Positions 1 through 64,000 of a stretch of 64,000 bases of DNA are shown piece after piece. Both the position numbers and the translations under genes were made by a program. The stretch spans positions 186,001 through 250,000 of the IMG/VR virus record IMGVR_UViG_3300018080_000098, one strand, 5' to 3'. A model generated the notes under the pieces. The model was not told where the DNA came from, did not search any database, and saw only the letters and a list, made by a program, of their open reading frames with translations. Positions within the stretch are counted from its first letter, which is position 1, and each line of letters opens with the position of its first letter.

Positions 1-44
1 AACGATCTCCAGATTACGACGCTCCTACCACGTGGAGAAATTAA

Positions 45-314
45 ATGATGGCCCTACAGAAGAGAGAAGCCCTGGCCGAAATCGACCCCGAAATCCTGAC
101 CTTTCATGGGTTCGATGACGCCCTCATCGGCTACACCGACAGTTGGGGACCTGAAAACTCTCGAGATCTCCGCGCCGTCTACAGCTACGAAAAATGCATC
201 ACCGTCTTGCTGGATGATGGCCTGTCGTACGAGGAAGCTGTGGAGCACCTCGAATTCAACACCCTCGGTGCGTACGTAGGTACGCGGACCCCGGTGGTCG
301 TACATTTGGTGTAA
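45..314 (+). CDS. phage hypothetical protein
   Basis: ORF with GGAG SD; FDDALIG...AVYSYEKC...EAVEHLEFNTLGAYVG pattern typical of a common small phage family. Confidence 0.6.
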   Translation: MMALQKREALAEIDPEILTFHGFDDALIGYTDSWGPENSRDLRAVYSYEKCITVLLDDGLSYEEAVEHLEFNTLGAYVGTRTPVVVHLV

Positions 315-698
315 ATCATGAAAGAAGACAGCTTCCCTGAACGTTTAGTAGAAGCTGCCAGATTGACAGAGCCCATGTTGCGTGAGTACAGCCAATCCTT
401 GGCTGACCGACACGACGCCAGCTTGGAAGGGCTTAAACGGTTGCTTACCAACATACACGATATTGAGCCTGAGTTTGCTCAGGTTGTAGAGGACAATTTC
501 TGGGACTTGGTGTAGTATGCCTACGAAGAACCTCCGCGCACATTACTACTCCGAGTGCCGCATGGGGTGTGGCTTCCTTGTAGGAAACGCAACTCCATTG
601 AAGGTGTGTGCGGTGTGTCGGCAAGAGCTCGAGCTTCCTCCCTGTGAGGCTACTACAGCACCAGAAGTACTAGAAGACGAGTGGAAAGAAATATTACC

Positions 699-1238
699 AT
701 GACTACTATTACCGAAGTATTAGGCAAAGCTGCGTCCTCCCAGAGCAGCGTCATCGGCAAGAACGCGAAGCCTGTAGGTATCACACCCGCTATCGCGCTC
801 ACCAACCCGAAGTTTGCCCACAACGTCGGCGCCGCTCAGCGAGCAGCCTCCTGCTTCGGCGTCCAGCAACTCTGGTTCACCGGCAACAGGGTTTCGCTCG
901 AGCCCGAGAAGGGCCAGCGTCTTCCCCGCGAAGAACGCATGAAGGGATACAAGGACGTCGAGCTCATCCAATTCGACTACTTCTTCGACCAGTTCACGGA
1001 CGTGACGCCTGTTGCTGTAGAGCTCCGGCCCAACAGTGAGAACCTCGTCCACTTCGAGCACCCCGAAAACGCGCTTTATATTTTTGGCCCCGAAGACGGT
1101 TCCATCCCGCAGGTAGCTCTGCGGCACTGCCACCGCTTCGTCACCATACCAACCAGACACTGTGTGAACCTGGCAGCAGCGGTCTACATCATCCTGTACG
1201 ACCGACTGCTCAAACAGACAAGAGAGGGTAGCTTATGA
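699..1238 (+). CDS. SpoU/TrmH-family RNA methyltransferase
   Basis: NPKFAHNVGAAQRAASCFG, YIFGPEDGSI and CVNLAAAVYIILYDR SPOUT motifs. Confidence 0.85.
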   Translation: MTTITEVLGKAASSQSSVIGKNAKPVGITPAIALTNPKFAHNVGAAQRAASCFGVQQLWFTGNRVSLEPEKGQRLPREERMKGYKDVELIQFDYFFDQFTDVTPVAVELRPNSENLVHFEHPENALYIFGPEDGSIPQVALRHCHRFVTIPTRHCVNLAAAVYIILYDRLLKQTREGSL

Positions 1239-1525
1239 GCGAAGAGAAGAAGGGTGACCTGGTAAAAATCGGCGCGTTGTGGACCAACACAGACAGAAAT
1301 GGTAACAGATGTCTCACTGGGAGAATGGGAGACGCTGTCCTTCTGGTTTTCAAGAACCAGTTCAAGCAAGAAGACAAGCAACCAGACTACATTGCATACG
1401 TTGCGCGTCCTACTGAGAAGAAAGAAGACGGTCCGCAAGATTCCAAAGCCAAGTCGCTTTTCGATGGAAATAGCGGCAACCCCAACGTCGTGAACGCGGA
1501 TGACGGTGCAGATATTCCGTTTTGA
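1235..1525 (+). CDS. small ssDNA-binding-like protein (DUF736/PC4-like) with acidic DIPF tail
   Basis: KIGALW...KQPDY motif; C-terminus ADDGADIPF resembles the SSB C-terminal tip. Confidence 0.5.
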   Translation: MSEEKKGDLVKIGALWTNTDRNGNRCLTGRMGDAVLLVFKNQFKQEDKQPDYIAYVARPTEKKEDGPQDSKAKSLFDGNSGNPNVVNADDGADIPF

Positions 1526-2113
1526 TCCATGATTTGTAAAGACTGCAAAACTATCATCGGTTTCGAAGAGGAAACCGATACCACAGATTGCCACGTTTGC
1601 CGCGGTGTGCTCTGTCCCGTGTGTACCAAAGAGGGCGATATATGGTACTGCTATAAATGCGACCTGGTGATTTGTGACCAGTGTGTAACCGTAGTCAGCA
1701 GCGACGCCCACGACGACGACATTGATGACGCATCGGAATCCTACACAGTTTGCCCTCTATGTGGCAGAGAGGTTATGCTGTTTAACGACTATTTGTAAAA
1801 GATACGCCAATGTCGATCACTAAAAAGCAAGCGAAGCTCCTCCAGCTTCCCGTTGTCCGCCTCCTTTGCTGGGACCTCGAGCTCGGTCACCCCCGGCGCC
1901 CCAAACCTAATGAAAGACAGCCCAACATCATCTACAGCCTTGACGACCTCGAAATTTCCACTAAAGTAGTCAAACTTTCAGACAAACGAAAACCGGAAGA
2001 CGTAGTTACTTGCGAGAAGACAGGCCTTCCCCTGCGCCCCGTCTACTGGGACGACCAAGAAGGTAAAATACTACGCGCTATACCTATTAGCTGGCGAGAA
2101 GGTGTTTCCTATT

Positions 2114-2656
2114 ATGAATACCGAGATGCAACCTCCCGAGCTCGGGACTAACTCCACCATCCAGCAAGTTCGTTTCATCTCCGAGAAACGTGCCTACGAG
2201 CTTGAAGGCCACACCTTCCACGGCATGATCTCCATTACCGAACCCAGCCGCACAGCCCCCATCGACAAAGACAAATGGGGCGCCCTCCTGCGCCTCCGGT
2301 TCCACGATATCGATAAGCACCGGCAGAACTATATCCTCTTCAACCACAAGTACGCCAAGCGTATCATCAACTGGTTGAAGGAGAACGAGGACATCCTAAC
2401 CGTTGTGCACGTTCACTGCGCCCAGGGTATCTCCCGCTCCGCCGCTGTAGCCAAATTTATCGCGGAAGTCTACGGGCTCGAGTTTCCCAACACCTACGCT
2501 CTTTACAACAAACACGTTTACGCGGAGCTCCGCAAGTACTACTACAAGTACGACCCGATAGCCGACTCTCCTTTCAGAGAAGAAGCCACGAAGAAATCCA
2601 ACGATCAATACGACATCCGTTTCGCGAAGGACGATAACGACGATGACAACGAGTAA
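2114..2656 (+). CDS. protein-tyrosine/dual-specificity phosphatase-like protein
   Basis: HCAQGISRSAA (CX5R) motif; MISITEP and LRFHDI upstream motifs. Confidence 0.8.
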   Translation: MNTEMQPPELGTNSTIQQVRFISEKRAYELEGHTFHGMISITEPSRTAPIDKDKWGALLRLRFHDIDKHRQNYILFNHKYAKRIINWLKENEDILTVVHVHCAQGISRSAAVAKFIAEVYGLEFPNTYALYNKHVYAELRKYYYKYDPIADSPFREEATKKSNDQYDIRFAKDDNDDDNE

Positions 2657-2934
2657 CGATTTCGACGTAACAGCCCTCGACGATAACACCGTACACGCCC
2701 TCTGGTGTGCTGTCCTGCTCCAGGTAGACGACATCCACATCGACCCTCCCAGCGATGTCTGGGACCGCCTTGAGGAGCTCAAAAATGAGTTGACCAGCGA
2801 GTGGGATAAACGGAACGGCTACGGCGAAGAAGAGGCTTTACTTTAAACAGAATCGAACAGCGTTGGTTGTATCGATGAGCGGGTCACCTTCCCCCGTCTG
2901 GCTCGTCGCTGTCCAGAACTTTCGCTGTTCTTAC

Positions 2935-3008
2935 GGGGCCATAGCTCAATTCGGGAGAGCCCTGGCTTTGCAAGCCAGCTGTTGGGGGTTCGAGTCCCCC
3001 TGGCTCCA
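2935..3008 (+). tRNA. tRNA-Ala(TGC)
   Basis: GGGGCCA/TGGCTCC acceptor with G3:U70; anticodon loop TTTGCAA; TTCGAGT T-loop. Confidence 0.93.
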
Positions 3009-3026
3009 TCTTGTAAAACATTCTGC

Positions 3027-3578
3027 ATGAAAGAAATCTACGAGTTCGTCCGCGATACAGAAGCTGAAATCCAGCGCCGCCTCGGCAAGCCCAATCTCAC
3101 CGTCGAGCTCGTCCCCCGAAGCTGCTGGTGCTCCAACGTCCGCACCGTCGCCACCAAAGACCAGTGGGACACGCTACGCAAAGCAACCTACAAACACTAC
3201 AGCCACCGCTGCGCCGTGTGCGGCGGTAAAGGTCCCAAGTGGCCCGTCGAATGCCACGAGATGTGGCAGTACGATATCCTGCCCAAAGGCAACACACAGA
3301 AGCTCCGATACCTCATTGCCCTGTGCCCCAGCTGCCATGAGGTAAAACATTTCGGGCGAGCTCAAATGGTAGGCCGCGCAGAAGTAGCACTGTCACATTT
3401 GATGGCGATCAATGAGTGGCCTCAAGAAGAAGCCGTGTGGTATCTGCAACAAGTTTCCAAGATTTTTGGGGCCCGCAGCGAAATCGTAGATTGGGCACTA
3501 GACCTCAGCTGGGTAGGCAGCCGCTTCGACATTAAACTCGATACAACACATAGAGGAGGGCACCGTGGAATGGACTGA
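3027..3578 (+). CDS. HNH-like endonuclease
   Basis: ELVPRSCW..NVR, CAVCG, CHEMWQY and LCPSCHEVKH motifs; start moved downstream of the tRNA. Confidence 0.7.
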   Translation: MKEIYEFVRDTEAEIQRRLGKPNLTVELVPRSCWCSNVRTVATKDQWDTLRKATYKHYSHRCAVCGGKGPKWPVECHEMWQYDILPKGNTQKLRYLIALCPSCHEVKHFGRAQMVGRAEVALSHLMAINEWPQEEAVWYLQQVSKIFGARSEIVDWALDLSWVGSRFDIKLDTTHRGGHRGMD

Positions 3579-3847
3579 AACCGATAATCCACTTCGCGTC
3601 AAAGTTACCGCGAAGCTAGGAAGCGCCGACATCGAAGTAGAGCTCAACTGGAACGCCGCATTCTACGTACTCACTGAGTTCGTCAACGGCAGCGACCCCC
3701 AGTACTTCACCGAGGACGCTGTAAACCTTCTCAGAGCTCGAGCTCAGCAAATCCAAGATGCCATCGACATGCGCGATGGAAATGTGTAAACAGCTTCCCA
3801 TCTTGTAAAACACTACAGGAAGACCTTCACCATCACAGGAGAAAACC

Positions 3848-4504
3848 ATGAAACGTATCGCAGCTCCCGCCTTAACTCTTTTCATGCTCGCCACCCTGGC
3901 AGCGTGCCCACCTCCCAACCCTAACGACCCCAAGGCCAAGTACGCCGCAGGGTACACCATCGTCACCTACGGCAAGTTCGTTATCCAAACCGCCCACGCA
4001 GGCTTCAAGGGCTTCGTAGCTATCAAACACAATGAGTGCAACGACCTCGTCTGTGTCAAACTCCACCCCGACAAGAAATCCGAAGCCTACAAAACCTGCA
4101 TGACGCAGGACCACTCCGCCGTCGCAGAGTTCAAAAAGTGCTACGGAAAGCTCGGGCAAGCAGAAGCCATCATCGACAAGGCTGTTCCCCTCTGCCAATC
4201 TATCCTGAATGACATCAAGGATATCCTCGACCTCAAGGTCCAATACGACATCGCCAAAGAATCTGCCACCAAGAAACCCGAGGAGCTCAAGCAGTTCTGT
4301 GATACCGTCTTCCCCGCCAAGTCCGGAGACGAGTACGAGAAGTGCCAGAAGGGCGAGCTTGTCAAAAAATTCGACTACATGGCAGCCTTTAAGGGCCGTG
4401 CCTGTAGCGGCTACTACGCTTTCGCCTTCGTCCCCGCACCGTACAACAAGTACACCGACCCCGTCCGTATGTGGTTCAAGGGCTACGGCGGCAACTGCAA
4501 ATAG
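3848..4504 (+). CDS. Cys-rich lipoprotein
   Basis: MKR + hydrophobic stretch + LAAC lipobox; AGGAG SD. Confidence 0.6.
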   Translation: MKRIAAPALTLFMLATLAACPPPNPNDPKAKYAAGYTIVTYGKFVIQTAHAGFKGFVAIKHNECNDLVCVKLHPDKKSEAYKTCMTQDHSAVAEFKKCYGKLGQAEAIIDKAVPLCQSILNDIKDILDLKVQYDIAKESATKKPEELKQFCDTVFPAKSGDEYEKCQKGELVKKFDYMAAFKGRACSGYYAFAFVPAPYNKYTDPVRMWFKGYGGNCK

Positions 4505-4802
4505 GAGACCACGATGACAATTAAACTAGGCAACAAAGTCAAAGATGCCATCACAGGTTTCACTGGCATTGCCATCTCGAAAACAAAGTACCTGCACGGT
4601 TGCACTCAATGGGGGCTCCGCAGCCAGGAGCTCCACGAAGGCAAACCAATCGCAGTTCAGTGGTTCGACGAGCCACGCCTCGAGGTTCTGGAAGCGTCCG
4701 AACCTGTGCGCACCGAGGGTAGCGATGCGCGTCCTGGTGGACCCCGTTCTACACCTCCCAGTCGCTCCCCTTCAACCGCGGGCTGACTCAAACAAAAAGT
4801 TC

Positions 4803-4831
4803 TTGACAGAGTCCAGAAATTCCTGTACGTT
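4803..4831 (+). promoter_or_regulatory. sigma70-like promoter for the ncRNA/tRNA/SRP cluster
   Basis: TTGACA-17nt-TACGTT. Confidence 0.65.
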
Positions 4832-4844
4832 GGTTGCTGGAAAT

Positions 4845-4988
4845 CCTCGGAAGGTCGATTGGCCGACCGGGGTCAGCGGCCCTGCCCAACCGGTGCTGCG
4901 ATACCACCGAGCAGGAGGCGCAAAGGGCAGTCGCAGCTGTCCGGATGCGTCGGTCTCAGGTTGCCGTATTGGGCGACGTTAAGCGAGG
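4845..4988 (+). ncRNA. candidate structured RNA of unknown class
   Basis: nested pairings CCTCG/CGAGG, GGCCGAC/GTCGGTC, CCGG/CCGG, CTGCCC/GGGCAG between promoter and tRNA. Confidence 0.4.
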
Positions 4989-5010
4989 CTCGCTGAAACT
5001 TTAGTTTGCT

Positions 5011-5082
5011 TGCGGAGTGGAGCAGAGGCAGCTCGCGTGGCTCATAACCACGAGGTCGGCGGTTCGATCCCGCCCTCCGCTA
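5011..5082 (+). tRNA. tRNA-Met(CAT), initiator-like
   Basis: CTCATAA loop; unpaired 1:72; GTGGAGCAG D-arm as in fMet; anticodon stem ends TGG/CCA rather than GGG/CCC. Confidence 0.85.
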
Positions 5083-5085
5083 ATA

Positions 5086-5132
5086 CTCTCGTGAACCCCG
5101 TCAGGGTCGGAAGGCAGCAGCGGTAGCGAGAG
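5086..5132 (+). ncRNA. ffs: minimal SRP (4.5S-type) RNA, domain IV/helix 8
   Basis: GTGAACCCCGTCAGGGTCGGAAGGCAGCAGCGG matches the CAGG-nnn-GGAA-nnn-AGCAG Ffh-binding motif; closed by CTCTCG/CGAGAG. Confidence 0.8.
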
Positions 5133-5145
5133 CTCGCAAAAACTC

Positions 5146-5655
5146 ATGACTAAAAAGTATTTCTACCACGTTTCTCCCAACCACAACATCCACAAAGGCA
5201 CTTCCGCTTCCTGCACTCTCTGCAAACGAGAGAAGGTGCATCGAAAAAAAGCTTCCAAAGCCACCACCAAGACAAGCGGTAAAAAAGGTGGCAAGAAGTC
5301 CAGCAAACGCGCCAAGAAAGTTCGCCACGACAAAGCTACTCCACGCACCTGCTCCGTTTGTGGAAAGAAGATAGACCGGAAGAACAAGAGCGGTCTCTGC
5401 ATCGTTCACTACAACGAACAACGAAACGTCGCCAAGAAAAAGGCCGACGCCTCTCGTAAGCAGTGCAGCATGGAAGGCTGTACCAACCTTCTTGGGCCCA
5501 CCAACCAATCCGGTTTGTGCTTCAAGTGCTTCGCGAAATCAGACGCCTGGAACCAGCGACGCAAAACGCACGGTGAGTGGGTCACCTCGGCTATTCGTGC
5601 TCGAGGTATCAAAGACCCCACTGACGATGCTCCCGAGCCCCCTTCCCGTTCCTAG
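5146..5655 (+). CDS. basic, Cys-rich (repeated Zn-finger-like) protein
   Basis: Lys-rich linker; two C..C...N.SGLC repeats. Confidence 0.55.
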   Translation: MTKKYFYHVSPNHNIHKGTSASCTLCKREKVHRKKASKATTKTSGKKGGKKSSKRAKKVRHDKATPRTCSVCGKKIDRKNKSGLCIVHYNEQRNVAKKKADASRKQCSMEGCTNLLGPTNQSGLCFKCFAKSDAWNQRRKTHGEWVTSAIRARGIKDPTDDAPEPPSRS

Positions 5656-5701
5656 CAAGTTACTCTATGTCAACCACAGTAACTTTTGAAGGAGCTCCAT
5701 C

Positions 5702-6325
5702 ATGGCAGCCGTTCCTGTACTAGACGAGTATCTGATCAACTTTTGGCAGCAGGTCTGCGACATCGCTGTAGACTACAGTGAGGTTGATACGTTTCGAGCA
5801 GACGTTCACGCTCGGGACAAGCTTATCAACGTGCTGTGGAGCACACAGCGTGACGACCTTATCACGTTGTTCAGCGCTGGGAAGACAGCGGCCGACAACA
5901 TCATCGACGCCGTACGAGGAGCTACACCTCGGCCCACTCTCACTACACCTGTAGAAGCGGGCGACATCCCCATCTACCCCTTAGAGTTCTCTGTGTCCCC
6001 GAATTACGGTCAGGTGCTCACGTACTCGTACAACCGCGAGGACTTCAATCCAGACGTCGTCCCTACACCACCTCTTCCTACCTGGTGGTATATCGGCTCA
6101 GACCTATACCGCATGGTCCTGCGTTCCGACGATTACATCCTCAATGCTTCTCCCATCGAAGCTGTATCTGGTACCACTCTGGGTGTGTGGGGGGCTAATC
6201 TGTGCTACGGTGTGATCAGTCTTGAGTTGCTGCACAATGGCTACGCTTCTGCTCGAGCTCAGGCAGAAGCAGCGTCCATCCAGATCGTCTCCATTCTCAA
6301 CGAGAAGTCTCGCAGGAACCGCTAG
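5702..6325 (+). CDS. hypothetical protein, possibly virion-associated
   Basis: 207-aa ORF with AGGAG SD, preceded by AAGTTACTCTAT motif. Confidence 0.5.
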   Translation: MAAVPVLDEYLINFWQQVCDIAVDYSEVDTFRADVHARDKLINVLWSTQRDDLITLFSAGKTAADNIIDAVRGATPRPTLTTPVEAGDIPIYPLEFSVSPNYGQVLTYSYNREDFNPDVVPTPPLPTWWYIGSDLYRMVLRSDDYILNASPIEAVSGTTLGVWGANLCYGVISLELLHNGYASARAQAEAASIQIVSILNEKSRRNR

Positions 6326-6393
6326 CTCCATCCAAAATAGTGTCGCTGAAACAGTTGCTTTCAGAAGCGGCGTCTTGTAAAATACTGTTCACA

Positions 6394-6819
6394 ATGGGCA
6401 CCGATGCAGAAAATAGAGCTTCCTCTATCCTGCTGCCAGGACAGCAGCTGCCACCTGTAGAGATTACTCCACCCGAAACGACGAGCTCAAACTCCAACAC
6501 CACCTGGTCTCCAGCTGCACCAGCGGCCACCTTCTGGGAACAAGTTGTCCTGGACCATCCACTAATTTTTACACCCATTGACGTTGTAGTCCTCCAATTC
6601 AGTGGCCAACAGTTAGAGCCATGGAGCTTGTCTCTACAGGTGAAATATGTAGACGACACCTTTGCGGAAACAATCGTCGACGATGGTACCGGAGCCCTCG
6701 AGAGCCTGAAATTCAGCGCTCGGATGAATTATCAAACAGGCGCCCTAACCGTCTCTGAAGTGGCAGCCTCCATTGAATACATACAAGCCACGTTCCAAAC
6801 CAAACAGGTAGCACAGTGA
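6394..6819 (+). CDS. hypothetical protein with ENRASSILLPG N-terminal motif
   Basis: ATG just after CTTGTAAAATA; motif shared with ORFs at 13721, 14654 and 15094. Confidence 0.55.
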   Translation: MGTDAENRASSILLPGQQLPPVEITPPETTSSNSNTTWSPAAPAATFWEQVVLDHPLIFTPIDVVVLQFSGQQLEPWSLSLQVKYVDDTFAETIVDDGTGALESLKFSARMNYQTGALTVSEVAASIEYIQATFQTKQVAQ

Positions 6820-7712
6820 CAACCATCAAATTCCAGCGTAATGCCCACGACGCGGAAGGCAACGTCCGCAAAGAAGCCCTCACCGATGTAGCAGACAAGG
6901 CTGTGCGCACGGCCACGTTCTCTCTCCATATGGCCAACGGGCACGAAGCGTTGACCTTCTCCGAGCTCGTAGAAGAGCACAGAAAGTACGACAAAGATTG
7001 GCCCGATGAGCCGTTCGGGTACAGCATCCCCGATATGCTGCGCGGTCTAGCAGACCTCGTGGAAGCTCGGTTGATTAGGGTGGTGAAGGAGGATTAAGTG
7101 GAACATTTCTACCAGCTCATCAAATTCCTGTGGACGAAGTATCCCCACTCGTGCGAGACGTGCGGAGCGGCAACCGAAACCATTTCACCGCACGAAGCCA
7201 TGCGCGTCTCGAGTATCGGGACGAGCCACCCTCCGCTGCCATCTTGGGGCTTCAAGGAATTCAAATTTCTCCAATGTGCGAAAGGGCACCTCACGCGCCT
7301 GCAAGCTCCCTTCTCCATTTTGCGGTGGGCCTGTGCACCTCACTGGACTGCCAATTTAGAAGATGACTGAGAAACCTTGGACAGTGTGCGAAAAGGCTTC
7401 CCCGTGCCCACTCTGCCACAAGAAGCCTCTTCATCACCCAGATGGCCTGTGGCTGTATCATACGTGCCCCAAGACACTTGTGTATTGCGATGAACAGCAG
7501 TGGGAAGACTTTGTACGAAGAAACAGAAAACAACGTGCTACCGGTGACCTGCCGAAAATTCCAAAGGAACGATAATGCAACCCTACGGCTTTTCCAAACG
7601 CGACCGCGGCTACGATTGCCCGTGCTGAGATAACACGGAGGACCCGGCCTGGTCCAAGGCCGGAAGGAAAAGAGCTCGACAGGAAGCACGTAAAGCAGCA
7701 AAGACAGCAGCC

Positions 7713-8282
7713 ATGGACCACCAGAAATCAGTCAGCACTAGCAAGTTCCTCAGCCTCGTGCTGCGCCACAAGCCAGAAACCATCGGGCTCCAGCTCGACC
7801 CAGGAGGCTGGGCCGACGTCGACGAGCTCCTGCGTAAGTGTGGTCGAGCTCGCCGCGGTCGAAATATCACACGAGCCGATCTCGAAGAAGTCGTCGCCAC
7901 CAACAACAAAAAACGTTTCGCGTTTAGCGAAGACGGCCGAAAAATACGCGCCAGTCAAGGCCACTCCCTCCCCGTCGACCTGGGCTACGAGCCCATCGAA
8001 CCTCCCGTTCACCTCTGGCACGGTACCGCCCGTCGTTTCCTAGGTAGCATATTTGAGAAGGGTCTGCTCAAGATGAACCGACAACACGTCCATCTTTCCG
8101 CAGACTTTCACACGGCGTACACAGTAGGCCAACGTCACGGCAAGCCTGTTGTGTTCCGTGTGCACGCACTCGATATGTACAACGATGGCCACAGCTTTTT
8201 CCTGTCTGCTAACGAAGTGTGGTTGACAGATCGGGTACCCGTGAGGTATCTGACGAAGGAGCCCGATGGTCATCCAACGTAG
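7713..8282 (+). CDS. kptA: RNA 2'-phosphotransferase (Tpt1/KptA)
   Basis: SKFLSLVLRHKP, KKRF, IRASQGHS, LWHGT, RQHVHLS, NEVWLTDRVP. Confidence 0.93.
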   Translation: MDHQKSVSTSKFLSLVLRHKPETIGLQLDPGGWADVDELLRKCGRARRGRNITRADLEEVVATNNKKRFAFSEDGRKIRASQGHSLPVDLGYEPIEPPVHLWHGTARRFLGSIFEKGLLKMNRQHVHLSADFHTAYTVGQRHGKPVVFRVHALDMYNDGHSFFLSANEVWLTDRVPVRYLTKEPDGHPT

Positions 8283-8561
8283 GGGAGGGACCCATGCAGG
8301 ACTACGACAGGCTCGCCAGCAAGCTGTTCAACGACGCCATGGAAGGCCTATTGATCATCCACCGTACAGCTAGAGACCACCGAATCTCAGCGTTCCTGCG
8401 CGCCGATGACGATCGACTTATCGTTGGTCCCTTCGACGCTGTCTCCGAGAAGATGGCACCCCGTTTCCGCGAACAGCTTGAGAGGCTCGAGTTCGAGCCC
8501 CAGGACAAAGTCAACGCGTGGATTTTCGATACGTCGGTGTTCCGACGGGGAAGGAAAACGG

Positions 8562-8993
8562 ATGGTTAATAGAAGAGGTTTTCTGGCGCTTTGTGGAGCA
8601 GGTGCTGCAGCTGCAGTGCTCCCTGAAATGGAAGCGAGTGGCACTCCCAAAACGAAGGTGTTCATCAATGACATAGATGTATCGAAGTATGTACGTCCTG
8701 GTGCGTACATCACTGTGCCAGAGTACACTTATGCGCAAGAGACAAGTTTGCGCACTTTCTACCAATATCTTGCGCTGCTCGACAGGAGTGGTGCAGTAGC
8801 GCCTGGGATTGGACCTTACTATGATAAGCTTGTCTTTACGAGAACCTATCCAGCAGATAGGCTTATAGTAAGTGGTCGTACTAACATTCCAATGAAGAAG
8901 CTCAGTTCCATGTGGGAGCTTGCTGAACGTGCTGCACAGCATTCATTGCGCCCCTCCGCCGAACGTGCCATGAAGGAGTTCTTCGATGGTTGA
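8562..8993 (+). CDS. protein with twin-arginine-like N-terminus
   Basis: MVNRRGFLALCGAGAAAAVLP. Confidence 0.55.
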   Translation: MVNRRGFLALCGAGAAAAVLPEMEASGTPKTKVFINDIDVSKYVRPGAYITVPEYTYAQETSLRTFYQYLALLDRSGAVAPGIGPYYDKLVFTRTYPADRLIVSGRTNIPMKKLSSMWELAERAAQHSLRPSAERAMKEFFDG

Positions 8994-9154
8994 TGAAAAG
9001 AAATCAAAGGATAGACCTTCGACGATAACTCCCGAGGATATCGAGAAGTCACTGGAGCGTTCCAAAAAGAGCATTCAGTATCTGGAGCCTATTTTGCGGA
9101 ACGTCTTCCGAAAACCACCACCCAAGATTGTTTTGGATTGACAGGAAAACACCA

Positions 9155-9526
9155 ATGAGCCAAGGATTCAACCGAAGAGGATTTTTAACGGCTTGCGGCG
9201 CGGCAACAGTAGCTGCTACGGTCCCCGGAGACAAGACGCAGTCAATTGAACCCGACTTCCATCAGGAGACTGCACGTCGTGTATGGGAAGGTTCATGCCC
9301 TTCCTCCGAAGGAGTAGACGCCAAGAAGTTGGTGTGGGACGAGTCTCAAGGCACCTATGTGCTAAAGTGTGACCTCACTGAGAAAGAACAACAAGAGATC
9401 CTCGACGCCCTCTTCGCCGCTGGCCGCACCGGCAAGCTGAGCGGGAAAATCGTGGTGCGTGAAGGCGTGGACGTACTCCACAAGTTGATAACTACCAGGA
9501 AAATTCCATGGGCGAAAAAGGCATAA
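9155..9526 (+). CDS. protein with twin-arginine-like N-terminus
   Basis: MSQGFNRRGFLTACGAATVAATVP. Confidence 0.55.
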   Translation: MSQGFNRRGFLTACGAATVAATVPGDKTQSIEPDFHQETARRVWEGSCPSSEGVDAKKLVWDESQGTYVLKCDLTEKEQQEILDALFAAGRTGKLSGKIVVREGVDVLHKLITTRKIPWAKKA

Positions 9527-9759
9527 CCAGACGAGGCTTCTTTCGAATCCTCGGGGCTGTAGCTGCTACGGCAGCTGCTCCGAAGCTCCTCGCGAGAGCT
9601 AAGAAGGAAGAGCTCGTCGTCCACGAAGTCAAGCAACTGAAACTTCAGAACCCGCCAGCTTCTGAGTTTGCTGCTTTGGCGGACGTGATTGCTGACCACA
9701 TCTTCGAGACAATGCAGAGGCCGGGCTTCTGCGATCGACTCTGGGGCACCGCGGTGTAG
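9508..9759 (+). CDS. protein with twin-arginine-like N-terminus
   Basis: ITRRGFFRILGAVAATAAAP. Confidence 0.55.
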   Translation: MGEKGITRRGFFRILGAVAATAAAPKLLARAKKEELVVHEVKQLKLQNPPASEFAALADVIADHIFETMQRPGFCDRLWGTAV

Positions 9760-9761
9760 CG

Positions 9762-9965
9762 ATGGCGATTTACGAGTACCTTTGTGACGATTGCCAAGAA
9801 GTGACTGAGCTCGAGCGGAAGCACCTTGAGCGACACGACCCCGTTGATTGTAGTCACTGCGGTTCCCGAAAGACCAGCTTGACAATATCGAAAAACTCGT
9901 TCACGTTGGAAGGGAGTGGTTGGGCTACTGATGGGTATAAGGGGCGAAGGACGACAGTGAAATGA
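9762..9965 (+). CDS. FmdB-family zinc-ribbon protein
   Basis: MAIYEYLCDDC...CSHCGS...FTLEGSGWATDGY. Confidence 0.8.
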   Translation: MAIYEYLCDDCQEVTELERKHLERHDPVDCSHCGSRKTSLTISKNSFTLEGSGWATDGYKGRRTTVK

Positions 9966-10538
9966 CCAACTACAAAGATTACCGCTTCGACGTAGAACTT
10001 ACAGTTTCCGACCAGGCCAACCCCGACGATCTAATTTTTCAGATAGATGACGAAGCCGCAGCCGCCGGTTGGATAACCTACGCCGTGGGCGATCCGCGTT
10101 CTCTATACATCCAAATTGTTGGGGACTCAAACGAGATAACACCTCGCGGCAGAGACAGTTTTTGCAAGTGGCTAGCTGCCCTAGACGGTGTAACTCGCTG
10201 CAGGTCCACTGGAATCCATAGCGTCCGCGCAGACGCCCCACCATTCGTGCACGACTACACATGCGGACCAGGTTAACCTTTAATAGAAAGGAGCCCAACC
10301 ATGGCCAACATCATTTACGCTCTCCCCGTTTCCTGCAGCAACTGTTCCCACGTCTTCAACGTTCCGCTCGACATCCGTCGAGTTACCACGGGTGGGGAGC
10401 TCGACGTTCTCAGGCTCAATCCAACCGGTCAAGTGGAACTCGACTTCGTGGAGCTCGGAGAACTCCCCACCGAGTGCCCTAACTGTGGGGAACCGTTCTC
10501 CTGATGCCCATCCGGTCAGCTACTTTTACACGTGCTTC

Positions 10539-10841
10539 ATGGGATGGGCCACGGGACACATAGCCAAGCTCCAGCAGGGCGAGACGGTTTCCTTTCGCCC
10601 TCGGGGCAACTCGATGAAACCGATCATCAAGTCGGGACAGCTGTGCACCGTGGCACCTGTCGACCCCTCCACTCTCAAAGCTGGGGACATTGTACTCTGC
10701 CGGGTGAGGGGCAACGAGTACTTGCATCTTGTGAAGGCCGTCCAACAAAATCGCTTCCAAATTGGAAATAATCGTGGTAGGATCAACGGCTGGATCGGAC
10801 CACATTCCATATTCGGGAAACTGGAACGAGTCGATGACTAA
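10539..10841 (+). CDS. S24/S26 peptidase-like small protein
   Basis: GNSMKP...GDIVLC...YLHLVKA...GNN. Confidence 0.6.
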   Translation: MGWATGHIAKLQQGETVSFRPRGNSMKPIIKSGQLCTVAPVDPSTLKAGDIVLCRVRGNEYLHLVKAVQQNRFQIGNNRGRINGWIGPHSIFGKLERVDD

Positions 10842-11833
10842 AGAGGCCAAGATTGTTTTCGCAATATACTGTGTACTACTAGCTGGCGTTGGAGTAACGT
10901 TGTGTTTTTGCAGGAACAGTAGTCGGTTAGTGGTAGTCCTTTTGCTCGCTGCAGTATTGCTTAGCGTACTTGCTTCGGCAGTTTCTCAAGTGTGGTACGA
11001 GTATAATCAGCAATTTATTACCGATGAGGAGCAAACTGATGGCTGACCCTTTTCTGCAAACCAACTTCAAACTACCCCGGCACCGCAAAACCTGCGCGTA
11101 CGTCACGAGCAAAGGGAAAGAGCTCTGCGACTGCTCCGCGAAGTTCAACGGTAAGCCCTTCGCCCACTGGCAACGAATGGCACAGAAGGACGTCGTGGAA
11201 ACACTTGTGCGCGCACTATCTATCGCTGAGTCGAGCGCTCCCTACTCTTTGCCTGCAGTATTAGTTGTGCAGCAGTTGTTGCATCTGCTGGAATCATTCT
11301 CAGTTGATGTAGTTGATGAAGTGAACTACGACCGGGAGCGCTGTGTGGCCGGGTTCGCTGCCATCATGCGTGATATTTGTAGCGGTGAGTGGTCCCCTTA
11401 CTTCGACCCCTCCGCAGTAGGTCTTCCCGACAATCGCGATGACTCAGTTTCGTAGAAACACTCCCGAACCCGCTAGCAAAGTAGTCTACCTGCCCGTGGA
11501 CATGCGAGACTTTACAGAGTCCAAGGAAGGTGCTATAGCTACAGCTAAGGCTATGCCCGGTGCGGACCAGGGATACATCACGGTACTCTGTTTTCACCCT
11601 GGCTGTTTCGACGACTACCTTCTGAACGCCATACCAGACGAGCCCGTCGATGCGATATAATGCCAAGGTAGTAGGCGTTTGCGAGCATTGCGGACTCGAG
11701 TGGATAGCTCGAGGCGAACCTTCCGAAGAAGGTACACAGTGCATGGTGCAGCGGTGCTATTGTCACGTTGATATGTCTTTCGATCAATTGGACAGTTGCA
11801 TCAGAGATTTAAGGAAGTCTCTGGAGGAATCTA

Positions 11834-12088
11834 ATAAGTAGGTCCCGTAAGAAAAGCCGCTTCATCGACGTCGTCGCTCCTGGTAACGGGAAGATTTTCC
11901 GGCGAAGCGCCAACAAAGCCATGCGAGCCAGAACGCGTACCCTTCTCAAACGATGCCTGTTCGATATCCTGCCCGTGCGCCTCGAGGAGGTCAGCGATAT
12001 CTACGACTACAAGGACTACAGCTGCTACGTGAGTACCGACGACACCGAGTGGCGACTTAAAGAGCTCGAGCGGCAGAAAAGAAAATGA
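11834..12088 (+). CDS. basic hypothetical protein (SRSRKK... type) with apparent ATA start
   Basis: GGAGG-6nt-ATA, then 84 open codons exactly filling the gap; absent from the ORF track. Confidence 0.6.
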   Translation: MSRSRKKSRFIDVVAPGNGKIFRRSANKAMRARTRTLLKRCLFDILPVRLEEVSDIYDYKDYSCYVSTDDTEWRLKELERQKRK

Positions 12089-13139
12089 CGCATGATGACT
12101 TCCCGCCCAAGCCCCCTCCCAGATTCGTCTTTCCTTCCGGGTCTTTAGTTGGTGGCGACTGCTCCACCGCAGAAAACTTGCCCGAGTGCCCCAACTGCGG
12201 TACGATCATGATCGTTGTTGAAGGGGTAGCAGCCCACTGCCCGGAGTGTTGCTACAAACAAAAATACCCTTGGATGGTACTGGAGGAGTTGTAAATGACA
12301 AAGTATGCTGAGCGTTTTAACAAAGAGATTGCACAACTATTACCGCAGAATAGGCGAGCAGCTTTCGAGATTCTACGGGTGCTCATGCATCCGAAGAGCG
12401 ATCTCAAACAAGGTCCAGCAGCTGAAGCGTTAGCACTAGCAAATATTTACCACGCAGTAGCAAATCCAAAAAGAGGCGTGAATTTGCTCGCACCGTTTCT
12501 TGGCGACCTTGACGTAAAAAGAGCTATCCGTAAAGTTTGGGACCAAGCGTTCAAGGGGTGGCCCGGAGAGCTAGAGATTAAAGAACAGCAGTCTATTATT
12601 GTTTATCGCCCTACTCCTGGAGGATTGCTTAGCGATGCTACTTGATGAGAATGGAAAGTTGGCCACGGTACCCGACGACGAGTTCCCCTACGAGCTCGAC
12701 GAAGACGGTAATTGGGTCCGCAAGGACAGAATAAAACCTGGGGAGTTTGACAACAACCTCTACAAGCTCATCGACTTCCAAATCGACAAGCAAGTGGTAG
12801 AGGACATCCTGCAAAACACCATCAACTATTACTGGGAGGAAAACTGTGAAGGTGAAACCCCTCCCAACATCGAAGTGGTAGAAGCAACGCACGACAAAAT
12901 CACCTTCCTCGTCCACGAGCCAGAACCATGGTCCTTCTCAGTTCCCATCTAAGCTCGCAACCTCATGGTGTTCCAGCTCGAGCTCTCACCATCACTCCGG
13001 ACATAGCCAAGCAACTTGCTAGAGAATCTCAGCAGGTGCGCAAAGAATTCCGTAAACGTATCCGCAAGATGTGGCACATCCCACCGCATGAACGCCGTGC
13101 CGTTTCCAGATAAGCTGTAGTTCTACATTATTCTATGAT

Positions 13140-13652
13140 ATGCCAGACCGCCGCTTCTACATGCGGTTGCGGGTGCTTCATGTTGAGGACGATGAGGGGA
13201 TCGGGGAGCTTGTAGAGAAGCTACTAGATCTCTCCTACCTAGACATGCACCTGCAGCGCGTGACTACCCTCCAAGAAGGGATAGACTTGCTGTACCAACA
13301 GCGGTGGGACGTAATCCTGCTCGACCTCACCCTTCCAGACAGCGCACCCAAAGATACTTTCCAAGAAGTCTACAAAATAGCACCACAGCTCCCCATCGTC
13401 GTCTTGACCGCGGAAACAGACATCGAGATACGCGCCGCTACGATAGCAATGGGAGCTCAAGATTGTATCGACAAAATCGAGCTCTCCGCAACGCCCAACC
13501 TCCTCGCCCGAACCCTCCGCTTTGCCGTTGAGCGCCAGCGTACCATCCTCGAGCTGCAGGAAATCATTCGCGAGCTAGAGCTTTCCAAAAAGAAGCTCCA
13601 GGAGCTCATCGAGCAGGTAGACGATTCCCTAGATCCCTCCATCAAGCACTGA
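13140..13652 (+). CDS. response-regulator receiver domain with C-terminal coiled coil
   Basis: VLHVEDD, DVILLDLTLPD, PIVVLT, GAQDCIDK. Confidence 0.85.
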   Translation: MPDRRFYMRLRVLHVEDDEGIGELVEKLLDLSYLDMHLQRVTTLQEGIDLLYQQRWDVILLDLTLPDSAPKDTFQEVYKIAPQLPIVVLTAETDIEIRAATIAMGAQDCIDKIELSATPNLLARTLRFAVERQRTILELQEIIRELELSKKKLQELIEQVDDSLDPSIKH

Positions 13653-13720
13653 CGCGCTTTTTAATTGACACAGTATTGTTTTTGGGGCATTCTCGACAAA
13701 GAGTTGTCGGAGGAACCACT

Positions 13721-14119
13721 ATGAGTGATTGCACACAAAGAGCTGCTGCTATCATGTTACCAGGCCAGGTGATCATCAACAGCTCTGCACAGGCTTCCCC
13801 TAGGGCTAAACGAAGTACGGTTGATAGTGCTCAGGTCAATAACAAAAATGTGCGTTATCGAAACACTAAGAAACTTCACCGTGATACAGGAGACCTTCTT
13901 TCAATTACTGTAGGTGAGTTTGCACGTCTCCAAGATACATGTAGACGGTTGAGTTATCTAGGCCGCGTGGAAAGCGAAATACAGCTGCTGCCTTTTGTAA
14001 GGAGTCTTTGCGAAAAGTACGGGCTTGACCCAGAAGTGTACAGCCTCAACACTTATTTCGGTAGATTCTTTGAGATAGACGGACCCGATGATGGGTTCCC
14101 CGTAGGCGAGCTTGTCTGA
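13721..14119 (+). CDS. hypothetical protein with QRAAAIMLPG motif
   Basis: GGAGG SD; C-terminal SITVGEF...LCEKYGLDP domain shared with 15094. Confidence 0.6.
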   Translation: MSDCTQRAAAIMLPGQVIINSSAQASPRAKRSTVDSAQVNNKNVRYRNTKKLHRDTGDLLSITVGEFARLQDTCRRLSYLGRVESEIQLLPFVRSLCEKYGLDPEVYSLNTYFGRFFEIDGPDDGFPVGELV

Positions 14120-14653
14120 TGGCACGTCTGCCTTTCCAGTGTGGCTTCTGCAAGCATCGCATTGGCCACCTCAACGCGCACGGTACTGGAGGACTCCCTC
14201 GCAGCCGCGGTGGACTTAGTCGCGTGCACCTCACCGGGCGCAAGCGGTTAAAGAAACTCAAGTTTCGACGCGGTGCTACTCGGAAACGAAAACTACTGCG
14301 GTACGTTGGAGAGCTTCGCAAAAAGTACTCAGCAGAGCACAGTAACTGGGTGTACGAGTACGTCTGCCACGATTGTGGTAATACGGGTTGGAGCGACCAC
14401 CCGGATTTGGCCAACAAGGTAGAGGAGGCGTTATGAGTATTCGTGCTAGGCAGGACCGAGCGGACATTTATCTTTGTGATCGAGAAGGCTGTACCGCTAG
14501 GCGAGCTTCCAATTGTGGCGTTCCTAGAGGTTGGGTGGAGGGGCATTTTGGTTCTTTTCATTTGTGCACTGCGGATCGAGATCTTTTGAATCGATACAAC
14601 CAGATTGCCGCCACACACGGAGTCCGCGCACTCTACGGTCGGAAAGGTTGTGG

Positions 14654-15088
14654 GTGAGTAGATTGAGCGACAGCGAGTCTACAGTAGCTGAGCAGCGCGC
14701 CGCAGCTATCTTGCTTCCCGGTGTGGTGATCGAGGAGGAAGCCCCCTCCGAATTTGAGGATGAGCTGCCATGGCAATCCAAACGCGCAGCTCCCGATCCC
14801 GGGGTAGAAACTCTCCAAAGACGGCTTGGCGTGTCACCAGATGGGATAGTTGGACCGGCTACACTGAAAGCTAGTGGTGGTGATATTTTCATAGTCACGA
14901 ATATGACAACTCACAGAGTTGTGATCTCCTCCAGCTTGATGGTAATGCCTGCAGGTACACTAGTGATAGGTGCAAGCAAGCTAGAGTTCAACCAATGGAT
15001 CCGGGATTTTGTAAAGAGAGGAATTCTTCGCGTTCTTTCCGTCTATAAACAACCTGCATACGAGCTTGTGTTCACCGATGCGGATTAA
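14654..15088 (+). CDS. hypothetical protein with AEQRAAAILLPG motif and peptidoglycan-binding-like segment
   Basis: LQRRLGVSPDGIVGPATLKA resembles a PG_binding_1 repeat. Confidence 0.5.
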   Translation: MSRLSDSESTVAEQRAAAILLPGVVIEEEAPSEFEDELPWQSKRAAPDPGVETLQRRLGVSPDGIVGPATLKASGGDIFIVTNMTTHRVVISSSLMVMPAGTLVIGASKLEFNQWIRDFVKRGILRVLSVYKQPAYELVFTDAD

Positions 15089-15093
15089 TTATA

Positions 15094-15852
15094 ATGGCGG
15101 ACAATAAATCCTCAGATGCTGAACAACGTGCCGCAGCTATCCTACTCCCTGGGAAGGCGCTGGAACTCGATGATATAGAGTTTCCTGAAGAGGTAGACGA
15201 TAACCCTCCTGAGGTGATCAGGATTAACGGGAAGCTGTACGTAAAAGATAGCGGGGAACCCTACACGCTCGATTCTGAAGAGAAAGCTACTACTGGCTCT
15301 CCCAGCCTGGACACGATGCTTGAAGTCGTCGGGCAGTCCATCGCGCGAACAAACGCCGAGATGGAAGAGGTTGCTAAGCGTTACCAATTGCCAACGGCGA
15401 GCAGAGCTCTAGCGGAGCGTGTTGGAAAGAAAAAAGCAAAGCGTAAGCAGCAGTCCAAGCAAGTTACGCTGCTTAATCAAAGCAACGGAGATGTGGCAGT
15501 AGATACGGGTTCTAAGCTAACCGTGGTGAGCAGTGGAGGGTTTGTGCGGGTAGATCCGTCTGTTGCTTTCGCAGATCGCAACGAACGACTTCTAGCCTCC
15601 GGTGTTCTCAAGCTTGTGCAGGAAGATGATTCTGAAGACTCCCGTCTTCCTTCAATTACTGTGGCGGAATTCGAGCAGCTTCGGCGCCTTGAACTCAAAG
15701 GCAGGCAAACTGATAAATGGGCGCCACAAGAAGAATTCTTCTGTTTTGTGGACGCCCTTTGCTCCAAGTATGACCTTGACCCTGATGAGTTTTCCATCGA
15801 CCTCAGTACTGGAGAATTCTACTCCCTGGAAGAAGATGACGGGTGGCGCTAA
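15094..15852 (+). CDS. modular hypothetical protein with AEQRAAAILLPG and PPEVIRINGKLYVK motifs
   Basis: shares modules with 13721, 14654 and the IRVNG family. Confidence 0.6.
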   Translation: MADNKSSDAEQRAAAILLPGKALELDDIEFPEEVDDNPPEVIRINGKLYVKDSGEPYTLDSEEKATTGSPSLDTMLEVVGQSIARTNAEMEEVAKRYQLPTASRALAERVGKKKAKRKQQSKQVTLLNQSNGDVAVDTGSKLTVVSSGGFVRVDPSVAFADRNERLLASGVLKLVQEDDSEDSRLPSITVAEFEQLRRLELKGRQTDKWAPQEEFFCFVDALCSKYDLDPDEFSIDLSTGEFYSLEEDDGWR

Positions 15853-15945
15853 CCGCGCCTTGTAAAATATAGTGGTAACCAGGCTGCATCTTCAGCCTTT
15901 CTTGTTACTTTCTAAGTTAGGCCCAAGTCCAAGGAGGAAACAAGG

Positions 15946-17031
15946 ATGCCATTACCACTGCCCAACTTTTCGACCAAACTTACGTTCGTAGACAAGGAAG
16001 GAGAAGAGGTAAACCTCAAAGATCTCGGACCGTTCGACGATCCACTCACCGCTTTGGAGATGTGGGAACGCGGCGACATCAGGCGCACCATCAAGGTGAC
16101 CACCCACGAAAACGAATCCAAGAAGTACTTCCGTGAGTACCTACGCAATATCTTCATCTCTCCCACCTCCGACGAGTTCCGTCTCTTCGGAGAGCACATC
16201 AACGAGGAGCTCCGCAACTACGTAGACCAGCTCAGTCTTGCACACCACATCTTCCACCTCACAGAGCTTCAAGAAGGCGAGTCCCCTGCTATCCTACTCG
16301 AAGAACGAACAGACAGTCCCAAGTGGACCTTTCGAGCCCCCGTGGCTATCGATGCAGAGTGCGAAGGAACCGTCGAGCCTACAGCTATCAAAACTACCAC
16401 TCTCTACCCTGCCGCCTACCCCGTAGAGTTCAGCGTTATCCGCAGTCCCCTCGAGGATTTCACCGGAAGTTTCGACCCCGAACAGTTCACCGAGGAGCTA
16501 CTACTGGAGCTCGTTAACTACGTTGTCAAGAAAGATAACGACACCACCTTCATGCTCCTCGAGCAAGCAGCCGAGTCCATCGGGAATCAGACCGCCTACA
16601 AATCTTTTACCCCTACAGCCCTTGCCAATACACGCAACCGGATCTGGGAATATCAGCTTGCTGTCCCTACCTTAGTCACTTCCCTTTCCACCCTCTTGAC
16701 AAACATCGACACGGAAGAGCTTCTACCGCAGTGGTACAGTCCCATCGAGAAAGTTTCACAACTACTTCAGGGCGCCGTAGGTAAGGTAGCAGACGTTGAG
16801 GTTCTGTGCACAGGCTCCGAACACGATCCACTGAAAATCGGAATGACCAACGCTCTCTACATGTGTGCGCCTCCTCGCCAGCTCGGTGCACGCCTCACCT
16901 CACTTCCCCTCAGCTCCCATCCCATCGACAAACGGCCGTTCGGCCAAGCTCACGCTGGTTACTTCTTCTACGGTCGATACGCTACCGCTGTCGTGAACAG
17001 CAACGCGGTCTCCCAAGCTTCCTTCGTCTAA
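15946..17031 (+). CDS. divergent major-capsid-like protein (paralogue)
   Basis: 361 aa; C-terminal GAVGKVADVEV...LYMCAPPRQLG...GYFFY...AVVNSNAV pattern recalls large-phage HK97-fold capsid proteins. Confidence 0.45.
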   Translation: MPLPLPNFSTKLTFVDKEGEEVNLKDLGPFDDPLTALEMWERGDIRRTIKVTTHENESKKYFREYLRNIFISPTSDEFRLFGEHINEELRNYVDQLSLAHHIFHLTELQEGESPAILLEERTDSPKWTFRAPVAIDAECEGTVEPTAIKTTTLYPAAYPVEFSVIRSPLEDFTGSFDPEQFTEELLLELVNYVVKKDNDTTFMLLEQAAESIGNQTAYKSFTPTALANTRNRIWEYQLAVPTLVTSLSTLLTNIDTEELLPQWYSPIEKVSQLLQGAVGKVADVEVLCTGSEHDPLKIGMTNALYMCAPPRQLGARLTSLPLSSHPIDKRPFGQAHAGYFFYGRYATAVVNSNAVSQASFV

Positions 17032-17076
17032 CGTTGCCTTGTAAAATAGTGGTAGCCAACAATACGGAGGCTACCC

Positions 17077-17541
17077 GTGCACCCCGAGGGCAAAGAAATC
17101 TGGGAAAAGAAAAGTCGATCCTTCGAGATCTTCCACGAAGACCTCAGCATCAACAAGGTAGGCCCGTTCCTCGTTGACGTTTTGCAAAAATTGAATGAGC
17201 TCCCCGGTGTCGCCACGCTCTACTCCTGTCAAGGTCACAAGGACGAACGGAGCCCCATGGCGTACGTGTACCTTGTGTTGTCTTCCAGGAAAACGGAGTC
17301 TCTTCGCAGAACCATCTTGCCCTTCCTCAAACGTGCACCTTTCTTCCTCACCGTAGAGTTTGAGCACTCTATTGATATTCATATTTGCTCCCAGTTATCC
17401 ACGCGGGTAAAAATCAACGGAGACATCGACCATATCGGAGAGGACGCCCTTCCGATGTTTTACTATATCTACGATTTTCTTGCTACTATTGGTTCGAGCC
17501 GCGCCCTGGAGTGCTCTACGCTAGAAAAATGGCTACCGTAG
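17077..17541 (+). CDS. hypothetical protein with T.YSC.GH motif (TYW3-like)
   Basis: LNELPGVATLYSCQGH; paralogous to 18454. Confidence 0.4.
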   Translation: MHPEGKEIWEKKSRSFEIFHEDLSINKVGPFLVDVLQKLNELPGVATLYSCQGHKDERSPMAYVYLVLSSRKTESLRRTILPFLKRAPFFLTVEFEHSIDIHICSQLSTRVKINGDIDHIGEDALPMFYYIYDFLATIGSSRALECSTLEKWLP

Positions 17542-17620
17542 CCTAACTAGCGCTCTGGTACACCTTTGTCTACGTCTACACCTCGAACCCAAAAAATGGG
17601 TCATAATTGCAATCGGGCGC

Positions 17621-17649
17621 TTGACAACGTAATGCTCACCGGATATACT
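17621..17649 (+). promoter_or_regulatory. sigma70-like promoter
   Basis: TTGACA-17nt-TATACT upstream of GGAGG SD and ORF 17697. Confidence 0.75.
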
Positions 17650-17696
17650 GGTACCTATGTTGGGCGGAAACGTAATAATTACACGGAGGTATCAAC

Positions 17697-18194
17697 ATGA
17701 AAGCGCCACAAACTCATCTGTTCAAAGGAAAAGTAGTTGACCGAGTAGACTGGCGACAGTTCGATGACGGACGGGGAGGCACTGCGCATGACCCACTTAT
17801 CGTCTTCACCGATGGGTCGGCACTCGTATTCATGACAGAGGAGACAAACACGGGGGATTACGGTGTACTTCCCATCTACCACAAGAAAGGCACCCACAAA
17901 CCGACTATACTCACTGCTGTCTTTGTCGACTGGACCGAGTACGAGCGTGGGTGGGGATGCCGCCCAGACGGGTGCTCCGTCCACCTTTCCATGGAGGAGT
18001 GGAAGCGCTACTATGAGAAGTACAAGAAAAGCTTGCCGAAGGAGGTGCCTCACGAGTATAGCAGGCCAGACAACCCGCAGCCCGTCAGTGTAACCGACCC
18101 GGAAATCGTGGAAGCTCTTCTGGAAAAGAAAAGCGTACGCTACTGGCACAGGAGTAGGGAGTACTCTGTGCTGAAAGAAGCTGCCAACTTGTAA
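17697..18194 (+). CDS. hypothetical protein
   Basis: strong SD; WTEYERGWGCRPDGCSVH phage-type motif. Confidence 0.6.
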   Translation: MKAPQTHLFKGKVVDRVDWRQFDDGRGGTAHDPLIVFTDGSALVFMTEETNTGDYGVLPIYHKKGTHKPTILTAVFVDWTEYERGWGCRPDGCSVHLSMEEWKRYYEKYKKSLPKEVPHEYSRPDNPQPVSVTDPEIVEALLEKKSVRYWHRSREYSVLKEAANL

Positions 18195-18453
18195 AATATA
18201 AGAAGAGGTTCCATGGAACTTTTAGCACACGTTTCCCAAGTAGTCATTGGTCTGCTCCTTGTGTTTGCTATGGGAGGAGGCACTGCGCTACAGCTGTATA
18301 AAATCTTCTATGGGGAACCGGCACGTATTGCTGGCACATGGGGTGCAGTTGTTGTGTTAGTATGCTTCGGCGCGTACTTTGGCTATCACGCTATCATGGC
18401 TGGGGTTAGGCTGGCATTCTACTTGAAGCTTGGCGAGGAGCAACGTAAACGTA

Positions 18454-19218
18454 ATGCATCCTGAAGACGACACCATCTACAAGGACACCCTGCTCCAGAG
18501 TTACCAGCAAGCCATTGACGAAGGTCACCTCGAAATGTCCCTCAAGCCTGCCTTGGACCGGTTCAACGAAATCCGCGGAGTCGTGACCACCTACTCCTGC
18601 GAAGGGCATCCGGAGCGTGATATTTTCCACGCCCGCGTGGACCTTGCTGTGTCACGCGACAAGTGGGCCAAGATGCAGACCTTCATTGAGGAGCTACTTC
18701 CCAGAGATGGTGGCATCATGTCCCTTGAGTTCTGCTACCACTCTGGCGAAGACGACATTCAGCAACACGTGACTGTCCGTACTCACCCGGCGCTCGTGCA
18801 ACAGAAAGCTGTGAAGCCACTCATCGACTTCGCGGACCGACTCGAGGAGCTCACCAAGACCACCTTCGACCTTGGCGAGCTCGCAGAACCTGTAGTAGCC
18901 GTCACGAAACGCCTCCCCGAAGATTGGCCGCGCAAGTGCGAGAAGTGCGGCTCTAGAGACATCAAGGTGACCTACTCCGATGTGGCTGGCGTCAAGCGAG
19001 TTAGCTATGTTGAGTGCGATACCTGCCAACAGCTGGAGTTCCGACGCAACACATGCCCTCGTTGCTACGGAAGAATGAGCCTGCATGGCAGCAGAGGCGG
19101 CGTCTACTGTCTACAAGAAATACCCGAGATACCGAATGTTTTTCGGTGCCCGCACTGCAAGAGCACTTATGTAAAGGGCGAACTCGACCCAGTTCCTATC
19201 GTGCTGGAGTTGACCTAA
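18454..19218 (+). CDS. T.YSC.GH-domain protein with C-terminal zinc ribbons
   Basis: FNEIRGVVTTYSCEGH plus four CxxC pairs. Confidence 0.45.
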   Translation: MHPEDDTIYKDTLLQSYQQAIDEGHLEMSLKPALDRFNEIRGVVTTYSCEGHPERDIFHARVDLAVSRDKWAKMQTFIEELLPRDGGIMSLEFCYHSGEDDIQQHVTVRTHPALVQQKAVKPLIDFADRLEELTKTTFDLGELAEPVVAVTKRLPEDWPRKCEKCGSRDIKVTYSDVAGVKRVSYVECDTCQQLEFRRNTCPRCYGRMSLHGSRGGVYCLQEIPEIPNVFRCPHCKSTYVKGELDPVPIVLELT

Positions 19219-21539
19219 TGCAAAAATACCCTGGCAAATACTTTCTCAAACGAGACCCATCGTGCGCCCACTACTTCGACGATACTGTACCCCGCAAGGA
19301 CCTACGTGTACTCGCCCCCTGCGAAGCGACCGCCGCTCCAGAAGTCTCCGAAGACGAGCAGTACCAACCCATTGTCATCGCACGGCCCTACAAGTACAAA
19401 CGCCGCCTCTTCAAAGCTCGCGCCGCCGACCTCACAGGCCCCATGCGAAAAACCTTTTTCGTCCTCGGTGCCACCTGCCACCTGGGAGGCGTTCACAGCG
19501 TCTCCAGTATGCCAGGCACGTACGGATTCAACCTCCAAACTCTCCAAGCCCTCGAACGACGCCAATTGATTATCCTTCATCGCCAAGCTCCCTCCTGGCA
19601 GCGGCGTGTCGAAATGACCGAGTTTGGCAAAGAGCTGTGGCGCGCAGTGTTCCACCAGTTCGCGAAATGGTATCACGGGAACGCCCTCTACCACGCTCTC
19701 CGAAGCGCCTTCGCTTTCGAGCATTGGGGAGAACGCCCCAAACCGAAACGGAGAACAGAAACTAGTAGGAAAAGCAGCTTTTCCCTTAGCGAGTTTGAGT
19801 TTTAGAAGGAGTTCCTCATGGGACGAAGAATTAGAGGCATCAGACCACACCGAAGTCGGCCACCCCTCAAAGTAAAAGGTGAGGTAAACTGCCCCCGCTG
19901 CAACGTTACCATCGACACTGTGTTTGAGGTTGACGGGACACCCATTTTGGTTGTAAAGTGCCCCAACTGCGAGACGGTGTTCAATCGTGAAATGGGAGAA
20001 ATTCTCGTAGACAAAGGAAAGGTACCAACAAAATGAATCGAGCACAAGCTATCATCCTGAGAGCGGGCGACACGATGGGCGATGGTAGAGTACTCTCGCC
20101 CGAGGTTCTCCGTGCCATTGTTGCAAAGAACAACGGGCTCTTCTCGTACCACTCGCGTACACTCTATGCCATGGTGGACCTGGACGACCGCTCCCAGGTA
20201 GACAACGCCCACCGACAGGCGATGGTCTACGCCGCGCAAGTTCTAGAAGGAAAATAGACGTGGGAATCTCCCCCTTCAAATCGAGCATTTGTAGAAGCGA
20301 GCCGCAAAGCTGCGGCTTCGTTCCCAAGAGTAGCTGCACGCACTTCGACGAAGTCCCACCTCCATCCGGCAATCCAGACCCCGGTGCGTACAAAATCCTC
20401 GCAGCAGAAGAACTCGGCAACTACCTCATCGCCACTATAGAATACCCAAACTGCCACAACTACGAAGGCAAAAAGATTCTCCTCTTCCACAACGTCACCA
20501 AAAAGCAGCTGCGCTCCCAGAAAAGAATCGATCCCCATTTCTGCGACAACACCAACCACATTAGCCCCGTCGCCAGATTCGAGCCCACCGAACGTGGTCT
20601 CCTCATGGCCAGAACGCTAGCAGCTTCCTTTTCGTAGTGCTGCCAAGGAGAGTGGCCCATGCCAGTAGAATACAAATATTTCGTCCGTGAAGACTTCGAT
20701 GAGCACGCACAGTGGATCCTCGATACCTGCATCCACATTCTGGGCGTCCTCCTCTCACACATCGAGTTTGACCAGACCTCCGCGCCCCTGGGCGAAGGTG
20801 AGAACACTATCGTCGCTTGTGTGGAAACAACAGAACCTGTCCTGTACGTAACCAGCGATAAGGTTAGATCACTCGAAGAGGCACTGTCGGAACGTTTCGG
20901 TGACCTGAACTTGAAAGTGCGTAGCACATGCCCAAGGTGTAAGAAGCGCTTGCACGACCATTACGGGTACTCTAAAGAGGACGAATACCCTTCCCTCAAT
21001 GTGTGCAACAAATGCTCCAGTAAAGAACTTGAGGAGAAGGAAAGCGCCAAGAAGGTAAAGTGCCCAACGTGCAGCAAGAAGTTCGTAGTCAAGGATCACG
21101 GTGAAAGCTACACCATGAATGCTCACCTCGTCATTCGTAGCGGTGTTCTTCCGCTCAAGCTAGAAGACATTTCTTCGGCCCGCGTCGATGCGGGTTCCTA
21201 TTTTGACCACGTGCGCTTTTGCTCCAAGAAATGCTTGCAACTGCGGTTGGATAGGTTTATCAAGGACCTTAGCATTATCTGCAACAACCTGTGATAGAGG
21301 AGACAGTCAATGAAAGTGAAAGAACTGATTGAGGAGCTCAAGCAACTGCCGCAGGATGTCGAAGTCATCCTCTCCCGCGACGAGGAAGGCAACGGCTTCA
21401 ACCCCTTCAGTGGGGACTTCTCCATCGGCGTCTACGATCCGGATGGTGACGACTGGTCACAGTTCACCACCAAAGAAAACTGGGAAGACGACAAAGATGG
21501 GGAGCCTTACCCTGGCGACAACGCGGTGGTGATGTGGCC

Positions 21540-21773
21540 ATGATCCACGTACCCGAACCGCAGCAGAAGTATCGTGACAAGGATGGCCGTGTCTACGTGA
21601 CCAAAGGCGAGGCGACGCACAGCGAAACGCAGGAGCGCTTCGTGCTGCTACAAGAAATCTGCGGCGACCACCTCGGGATGCTTTACGCGATGCCCTACGA
21701 CCGCTTCTACGACGGCGAACCTGAGAAGCGTGGGAGGGTGGCCATTCTGCACACCACGATGGAGAGGTTGTAG
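21540..21773 (+). CDS. DUF1653-like small protein
   Basis: KYRDKDGRVY...ATHSETQERFV...YAMPYDRF. Confidence 0.5.
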   Translation: MIHVPEPQQKYRDKDGRVYVTKGEATHSETQERFVLLQEICGDHLGMLYAMPYDRFYDGEPEKRGRVAILHTTMERL

Positions 21774-21972
21774 ATGGCACACTTCGGGACCTGTTCATTC
21801 TCCTACGCTGAAGTCAAAACGGTGCAGGCGCCCGTCTGCACCATCGACCAGTGGGGAACACCCCACATTACCTACGAACCGCTGCAGCTGGTGTACGGTA
21901 GCGTGACCTTCCCCACGGTCGACGCAGGAAGCCACCACACGCACGTGGTCATCTGTCCGAGGCCTACCAACA

Positions 21973-22776
21973 ATGCACTGGATACTCCAACTGGATTTGG
22001 AGCAGGGTAATGTCGAAGACATCCTGCTCGAAGTGGTGAAGGAGCTCGAGCTCCCACACACCGTCATCAAGCTCGTTCCCTTCTCCCACGAGCTCGTCCC
22101 TGAACCTGAGATAACCGGGAAAGCCGTCGTCTACGGTAGCACCAAGCTGCGTAAAATATCGCAGGCCCGAAACTGGTCACCTGGCTACTATTGGGACGAC
22201 TACAACTTCACCTTCGAGGCGTGGCGCGAGCACTGGGGCACCGAGCTCCTCAACCACGATTCCGTCGTCTGCCGCTTTGAAGATGTGCCGCTTCAGATAG
22301 ACCGTTTCTTCATGCGCCCGTGCGCCACGGACAAGACCTTCACAGGTTCGCACCTGGAGTGGTGCGACTACCTCGAGTGGCGGAAAGAAGTCCTCGCAGG
22401 GGAAGTAACACAGCACTACCAGGACCTGACCGCCGACACCATGGTGGCTGTAGCTCCCTATCGTGAGATTGCTCACGAGTGCCGGTTCTTCATCGCCAAC
22501 GGGAAAATCGTGACCGGGTCGTTCTACAAAAGCATCGGTTGGCGTAGGCGCATCGGTTTCTACGACACTCCCTGGTACGACGAGGAGATGGAGCGGTATG
22601 TGCTGGACCGGATAGCCGAGTGGCAGCCTCACAAAGCGTTCGTCCTCGACATTGCCAGAATCGATCACAAGACTTGTAAAATAATAGAGGTGAACTGCTA
22701 CAACTCGTCGGGTCTCTACGAGTGCGACGGGCGAAAAATGATCGAAGCTCTCGAGGAGATGGAAAAGGATGTATAG
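21973..22776 (+). CDS. ATP-grasp domain protein (R2K/DUF4343-like)
   Basis: FFMRPCATDKTFTG, ECRFFI, FVLDIA, IIEVNCYNSSGLY. Confidence 0.75.
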   Translation: MHWILQLDLEQGNVEDILLEVVKELELPHTVIKLVPFSHELVPEPEITGKAVVYGSTKLRKISQARNWSPGYYWDDYNFTFEAWREHWGTELLNHDSVVCRFEDVPLQIDRFFMRPCATDKTFTGSHLEWCDYLEWRKEVLAGEVTQHYQDLTADTMVAVAPYREIAHECRFFIANGKIVTGSFYKSIGWRRRIGFYDTPWYDEEMERYVLDRIAEWQPHKAFVLDIARIDHKTCKIIEVNCYNSSGLYECDGRKMIEALEEMEKDV

Positions 22777-24358
22777 GAAGCTGTTCAGACGAGTGTGGCC
22801 TCCGGGGATGATTGTTACCAGGTTCTTATGGGACCGTCCATACTTGAGAAAACTATACCGAATCTACGTCACGAGACCGACACGGAGAGCCCTTCATTCC
22901 TTTGTAGGACCCTTCCTTCCTCAATTTTTGCACAGCGACATAGTAAAAAGGATGTACTACCGTTTCAGTGAGTTCTGGTGGGAGCACCCGAGTAACGGGG
23001 GGCACGCACTGTTCGTAGGCCGTTTTAGTGGTAGCCATCGCTGCCTTCTTGAGGAAGGACAACGCTGCCTTTTTTGTGGTGGGTATATGTCGTTTCCTGT
23101 GAACGCAGAAAAGATAAAAGCAGACAACTACGAAGAGGCTGCAGATAACTAAGGAGAAGTGTATATGGCAATCGAGAAAATTCACCTGATGGAAGAGCTT
23201 GGGAACATCGTCAAAAACGCTCCAGTTTTTCCAGGAGACACAATCTCCCATCAAACCGCGAACGCTTTAGGGAGTTCGGGGTTTGCTCAGCGGGACGCTG
23301 CGCAAAATTGGGTACCCACAGAAGATGGCCAGAAGCTGTGGGAACTGTGGTACAGACTTCCTCGGTAACGTAAACATTCCTGGCGATGTCACGCGCGGAA
23401 ACGCAAGGATACGCCAGGTGAGGTGACGCGAGGTTGGGCAATGCAAGGAAAGTTCGGCTACCGTGTTAGGTGACGCATGAAGCAAGCCACCATCGTTGCT
23501 GGACGGTACTACCGTAGCAGAGCCAGCGGCAACACCAGGCTCGTTTTGAGCATCGCCTCAGCGAAAAAACGTGCGACCATTGTACAATGGTGTGCTGTCG
23601 ATTATATTGGGAGAGTCCACCACTACAAAACGCAGCCCCTAGTGTCCTTCGCACGGTGGGCAGACGAAGAAGTTCGTCCAATTTTTGACGCGGTGGTACG
23701 CTGCAGCTGCGGAGGCTGGGATTGGACAGACCATGCAGAGTTGTTTGGCGTGTGCCCAGAGTGCAGATCTCCGTGGGCACACTTGCAAGGAGACGGCGCA
23801 TGAGCAGCTACCCACCGTTAGCTGATTGCCTAGCTGTCAAGCACTACTGTTGGCGCATGTACAGCCACAGGAAGTGGTTTAAGGGTTGTGGGCTCAATAC
23901 AGACGAAGAAGAGTGCGTGGTGGAAATTCGGAAGGACCCGACGTATACAGACCGGTTTACGTACGTCAGCGAGAAGGACGGCGTGAAAATTCGCGTCGTT
24001 GACTTCGACTCCACTAAACATAGTGAAATGGAAGCTCAATGAAAGACAAGAACTGGGCAAAACAGACCATCAAGAAGCTACAGAAACATCTTTCTCGGTC
24101 CGACCTTCTATCTACAGGCGGGCTACAAGAAGCGCGAATGACTGCCGTCCACTTCGTGGTCGACGAGCTCCGCGACGCCAGCTTGGAAGACATCGCTGCG
24201 CTCGTTGTACGTTTAGTCGTCCATCGACCAGAGCCGGACACGGATGAAGTGGAAGCCCTTCAGGACGAAGTGGAAGAACTGAAAAGTCAGCTACGTGTCC
24301 TCAAAGGGGGCGTAACCGCTTTGCTCGAGTCCTTCTAAGTCTAAACAAAGGACCCTCC

Positions 24359-25204
24359 ATGTTCAAGTACATCACAGAAAACCTGTACGCCCACTTCGTC
24401 AATCACGACAGGCTTCCTGGTGGAAAACGAAAAGGCGCCATCTGGAAACACGGCGCCATGTGGTTGCACCACAAGAGCCTATCCTACGGAAGTGGTGAGT
24501 TCTTCCACCTCGAATGGTCTCTCGGCAAGCCCAACCTAGGAGCTCGTCTCAAGCTGCACAGCCCTGGTGGCGAAAACGACCTCTCCGGGAACGTGCAGAT
24601 CCCCGGAGTCTCCCTCTTCTGGGGTATCACTAACATCCCGCACTGGCGCAAAGTGCAGGAGACGCTGGGCCTCTACAAACCCAAAAGCGACGCGCACCCG
24701 TGGGGAGAGTACATCAGTAGGGAATTCGGTTGGCGCGTGTTCGATTGGAAGCTGTGGCTCGACGTCTGGAAGAAGACGAACGAGTGGAGCAGAAGCGACC
24801 CGTGGTGGATGCACACGGTCGTCGATCTGCACCCCATGGACGTTCTATTCGGCTACACTAAGTACAATGAAGGTGACACCATACACGACGAGGTTGTAGA
24901 ATTTCCAATGCCCGAAAAGTCCTACAAAGGGCGCGTGCGCATCCAGGCCAACGAGTGGAAGCGTCCCCGCTGGCCCTTTCCCAAGGTTATCCTTCGCGCC
25001 CACGTCGACATGGAAGAGCCCATCCCGTTCCCCGGTAAAGGAACCTGCTCGTACAACTGCGGAGACGACGCCATTCACGGCTCCTGCTTCCCTTGCCGTA
25101 CCGTAGAGGAAGCCATCGGGGAAGTCGTTGGCAGCGCGCTCCGCAACCGAAAACGCTACGGCGGTAGCCACCAGTTCACCCCACGAGAGAAGGTAGCACA
25201 ATGA
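24359..25204 (+). CDS. hypothetical protein
   Basis: 281-aa Trp-rich ORF with phage-like codon usage. Confidence 0.6.
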   Translation: MFKYITENLYAHFVNHDRLPGGKRKGAIWKHGAMWLHHKSLSYGSGEFFHLEWSLGKPNLGARLKLHSPGGENDLSGNVQIPGVSLFWGITNIPHWRKVQETLGLYKPKSDAHPWGEYISREFGWRVFDWKLWLDVWKKTNEWSRSDPWWMHTVVDLHPMDVLFGYTKYNEGDTIHDEVVEFPMPEKSYKGRVRIQANEWKRPRWPFPKVILRAHVDMEEPIPFPGKGTCSYNCGDDAIHGSCFPCRTVEEAIGEVVGSALRNRKRYGGSHQFTPREKVAQ

Positions 25205-25543
25205 ACCACGACATGTGGAACAACTCTCGCTACGTAGTGGACTTCGAGATAGCAGGTGCTCAGTTCCGCTACCACATGATCACCTTCTTCAATTTCTCCA
25301 AAGGTGAATGGACACCAGAGCGTGTCTGCGAGATGGCAGACATCCCTGTAGACCGCTTTCGCCGTTTCCTTGTCTGCGACGACCGGCTTTCCTTCGGTGA
25401 GATGGCCCACATCGAGGAAACCGTCTTCGACCGCGAGTTCCGGGTTTGTGGCACCATCGACCTGCTCAAAAGCCAATACCCACCCGATACCCATCCAGAC
25501 CACATCAGCTACCAGGAAGAAATAGCCAAATGGAAAAAGCAAA

Positions 25544-26389
25544 ATGAAGAAGATGTGTAGCCTACTCTTACTGCTGTTCGTTCTCCTGTTCACCAGTTGC
25601 GTGGAAACGCAGACCGTGGCACAGGAGTGCCCAGCAACTCACACTCCTCAATGCCCCTTTGGTCAACCGGTCTACTCCCCCACTCCACCCCACGCACCAG
25701 CAGTCGGCGTAGTCACCCGAGACCAATATTCTCTAGGCTACTCCTACTGGTACGACAGCGCCCTCTGGGCCTGCGAGACCATAACGCGCACCGAGCTCCA
25801 CGGAACCGCCAAACGAAAGAGCTCCTTCTCCCTCGACCCCGCACTGTCCAAGTACATGCAAACGAAGTCCTCTCAGTACACCAACAGTGGTTACGACCGC
25901 GCACACATCGTCGCCGCCACAAATCAGCTCTGGAGCCAGCCCCACATGGACCAAACATTCTACATGACGAATGTTACTCCTATGCGCCCCTCCTTCAACC
26001 GGGGCATCTGGCGCCAGTTTGAACAGTGGGTACGAGATTGGGTTACCGCCCACGGAGACGCTTACACCATCACCGGAGCAGTCTTCCTATCCTCCCCACT
26101 ATACGAGCTCGGATTCGAGCACCTGCACAACGACAGTGACAACGCTTTCGTACCTTCGCACTTCTACAAAATCCTCGTCTCCAAACGAGGCACCACCTCC
26201 TGGCACGCCATCGCTTTTCTCTTCGATCACAAATTCGAACACAAAGCTCCCTACGATTGGAAGGACTACGTCATCTCCATCCGTAAACTCGAGGTGATGA
26301 CCCAGCTGGATTTCATGCCCAGCTTGTCCACTACCAACTGGAAACGGATGGAAGCAGACGAAGCCAACTTTGACCTGTGGAGGGATTAA
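25544..26389 (+). CDS. DNA/RNA non-specific endonuclease (NucA/EndoG type), exported or lipoprotein
   Basis: SGYDRAH, TFYMTNVTP, FNRGIWRQFE, VPSHFYKI; LFTSC lipobox-like signal. Confidence 0.88.
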   Translation: MKKMCSLLLLLFVLLFTSCVETQTVAQECPATHTPQCPFGQPVYSPTPPHAPAVGVVTRDQYSLGYSYWYDSALWACETITRTELHGTAKRKSSFSLDPALSKYMQTKSSQYTNSGYDRAHIVAATNQLWSQPHMDQTFYMTNVTPMRPSFNRGIWRQFEQWVRDWVTAHGDAYTITGAVFLSSPLYELGFEHLHNDSDNAFVPSHFYKILVSKRGTTSWHAIAFLFDHKFEHKAPYDWKDYVISIRKLEVMTQLDFMPSLSTTNWKRMEADEANFDLWRD

Positions 26390-26756
26390 CATGTTTCCTT
26401 GTATAGACCAAGAGAATGATACCTCCTGCAGCTACTGCGGTGCCCCAGAACTTGCAGAAGGGCTGTTGAACGATTGGCCCACATGCCAAACGTGCCTCGA
26501 CGTTCACACAGAGCTGCAGGCGATTGCAACCGGGTACCAACAAAGTGGTATCACCAGGGACGAAGCTCGTTACTACTTGCTGGGATTTTCCCGTATCGCT
26601 TCCTACCTGAAGGCGGAGCGCAAGGAGCAGCTAGCAGCACGAAAGAAAGAGCTGGCGCTTGCTCGCGAAAACAGAGACAACCAGCTCAAGAAGCACGCTC
26701 AGAGCGTAAAGAAAAAAGCATCCCTCCTGTCCACATTCAAACAGTGAGGCATCGTT

Positions 26757-27002
26757 ATGCAAGAATTCAAGCACCGCACAGACCTTTTCAATGAAGAGAT
26801 CATTTGCTTCAAGTACGGTCTCACGCAGGCAGAGTTTCGACGCCTCCGTAGAGAGGAGGGCTTCCCGGAGCCTGAGTACTTTTGCAAGGTCACATCACCC
26901 GGGAAATTCCGGTCGCCCAGAAAGGTTGTCTACTGGCGCAAGAGTGTGGTAAAGTCTTTCATGGCTTCTTGGGAAGAGCAGAAACGATGTGCCAAGGATT
27001 GA
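26757..27002 (+). CDS. AlpA/excisionase-like HTH protein
   Basis: GLTQAEFRRLRREEGFPEP...VYWRKSVV. Confidence 0.45.
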   Translation: MQEFKHRTDLFNEEIICFKYGLTQAEFRRLRREEGFPEPEYFCKVTSPGKFRSPRKVVYWRKSVVKSFMASWEEQKRCAKD

Positions 27003-27521
27003 AGGACAAACTTTACTGGCGTCCCGTTGTTGTCAGCGGCCTCTGGTGCTGCTTCAAAAAGAGTGCCGATGCTAAATTTGGATTCGTTTCTCTTTGTGGT
27101 GGTTATGGTCGCGCACGTTCTGGTGGTCAGCAATGTGCACGTCCTCCTGCTATTCTGCGTTGCGCACGGTGTGACGTGGCCGAAATGAAAAGGCGTGACA
27201 AAGAGGAAAGTTTGCTCGAGCTTTCTAATTGGAAGGAGCACCAGCTGTGATCCGTGGCATTGGAATTGATGGTGTTGCGTCTGAAATGGGTGCGCTCAGT
27301 AGGCACTATCACGATTACAAAGTCGACCGGAAAGACCTGGTAGACAGTTTAATGCGTAGGTACACTGCATCTGAGGAAGAGGCGGAAGCAGCCGTTCGTA
27401 AAGCGTTGCGAGCTGGGGTAGTCTGCGAAGTGGGGACAGCTATTGAACTTGTCGAGGAGCCTTGGTAGGGAGTGTCTCGTCCTGCCTCTTTAGTTAGCCT
27501 CTACCCAAGGAGGCTAGCGTC

Positions 27522-28559
27522 ATGGACACAGACGACATCAACACCATCCAGGAGCTCATCGACGAAGACCCTCCCAACCTCGAGCCCAGCAACCACTCCA
27601 GTTGGGCCGTAGCCAACTTCAAAATAATCGCCATTTTGCTAGCCATTGGTCTGAGCCCGGTGTGCACCTACTTCGGTTCCGGGCGCGTTGAGAAAATTCG
27701 CACCAAGTTCGAACGGGAAGACCGGGCGAAGAAGCGCGAAACGCAGTTACGCATCCATCGCCAGAAGATGCGGACCACTTTGGTCAAAGAGGTGGTGTCC
27801 ATCGCGAAGAACGCCGACCTGGACAACGTGGCTCACGCGTACCGTATCGGACTCATTGCGGAAATCGTGATGTCCAATCCTGATGTGTTCAAGCTGAACA
27901 TGCGGGACGCGAAGGACAAGTTGGACGTCATCATCAAAAAGATGAAGGTGGTTCACAACATCCGCAAACAGCTAGCTGAAACGGAGAAGAGCGAGGCGGA
28001 GCTCCAGGGGAAGGTGAAGCGGTACGATAAGGAGAACGTGAACCTCGAGAAGAAGCTGAAGCGCATGAAGAAGAAGTACGACGCGGTGAAGTGGCGCAGC
28101 TACAAGGATCGCATGAAGTGGCAGAAGAAGGTGGAGAAGGTAGAGAAGGCACTCAAGGACAGCCGTTTTCGGAGGCGCATGTACGCGGAGCGATTGCAGC
28201 GGGAACGCCGTCGTAGGCGCCTGTACGCTCACTATCTTAGATACACGCAGCGGCGGTTGCAGAAGAAGGTCAACGCGGCGCAGACGGCCAAGAAAAAGAG
28301 CGATCTGGAAGTCAAGAAGCTCAACGGGGTGCTAGCCACGCTGGAGTTGAAGACTTCCACTGCGAGCAAAGAAATCAAGCAGCTGAAAGGCTTGGTACGG
28401 AAGCTCACGAAGGCAAAGCAGGACAGCGAGGCTACGGCTCAGGACTTGAGCGACGAGGTGAAAAAGCTGAAGGCAGCGAACAAGGTACTCCGGTCTGACA
28501 ACAAGACACTCATGCAGAAGGTGGCAGAGTGCAAACCGAAGAAGGCAATGACTCCATGA
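27522..28559 (+). CDS. membrane-anchored basic coiled-coil protein
   Basis: single hydrophobic helix, then long K/R/E heptad region. Confidence 0.6.
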   Translation: MDTDDINTIQELIDEDPPNLEPSNHSSWAVANFKIIAILLAIGLSPVCTYFGSGRVEKIRTKFEREDRAKKRETQLRIHRQKMRTTLVKEVVSIAKNADLDNVAHAYRIGLIAEIVMSNPDVFKLNMRDAKDKLDVIIKKMKVVHNIRKQLAETEKSEAELQGKVKRYDKENVNLEKKLKRMKKKYDAVKWRSYKDRMKWQKKVEKVEKALKDSRFRRRMYAERLQRERRRRRLYAHYLRYTQRRLQKKVNAAQTAKKKSDLEVKKLNGVLATLELKTSTASKEIKQLKGLVRKLTKAKQDSEATAQDLSDEVKKLKAANKVLRSDNKTLMQKVAECKPKKAMTP

Positions 28560-28864
28560 TAAATACATCGATACCGTCTATGATTCGAGTTGATGGCGTC
28601 AGGTACGCTCGAACTACTTTAACGTACGAGGAGGTGGGTGCGCGTGGCGCTGTCGAGGTGGGGATGGCATACGATTCCAGTGGAAAGGCTTACCCTGGCT
28701 GGGCCGACAAGACAGGCCGGAAGTATGCTGAAGTCAGTCCGGACCGCGAGAAGGGGGAACGTGGTCAGGTTTTTATGCGGATCGATAACAAGGAAGGCTG
28801 GCGCTGGGAATGGGATGAGGGGACGAGTCAGGAAGACGTGGACAACTTTCCTGATTACATGTAG
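28556..28864 (+). CDS. hypothetical protein with PSMIRVDGVRY N-terminal motif
   Basis: motif shared with 31896, 32428, 33131 and 33404. Confidence 0.55.
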   Translation: MINTSIPSMIRVDGVRYARTTLTYEEVGARGAVEVGMAYDSSGKAYPGWADKTGRKYAEVSPDREKGERGQVFMRIDNKEGWRWEWDEGTSQEDVDNFPDYM

Positions 28865-28865
28865 C

Positions 28866-29036
28866 CTAGCGCGGCTCGTCGTTCCCTCTTCTGGCTAGCT
28901 TCTCTCCTACCTTTTCAGCGATTGCGTACAGAAGGAACTGATTCAGACTGGTCCCTTCTTTCTTGGCAATCTTCACACATTTTTCATGAAGCGAGGAGGG
29001 GAGACGGAGTAATATTCTGCCGCTGTACTTCTTCAT
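28866..29036 (-). CDS. HicB-family ribbon-helix-helix antitoxin-like protein (56 aa)
   Basis: MKKYSGRILLRLPSSLHEKCVKIAKKEGTSLNQFLLYAIAEKVG, translated by hand; below ORF-track cutoff. Confidence 0.7.
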   Translation of the reverse strand: MKKYSGRILLRLPSSLHEKCVKIAKKEGTSLNQFLLYAIAEKVGEKLARRGNDEPR

Positions 29037-29602
29037 CAATCTGTCAAAAACAAGAAGGGGTCTTCAGTGACTACCCAGGCATCCAACATGTGCTCTGATT
29101 CTAGCCAGGTTCTCGGTGTGTCTGGTCCTGCTAACCGAGGTAGCTTGCTTGTATCTTTCGGCACTTTGAGTGTGACGATTTTGTCTTCCTTTGCCAGGTA
29201 GAACGAGCAGCTATCGTTTGCCACTTCGGCTTCCGTAATACGGGTACCCACCACAAGCTCTGCTACTTCGTCCCATTTACCGCCATCTGCTTTGTTGTAG
29301 TAGCTAAAGAGAGGCTTCTGGATGTGGTAGTACTTCGGATGGGCACCCACCCAACGATCGTCGAGCAGGAGCCAGCTGTCAGCTCCCCACAACGTGAGAA
29401 CCAACCACTCCGTGGATCGACTTTCGTTTCCGTCCAACCGAAACCCGACGAATCCGGGACCGCCCATGCCGTAGCTACCGAGGTGGGAGCTCCACTCGAG
29501 GATGACGCGGTTCAGGATGTTATTGGTGCCGACTTGCCGCAACGTGGGTGGAGGCTTCCCAGTAGCTTTCACGATGCTCGCTATGATGTTGGAGTTTTCC
29601 AT
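29036..29602 (-). CDS. hypothetical protein
   Basis: ORF with LGSYGMGGPGFVG motif; start moved to the ATG outside the tRNA-like element. Confidence 0.55.
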   Translation of the reverse strand: MENSNIIASIVKATGKPPPTLRQVGTNNILNRVILEWSSHLGSYGMGGPGFVGFRLDGNESRSTEWLVLTLWGADSWLLLDDRWVGAHPKYYHIQKPLFSYYNKADGGKWDEVAELVVGTRITEAEVANDSCSFYLAKEDKIVTLKVPKDTSKLPRLAGPDTPRTWLESEHMLDAWVVTEDPFLFLTD

Positions 29603-29604
29603 AT

Positions 29605-29679
29605 TGGGAGTGATGGGACTTGAACCCACGTCTCTGGGATCCTTAAACCTCAGCGCTTGAGCCGCTCAGCTACACTCCC
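29605..29679 (-). tRNA. tRNA-like RNA with enlarged anticodon loop (GTTTAAGGAT)
   Basis: GGGAGTG/CACTCCC acceptor, normal D and T arms, 10-nt anticodon loop. Confidence 0.7.
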
Positions 29680-29684
29680 ATAGT

Positions 29685-29716
29685 GGGCCCGAGGGTAATA
29701 CCCTCACCCCGGGCCC
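29685..29716 (-). terminator. GC-rich hairpin (terminator or processing signal)
   Basis: GGGCCCG..GAGGG TATTA CCCTC GGGCCC; no clear U-tract. Confidence 0.35.
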
Positions 29717-29737
29717 GTGTTTGCCGGTATACTCACA

Positions 29738-29877
29738 TCGCTGACGACGTTTAAGCTGCCGCTTTAGTTCTATCTACCTGCGCTCTGTCAATTGAGCTAC
29801 CACCTCATAAGAGAGAGGCGGACGGGATTCAAACCCGCAACCTCAGGTTATTTTGTCAGCAGCATTCGATTCAGCGA
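29738..29877 (-). ncRNA. hairpin RNA carrying a circularly permuted tRNA-like domain (29775-29849)
   Basis: order: CCTG, T arm, CCGCCTC-loop-GAGGTGG closed acceptor, D arm, CAGG; outer stems TCGCTGA/TCAGCGA and GCTGCT/GGCAGC. Confidence 0.8.
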
Positions 29878-29889
29878 AACCGACGAATG

Positions 29890-30100
29890 CTCAGATTTGG
29901 AGAATAGCTTGAACTTGCGTTGGGCATTTCTATAAAGCTCCGACAGCCACAGATGTCAGACAACGTGACTCGCGTCTACCAATTCCGCCACCTCCACGTA
30001 GGATTGTGGAGGGCAGGATTCGAACCTGCACGTCGTTGCGAGCTTCATAATTGGCGCCCGTCAGCTTGAGTTTGAACTTTAGCTTGTCTCCAACTCTAAG
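29890..30100 (-). ncRNA. long hairpin RNA with permuted tRNA-like domain (29960-30039) and AARYTN hexamer repeats
   Basis: GCAGG TTCGAAT CCTGC, CCTCCAC-loop-GTGGAGG, TGGCGGAATTGGTAGACGC; outer stems TTATGAAGCTC/GAGCTTTATAG and TTGGAGA/TCTCCAA. Confidence 0.8.
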
Positions 30101-30130
30101 ACTTTTATTCAGTTGTGAAAAAGCTCCTCC

Positions 30131-30631
30131 TTACTTGAGCTCCACTAGCTTGTCACGAATCCATCGCATAGCTCCGAGCTCCAGCTGGGCTTCGCTTTCT
30201 GCAGCGTCCGCTGACTCGAGGGCCTCACGGCGCTGCTCGTACGACATTCCCGCTTCCGCCATCCCTACCTGGCCGGGAACCTGCGTTTCTAGCTCGCGGA
30301 GGCGCCTGTCCAGGTAAAAGAGCGCCCGCTCTTTCATGACTGTGGGGTTTACGTTGTCTGTTTTCACTTCTAACCATTTCCTTGCTTCTACAGTGATGCG
30401 CTCGTCAAGCCAACGTTTCATAAGCACCTGGTAGCCAGTATCTCTGCGTCGGGCAAACTCTTTGAGAATCGCCAGCATTTTGTTCGGTAGCCGAATACTG
30501 ATGGCCGTTGTGCCTGTAGTTTGAGGCACAGCTTCAGGCGCATCTTCCCATCCTTCGTCGGTGGGTTTCAGCTCACCAGAATCCCATTGTTGGGCTTCTT
30601 TCGCCAGCTGCTCGTGGTCGTCTGGTGCCAT
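30131..30631 (-). CDS. CopG/BrnA-like antitoxin-domain protein
   Basis: AISIRLPNKMLAILKEFARRRDTGYQVLMKRWLDERI RHH signature. Confidence 0.7.
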   Translation of the reverse strand: MAPDDHEQLAKEAQQWDSGELKPTDEGWEDAPEAVPQTTGTTAISIRLPNKMLAILKEFARRRDTGYQVLMKRWLDERITVEARKWLEVKTDNVNPTVMKERALFYLDRRLRELETQVPGQVGMAEAGMSYEQRREALESADAAESEAQLELGAMRWIRDKLVELK

Positions 30632-30634
30632 CGG

Positions 30635-31372
30635 CTATCCCAGCAGGTATCCGAAGATAGCTTCGCCGTGGTCCTTCGGAGCAGCCTCGACTTCGTTGGC
30701 CTCTTCTCGGGCGTACTTGACCGCCTTGATGAGCTTCTGGACGCGCTTCTGCAGGTCCTTCTTCCGGTCCGCTGTAACGGCACCGCTCTGCAGAACCTGG
30801 GTCCAGGTGCCGACGATGACGTCTTTGGTAATCAGCTGCGTCTGCGCCGGGTGGTGCTCCGTGGCATCGTAGAGCACGATACCTTCCTGCACTTTCTGCA
30901 TCTGGGTGGTTTTGACCGGGTCGGACTTGAACAGGCCGGTGGCCTCGTCCTTCTGCCAGTTGTGTGCCGGGTCGAGGACGGGCATCTCGTTGACGGTGGT
31001 CTCCAGGTCCTTCAGCAGCTTCTCGAGGAAGAGGAGGTGCGTAGCGGGGACGTCCTTGAGGAGAGGTTGCCCGTCTACTACCACGTCTGCCTTCGCTTGG
31101 CAGTTGGCTGCGTCTTTCCGGGCCACCGTGTCGATGAGCTCGGTCATCTGCTCCGCCACGTTTGCAAGGAGCTCCTCGGCGCTAGCTTGGACGAGCTGCC
31201 GTTTGGGCGGCAAGTCTACCCCTTCGTCTTCCTTCTTCTGGTAGGTCTTGGTCATACCAGAGAAGAGAGTGTGGGCTTTCTGTAGGGCGTGGTAGGCTGC
31301 CGTGACATTTTTCATCACGCGGCTTTTGACGCCCTTTTCTACCGCGATGATCTGGTGCAATTTTGCGGTCAT
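30635..31372 (-). CDS. conserved uncharacterised helical protein (KLHQIIAVEKG family)
   Basis: GGAGG SD; strong codon bias; N-terminus matches an uncharacterised family I recall from actinobacteria and phages. Confidence 0.8.
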   Translation of the reverse strand: MTAKLHQIIAVEKGVKSRVMKNVTAAYHALQKAHTLFSGMTKTYQKKEDEGVDLPPKRQLVQASAEELLANVAEQMTELIDTVARKDAANCQAKADVVVDGQPLLKDVPATHLLFLEKLLKDLETTVNEMPVLDPAHNWQKDEATGLFKSDPVKTTQMQKVQEGIVLYDATEHHPAQTQLITKDVIVGTWTQVLQSGAVTADRKKDLQKRVQKLIKAVKYAREEANEVEAAPKDHGEAIFGYLLG

Positions 31373-31422
31373 TTTCTGTTACCTCCGATTCTGAGCTTCA
31401 GTTTCAATTTGCTGTGCTCACC

Positions 31423-31451
31423 AACATAGCGAGCTTGATTTAGTGTGTCAA
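31423..31451 (-). promoter_or_regulatory. sigma70-like promoter for the 245-aa gene/ncRNA operon
   Basis: TTGACA-17nt-TATGTT. Confidence 0.7.
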
Positions 31452-31515
31452 GAAAATAATCGGGCTTGATTGATTTCCTTTTTATGTTAACATCTCCCCG
31501 ATCCGCGTCGGTTCA

Positions 31516-31599
31516 GGTCCTATTGCCTTCGCGGGGTTGTCGATGAGGCGGACCAGTCTCCCGACGCTAGGGGCTGAGCTTCTTTTGAAGTCAGTCCCC
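31516..31599. repeat. conserved structured element, copy 1
   Basis: aligns with 32775-32849, with compensatory changes. Confidence 0.6.
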
Positions 31600-31644
31600 T
31601 TTTTTGTTTTACAACGCGGGCAGGAGTAATCGAAACTCCAAAAA

Positions 31645-31714
31645 AGCGCAGGGCTGGAGTCGAACCAGCAGCGGGTGATCAAATCCCGACCTCTGCCGTT
31701 GAGGCGACCTGCGC
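31645..31714 (-). tRNA. degenerate tRNA-like RNA (TTGATCA loop), copy 1
   Basis: GCGCAGG/CCTGCGC acceptor, GCTGG TTCGACT CCAGC T arm, 9-nt anticodon loop, very short variable region. Confidence 0.65.
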
Positions 31715-31717
31715 AAA

Positions 31718-31858
31718 TACGCCGGATAGGACTCGAACCTATATCCACACCAAGAGTACCTTTCAGCCTTGATGCCGCTCTTCCTATTCCCCACCCGCCA
31801 GACGGAGGTGCACCTTCCGCTGGACTTAGCAGTGGTATTTCTTTTGAGCTACCGACGC
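31718..31858 (-). tRNA. tRNA-like RNA with about 60-nt structured D-loop insertion and extended anticodon arm
   Basis: GCGTCGG/CCGGCGT acceptor; TAGCTC...GAGC D stem split by an insert; ATAGG TTCGAGT CCTAT T arm. Confidence 0.65.
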
Positions 31859-31895
31859 ATATAGTTACTCTATGATGTTGAACAAAGGAACAGTT

Positions 31896-40983: not shown

Positions 40984-41128
40984 ATCCAGTAGAAGAAAGG
41001 AGGTACCCCATGAAGCGTTTTGCATTAAACAACCTCTAGCCCTCCCGTTTGTGTCCGGTTGGCGGTATGCCAGAGGTAGCGTTCCAAGTTCGTTGGCATC
41101 GGCTTGGGGAGTTAAACCGGACAACCTT

Positions 41129-41207
41129 GGGCGGTTAGCGAAGTGGCTTTACGCGGCGCCCTTACAAGGCGTGACATTTTACACTGGTTCGAGTCCAGTA
41201 CCGCCCA
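41129..41207 (+). tRNA. tRNA-Val(TAC) with atypical 10-nt variable region
   Basis: GGGCGGT/ACCGCCC-A acceptor; GCGCC CTTACAA GGCGT anticodon arm. Confidence 0.8.
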
Positions 41208-41820
41208 TCCTATTACGAAAGGAGCATTACGATGTCGATGCAAGTTGTACTCCGCAAAGGTCTCTACACCGACGACAAAGGAAAGACCGTCGTCTACGTA
41301 GTCAATAATGTTTACGAAAGGGGTTGGGATCAGGTAGACTTCGACGTTGTCCGCAGCGGGGCGGAACGTTCATGGCCGCTCGAAAGATTTCAGCGTCAGT
41401 TCCCCAACCGCGTCACCAAAATCGAAATTTCCTTCGAGTAATCCTATGAGTAGATTCGAAGCTCACGGTCCCGCGCACTCCCTCGCCTACGGCGTCGACC
41501 ACATGCCGTTCATCGGCACCTTCCTGCAAGTGTGGGGCAATACTGAGTATGACATGCCCGATGGAGACAACATCGTGGTAGACAAGCATCAAGTATCCGT
41601 TGCTCACATCATCGATGCAGCACAGCGGTACGACATACCGCTTGACTTGGAGAAGCTCCACCGCAATCTTGGAACCACTCCAGACATCGAACGTCTGCGG
41701 GAGTTCGGACTACTGCGATGAATCGGTACACTATTGACCAAGGTGGTACATGGAAACGTTTCACTCACTGTGATCTCTGCCGCAAGAAACTAGATGAACC
41801 GTTCGAAGCGAAGGTGACCA

Positions 41821-42336
41821 TTGGCTTCGTATTCGCTTGTGCTAGCTGCTCTCCAGGACTTCAAGATGGAAGCTTCGAAGACACCGGCAACTACTACGAC
41901 CCAGACGAAGCTGCCACTTCCAGAGGATGACCTTTGTGGTCCTCTTGAAGTAGACCTTTCTAAACTTCTTTCCCTTTACCCGCAAACAGACCCCTACCAT
42001 TCAGAGATATGGAACGACTTTGTCCTCGATAAGGACAGCATCCTGCAGAAAGTTCGCGTCCAGGATTTTCGTGACGAGCCCCTACCCTATCACGATTTAC
42101 AGTTAACGAGCTCTGTCAATTGCCAGGCAGAGCACGAACGTCGTGTGGCCTATCTCTACGTGCATGGTTGGGACGACCCCATCGAGCTTGATGTTGGCGT
42201 TGCTGGATTTGATACAGGGTCTTCTTATCCTGTATACGATGGCAACCACAGGATTGCTGCCGCTGTTCTTCGCGGCGATTCACATATTTTAGCGAATTGC
42301 TCTGGCGAAGAAAATCGCATTCAGGAGCTCCTCTAA
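41821..42336 (+). CDS. ParB/Srx-like domain protein (start uncertain)
   Basis: DPIELD...VYDGNHRIAAAV. Confidence 0.55.
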   Translation: MASYSLVLAALQDFKMEASKTPATTTTQTKLPLPEDDLCGPLEVDLSKLLSLYPQTDPYHSEIWNDFVLDKDSILQKVRVQDFRDEPLPYHDLQLTSSVNCQAEHERRVAYLYVHGWDDPIELDVGVAGFDTGSSYPVYDGNHRIAAAVLRGDSHILANCSGEENRIQELL

Positions 42337-42343
42337 ACTTTTC

Positions 42344-42372
42344 TTGACATATTTTTCTAGACGTCGTAAAGT
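42344..42372 (+). promoter_or_regulatory. sigma70-like promoter of nadE-pncB
   Basis: TTGACA-17nt-TAAAGT. Confidence 0.65.
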
Positions 42373-42409
42373 CGCGACAGCAACATTACGAAGCACTGAG
42401 AGGTGTCAG

Positions 42410-43237
42410 ATGCAGAATATTTGGAACGAGATCACGGGGAAGCTCAGAAACTTTTTTCACAGCAGAGGGTTCACCAAGGCGGTGATCGGGGGCTCGGGAG
42501 GCATCGACTCCTCAGTAGTGATCTGCCTCGCAGTAGAAGCACTTGGAGCGAAGAATGTCCTCGTCGCTATGATGCCCGCTCCTCACTCGAGTGAGGGTAG
42601 CGTAACGGACACTTTGAAGCTGTGCTCCAACTGGGGTGTGACGCCGGTAACTCTTCCCATCGAGCGGCTGATGGGGGAGTTCAACACGTCGCTCGCGAAC
42701 ATCAGCAACATCGTTACGCCTCCGCTGGGCAACTTTCCGAAGGTGGACGGTGCGTTCACGTACGAGAATATTCAGGCGCGCATCCGCATGGTTCTCCTGA
42801 TGGCGCTCAGCAATGAGTACGGCTGTCTCGTGTTGAACACCTGCAACAAGTCGGAGGACTACACCGGCTATTGCACACTCTACGGAGACTCATGTGGTGC
42901 CATCGCGCCTATCGGGGACCTCTACAAGGGGGAGGTCTATGAGCTCGCGGAGTGGATCACCTACAACCCTGTACTCCCCAATATCCCCTTTGCCATTCTG
43001 CACAAGGCGCCCACGGCAGAGCTCCGTGAAGGGCAATTGGACTCCGACGAAATTCCTCCCTACGAGGAGCTCGACCCGATCCTCACACACCTTCTCGATG
43101 AAGGGTTGACTGTGGACTCCGTGGTCACGTTGGGCCACGACGCCAACACGGTGGCGAAGGTGCAGCACCTCATGAACGGTTCGGGGTACAAAAGGGACCA
43201 GTCGGCTCCCGTGCTCAAGCTCGAGAGGAAGGGCTGA
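42410..43237 (+). CDS. nadE: NH3-dependent NAD+ synthetase
   Basis: SGGIDSS, ENIQARIRM, NKSEDYTGYCTLYGD, PIGDLYK, KAPTAELREGQLD. Confidence 0.93.
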   Translation: MQNIWNEITGKLRNFFHSRGFTKAVIGGSGGIDSSVVICLAVEALGAKNVLVAMMPAPHSSEGSVTDTLKLCSNWGVTPVTLPIERLMGEFNTSLANISNIVTPPLGNFPKVDGAFTYENIQARIRMVLLMALSNEYGCLVLNTCNKSEDYTGYCTLYGDSCGAIAPIGDLYKGEVYELAEWITYNPVLPNIPFAILHKAPTAELREGQLDSDEIPPYEELDPILTHLLDEGLTVDSVVTLGHDANTVAKVQHLMNGSGYKRDQSAPVLKLERKG

Positions 43238-44415
43238 TGCTCAAGAGTATCCTCGACACCGACCTCTACAAGCTCACGATGCAGCAGGCCGTGCATCGGC
43301 TGTACCCGTGGGCAGAAGCTGAGTACACGTTCATCAATCGGGGAGGAACAGAATTCCCACAAGGGTTCGCGGCAAAGCTTCGTCTTGCTATTGAGGAGCT
43401 TGCCAGTCTGCGACTTACTAGGGAGGAGAAGACCTACCTGGCAGCCACGTGCCCTTACTTGACGCCAGTGTATCTCGATTTCCTGCGTTCTTATCGCTTC
43501 AACCCTTCGGAGGTTCACATTTCACAGCCTCCGCACGGAAACCTTTCCGTGTCTGTTAGGGGACCTTGGTACAGAACGATTTTGTGGGAAGTTCCCCTAA
43601 TGGCGATGATCAGCGAGCTCTACTTCCAGGAGACAATGGCTCGCGCCAACCCACGTCCAGTGCGGCAGGAAACCAACACGCTCAAGGGAGAATCCTTTGT
43701 TAAAAGCGGAGCGCGGTTGGTGGACTTCGGTACACGGCGGCGCTTCTCTTGTCAGAACCAGGACGAGGTCCTCTACGACCTGCTCGCTGTCACTGGCAGC
43801 ACCCTGGTTGGAACGAGCAACGTGTACTTCGCACGAAAATACGGCATCAAGCCTATCGGTACTCATGCGCACGAGTGGTTCATGTATCACGGCGCTATCA
43901 ACGGGTACCGGGCAGCCAACCCGACCGCACTCGATGCTTGGATGCGTGTGTACCAAGGCGCCCTGGGCATCGCGCTCACAGACACGTATACCACGAAGGC
44001 GTTCTTCTCCATTTTCGACGCAGTGAAATCTAGGCTGTTTGACGGTGCCCGTCACGATTCCGGTGACCCCTTCGATTTCGCAGACGCCGCCGTCGCACAC
44101 TACGAAAAGCTGCTCATCGATCCTTTCTCCAAAACGTCAGTGTTTTCTGATGGTATCTCCTCCACAGACACGGTTGCTCGACTGCAGCGACACTGTGCAG
44201 GAAGAATCAAGACGTCATTCGGTATCGGCACATTCCTGACCAATGACGTGGGTGTCACACCACTCAACATCGTTATCAAGATGACGTCCTGTCGCGAGCA
44301 TCCCAATAACCGGTGGGTACCCACCGTCAAGCTGTCGGATGCCGAAGGGAAGCACACAGGTGACAAGGCAGAAGTCAAGCACTGTCTGGACGTGGTCAGC
44401 CGAATCGCTCCGTAG
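43237..44415 (+). CDS. pncB: nicotinate phosphoribosyltransferase
   Basis: SILDTDLYKLTM, DFGTRRRFS, GTSNV, GTHAHEW, ALTDT, RHDSGDP, FGIGT, KLSD. Confidence 0.95.
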   Translation: MLKSILDTDLYKLTMQQAVHRLYPWAEAEYTFINRGGTEFPQGFAAKLRLAIEELASLRLTREEKTYLAATCPYLTPVYLDFLRSYRFNPSEVHISQPPHGNLSVSVRGPWYRTILWEVPLMAMISELYFQETMARANPRPVRQETNTLKGESFVKSGARLVDFGTRRRFSCQNQDEVLYDLLAVTGSTLVGTSNVYFARKYGIKPIGTHAHEWFMYHGAINGYRAANPTALDAWMRVYQGALGIALTDTYTTKAFFSIFDAVKSRLFDGARHDSGDPFDFADAAVAHYEKLLIDPFSKTSVFSDGISSTDTVARLQRHCAGRIKTSFGIGTFLTNDVGVTPLNIVIKMTSCREHPNNRWVPTVKLSDAEGKHTGDKAEVKHCLDVVSRIAP

Positions 44416-44425
44416 ACATTTTTTC

Positions 44426-44454
44426 TTGACAGCTTTTCCTGGACAACGTAAAGT
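44426..44454 (+). promoter_or_regulatory. sigma70-like promoter
   Basis: TTGACA-17nt-TAAAGT. Confidence 0.65.
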
Positions 44455-45185
44455 AGCTTCCAATGCTGGGTAGCAACTAGCGATACACCAAGATGTCGTG
44501 AGCGCAGACGTGGAAGCGACTGCCGGTTGTTGCCGCAGCAGCCTACGGGTGGTGGCCCACCGTAGGGCTTACCGGGCGCCAGTGAGCCAGCATGCGGGCA
44601 CGCTTCGTGTTGCTGGATGACTCCCGGATAGTTGCAAGCGTGCATACGGTAGCTCGGCTCTGCAGGGTTGTGGTTGACTTGGCTATTCGTTTGGGCCACC
44701 TTCTATTACGGGAGGTATTACTGTGCAACGACCGACGATGGCTGATGTCCGGAAAATTCACGCGTTACTGGATGAGGGAGATTCAGAAGTAGCGTTTCTT
44801 CAGGCTTTCGTGCGCTCATGTAAGGAAGCTGCAGAAATGCTGGGCTTGCACACGCTGCCATTTGATAAGATGTCCGACATCATCACACGGATTCGTAGGC
44901 CATTCCACAGTATGGAACAATTGCTCCAGTACATCGAGGAGTCGAGTCCTTACCGTTACCGCAACAAGTCTAGGGCGGTTGTAATCCTGCCCGATGATAC
45001 CGTTCTTCAGCCGGGGCACATCGTCTCGTTGGACGAAGAGGAGCGGACAACGGAACCGATCATGGGTTATATCGACGAGGGACTTTTGGTGTCCCTCACA
45101 AAAGAATAGGAGAGTATGATGAAGAGGGTCAGTAACTTTCAGTATTTCGTAGCAGAAAAGAAAACAAACAGAGAAGGACCCTCTT

Positions 45186-45797
45186 ATGAAGTCGTACCCC
45201 AGTATTCCGTACCCTGGGAAGAAGGGAACGGGTAAAAAACTTCACACTTTCGCCAAGCTAGACGGCTCCAACCTCCGCTTCGAGTGGACCAAGAAAAAAG
45301 GCTGGCATAAATTCGGTACTCGTCGTCATCTTTTTGACGAGAGCTTCGATGTCTATGGACCGGCGATCCCACTCTTTCGGGAACGGCTCTCCGAACCCCT
45401 CGAGCGCATTGCGCGGGACAACCGATGGGACAAGGTCATCGTATTCTGCGAGTACTACGGCCCGCAGTCGTTGGGTGGGCAACATGAGCCCGACGATCCA
45501 ATGGAGCTCACCGTCATCGACGTCAATCCTCATCGGAAGGGTATCCTCCCTCCCGTAGAATTCCTGAAGCTGTTCGAGGAATTCGGCCCTAATTATCTAG
45601 GCCACCTTACGTGGTCGTTGGGTTTTCTTTCGCGTGTGCAGAGCGGGGAAGTCGAAGGCGCCAGCTTCGAAGGCGTCGTCGGTAAGTGCACGGAAGGTAA
45701 GGTACTCAAGATGTACAAGACTAAGACGGCTGCCTGGATAGAGGCGATCCTCGAGCGCCACGGAGAGGAAAAAGGACGGAGGATAATCAACAGCTAG
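45186..45797 (+). CDS. RNA ligase-like nucleotidyltransferase
   Basis: YPSI...KLDGSN (motif I), FGTR, FCEYYG, EGVVGK, YKTKT. Confidence 0.7.
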   Translation: MKSYPSIPYPGKKGTGKKLHTFAKLDGSNLRFEWTKKKGWHKFGTRRHLFDESFDVYGPAIPLFRERLSEPLERIARDNRWDKVIVFCEYYGPQSLGGQHEPDDPMELTVIDVNPHRKGILPPVEFLKLFEEFGPNYLGHLTWSLGFLSRVQSGEVEGASFEGVVGKCTEGKVLKMYKTKTAAWIEAILERHGEEKGRRIINS

Positions 45798-47229
45798 GCG
45801 CATCTTGTAAAATACTTGTGAGCGTAACGGTTCCACGAGCCGGGTATACGCGGAGAGACTCCTGGGGAATTATAAAACCTGGGAGATACCTGGGAACGGG
45901 GTGGGCACCCAGGAGGCGCGGGGCGTAAAAAGGTCCGTCACCCGCAACGCTGAGCTTAGAGGTGGGATGCTCAGCACTTTCAACGAGAAAACACATGCTC
46001 GAGCGACGTTCCATAGTCAAAGGTACCTGCGACTGCTGCTACAGCGATGGCGATATGCTCCTCCACGTTGAGCTTGGCCTAGTGAACTTGTGTATCTGTA
46101 GCAAGTGCAGGAAGAAACTTTCCTATTTGTTGGCCACCAGCAGTAGTGGTACCCTTGCTCCCGGTGGTACAACAAAGAAAACAGTCAGCGGCGGTTCGTA
46201 CAAAACGGACACCTGTGTGCCTGTGAAGGATATTAAAAGCCGATGATTAGTGCAAAGCTAGTCTTCCGAGATGACGCTGGGAACCTCTGCCCACCAGGAC
46301 ATATCAACTCCCTCACGCCTGAGAAGTTTTACACAGATTGGGCCGCAGGAAAGCTGCAGCGAGACGTGGTGGTGCAAATAACTGACCCCACGGTTGTAGA
46401 GAGGGGTTTCCGCAATCCGCACTCACTCGAGTTTCAACTGGCAGGGGTAGAAACGTACTACGCATGGGGAGCGATAGACGAGGAGCTCTTGTTGGCGCCT
46501 AAACTACTCACTGTTTACCGTGACCTTTCTCCTGCTCAGGTATTGGTTACGCGACGCAACAATAAGGACTTCCACGACATCGCTTGGCACATGCTAAAGG
46601 CAGGCGTCGCAGAGAGTATTGTCGTTCGCGCCCGTGGTAAGTTGTACGCTACCTTCTACCCGCTGTCCGCAGATGTGTCTCATACAGCAGACTGGTACGA
46701 CCGCGATCCGAAGGATGTCGTACGGGACATCATCCTCGAGCTTCTAGAAAAGTGGACGAAGCGCGACAATGCTACGGTGCTGCACTTGCTCAACACTGCA
46801 TGCAATACTATCAACGACGTCTTTGCATTCAAGGAGCTCACGTCGTTTGCGGTCGACTGCATGCGTACCCAGGTGATGCGCTGGCAATTCTCGGAACCCC
46901 AGATGCACGTTTTGGCTACCGCGCGTGCACTGGCGAACATGGATCCGGAGAAGTGGAAGCGGTGGCATATGCACCCTATTTGTTTAGGTGCTCCGCATGA
47001 CGTAACATGGGCGGACTACACCAGTTCCTCTCGGGACCAGAAGGACCTGTTCCTTTGTGCGGCCCCTTCTGCGCTTGGAGCGCGCGGCGTGAAAATCGAA
47101 ATACAGGCTGAGCCTATTCGAAATACACAAACCCCTTCCACCGAGTATGGGTGGCTGTGGAGCAGCGAGATAAGCACACAGGTCACCAACTCCCGTGCCG
47201 TGGTGGCTGGTGCCTTCGAGGAGTAAAAC

Positions 47230-47751
47230 ATGAGCAACCCAACTGAGCAGGAAACAAACTGCCCGAAGCATGGTTCGGTTGCCCGAGCGCTTTTCGGCTT
47301 TGACTACGTGTGTTCAGAGTGTTTAAGGGAGTACCACGAAGCCCTCGACAGATGCCCGGGTGAGCGCATTCAACGTGAAATTGAGCGCCGCATGATTTGC
47401 GGAGATCCCAAAGTAATCAGAAAGAAAACGTGGCCCGAGTACTTCGAGAAGGTGCTTAACGGCGAGAAGCGCTTCGAGCTCCGCATCGCGGACGACACCA
47501 ACTACGAGGAAGGTGATCTGCTCGTCCTCGAGGAGTGGGACCCGGAGACTCAGCAGCTTACCGGCCGCCACGTCACGCGGCGCATCGGCTACATGCTCAA
47601 CACGAAGGATTTGGATTTCATCTGTCCACAGGACGTCAAGCACCTCGGCCTCCTCGTCATGCAGTTGGAAGACCCTTCTCCTGACCTTAAAGAAGGCGAC
47701 AGAAAATGTGGATATGAGTGGGGGTGTTGGTTTGGACCAGCTGGGAGATAG
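47230..47751 (+). CDS. ASCH/PUA-like (DUF3850) domain protein
   Basis: KTWPEYFEKVLNGEKRFELR...YEEGDLLVLEEWDP...TGR. Confidence 0.75.
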   Translation: MSNPTEQETNCPKHGSVARALFGFDYVCSECLREYHEALDRCPGERIQREIERRMICGDPKVIRKKTWPEYFEKVLNGEKRFELRIADDTNYEEGDLLVLEEWDPETQQLTGRHVTRRIGYMLNTKDLDFICPQDVKHLGLLVMQLEDPSPDLKEGDRKCGYEWGCWFGPAGR

Positions 47752-47758
47752 GTTACCA

Positions 47759-48001
47759 ATGATTATTGAATGCATAGTAAGTGGGCAAGCTGTCAGTATA
47801 ACCACTACGTCCGACTTGCGCGTAGGGCAACTGCGGATGAAAGCGCTCGAGGAAACGGGGCACCCTATTGAATATTCCAACGAGTGGGAGGTACGCAATG
47901 CAGACGGCGCCTTGTTGGTAATATCAAACACCCTCGTGCACAGTGATCTTTCTGACGGCGCTACTGTTTACATAGACCCCCACCCGGGTGTTGGCGCATG
48001 A
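47759..48001 (+). CDS. ubiquitin-like beta-grasp protein (DUF2604-like)
   Basis: IVSGQ...KALEETGH...WEVRNADG...VYI..HPGVGA. Confidence 0.6.
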   Translation: MIIECIVSGQAVSITTTSDLRVGQLRMKALEETGHPIEYSNEWEVRNADGALLVISNTLVHSDLSDGATVYIDPHPGVGA

Positions 48002-48366
48002 CAGTAAACGTCGACAACAGTGGCGGCGTGTACAACATAGGTGCCGTGTTTTTGTTCTGCCCTGCTTGTGGCCATCTCCTTCATTGGACGAGAGTTCCAG
48101 GAACGTACGGACTCCTTTCTGAGTACCGCGTGAAGTGTCCAGACTGTGGTGAGTTTATGGAGAAGTGTGATGGCTGTTGAATTCGACAACTGTTACGCAG
48201 AGCACCAGACCGACAAAGCACTACTGGTTTACATTCCGGAAATTTCCGACGAACCCCAGTGGGTGCCACAACAGCACATTACCGATGACAGCGAAGTGTA
48301 CCGAAAAGGTGATGAAGGCAAGCTCGTCGTCACCGATTGGATAGCTGAGAAGAAAGGGTGGGTGTA

Positions 48367-49119
48367 ATGCAGGAAGACCTTACAGAAGAAGTGGAAATCG
48401 CTGTCGATAGGATGCTCCACTGGCTAGACGTGTACACACGTACTCGTAGCAGCACCATCACCCCCAGCATCGAGTTTCAGCGCGCGGTCATGGACGCCGC
48501 TTTGATGAAAGCCGACGAGGGTATCAAGAAGCAGCTCGAGCAGTACGAGGCTGAAGAGGTAGCTCGAGTGAAGCGTCGGGAAGAGGTAGAGAAGAGCAAC
48601 GATCCGAAGAAGGGTTGGTGGATCCACACGTTGTCCCCTCGCATGGGCGTCAATTGGCATCTGCTTGAACGCTTCGAACAAGAGAAGTTCAAAAATCCGA
48701 AGCGCCTGTTCCTCTACCGTAAACAACGCAGCGAGCTCATGTGTGACTGCAAAGGTCGGGACGGTAGCTCCTGCGGCACGTGCTACGGTACCGGCTTCGA
48801 CGGTGGTTGGGTGTTCGCTGGGCCCTTCCCCGCGGTGGGTGTTAGAAAAGAAGCTGAGCCCGATACCGAAACCGATGGCAGGCTTCTAGGTGCAATGCAT
48901 TTCCAGGTTTCTTTGTTCCGTCGCATTATCCCTGGCGATGTGGTGGTAGACGAAGACGGTGTACGCTGGCGCGTCCTCAGAGTAGAAGGAGGGTGGAACC
49001 AGAATTACCAGTACGGCTGGCTCGTGCACGCTTTCACCGTCCACCCCACGTTGGGCCAAGCAAAGTTTCCCTTGACGCACAACGAGAAGAAGATGGAGAA
49101 GGAAGTAGATGCTGAATAG
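48367..49119 (+). CDS. zinc-finger protein resembling large-phage structural proteins
   Basis: CDC...CGTCYGTGFDGGW and PGDVVV...RWRV. Confidence 0.4.
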   Translation: MQEDLTEEVEIAVDRMLHWLDVYTRTRSSTITPSIEFQRAVMDAALMKADEGIKKQLEQYEAEEVARVKRREEVEKSNDPKKGWWIHTLSPRMGVNWHLLERFEQEKFKNPKRLFLYRKQRSELMCDCKGRDGSSCGTCYGTGFDGGWVFAGPFPAVGVRKEAEPDTETDGRLLGAMHFQVSLFRRIIPGDVVVDEDGVRWRVLRVEGGWNQNYQYGWLVHAFTVHPTLGQAKFPLTHNEKKMEKEVDAE

Positions 49120-51118
49120 GCGCACGATTCAGGATATAGTGCTTCGTGGTTACCTTCCGACAACCACGGGAGAGCTCCGCGCTTTGGAAGAACGTCTTGT
49201 CACCTGTGGGGACGTGGAGCAGCATTTTCTCGAGTACGGGCGTCCAGGAATGCACATTTTCGGACAAGCTCCCGAGGACCACGAATGTTACCCTGGTTGC
49301 GTGCCCATCGACTACATCCCGTGCGATCACCACATCTACATCATCCGGCACGACCCTATCAACGCGTCTCCAGCTGGACCTCTAGGTGAGTTGCGTGTAC
49401 AAGGCCGGGAAACGTGCTCCCTGTGCGGCAAGCCTCTACGGTTGGCGTTCGGCATTCCTTTAGACACCAAAGATTTGGTTCTGGTGGGGTGCCCTGCCCT
49501 AAAGGAAGGCGTGACCATCGTTGACGTGTTGCCGATCTTTTCCAAAACGTTGGTGAAGGGGTCACTTGGTAGCGCGCTCAATATTCCTTACCAGCGCAGC
49601 AAATACGCGATGACTCGTGTGGATGAGAAAGTGTAGGAGGGACGGTATTTTGGTAATAGGAATTATGCTCTTGCTCATAGTAATTGGGTGGACCCTTTTT
49701 GCAGCGTTCATCCAGCAGGGTATGCTTAGACGTGTCAAAGTCTACCTGTTTTTCCTTGGTACGGTGATCACGTTTTTTCTCATGTGGGGAGGGTCCATGG
49801 TTGCTTCTCCTGTTTTTGGCAGCGAAAATTTGTGGAAAGACGTTTTTGTTAAGAAATGCTCCTGTGTCTGGGAGATAAAAGATTCAACGGTTAGTCAGAA
49901 GCGCAAGCAGAAGTAAAGGTACCAAGATGCCAATAGAATCTGTTACTTCCATCTTGAAGCGTATCAGCGACGCTCGCAAGCTGTACGTAGAGCGCACTTT
50001 TTCTGGGCGCGCTTTCACCGAGGGCATCGATTTGGTACGCTCACAGGTAGCCGTTAAGCAGTATTACGGCCTGGCTCCAGGTATTCTGGAACCGGGAGAA
50101 ACGCTGGTAGATGGAACGTGTCTTGTCCACGTTCCTCCCAGAGAACCCGGGAAGCCTTTTCGCACGGTAACCGTATCCACGGGAGCTCCTTCTACCGCTA
50201 TCTTTGCGGGCTTCAAGTTGGGTGACGGTTTCCCCATGGTCACTGTAGGCTCCGGTCACTTCCACGTGTACACTCTTCTCTACGACAAAAATGCGGAGTG
50301 GGCGCTCGACGACCATTGCTTGCCCATTCCCGGGCCCGATGGCCTCGTGACCACAGGAGCCTTCCCAGATGACCACTTTCGTGCTATAGGTCGAGTGGTG
50401 CAGCTGCCAACGAAACACGACCCGTATTTGGGACTTGCAGGTTTCGCTCATGCGTAGGATGGTGCCTGATGGCTGGCAACAAGAAAACTCCAAGCGGAAT
50501 CACGATTGTTCTTAACGGAAAAGAGATTGGTAAAATAACCGATTGGAAACCATCACGACAAGAAGACCGAGATGCTGGGTTCCCTAAGTACGTAGAGAAA
50601 ATCAAAGACGTGAACAAATTCCTCGAGGAGATGTGGGACAAAGAAATCGAAGTCGCCACCGGAGCTCCGTCCTTCCCCGAGCAGAGCTTCACCTTGAAAC
50701 AAGACGATTGCTCAATCACCATGATCCTAGATGGCCAAGAAACCGAGCTGGAAGAGTGTTGGTGGGAGGGCGACAACTTCGTTGTGCGTGAGAAAACCAC
50801 CGGCAAAGTGTGGGCCTTCGTAAACGCTTACCCAGTTAGTGAGAAAGTTGTAGAAGAGGTTTAGTATGGCTACTGTTTACATCATCACGGATGGTACCAC
50901 GTTTGTTGGGGCGCACACGGAGGGTGGGCTGCACTTGGCGCAGGTGTTCATGGAAAAGAACACGCGGAAATCGGGTGCCAACTTATAGCGTCTCTTTGTA
51001 TTGAAGATGCTCCATGCCTGCAGGTGCGCACGTTGGAGGTTCCTCCTGAGGATATTCATGTGTACGTCAATGCGGAGTTGGTCAAGAAGCAGCTCGGGCT
51101 CACAGAAGAGGAATAGAA

Positions 51119-51478
51119 ATGACGTTCACAATCACCAACCGAGACAAAGAGTGGGTCCAACGTACCCAAGACCTCGCCAGCCGCCTCCACCGTATCGCCA
51201 AAGAACACGGCTGGTGGCCCAGCGAAGGACGAAACCACGGAGAAGTTATCGCCTTGGTTCACTCCGAATTGTCCGAAACTCTAGAAGCCATGCGCCACGG
51301 CAATCCACCCAGCGAGAAAATCGAAGGCTTCTCCCAAGTAGAAGAGGAGCTCGCGGACGCCATCATCCGCATTCTCGAATACTGCCACGTGCACGATGTC
51401 CGTATCGGAGAAGCTATTCTCGCGAAAGCGAAGTACAACGATCAACGTGCCTACCGGCATGGCGGCAAACAATTTTGA
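51119..51478 (+). CDS. MazG-like nucleotide pyrophosphohydrolase
   Basis: ALVHSELSETLEA...EEELADAIIRI...KAKYN..R.YRHGGK. Confidence 0.8.
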   Translation: MTFTITNRDKEWVQRTQDLASRLHRIAKEHGWWPSEGRNHGEVIALVHSELSETLEAMRHGNPPSEKIEGFSQVEEELADAIIRILEYCHVHDVRIGEAILAKAKYNDQRAYRHGGKQF

Positions 51479-52441
51479 CAGCTGTAGCTTGTTGAAACAA
51501 GGAGTCACCAATGAGCCTCGACTTGGACAAGTTCAACGAAACCGCCGTAGCCTCAGTATGCTTTTATGAAGTTGACGACGAAGGTGTACGAACAGATAAA
51601 GCTGTTACCATCTCGAAGGCTGAGTGGGTAGGAGATAAAGCACGCTTCGCTTGCAGCAACGCTCTAGTTAGGTTCTTTGCAGAACTAACAACCATGGAAG
51701 TCCCCACTCCAGAAGCAATACGAGATCTCATGGACGAATATGGTATCTATCTCCATATTCCCGGAACTACACCAAATGAATAAACCTCTCTACACCAACT
51801 GCCCCGAGTGCCAAGCCAAAATGGCGCTCCCTCTCGTCCAAAGCCTCAGTGAGATAATCGGCACCTCCCCCGGTTGCCCTACCTGCGGCAAGCTCCTGTT
51901 CTGTGTACCACCGGGCAAGCTCATCCTCTTCGATGACCGAAAGCACAAAGCTACCAGAGAGCTTCCCGTTCCCTGCAAAGAGTGCCAGGGTCTCGGTGTG
52001 GTCCGCCAACAAAAAGAGGAATCTCCTGAGGATATTGCTTACGTCTCTTGTGAGATGGTGCACGCAACTTGCCCTCAGTGTAACGGAGATGGCCACGCTC
52101 GTTCGTAGACGGAACGTCGTTATCTATCTGTGTGAACCGTGAACGCGAACTGGAGCGCACCGCTGTGACTGCCGATAATCTCGCTCCTGTTTGCTGTGGC
52201 GTTTCCAAAAGGAAGCTCGACATTCTTCATCAGCAGTACAAAGAAGAGTACCTGTGGAAGTGCGACCACTGCGGTAGTTTTACGTATCGGTTGTTGAGTA
52301 AGGATCGCGGTAGACGCTAACGTGCGCTGTGTGCCTAGGCGAAGCAGAGAGATGCCGAGCGCACGTCTCCCAAGTAGCGGTTTACCACTAAGGCACGAGG
52401 CCTCCCGCTTCGTGCCTTAATTTTTGCCCCGAATATTTTTC

Positions 52442-52470
52442 TTGACAACGTAAAGTGGATGTAGTATTGT
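52442..52470 (+). promoter_or_regulatory. sigma70-like promoter
   Basis: TTGACA-17nt-TATTGT, then GGAGGT SD. Confidence 0.7.
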
Positions 52471-52496
52471 TTCCTACACAACGGAGGTGATATTAC

Positions 52497-53948
52497 ATGG
52501 CAAATCAATGGTTGGAAGTTGACAAAGAAGGTCTTCGGGAGCTCGTGGCAAAGAAGCCTGCGTGGGGTGTTTTGGCTGAGCTTCTTCAGAACAGCTGGGA
52601 TGCCGACGACACGGAGAAGGTGAAGGTTACCTTCATCAAAATTGCGGGGCGCCCCCTCGCGGAGCTTATCGTCGAGGACGATAGCCCTGAAGGATTCAAA
52701 AATCTCACGCACGCCTATACGCTTTTCGCTCCGTCGTCCAAGAGAGACAACCCCGAAAAGCGTGGTGTCTTCACCTTGGGCGAGAAGCTTGTGCTGGCCC
52801 GCTGCAAGTGGGCGCGCATCAGTACCACCAAGGGAACGGTGGAGTTCGAGGAGAGCGGTAAGCGTACCCACCGTCGCAAGAAGCGTGACGCCGGTACCGT
52901 CTTCCACGGTATGCTGAAGATGAATCAGCAGCAGTACGACGAGGCTTGCGGAGCACTCGACCTGTTCATCCCACCCATCCCGACCTTTTTTAACGACGAG
53001 GAGCTCGAGGGACGGGAGCCTATCCACACATTCGAGGCTATCCTTCCCACGCTCCGTGCCGATGAGGAAGGCAATCTTGTGCGGACCAATCGCAAGACCG
53101 AGGTGCGTGTGTACCAGGTGAAGAGCGGTGAGAAAGCTCACCTGTACGAGATGGGTATTCCCGTCGTGGAGACCGGAGACCGCTTTCACGTCGACATCTG
53201 TCAGAAGGTTCCGCTCAACATGAACCGGGATAATGTGCCCCCGAGCTACCTTCGGAAACTGCGTTCCCTCGTGCTCAACGAGACCCACGACCTGCTCACT
53301 GCCGATGACGCCGCGGAAGGCTGGGTCAACGAAGCTCTTGAGGACGACGACGTTTCCGAGGAAGCGGTCAAGGCGGTAGTGAAACAGCGTTTCGGTTCCA
53401 AGGTGGTCATCGCAGACCCGTCCGACCGCGAAGCCGAAAACCGTGCCAAGGCTAGAGGATACACCGTCGTTCACGGCCGCTCCCTCTCCAAGAAGCAGTG
53501 GGAAGCCGTCAAAAAGGCCGACGCCATCGTGCCCGCGGGACGAACCTTCCCCACGAAGAACGTCCAATACAGCGCCGATGGCAGACCCGAAAAGCTCCTC
53601 GAGAAGAAGGACTGGACCCCGGCGATGCACCAGGTCGTCAATATGATCGTCCGTCTCTCCGAGAAGCTCATAGGCTTCAAGGTAGCCGTGGTCATCGTCA
53701 ACGATTCCCAACACCAAGGTAACTGCTTCTCCGCTTGGTACGGTAGCGGCGTCCTGCATCTCAACCTGCGGCGCTTGGGACGTAAGTGGTTCGAGGGTTC
53801 CAAGCAGAAAATCCTCAAGCTGCTCATCCATGAGCTCGCCCACGAGTACAGCAGCAACCACCTAAGCTCCGACTATCACGACGCTTTGTCGAAGCTCGGA
53901 GCTAAGATGACCATGCTTGCCCTCGAAAATAAACGCCTCTTCCGGTAG
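52497..53948 (+). CDS. GHKL ATPase fused to C-terminal HEXXH metallopeptidase-like domain
   Basis: ELLQNSWDA, VEDDSPEG, RGVFTLGEK, GT motifs; IHELAHE. Confidence 0.75.
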   Translation: MANQWLEVDKEGLRELVAKKPAWGVLAELLQNSWDADDTEKVKVTFIKIAGRPLAELIVEDDSPEGFKNLTHAYTLFAPSSKRDNPEKRGVFTLGEKLVLARCKWARISTTKGTVEFEESGKRTHRRKKRDAGTVFHGMLKMNQQQYDEACGALDLFIPPIPTFFNDEELEGREPIHTFEAILPTLRADEEGNLVRTNRKTEVRVYQVKSGEKAHLYEMGIPVVETGDRFHVDICQKVPLNMNRDNVPPSYLRKLRSLVLNETHDLLTADDAAEGWVNEALEDDDVSEEAVKAVVKQRFGSKVVIADPSDREAENRAKARGYTVVHGRSLSKKQWEAVKKADAIVPAGRTFPTKNVQYSADGRPEKLLEKKDWTPAMHQVVNMIVRLSEKLIGFKVAVVIVNDSQHQGNCFSAWYGSGVLHLNLRRLGRKWFEGSKQKILKLLIHELAHEYSSNHLSSDYHDALSKLGAKMTMLALENKRLFR

Positions 53949-54073
53949 CTCCTCCTCAAAAATTTACTCTCCATCTTGTTAAATACATATAGGGACGTTG
54001 TGTCCCTGTGTGAAGTCCTGCGGTGCGCAGGCATAACCAAGAAGTCCCACGTAGGAGTGGGCAGGAGAGAAGG

Positions 54074-54958
54074 ATGCCGAACTACGAGTTTGACGTTCTC
54101 ATTCACGGAAAATCCACAACCAAGTACGCTCACGAAGGAAGGTACTACATCGAGGGAAGACCCGGTTCCGAGTTCACCCTCCTCGTGCGCAACAACACCG
54201 GCTCCCGAATCCTCGCCGTCATGACCGTCGACGGCCTCTCCATCATGGACGGTAAGAAGGGTAGCCTGGACGGTAACGGGTACGTCGTCAACCCCTACCA
54301 GACCCTCAAGATTCCCGGGTGGCGTCTCGACGACGACGACGTAGCGAAATTCGTCTTCCAGGGCAAAGGAAAGTCCTACGCCGCCAAGAAAGGCAACACC
54401 CGGAACGTCGGCGTTATCGGCTGCGCGATCTTCCAAGAAGATTGCCCCAGCTACGTAAGCTACCCCTCTACCACCTGGACCACTCTTACTTATACCGACA
54501 GTAACTTTGATAGAGAGCGCTCTTCTGGAGAAGTGAACGTGGATTGGGTAGGTGGTGATACCACGGTTACTTGCGATTCAAGGGAGCTCACTTGCGACGA
54601 CTCAAGTGGCGTCAACATTAACTACTGCTCCACTACCCCCGCATCGCAACAAGGTTCTGTTAGCAGTAGCAACGTTCTCAGGTCAACTGGAGGAAGCCGC
54701 AGCGCACGAAGAGTGAAAAGCAGAAAAATGTCTACGCAGAACATCGGAACAGGGTTCGGAAAGAAAGCCTCGCACGAGGTAACGGAAGTCAGCTTCAGCC
54801 GCAAGGACCGCCCAGCTGAAGTCTTCGCTATCCACTACGACGACAAGAAGGGTCTCGAGGCCAGGGGTATCAACCTCAGCCGCAAAGTCCACGTCGCTAA
54901 CCCGTTCCCCAAAGATGCCGAGAAAGGCTGCACACCTCCAGCTGATTGGCAAGGCTAA
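54074..54958 (+). CDS. conserved hypothetical protein
   Basis: VDGLSIMDGK...GYVV...IPGWR...NVGVIGCAIF...GTGFG. Confidence 0.7.
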   Translation: MPNYEFDVLIHGKSTTKYAHEGRYYIEGRPGSEFTLLVRNNTGSRILAVMTVDGLSIMDGKKGSLDGNGYVVNPYQTLKIPGWRLDDDDVAKFVFQGKGKSYAAKKGNTRNVGVIGCAIFQEDCPSYVSYPSTTWTTLTYTDSNFDRERSSGEVNVDWVGGDTTVTCDSRELTCDDSSGVNINYCSTTPASQQGSVSSSNVLRSTGGSRSARRVKSRKMSTQNIGTGFGKKASHEVTEVSFSRKDRPAEVFAIHYDDKKGLEARGINLSRKVHVANPFPKDAEKGCTPPADWQG

Positions 54959-54966
54959 TTAACCGC

Positions 54967-54993
54967 GGGAGGGGTGGCAACCCCACCCCTCCC
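54967..54993 (+). terminator. GC-rich hairpin after ORF
   Basis: GGGAGGGGTGG/CCACCCCTCCC 11-bp stem; weak U-tract. Confidence 0.5.
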
Positions 54994-55233
54994 CTTCACT
55001 CCTACCCATGTTCTTTCACAAACTCATCCAGAAACTGAAAACGAAGAACCGCAAACACGTCTTCGACCTTGACCATCCTAAGGTAATCACTTACGGCGGT
55101 CTTTCCATCGGCAAAATCCCCTTCCAGCAAACACTCTACGAGTGCTCCCTCTGCGGCAAACAACTCCTCCTCGACCGCGAAGACATGCAGCGCCTCCCCC
55201 GTTCCATGTCCCACGGCTGCCCCGGAAAGAAAA

Positions 55234-55782
55234 ATGGCTAGGAAAAAGAGCGACCGCCTACTCAACGGCTACCTGATGGTCTACCGACCAGACCACCACC
55301 GCGCCATGAAAAACAAGTCCTGGCGCGGCTACATCCACTACCACGTCCTCGTAGCCGAAGAGCTCCTAGGGCGCCCCCTCCGCGACGACGAAACCGTCCA
55401 CCACCTCGACGGCGACGTCCTCAACAACAAGCCCATCAACATCCTCGTCCTCCCCATCCGAATGCACCACAAACTCCACGGTTGGTTCGCTCGAGGAGCC
55501 CCCGGTATCGAACGCTTCGGTATCAAACGTACCGAGCACATCACCGCCCGCGGCAAGAAAGACCGCGGCAAGTGCGTCATCTGCGATGAACCCCTTACCG
55601 GTAACCAGAGGAAGTACTGCGGCAACACCTGCAAGGGTCTCGCCCTTCGACGTACCAAACGCCCCAACAAAGCCACCCTCGCTAAAGACATCAAGAAGAT
55701 GAGCTGGCGCGCGATGGGGCGCAAGTACGGTGTGTCCGACAACGCGGTCCGAAAGTGGGCCCGGAATTATAAGCTGATTTAG
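55234..55782 (+). CDS. HNH homing endonuclease with C-terminal HTH
   Basis: HVLVAEELLGRPL...VHHLDGDVLNN...NILV...HHKLH; MGRKYGVSDNAVRKW. Confidence 0.8.
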   Translation: MARKKSDRLLNGYLMVYRPDHHRAMKNKSWRGYIHYHVLVAEELLGRPLRDDETVHHLDGDVLNNKPINILVLPIRMHHKLHGWFARGAPGIERFGIKRTEHITARGKKDRGKCVICDEPLTGNQRKYCGNTCKGLALRRTKRPNKATLAKDIKKMSWRAMGRKYGVSDNAVRKWARNYKLI

Positions 55783-56134
55783 AAAGGAAAAATCACGATG
55801 CCCAAAGGTTTCAGGTTCGATCCAAAGACAGTTAAAGAAGGTGAACAGTTTGTGGAAAGGATAGCCGACGGGACGATCAAACGAAGGATTCCCCTTAACG
55901 AGGAGTTTGACTGCAGGCTCAAAAAATTTTTTGATGAGATGCCAACGTACAGCAGCGCAGACCCCCTCACCAGCTTCTTCTACCTACTCATGCGTGACCA
56001 CCTGCCAGCAGGTGTAGTGACTGAGCTTATCGCGGAAAGCAACGGTGGAGACACCTCTGTATTCACCAACGGACACCTGGCCGAGTTTGCCGAGCTCTGC
56101 GCGCAGGAGCTCATGAAAGACGCACTTCGTTAAA

Positions 56135-57010
56135 ATGTTTGACGATACCATCATCAGTCGACGGTGGATCTTCGAGAAGGTTTTCGGCCAGATGATCCGT
56201 CCGCGCCCCGTTTGCAGCTGTGAAGTTCCTGATTACGCAGAAGACCTCTTCGATCGTGGTGAATATCGGTATCGCTGTGGTACTTGTCGGGGGTACATCG
56301 ATATGGTATGGATACTTGAAGGACATTTTCCGGAGCCTTCCAAGAAAGAAGCTCCAGTGCCGAAGAAACGACAACTCTGTGACAAGACAGATAACTGGAA
56401 GCTTTCAGACGAGTATGGAGCCCTTACAAAAACCAACATAAAAGCGCTAGGCGTATCGGAAACGTTTTTCACAGGGAAAAGACTGATGGAAGTACAAACG
56501 AGAAGTAGCTGTGGGGAGCTGAAATACTTTCCCACTCTTCGGGAAGCTCGGGATTACGCAGACGGGAACTCGGAAGTCTGGAAAATTTCCTTCGCCCTTT
56601 CTACCGGCGAACGTGTGCGCCTCGTGAAACGCGATGCCGGGTGGGTGTGGGAAGACATTGTGTGGGAAGTAGAAAAGGAGCTCGGAGTAGTTATAGAATC
56701 ATTGGACTACGGTCCTCCCCCTGTGCTGGGCCGCTTTCGGTACATGGATCAGTTCTACATCGACGGTAGAGGTTTGGTGCTCACGGGCATCTTGGAGGAA
56801 GGTACAGTTGCTCCAGGGATGCAGGTGGTCATCAACTACCGCGTCAACGAGTTGGACTTCAGCCAGCCTGTACGTATCAAGGGCGTCGAGCGCATGGGTC
56901 GCAGCAAGAACGTCGGGCTCCTCTTGGGCAGCGTGAGCATCCCCGTTGACGGATACGACTTCTCAGATGTTGTCTTGACTGTAGAGGATGAGTTCCCTAT
57001 AGTAGAGTAA
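56135..57010 (+). CDS. mosaic protein with C-terminal EF-Tu domain-II-like barrel
   Basis: DQFYIDGRGLVLTGILEEGTVAPG...KGVE...NVGLLL. Confidence 0.6.
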   Translation: MFDDTIISRRWIFEKVFGQMIRPRPVCSCEVPDYAEDLFDRGEYRYRCGTCRGYIDMVWILEGHFPEPSKKEAPVPKKRQLCDKTDNWKLSDEYGALTKTNIKALGVSETFFTGKRLMEVQTRSSCGELKYFPTLREARDYADGNSEVWKISFALSTGERVRLVKRDAGWVWEDIVWEVEKELGVVIESLDYGPPPVLGRFRYMDQFYIDGRGLVLTGILEEGTVAPGMQVVINYRVNELDFSQPVRIKGVERMGRSKNVGLLLGSVSIPVDGYDFSDVVLTVEDEFPIVE

Positions 57011-57016
57011 TCAAAG

Positions 57017-57090
57017 GGGCACGTAGCTCAATTGGTCAGAGCGACGGTCTCATAAACCGTGGGTTGCAGGATCGTACCCTGCCGTGCCCA
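57017..57090 (+). tRNA. tRNA with CAT anticodon (Ile2 or Met)
   Basis: GGGCACG/CGTGCCC-A acceptor; ACGGT CTCATAA ACCGT arm; variant T-loop ATCGTAC. Confidence 0.85.
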
Positions 57091-57471
57091 TTAAGGAATG
57101 TTCATATCTGGATGATGAACTTCCATATGACAGTTTGCGCATAGCATCTCACATTTTAGCACTTCCTCTTCCAAGCGCTCACGTTTTGTGTTTGCCAAGT
57201 GACGGCTATCCAATTTGAATTTTTTTGTTGAAGGGTCCTTGTGGTGAAAAACTAGCGCGGCGTAATTTTTGTCATAACCACAGCTACTACATTTCCCACC
57301 GAAGTATTTCACTATCATTTTTCGTCTTCGCACACCACGCTCTTTTTGCCTCGCGTAGGTTTGGTACGCCTTATTGGTGACCACACACTTGCATTTGTTG
57401 GAGCAGTATTTACTTTGTCGTCCTGTAAGGGATTTGTTACAAACAACGCACTTTTTACCATTGGGTGCCAT
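57091..57471 (-). CDS. HNH endonuclease inserted in tRNA cluster
   Basis: GGKCSSCGY...LVFHHKDP...KCEMLCANCHMEVH. Confidence 0.8.
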   Translation of the reverse strand: MAPNGKKCVVCNKSLTGRQSKYCSNKCKCVVTNKAYQTYARQKERGVRRRKMIVKYFGGKCSSCGYDKNYAALVFHHKDPSTKKFKLDSRHLANTKRERLEEEVLKCEMLCANCHMEVHHPDMNIP

Positions 57472-57611
57472 AGATACGGTTCCTTTCTTTGCTGTGTTAT
57501 ACTCTAACTAGATTATGCGGGTTAACATAACCAGGCTACTCGCTTTTGCATCATCCCTCGGTTCGATTCCCCCTTGACATATCTATCGTATCGTTCATAG
57601 GGGACTAGTCT

Positions 57612-57697
57612 GCTACTGTGGCGTAATTGGCAGCCGCGCCAGACTAAGGATCTGGTGGACCTTTGTGTCCGTGGGAGTTCGAGTCTCCCCAGTAGCA
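57612..57697 (+). tRNA. tRNA-Leu(AAG)
   Basis: CCAGA CTAAGGA TCTGG; long variable arm; A73. Confidence 0.88.
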
Positions 57698-57700
57698 TCC

Positions 57701-57785
57701 GCGACTGTGGTGGAATGGTAGACACGCATGGTTCAGGTCCATGTGAGCCCTTGTGCTCGTGAGAGTTCGACTCTCTCCAGTCGCA
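57701..57785 (+). tRNA. tRNA-Leu(CAG)
   Basis: CATGG TTCAGGT CCATG; long variable arm. Confidence 0.9.
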
Positions 57786-60700
57786 TCCTCCCTCCAAAAA
57801 TCCCCTTCCATCTTGTAAAATAAAACCGGGAGCACAAAATGTCACTCACCAGCCAAGACATCAATCCGGAGCTCGACCTGCGCCTGGCAGACACCGGCTC
57901 CCGTGGAGAAAACGAAACCATCATCCGGTTTATCACCCGCGAGATGTACATCGATATCCAGTGTCTCATCATCGCCGCGCAGCTCCAACGCAAGTGCGAC
58001 GCCGCTCGAGCCAAAGGCCACCCCGACCTGAAAGCCGAAGAGTTCTTCCTCTCCCTCATCCAGTGTGACACCTCCGACCGAAAAGCGTACTGGCTCCAGG
58101 ACTACAAAGGTCGCGCACTCCTCAGCTGCACCCTCTGCCTGCGAAATGACGTTGAGTGGGTCCTCGAAATAAAAGGCCCCGATAAACGGCAGAGATTCTG
58201 CCCCGAGTGCTACGCCAAGCTCAACATGAAACAACTCTACGGAGATATTCCGAGAAACGCTCCAGACATCCTCCGCGAAGGTTTGAAGGCATTAAAAGGA
58301 GGCACACCATGAAAACGATTACCACCTACGAAAAAGGAGACGTCGTCCGCTACGTGGGAGAAGAATCCCTCGTGTTCACAGATGGCTCCAGAGAGCTCAA
58401 ATGCAACAAACTGGGTGTGCCTCTCCGGGCCCAGTTTTTCATGCTCTACTCCATCGACCCCAACAGCACTGGAATCGTCGTCGCTAACCAGGAGCTGAAC
58501 GAGCACGACTTCTCCAGCTATAACGTGCGCGTTGAGTTCGCCCGTACCCTGGAGTTCGGAGAAGCCTCTTTGGTAGCCGACATTCCCGCCAGCGAGCTCA
58601 AGCTCGTCAAGGACACCACAGATAAGAAAGAAACCCCCGATGAGTGACGACAAAGTCGTCAGCCTAGACGAGCGCCGCGCCAAGAAACAACAGGCCGACT
58701 TCGCAGACGCCGTCGCAGAGTCATTAGGTGTATCTACCACCGGCCTCGCAGATATGGTCGGCACGTCTGTAGAAGATGTCCAACAAGGCTTCCTGGATGC
58801 CATGGAACGCCACAGTATGTACCGCGCCCACGACGAAGCTCTCAAGGAGCGTGAACGTCAACAAGGACTCGACCCAGATACCTGCCACAACGCTGTCTGC
58901 GACCGATGCGTTCAGTTTGAACACACGCATACAGACCCCTCTACCGGAGAAGTCACCTTCAGTGGACGCAAAAACTTTTGCAAAGAAGGAAGTGCCCAAG
59001 GCTGCATCTTCCGCCTCCTCGAGCACCCCTACTCAGATCCCTTCGTAGACATCCCCTCCCACAACGAGTGCATCCGCATCCTGCAGCGTATCGGCTACAC
59101 ACGCCAAGGCAGCTTCGAGGAAGAGCTTGGCACCAACTTTATGGCGTACAAAAATACCCGCAAGCTGTGGGAAGCGTACGTGCTCTTGCTAGTCGAGACT
59201 GGTCGTGTTACCATTCCCGATGAAGATTGGGAGAACGTCAAACACCACGAAGAACAACACGCCAAATTTGTAGGCGCCAATGAGCTTGCCCACGAGTATT
59301 TCAAGGACCGCGAGCTCCCAGATAATGTAGCTACCGTGGCTGAGCTTGTCGCCCAACGAAATGCTCTGCTCGCGTTCATCCGTGGAGAAATCGATTGGCC
59401 CGACGGGCGGTGCCCCTGCGGCGAAGACTACAACTGGAACCACGTCGCGCACACGGAAAATTGTCGTTTCAGGGACAAGGAGTAGCTGCATGGGATTCGG
59501 GAAGGTTTTTTGTGAGCATCTGAAGGAGCAGATGAACCGTCAGGAGTACACCGACCAGGTGCTCGTCGACTTCTTCGGAGCAGCGTACGGAGTCGACGTG
59601 GCACAGCAGTGTAGGGTACGTCCTCTTAGGCCCCCACCCCCGCCACCTCCTCCCTCCTTACGCCCGCGTCCAGCACAGCAGCCTCCCGCTGCTAAGCAGT
59701 ACTGCCCTTACTGCGGCAGAAGAATTGCCAACGACATGCTCGAGTGTCCTGGTTGTGGAGCACCACAGTGAATAAATATGATCTCTGGTACTCCGAAAGC
59801 GAATGCTGCTACACGATGTTCCCGGCTGAGCACGATCCAGCTACACATGGTGTAGAGGAAGACGCTGTGTTGTTGAAAACTTTTGAGGTCCCTACCTGGG
59901 AAGACGCGAGGTGTAAACAGCACGAGTTTTTGGGGTGGGAACCTTACAAACCTTTGGAGGAATAGCACATGGACCCGGATAGCAACCGCTTCGTACCGCT
60001 TACTGAAAAAGCAGACGAGGAGTTAGTAAAAAATCAGACGCGGGAGATGCAGCGTCGGCTTCGGCAAATGCAGAAAAGTTTAGACGATCCAGGAGCGCTT
60101 CTACGTCCCAATGGACAGCCGGTGCCGAAGCACTGGTCCGTGTTCACGGTGGGAGAGGATGTGGTAATCAAGGACTACACGTTCCGCGTGGCATATGTTG
60201 GGGAAACTAACATCCTGTTTGAGCCAGTAGGTCCACTGATGGTGGGCGGAAAGAAGGCGCCCGATGGCAAGTGAAGCCACACGTTACAAAGAAGCAGCAG
60301 AGAAGCTGTGGTCCCTTCTGGACGACATCGATACCGCGAGCGACATGTTCAAACCGTCCACTGAGGAGGGTTTCAGGGCGTTCTATCGCTACGCTATGAA
60401 ACGCTGTGAAGAGCGCGGGAAGATTCTCGAGAGTCGGGACGGTTACACGTTGGTGTGGCCCGACACGCCAGATGACGGTCCAGGGGGGCTTCCTCTAGAG
60501 CCAGATGGTGCGCGTCCTTCTAGAAGGAGAGGTCGTCCGAAAAAAGATAAGATTTGGGCAGAGTGTCCGTTAGGAGATCCTCGGTTAGAGGAAGACCTTT
60601 TTTGAGCCAGTTGTGGGGTGTCCAGTGAACGACAAAACAGCCAAAGAAGAAAAAGAACGCACCTGCGGTTCCTGGCAGTGCTCAGACGACAACGCCGAAA

Positions 60701-63458
60701 TTGTCGAGCTCTCAGACAACCACTTTCTCTGTACAGGCTGCGGTAGCGTTGAACACGAAGGCACCTACACTTTCGGCGGTTCTCCCGATTGGGAGCTCGG
60801 AAATTCTGTGCAATCCCTTGCGAAAGACAAGCACGCCCTCCACAGATTCTTTGACGACCTTCCTACAGTGTTAGAGAGAATGCTCATAGGTATGGACAGC
60901 GTCCACGCTGTCAACCAGGCACTCGTCGCAGAAGTTCAGCGACTCCACAAACGAATAGAAAAACTCGAGGCTTCCCATGGCATCCAGCAAGTTCCGCGGG
61001 ACGAGAAAGAAAACCCGGTCGACGAAGGGACGAAGGCTGACCCCGGCGGAGAAGATAGCTCGAGCAGCTAAGTGCCAACACAAAAAATTCCGCTACCGCA
61101 ACCGAGGTACCGAAGCCGTGTGTCTCAACTGCGGCTCCGTTCAAAAGGTGCGCGGAACCGGTGTGAACATAGAAGTAGTAGAAAACTGGAAACTCGAAGC
61201 AGAAGAGCCACCGGAGCACGATCCCCACTGCAGCTGCTCGGTGTGCCACCTGAAACGACAAGGAGAAAACGATGGGCAAGATAGGTGACTTGATAGAGGC
61301 TGCTGTAGCTAATGGCGGCAAGGTGCTCGTCCGCTACGAGGACTCAGATCCCAATTGGGTACTAGGTGAAGAAGACGGTGAGCCTGCGCTGGTATTTGAA
61401 AGCGCCACAGTGAAGATGTCGATGAACACCGACCATGACGCACTCCCCGGCGACCAAGCGGAAATCGTCATCCAGGGACTGATGCCACAGCTGCTCCACT
61501 ACGTCTCAACCGGCGACCGCACCTACGAAAGCCTTCTCGGAGAAACTCTGTTCCTCGGAAAAACTGGTGGCTTGACTACTCGTGAACCCGACAAACCAGC
61601 TCAAGTGATTTCCGTCGGCTTCGTCATCACGGGCAGAGGCGACGTCTACATCAGTCCCACCAACCCCTCCGCTAAACAGACCGAGGTCCTCGAAGGCCAG
61701 TGTAAGTTCTGCCGCGCCGCTGTACACGAAACCTCCTTGTACTGCTGTGACTGCATTCAAATGATGGACCACGCCAACGAGGTAGTGCGTAGTCAGCCAC
61801 TCTCCGAAGAGTTCCGCAAATGGACCGTGCGCGTGTATAACAAAATGGCGCCCCGCTTCGAGAAGACCTGCACCGATTGCAACGCTCGAGACGGCACCGT
61901 TCGCCCCGACGCCGATGAGCTCAATTGGTACTGCCAGTCCTGTGCCATGGAGCTCACCGGTAATAGCTGTAAAGAGTGGAAAAACGAAGGATGGGAGTAG
62001 CCACCCATGTTCCTAGGTTACTACGCTGACCAAAAAGAACGCTTCGAAGAAGCCTTCTGCGGAGCAGAAGTAGACGAAGAAGGCGCTCGAGAAGTCCTCA
62101 CCACACTGGCACAAGACGCCATCGAGCTCTGGAAACAAATGTCTCTCGCCAGAAAACTGCTCCACATCGAAGATATGGCAGAAGACGCCGAACCGTTCTT
62201 TCAAGGAAGGCGCCTCAAGGATTTCAAATTTCTCACAGCCTTCTTCCTGAGTGTAGAAGAAGCCAGAGAGTGCGGGTACCATCTTCTCGAAGAGAAACTT
62301 CAGGACCTCCTGGAAGGCACCACGGTGCGAGAGGAGAACATCTTTATCCGTTTGGTCAACGAAGCCTGTAGCAACTTCGCAGACACCTACGACGACCTCG
62401 CCAAACGGCCCACCTTCGACCGTCTCGACCATCGCGTGTTCGACCTCGGAGTAAAAAGTCCCCGCTCTCTATTGATTCCCTGCTTCCCACCACGCTTCCG
62501 ACGCTCCCGAGAAGCGCATCTGTCGTTACTCCCTGAAAGAAACCACCTGACCACCTCCTTCATCGGAACGATGGCACCCCCTTCCGACGACGCTCCAACG
62601 CTACGCGTCTACACAGATAGCCTGCGCTATGACACACTACGCTTCCTGGCGCCCATGAGCAGCTACGTCTTCGGCAGCCCCGAAGCCGTAGGTACTCTTT
62701 ACCTGTGGCCCGTTAAAATATCCGTCGGCTTCGTGCCCTCCCCTCGGTACGTGGAGCTCCACATCGAACAGCGTATGTGCATGGAAGTCAACCACACCGG
62801 CGACAACATAGCCTTCTTCGACTTGGAGCATGATGCCTTCTAGGAGGAACGATCGTGAGCAAAGGCAAGAAACATCCCAAGTTATCAGAACTTCCCGCAG
62901 GTGAGGTCTACTTCCTGGACGAGCCCAAGCCTCTGAAGGACGTCGAAAATATTACACTCGCAGGCCGCGACGTCCTCGAAGCGAAGTACCAGGATGCGCT
63001 GAGAGCTTTCGATGAACGGATGAGTCGGGAGATCTTGGAGCTCCTGGATGAGAAAGACGATGAGTAACCCCTACTTCTGTTTCGTGCGCACGAATAACGA
63101 AGGCGCCACCAAGGAACTCCTCGCGGGCCTGGTGGACAGCGGCGTCCTGAGCCTTCGAGAGATTGACCCCTGCTGCCGAAGCGAAGTGGAGGAACTCCTG
63201 ATCTGCCAACACACACAACGTCGCCTGTTTAAAGATTCAGGCAGAAAGCTCCCTCCTTCTGGCAAGCGTTGGCTAGACGTGTTCGTAGACAACACGAGAG
63301 TCCGTGCAGTAGACGTGAACGATAATACTACCCAAATCTTCCTCAAAAAGGAAGGGTGGAAAATTTCAGGTATCTACAGACATCCCAATGGGCTCCTCTA
63401 CTGGGCTTACTCCTACTCTGAGGACCAGCAAAAATCGACACCGCTCGCGATTTAGTGC

Positions 63459-63486
63459 TTGACAGCAGCGTTCAGCTCGCTACAAT
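63459..63486 (+). promoter_or_regulatory. sigma70-like promoter for the Y-RNA-like array
   Basis: TTGACA-16nt-TACAAT. Confidence 0.7.
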
Positions 63487-63508
63487 GGTTTCAAGATTAA
63501 GGGAACAA

Positions 63509-63647
63509 GATTTCGAGGACTGGAAGGTAAGTACAGAAAAACAATGATAGCTCAGTTGGTTGAGCGTCGGTATTGAGAACCGAAGGTCGCGGGTTCAAAT
63601 CCCGCTCCTTGTTACTTCGCCATTTACCTTCATACTACCTCGGAACT
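63509..63647 (+). ncRNA. Y-RNA-like unit 1: closing stem around an unpermuted tRNA fold
   Basis: TTCGAGG-ACT-GGAAGGTAAGT / ATTTACCTTC-ATACTA-CCTCGGA enclosing a cloverleaf at 63541-63612. Confidence 0.7.
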
Positions 63648-63692
63648 AAGATACAACAGCGTAACGCTGAAAGGATACATCAAAGATACAAC

Positions 63693-64000: not shown

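Follow-up and report, generated by a model that had tools for sequence, protein, structure and literature searches.

SRP RNA is among the few RNAs that every cell has, and what its long stem does is known almost entirely from E. coli. A 47-nt hairpin that lies just behind a tRNA gene in a viral genome raises the question of whether a phage can carry this RNA pared down to the part that binds Ffh and, if so, whether such an RNA would support the SRP of the host or jam it. A natural, recurrent viral mini SRP RNA bears on whether phages manipulate co-translational protein targeting, and a hairpin of this size bears on the smallest SRP RNA that works, or poisons, in vivo.

The DNA that we analyzed (the window) is a stretch of 64,000 nt, corresponding to bases 186001-250000 of IMG/VR record IMGVR_UViG_3300018080_000098. 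This record is 349,793 bp long, has direct terminal repeats, and is rated 100% complete, which bears out the claim of a first-pass annotation, made from the letters of the window, that the hairpin is phage-encoded. A cmscan search with the Bacteria_small_SRP model, which that annotation had proposed as a check, returned a match above the gathering score at 5087-5131 on the + strand (RF00169, clan CL00003; 43.2 bits, gathering score 40), so that the refuting outcome named there, the lack of any Rfam SRP match, did not occur. The E-value is 5.6e-6 when the 64-kb window is run against all 4227 Rfam families and 5.3e-8 in a local search. The margin over the threshold is just 3 bits, yet it was earned on under half of the model, since only model positions 23-67 of 97 are aligned, with no indels and a posterior of '*' at all 45 positions. 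The hairpin is the only RF00169 match in the 349,793-bp genome, and the other Rfam matches in the window are tRNAs. The MFE fold of 5084-5134 (-18.1 kcal/mol) has the layout of SRP domain IV and agrees with the 47-nt hairpin, Ffh-binding symmetric loop, and GGAA tetraloop described earlier, while the end of the RF00169 alignment at model positions 23 and 67 bears out the claimed loss of the long distal helix. The parts of the hairpin are as follows.

5086-5132, + strand: mini SRP RNA, a 47-nt domain-IV hairpin (RF00169 score, fold, covariation of the inner helices)
5086-5092 / 5126-5132, + strand: closing stem of 7 bp (fold)
5093-5097 / 5124-5125, + strand: asymmetric loop, GAACC on the 5' side versus UA on the 3' side (fold)
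5098-5101 / 5120-5123, + strand: 4-bp helix (fold)
5102-5105 / 5116-5119, + strand: symmetric loop, CAGG versus AGCA, unpaired (fold, model alignment)
5106-5108 / 5113-5115, + strand: 3-bp helix, GUC / GGC (fold)
5109-5112, + strand: GGAA tetraloop (fold, model alignment)

The A/C-rich 5' side of the asymmetric loop aligns with the AAc of the RF00169 model. The folding energy is ordinary (z = -1.2 versus shuffles), and the significance of the hairpin therefore comes from the covariance-model score and not from its stability. Model positions 1-22 and 68-97, which form the long extension of helix 5 and carry the distal site for GTPase docking, have no counterpart in the hairpin, and for this reason we term the hairpin a minimal variant rather than a standard SRP RNA member. 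A hidden distal helix formed from the leader and downstream sequence was not detected: their pairing was no better than that of shuffles, and the fold of the whole locus was not significant. On this sequence evidence, 5086-5132 is confirmed as a phage-borne SRP RNA cut down to its putative Ffh-binding hairpin.

The hairpin has the same apical domain IV, with both loops and GGAA, as bacterial small (4.5S) SRP RNA. By contrast, RF00169 RNAs are ~90-115 nt long, whereas the phage hairpin is 47 nt, has lost the long stem, is virus-encoded, and lies 3 nt behind a tRNA. Its closest counterparts in size and boundaries, which are nearly equal, are laboratory constructs: engineered domain-IV fragments of E. 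coli 4.5S RNA of ~43-49 nt, reportedly made by Batey et al. in 2000 and 2001 for structures and binding of the Ffh M domain. Unlike these fragments, the phage hairpin and the seven other families described below are natural.

We scanned IMG/VR for further loci with two patterns. The first, the universal 22-nt SRP motif with helix bases free, gave 23 loci, which comprise four groups: full-length SRP RNAs, SRP genes at contig ends, chance matches in coding regions, and L013, a 44-nt minimal hairpin with a different closing stem, located between tRNA-Glu and tRNA-Arg (record G002, ~9% of a genome). The second pattern called for a tRNA T-loop 20-50 nt ahead of the motif and allowed any GNNA tetraloop. 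The patterns fixed 17-18 motif bases (20-21 in the metagenome scan), and conservation at these bases is not independent evidence. IMG/VR also holds L168/L169, in which tRNA-Ala(TGC) is followed after 4 nt by a 53-nt hairpin with a GAAA loop, within a 28-tRNA array; the estimated completeness of these records is 14-20%. The T-loop-anchored scan of JGI metagenomes gave 109 loci, the phage's own contig among them, which sort into large or archaeal-type SRP RNAs, tRNAs followed by full-length SRP RNAs, 72-76-nt RNAs between tRNAs, and minimal hairpins. The large and archaeal-type SRP RNAs were set aside, as they matched the T-loop anchor via an internal GGTTCGAGCCC, and so was L221, a terminator-like chance match.

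The minimal SRP-core hairpins form eight sequence-distinct families, including that of the window, with lengths of 42-53 nt, and are represented by ten distinct sequences (window, L013, L169, L207, L269, L173, L181, L223, L272, and L190). In seven of the eight families, the hairpin starts 1-4 nt past a tRNA; the distance is 24 nt in L013. A second tRNA follows close downstream in 5 of the 7 non-window families, and the arrays hold up to 29 tRNAs in 4.3 kb. RF00169-type Rfam scores of 33-40 bits, from sub-threshold to threshold, confirm the SRP-clan identity of the other families. The array of L223 also contains an RNase P RNA (280 bits), and YrlA-like matches occur in mini-hairpin arrays. Besides the window, two families come from IMG/VR viral records (9-20% complete). 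ORFs neighbouring the metagenome hairpins matched no Pfam family and, in one case, a PHROG endolysin family. The HNH endonuclease of L169, L223, and L181 is 36-50% identical to that of this phage, and L248 and this phage have a DSPc-like phosphatase in common. These sequence features make a phage origin likely for the remaining families (about six of the eight). The corresponding genes of this phage, with two others near the locus, are listed here.

681-1235: SpoU-type methylase (locus neighbourhood)
2102-2656: DSPc-like phosphatase (locus neighbourhood)
2982-3578 and 57091-57471: HNH endonucleases (within the window)
7713-8279: Tpt1/KptA RNA 2'-phosphotransferase (locus neighbourhood)

RNA-handling and mobile genes are abundant around the tRNA-hairpin locus.

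We counted covariation in the two inner helices across the ten aligned sequences, at positions that were N in the search pattern. All inner-helix cells pair (100%, compared to 77% in shuffles), and 12 cells are changed on both sides, a number reached by 0 of 500 shuffles. One pair position occurs as four types (C-G, G-C, A-U, and U-A), and pairing falls to 35-48% when the partner is shifted by 1-3 columns. The closing stems are 6-10 bp long and unrelated in sequence between families. In most families, A and C predominate in the asymmetric loop (GAAC, AAC, ACC, CAA), which the pattern had left free. The tetraloop, whose middle two bases were free, is GNRA in all ten sequences (GGAA in eight, GAAA in one, GGGA in one), which argues for more than passive sequestration of Ffh. 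The repeated in-register loss of both distal strands, together with a fresh closing stem, implies that these RNAs are not random truncations. For the window hairpin itself, an accident of truncation is further opposed by the tRNA 3 nt away on the 5' side and by the 7-bp stem directly below the asymmetric loop.

The setting of the hairpin in the phage consists of the following features.

4803-4831, + strand: sigma-70-like promoter, TTGACA-17 nt-TACGTT, downstream of an A/T-rich run whose last letters are TTC (regex scan)
4832-5010, + strand: non-coding leader of ~170 nt, G+C-rich, with several hairpins (no Rfam family)
5011-5082, + strand: tRNA-Met(CAT), initiator type, CCA not encoded (Rfam tRNA, 58.2 bits; ARAGORN, 5010-5083)
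5083-5085, + strand: spacer AUA, 3 nt, from discriminator A5082 to C5086 (sequence)
5133-5145, + strand: A-rich single-stranded tail (GCUCGCAAAAACUC) ahead of the next ORF (sequence)
5146-5655, + strand: ORF of 169 aa, basic and Cys-rich (no Pfam or PHROG match; weak coding score of 0.097)

The determinants of formylation and initiation considered here are those of E. coli tRNA-fMet. In the tRNA at 5011-5082, position 1:72 is unpaired, with U5011 opposite U5081 (U1.U72), a non-standard pair according to cmscan, and the sequence and Rfam alignment give G2:C71, C3:G70, G4:C69, discriminator A73, and A11:U24. In the anticodon stem, the run of three G-C pairs (29:41, 30:40, and 31:39) is incomplete, with U-A at 29:41 and the other two present; we therefore call this tRNA initiator-like and not a canonical or proven initiator. 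The earlier placement of the hairpin three nucleotides after an initiator-like tRNA is upheld by the AUA spacer at 5083-5085 and by U1.U72, A73, the CAT anticodon, and A11:U24. The closest tRNAs in phages are annotated as tRNA-Met and occur in Rhodobacter, Sinorhizobium, and Caulobacter phages.

CCA is missing from all 16 phage tRNA genes that were checked, and no CCA-adding enzyme was found in the phage genome, which implies that 3' trimming by the host (endo- or exonucleolytic) and CCA addition would be needed. Release of the hairpin through tRNA 3' processing is plausible from this analysis, given the 1-4-nt gaps between tRNA and hairpin (24 nt in one family) and the downstream tRNA in five other families.

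The predicted start of a transcript from the promoter at 4803-4831 is near 4838-4840. In a regex scan of the whole genome, tttTTC-TTGACA-(15-19 nt)-TAnnnT matched at about 40 sites, many of them followed by ACGTAAAG, and the TACGTT -10 hexamer is also used by another site of this class. The promoter at 4803-4831 was missed by a stricter promoter scan and found by the regex scan. From its recurrence, the ~40-site architecture looks like the phage's promoter for host polymerase, a function that we infer from the motif. The leader at 4832-5010 had no Rfam match at E up to 10, and its fold was not better than shuffles (z = -1.19). An ORF at 4545-4982 that overlaps the leader has a negative codon-usage score, and 4787-5145 was read as non-coding. 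Downstream of the hairpin, the terminator scan found no terminator-like site on the + strand. The ORF at 5146-5655 begins 13 nt past the hairpin and is possibly on the same transcript. It had no relatives in viral contigs and no significant similarity to the HNH endonuclease at 57091-57471, and its product showed no membrane-protein features that would suggest an mRNA-tethered SRP.

The phage DNA has a G+C content of 53.7% and 18 tRNA genes (ARAGORN), and PHROG matches in the genome include DNA polymerase, both topoisomerase II subunits, a helicase, and a virion structural/tail-spike protein. No Ffh, FtsY, or SRP54 GTPase or M domain was found in the phage genome, nor were a terminase (Pfam model) or RNase P RNA. 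The phage DNA polymerase shares no more than 27% identity with the enzyme of any GenBank isolate, indicating a huge phage without cultured relatives. Searches for cultured relatives with 20 kb (megablast) and with the locus (blastn) returned only tRNA-Met genes, and the window and L013 hairpins gave only chance matches in coding regions of GenBank phages. Searches with the DNA polymerase, alone or as a profile, found only six IMG/VR contigs. The closest sizeable relative, G001 (260 kb, 74% complete), has a DNA polymerase 60% identical to that of this phage; neither G001 nor two fragments contain an RF00169 match or a homologue of the tRNA and hairpin. The one 19-nt match in the G001 set is not a hairpin. 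The mini-hairpin is also absent from three other huge phages that have Tpt1 in common with this one. The hairpin is thus sporadic among relatives and not core.

Clues to the host are general ones. Among the matches listed, the 22-nt core of the hairpin is identical in bacteria of several phyla and is common to Acidimicrobiia, Planctomycetota, Clostridia, Weissella, Balneolaceae, and others, so that no single host is picked out. Shine-Dalgarno cores are enriched in the phage (50% versus 15% background), which, together with the sigma-70-like promoters, implies that the host uses standard signals.

Full-length SRP RNAs also occur in viral records. The related huge-phage records G003 (497 kb) and G004 (372 kb) each contain a 93-nt SRP RNA (57.7 bits, model positions 1-97) inside a tRNA array, that of G003 being among tRNA-Met(CAT) genes, and G005 (290 kb, classed as a provirus) contains a 96-nt full-length SRP RNA (58.7 bits), also in a tRNA array. 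No SRP54-type GTPase gene was found in G002-G005. The SRP RNAs of G003, G004, and G005 are therefore like the window hairpin in being virus-borne, placed at tRNA arrays, and unaccompanied by an SRP54-type gene, but they are 93-96 nt long and keep the distal strands, and G003 and G004 also have class-A RNase P RNA, which is absent in this phage. These records extend the list of universal stable RNAs in huge phages from tRNAs and tmRNA to SRP RNA and RNase P RNA. In addition, about a dozen small IMG/VR contigs have an SRP RNA gene at the contig end or a few hundred bases from it.

In cell-like metagenome contigs, SRP RNA is found directly after a tRNA (gap-40 and gap-49-50 classes), sometimes followed by another tRNA. 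SRP RNAs of ~72-76 nt between two tRNAs occur in G+C-rich contigs that look cellular, on account of their few tRNAs and one sub-threshold T-box-like match. These cellular pairs share the adjacency of the phage locus, which implies that tRNA processing would define the SRP RNA ends there; however, the cellular RNAs are ~72-76 nt or full length and keep the long stem. Other small structured RNAs, namely T4 species 1 and 2 RNAs (RNA C and D), phage tmRNAs, GOLLD, and Y-RNA-like RNAs, likewise stand alongside tRNAs and are presumably co-processed with them, but none is an SRP RNA. To our knowledge, neither of the two T4 RNAs has been placed in a family.

What the hairpin would do can be judged against the E. 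coli SRP, whose Ffh contacts both internal loops of domain IV through its M domain. In the same system, the tetraloop tethers FtsY in an early complex, after which the two GTPases relocate to the distal stem. There, with an RNA base in the active site, hydrolysis sets in and the signal sequence passes to the translocon (PMC5454536). The phage hairpin has all that the first two of these SRP steps call for and nothing for the third, and the phage has neither Ffh nor FtsY; the most economical interpretation is that a freed small RNA occupies the Ffh of the host. Most likely, judging from sequence, the hairpin is a small RNA that would be freed by tRNA processing and would load host Ffh.

According to this interpretation, the locus would be a real, selected phage gene for a minimal SRP RNA. 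An early-type sigma-70-like promoter would drive the hairpin together with the initiator-type tRNA, and the host tRNA 3'-end machinery, cutting after discriminator A5082, would generate the 5' end of the hairpin, with an RNase Z/BN-type cut and host CCA addition being required. The RNA would retain every element read by the host Ffh M domain, that is, the CAGG/AGCA symmetric loop and the A/C-rich asymmetric loop, as well as the GGAA tetraloop that would recruit FtsY, and would be missing the distal helix for docking and activation of the Ffh-FtsY GTPases. Host Ffh loaded in this way would become a phage-specified SRP, by which co-translational membrane targeting may be kept or retuned in a long infection, the hairpin serving as a low-cost substitute for host 4.5S RNA. 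Our lean toward a supportive role comes from the full-length versions in other huge phages, the company of pro-translation RNAs, and the retention of the FtsY-recruiting tetraloop. By contrast, the biochemistry of the E. coli distal stem favours an inhibitory over a supportive role. We regard a selected minimal SRP RNA with a supportive or retuning role as the best explanation and, with the uncertainty on Ffh binding included, give it about an even chance of being correct.

The first-pass annotation had offered two roles, a replacement for host SRP RNA or a decoy for Ffh. An alternative that we consider unlikely, and that turns on the same missing helix, is that the hairpin is a decoy or poison SRP RNA that traps Ffh and FtsY in slowly recycling complexes and thereby shuts down membrane and secretory biogenesis during take-over. 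All eight families lack the distal helix and retain the parts that bind Ffh and recruit FtsY, and a minimal size reached repeatedly and independently could reflect selection against the distal part. GTP hydrolysis and cargo handover are placed at the distal site in E. coli (PMC5454536), and a passage in 10.1101/378745 that summarises Ataide (2011) states that GTPase activation is attenuated, and cargo transport in vitro abolished, when blunt truncations take more than 14 bp off the distal stem. However, the full-length SRP RNAs of other huge phages fit supplying rather than blocking the function, mini-hairpins accompany RNAs that promote translation (tRNAs and, in L223, RNase P RNA), and phages need membrane proteins too. 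Moreover, domain-IV-only 4.5S RNA reportedly supported growth of E. coli in work by Batey et al. in 2000, which counts against a decoy.

Uses that do not involve Ffh seem quite unlikely. Here, the hairpin would be a processing or stability signal for the tRNA transcript, a cap-like 5' hairpin for the downstream mRNA, or a site for a phage protein. The missing terminator and the ORF that begins 13 nt past the hairpin would fit such a role, as would the fact that the precursor of E. coli 4.5S RNA is an RNase P substrate. Other structured RNAs do occur in tRNA arrays, including the YrlA-like matches and GOLLD (as cited in a passage of PMC9569102). The exact sequences of the symmetric and asymmetric loops and the GNRA tetraloop, however, would not be required of a generic hairpin; in five other families a tRNA and not an ORF follows the hairpin; and the downstream protein in the phage is without membrane-protein features.

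It is very unlikely that the hairpin is a decaying, functionless relic of a full-length phage SRP RNA or of a captured host fragment. The element is sporadic among relatives, its Rfam score is 3 bits over the threshold, and the sequencing runs that contain the locus are DNA only (sediment, seawater, and wetland), with no RNA run among them, all of which a relic would explain. In a decaying relic, one would not expect the two distal strands to disappear in register and a new 7-bp closing stem to arise, nor the same outcome in eight families with covarying helices and intact loops, nor 45 matched positions free of indels. Close to refuted is a fourth explanation, that the hairpin is an attP-type fragment of host ffs that restores ffs upon integration, since the 3' portion of the RNA gene is what an att core duplicates, whereas the hairpin has both apical strands and is missing the 3' part, recurs inside tRNA arrays, and belongs to a 350-kb genome with direct terminal repeats and no integrase among the neighbours tested. 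The precedent for this explanation is the Enterococcus temperate phage phiEf11, which integrates into ffs through a 27-nt recombination core (PMC12540744). The SRP RNA genes near the ends of about a dozen small contigs point the same way, since the 3' part of the SRP RNA in L005, L018, and L021 is close to the published phiEf11 core. That core, however, belongs to a temperate phage and corresponds to the 3' portion of ffs, compared to a stand-alone apical hairpin in a terminally redundant genome here.

Integration of the phiEf11 prophage into ffs is also the sole link between phages and SRP RNA in the literature that we searched: a full-text search, with incomplete coverage, found no published phage-encoded SRP RNA. 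The SRP RNA family is already known; what appears to be new, as far as sequence comparison indicates, is the viral carrier, the small size, and the tRNA-punctuated setting. We tentatively propose, with somewhat less than even confidence, that the eight families may represent an undescribed class in huge phages, in which tRNA-punctuated, domain-IV-only SRP RNAs of 42-53 nt would reprogram the host SRP, either as a substitute or as a dominant negative. If this is true, membrane targeting would be an object of viral take-over, and these phages would provide nature's own test of a minimal SRP RNA. The hairpin is short enough for synthesis, for standard Ffh/FtsY assays, and for use in ffs-depletion strains.

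Two minor observations concern the surroundings of the locus. Contigs placed on positions 4300-6300 consisted of tRNA-fMet and SRP genes of other organisms and of short exact pieces of the phage (sediment and seawater runs). Finally, 5132-5144 is an 85% direct repeat of 4988-5000, such that the two copies, which may have arisen by chance, flank the tRNA and the hairpin.

The tRNA-Met(CAT) gene and the mini-SRP hairpin (the 47-nt domain-IV core of SRP RNA) lie in an RNA-centered gene neighborhood of the window, which contains a SpoU methylase, a DSPc-like phosphatase, two HNH endonucleases, and Tpt1/KptA:

681-1235, SpoU-type methylase
2102-2656, DSPc-like phosphatase
2982-3578, HNH endonuclease adjoining tRNA gene(s)
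7713-8279, Tpt1/KptA RNA 2'-phosphotransferase
57091-57471, minus strand, HNH endonuclease adjoining tRNA gene(s)

The HNH and DSPc genes of the phage also have homologues in the other arrays bearing mini-SRP hairpins. Two imperfect 13-nt copies of a direct repeat (85%; GCTCGCTGAAACT at 4988-5000 and GCTCGCAAAAACT at 5132-5144), spaced 144 nt apart, flank the tRNA and hairpin. This repeat could be the mark of a mobile cassette or could have arisen by chance. Upstream, positions 4889-4908 show 75% complementarity with the hairpin's 3' half.

A 3' CCA is missing from all 16 phage tRNA genes that were inspected (sites within the window: 2935-3008, 5011-5082, 40911-41210, 57017-57785, and 63540-63615), and a PolyA_pol/CCA-adding enzyme domain was not found in the whole phage genome. 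These tRNAs all rely on the host to trim their 3' ends and add CCA. ARAGORN and Rfam additionally reported four odd tRNA-like genes in the window:

29604-29680, minus strand (Rfam tRNA match of 49.7 bits at 29605-29679)
33018-33093, minus strand (Rfam tRNA match of 42.6 bits)
33640-33718, minus strand
63901-63954, plus strand (partial Rfam tRNA match)

According to ARAGORN, one of these genes has a 4-base anticodon (taag) and one a 2-base anticodon. The set may represent frameshift-suppressor-like or degenerate tRNAs.

Other structured RNAs occur in records that carry SRP RNA. Full class-A bacterial RNase P RNAs were detected at three loci:

L289 (G003:C1:324315-324653), 247 bits
L288 (G004:C1:48292-48630), 247 bits
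L223:174-545, 280 bits

In L223, the RNase P RNA directly follows a mini-SRP hairpin and tRNA-Trp. The related huge-phage records G003 (497 kb) and G004 both contain RNase P RNA and full-length SRP RNA, and an SRP54-type gene was not found in either record. RNase P RNA was not found in the genome of the 349,793-bp phage. Matches to the Y-RNA-like YrlA (L173:190-320, L181:491-628, and L181:3808-3945), at 35-57 bits and hence below the gathering threshold of 69, share dense tRNA arrays with mini-SRP hairpins. In G003, two tandem units of ~190 nt each (L163:1150-1480) lie between tRNA-Met (1037-1109) and SRP RNA (1501-1593), and their sequences read like circularly permuted tRNAs. Each unit is ordered as T-arm plus 3' acceptor strand, 4-5 nt, and 5' acceptor strand plus D-arm plus anticodon arm, and ends in CACTCGGCGTTGA(T/C)CAA, which also stands before the SRP RNA there.

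SRP RNAs abut tRNAs in two groups of metagenome contigs as well. In the first (L176, L183, L192, L196, L201, L210, L226, L243, L264, and L265), SRP RNAs of ~72-76 nt start immediately 3' of the CCA of tRNA-Ala(GGC), and tRNA-Val or tRNA-Leu lies a few to ~20 nt after them. These contigs look cellular, because they have 63-69% G+C, few tRNAs, and, in one, a sub-threshold T-box-like match. In the second group, a full-length SRP RNA directly follows a tRNA. Small viral or proviral IMG/VR contigs (L005, L018, L021, L006, L011, L014, L019, L020, L023, and L024) also carry SRP RNA genes near their termini, either right at a contig end or no more than a few hundred bases from it. In L005, L018, and L021, the segment that follows AGCAGC closely resembles the att core published for phiEf11, an Enterococcus temperate phage that integrates into the SRP RNA gene ffs (PMC12540744). 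Insertion of phages into ffs may be more common than this single described case suggests.

A strong promoter consensus recurs at ~40 sites genome-wide and consists of an A/T-rich run, TTC, TTGACA, often ACGTAAAG, and then TAnnnT (examples: window 4803-4831; genome 2298, 4477, 7420, 14423, 345453, and 347788 (-)). Its density is highest on the minus strand near the genome ends, where GTCGGACG often follows. Elsewhere, the window encodes a eukaryotic-type topoisomerase IB catalytic core (34491-35996; Pfam E 3e-12) and, at 42344-44415, two enzymes that form a pair for NAD salvage, NAD synthase and nicotinate phosphoribosyltransferase.
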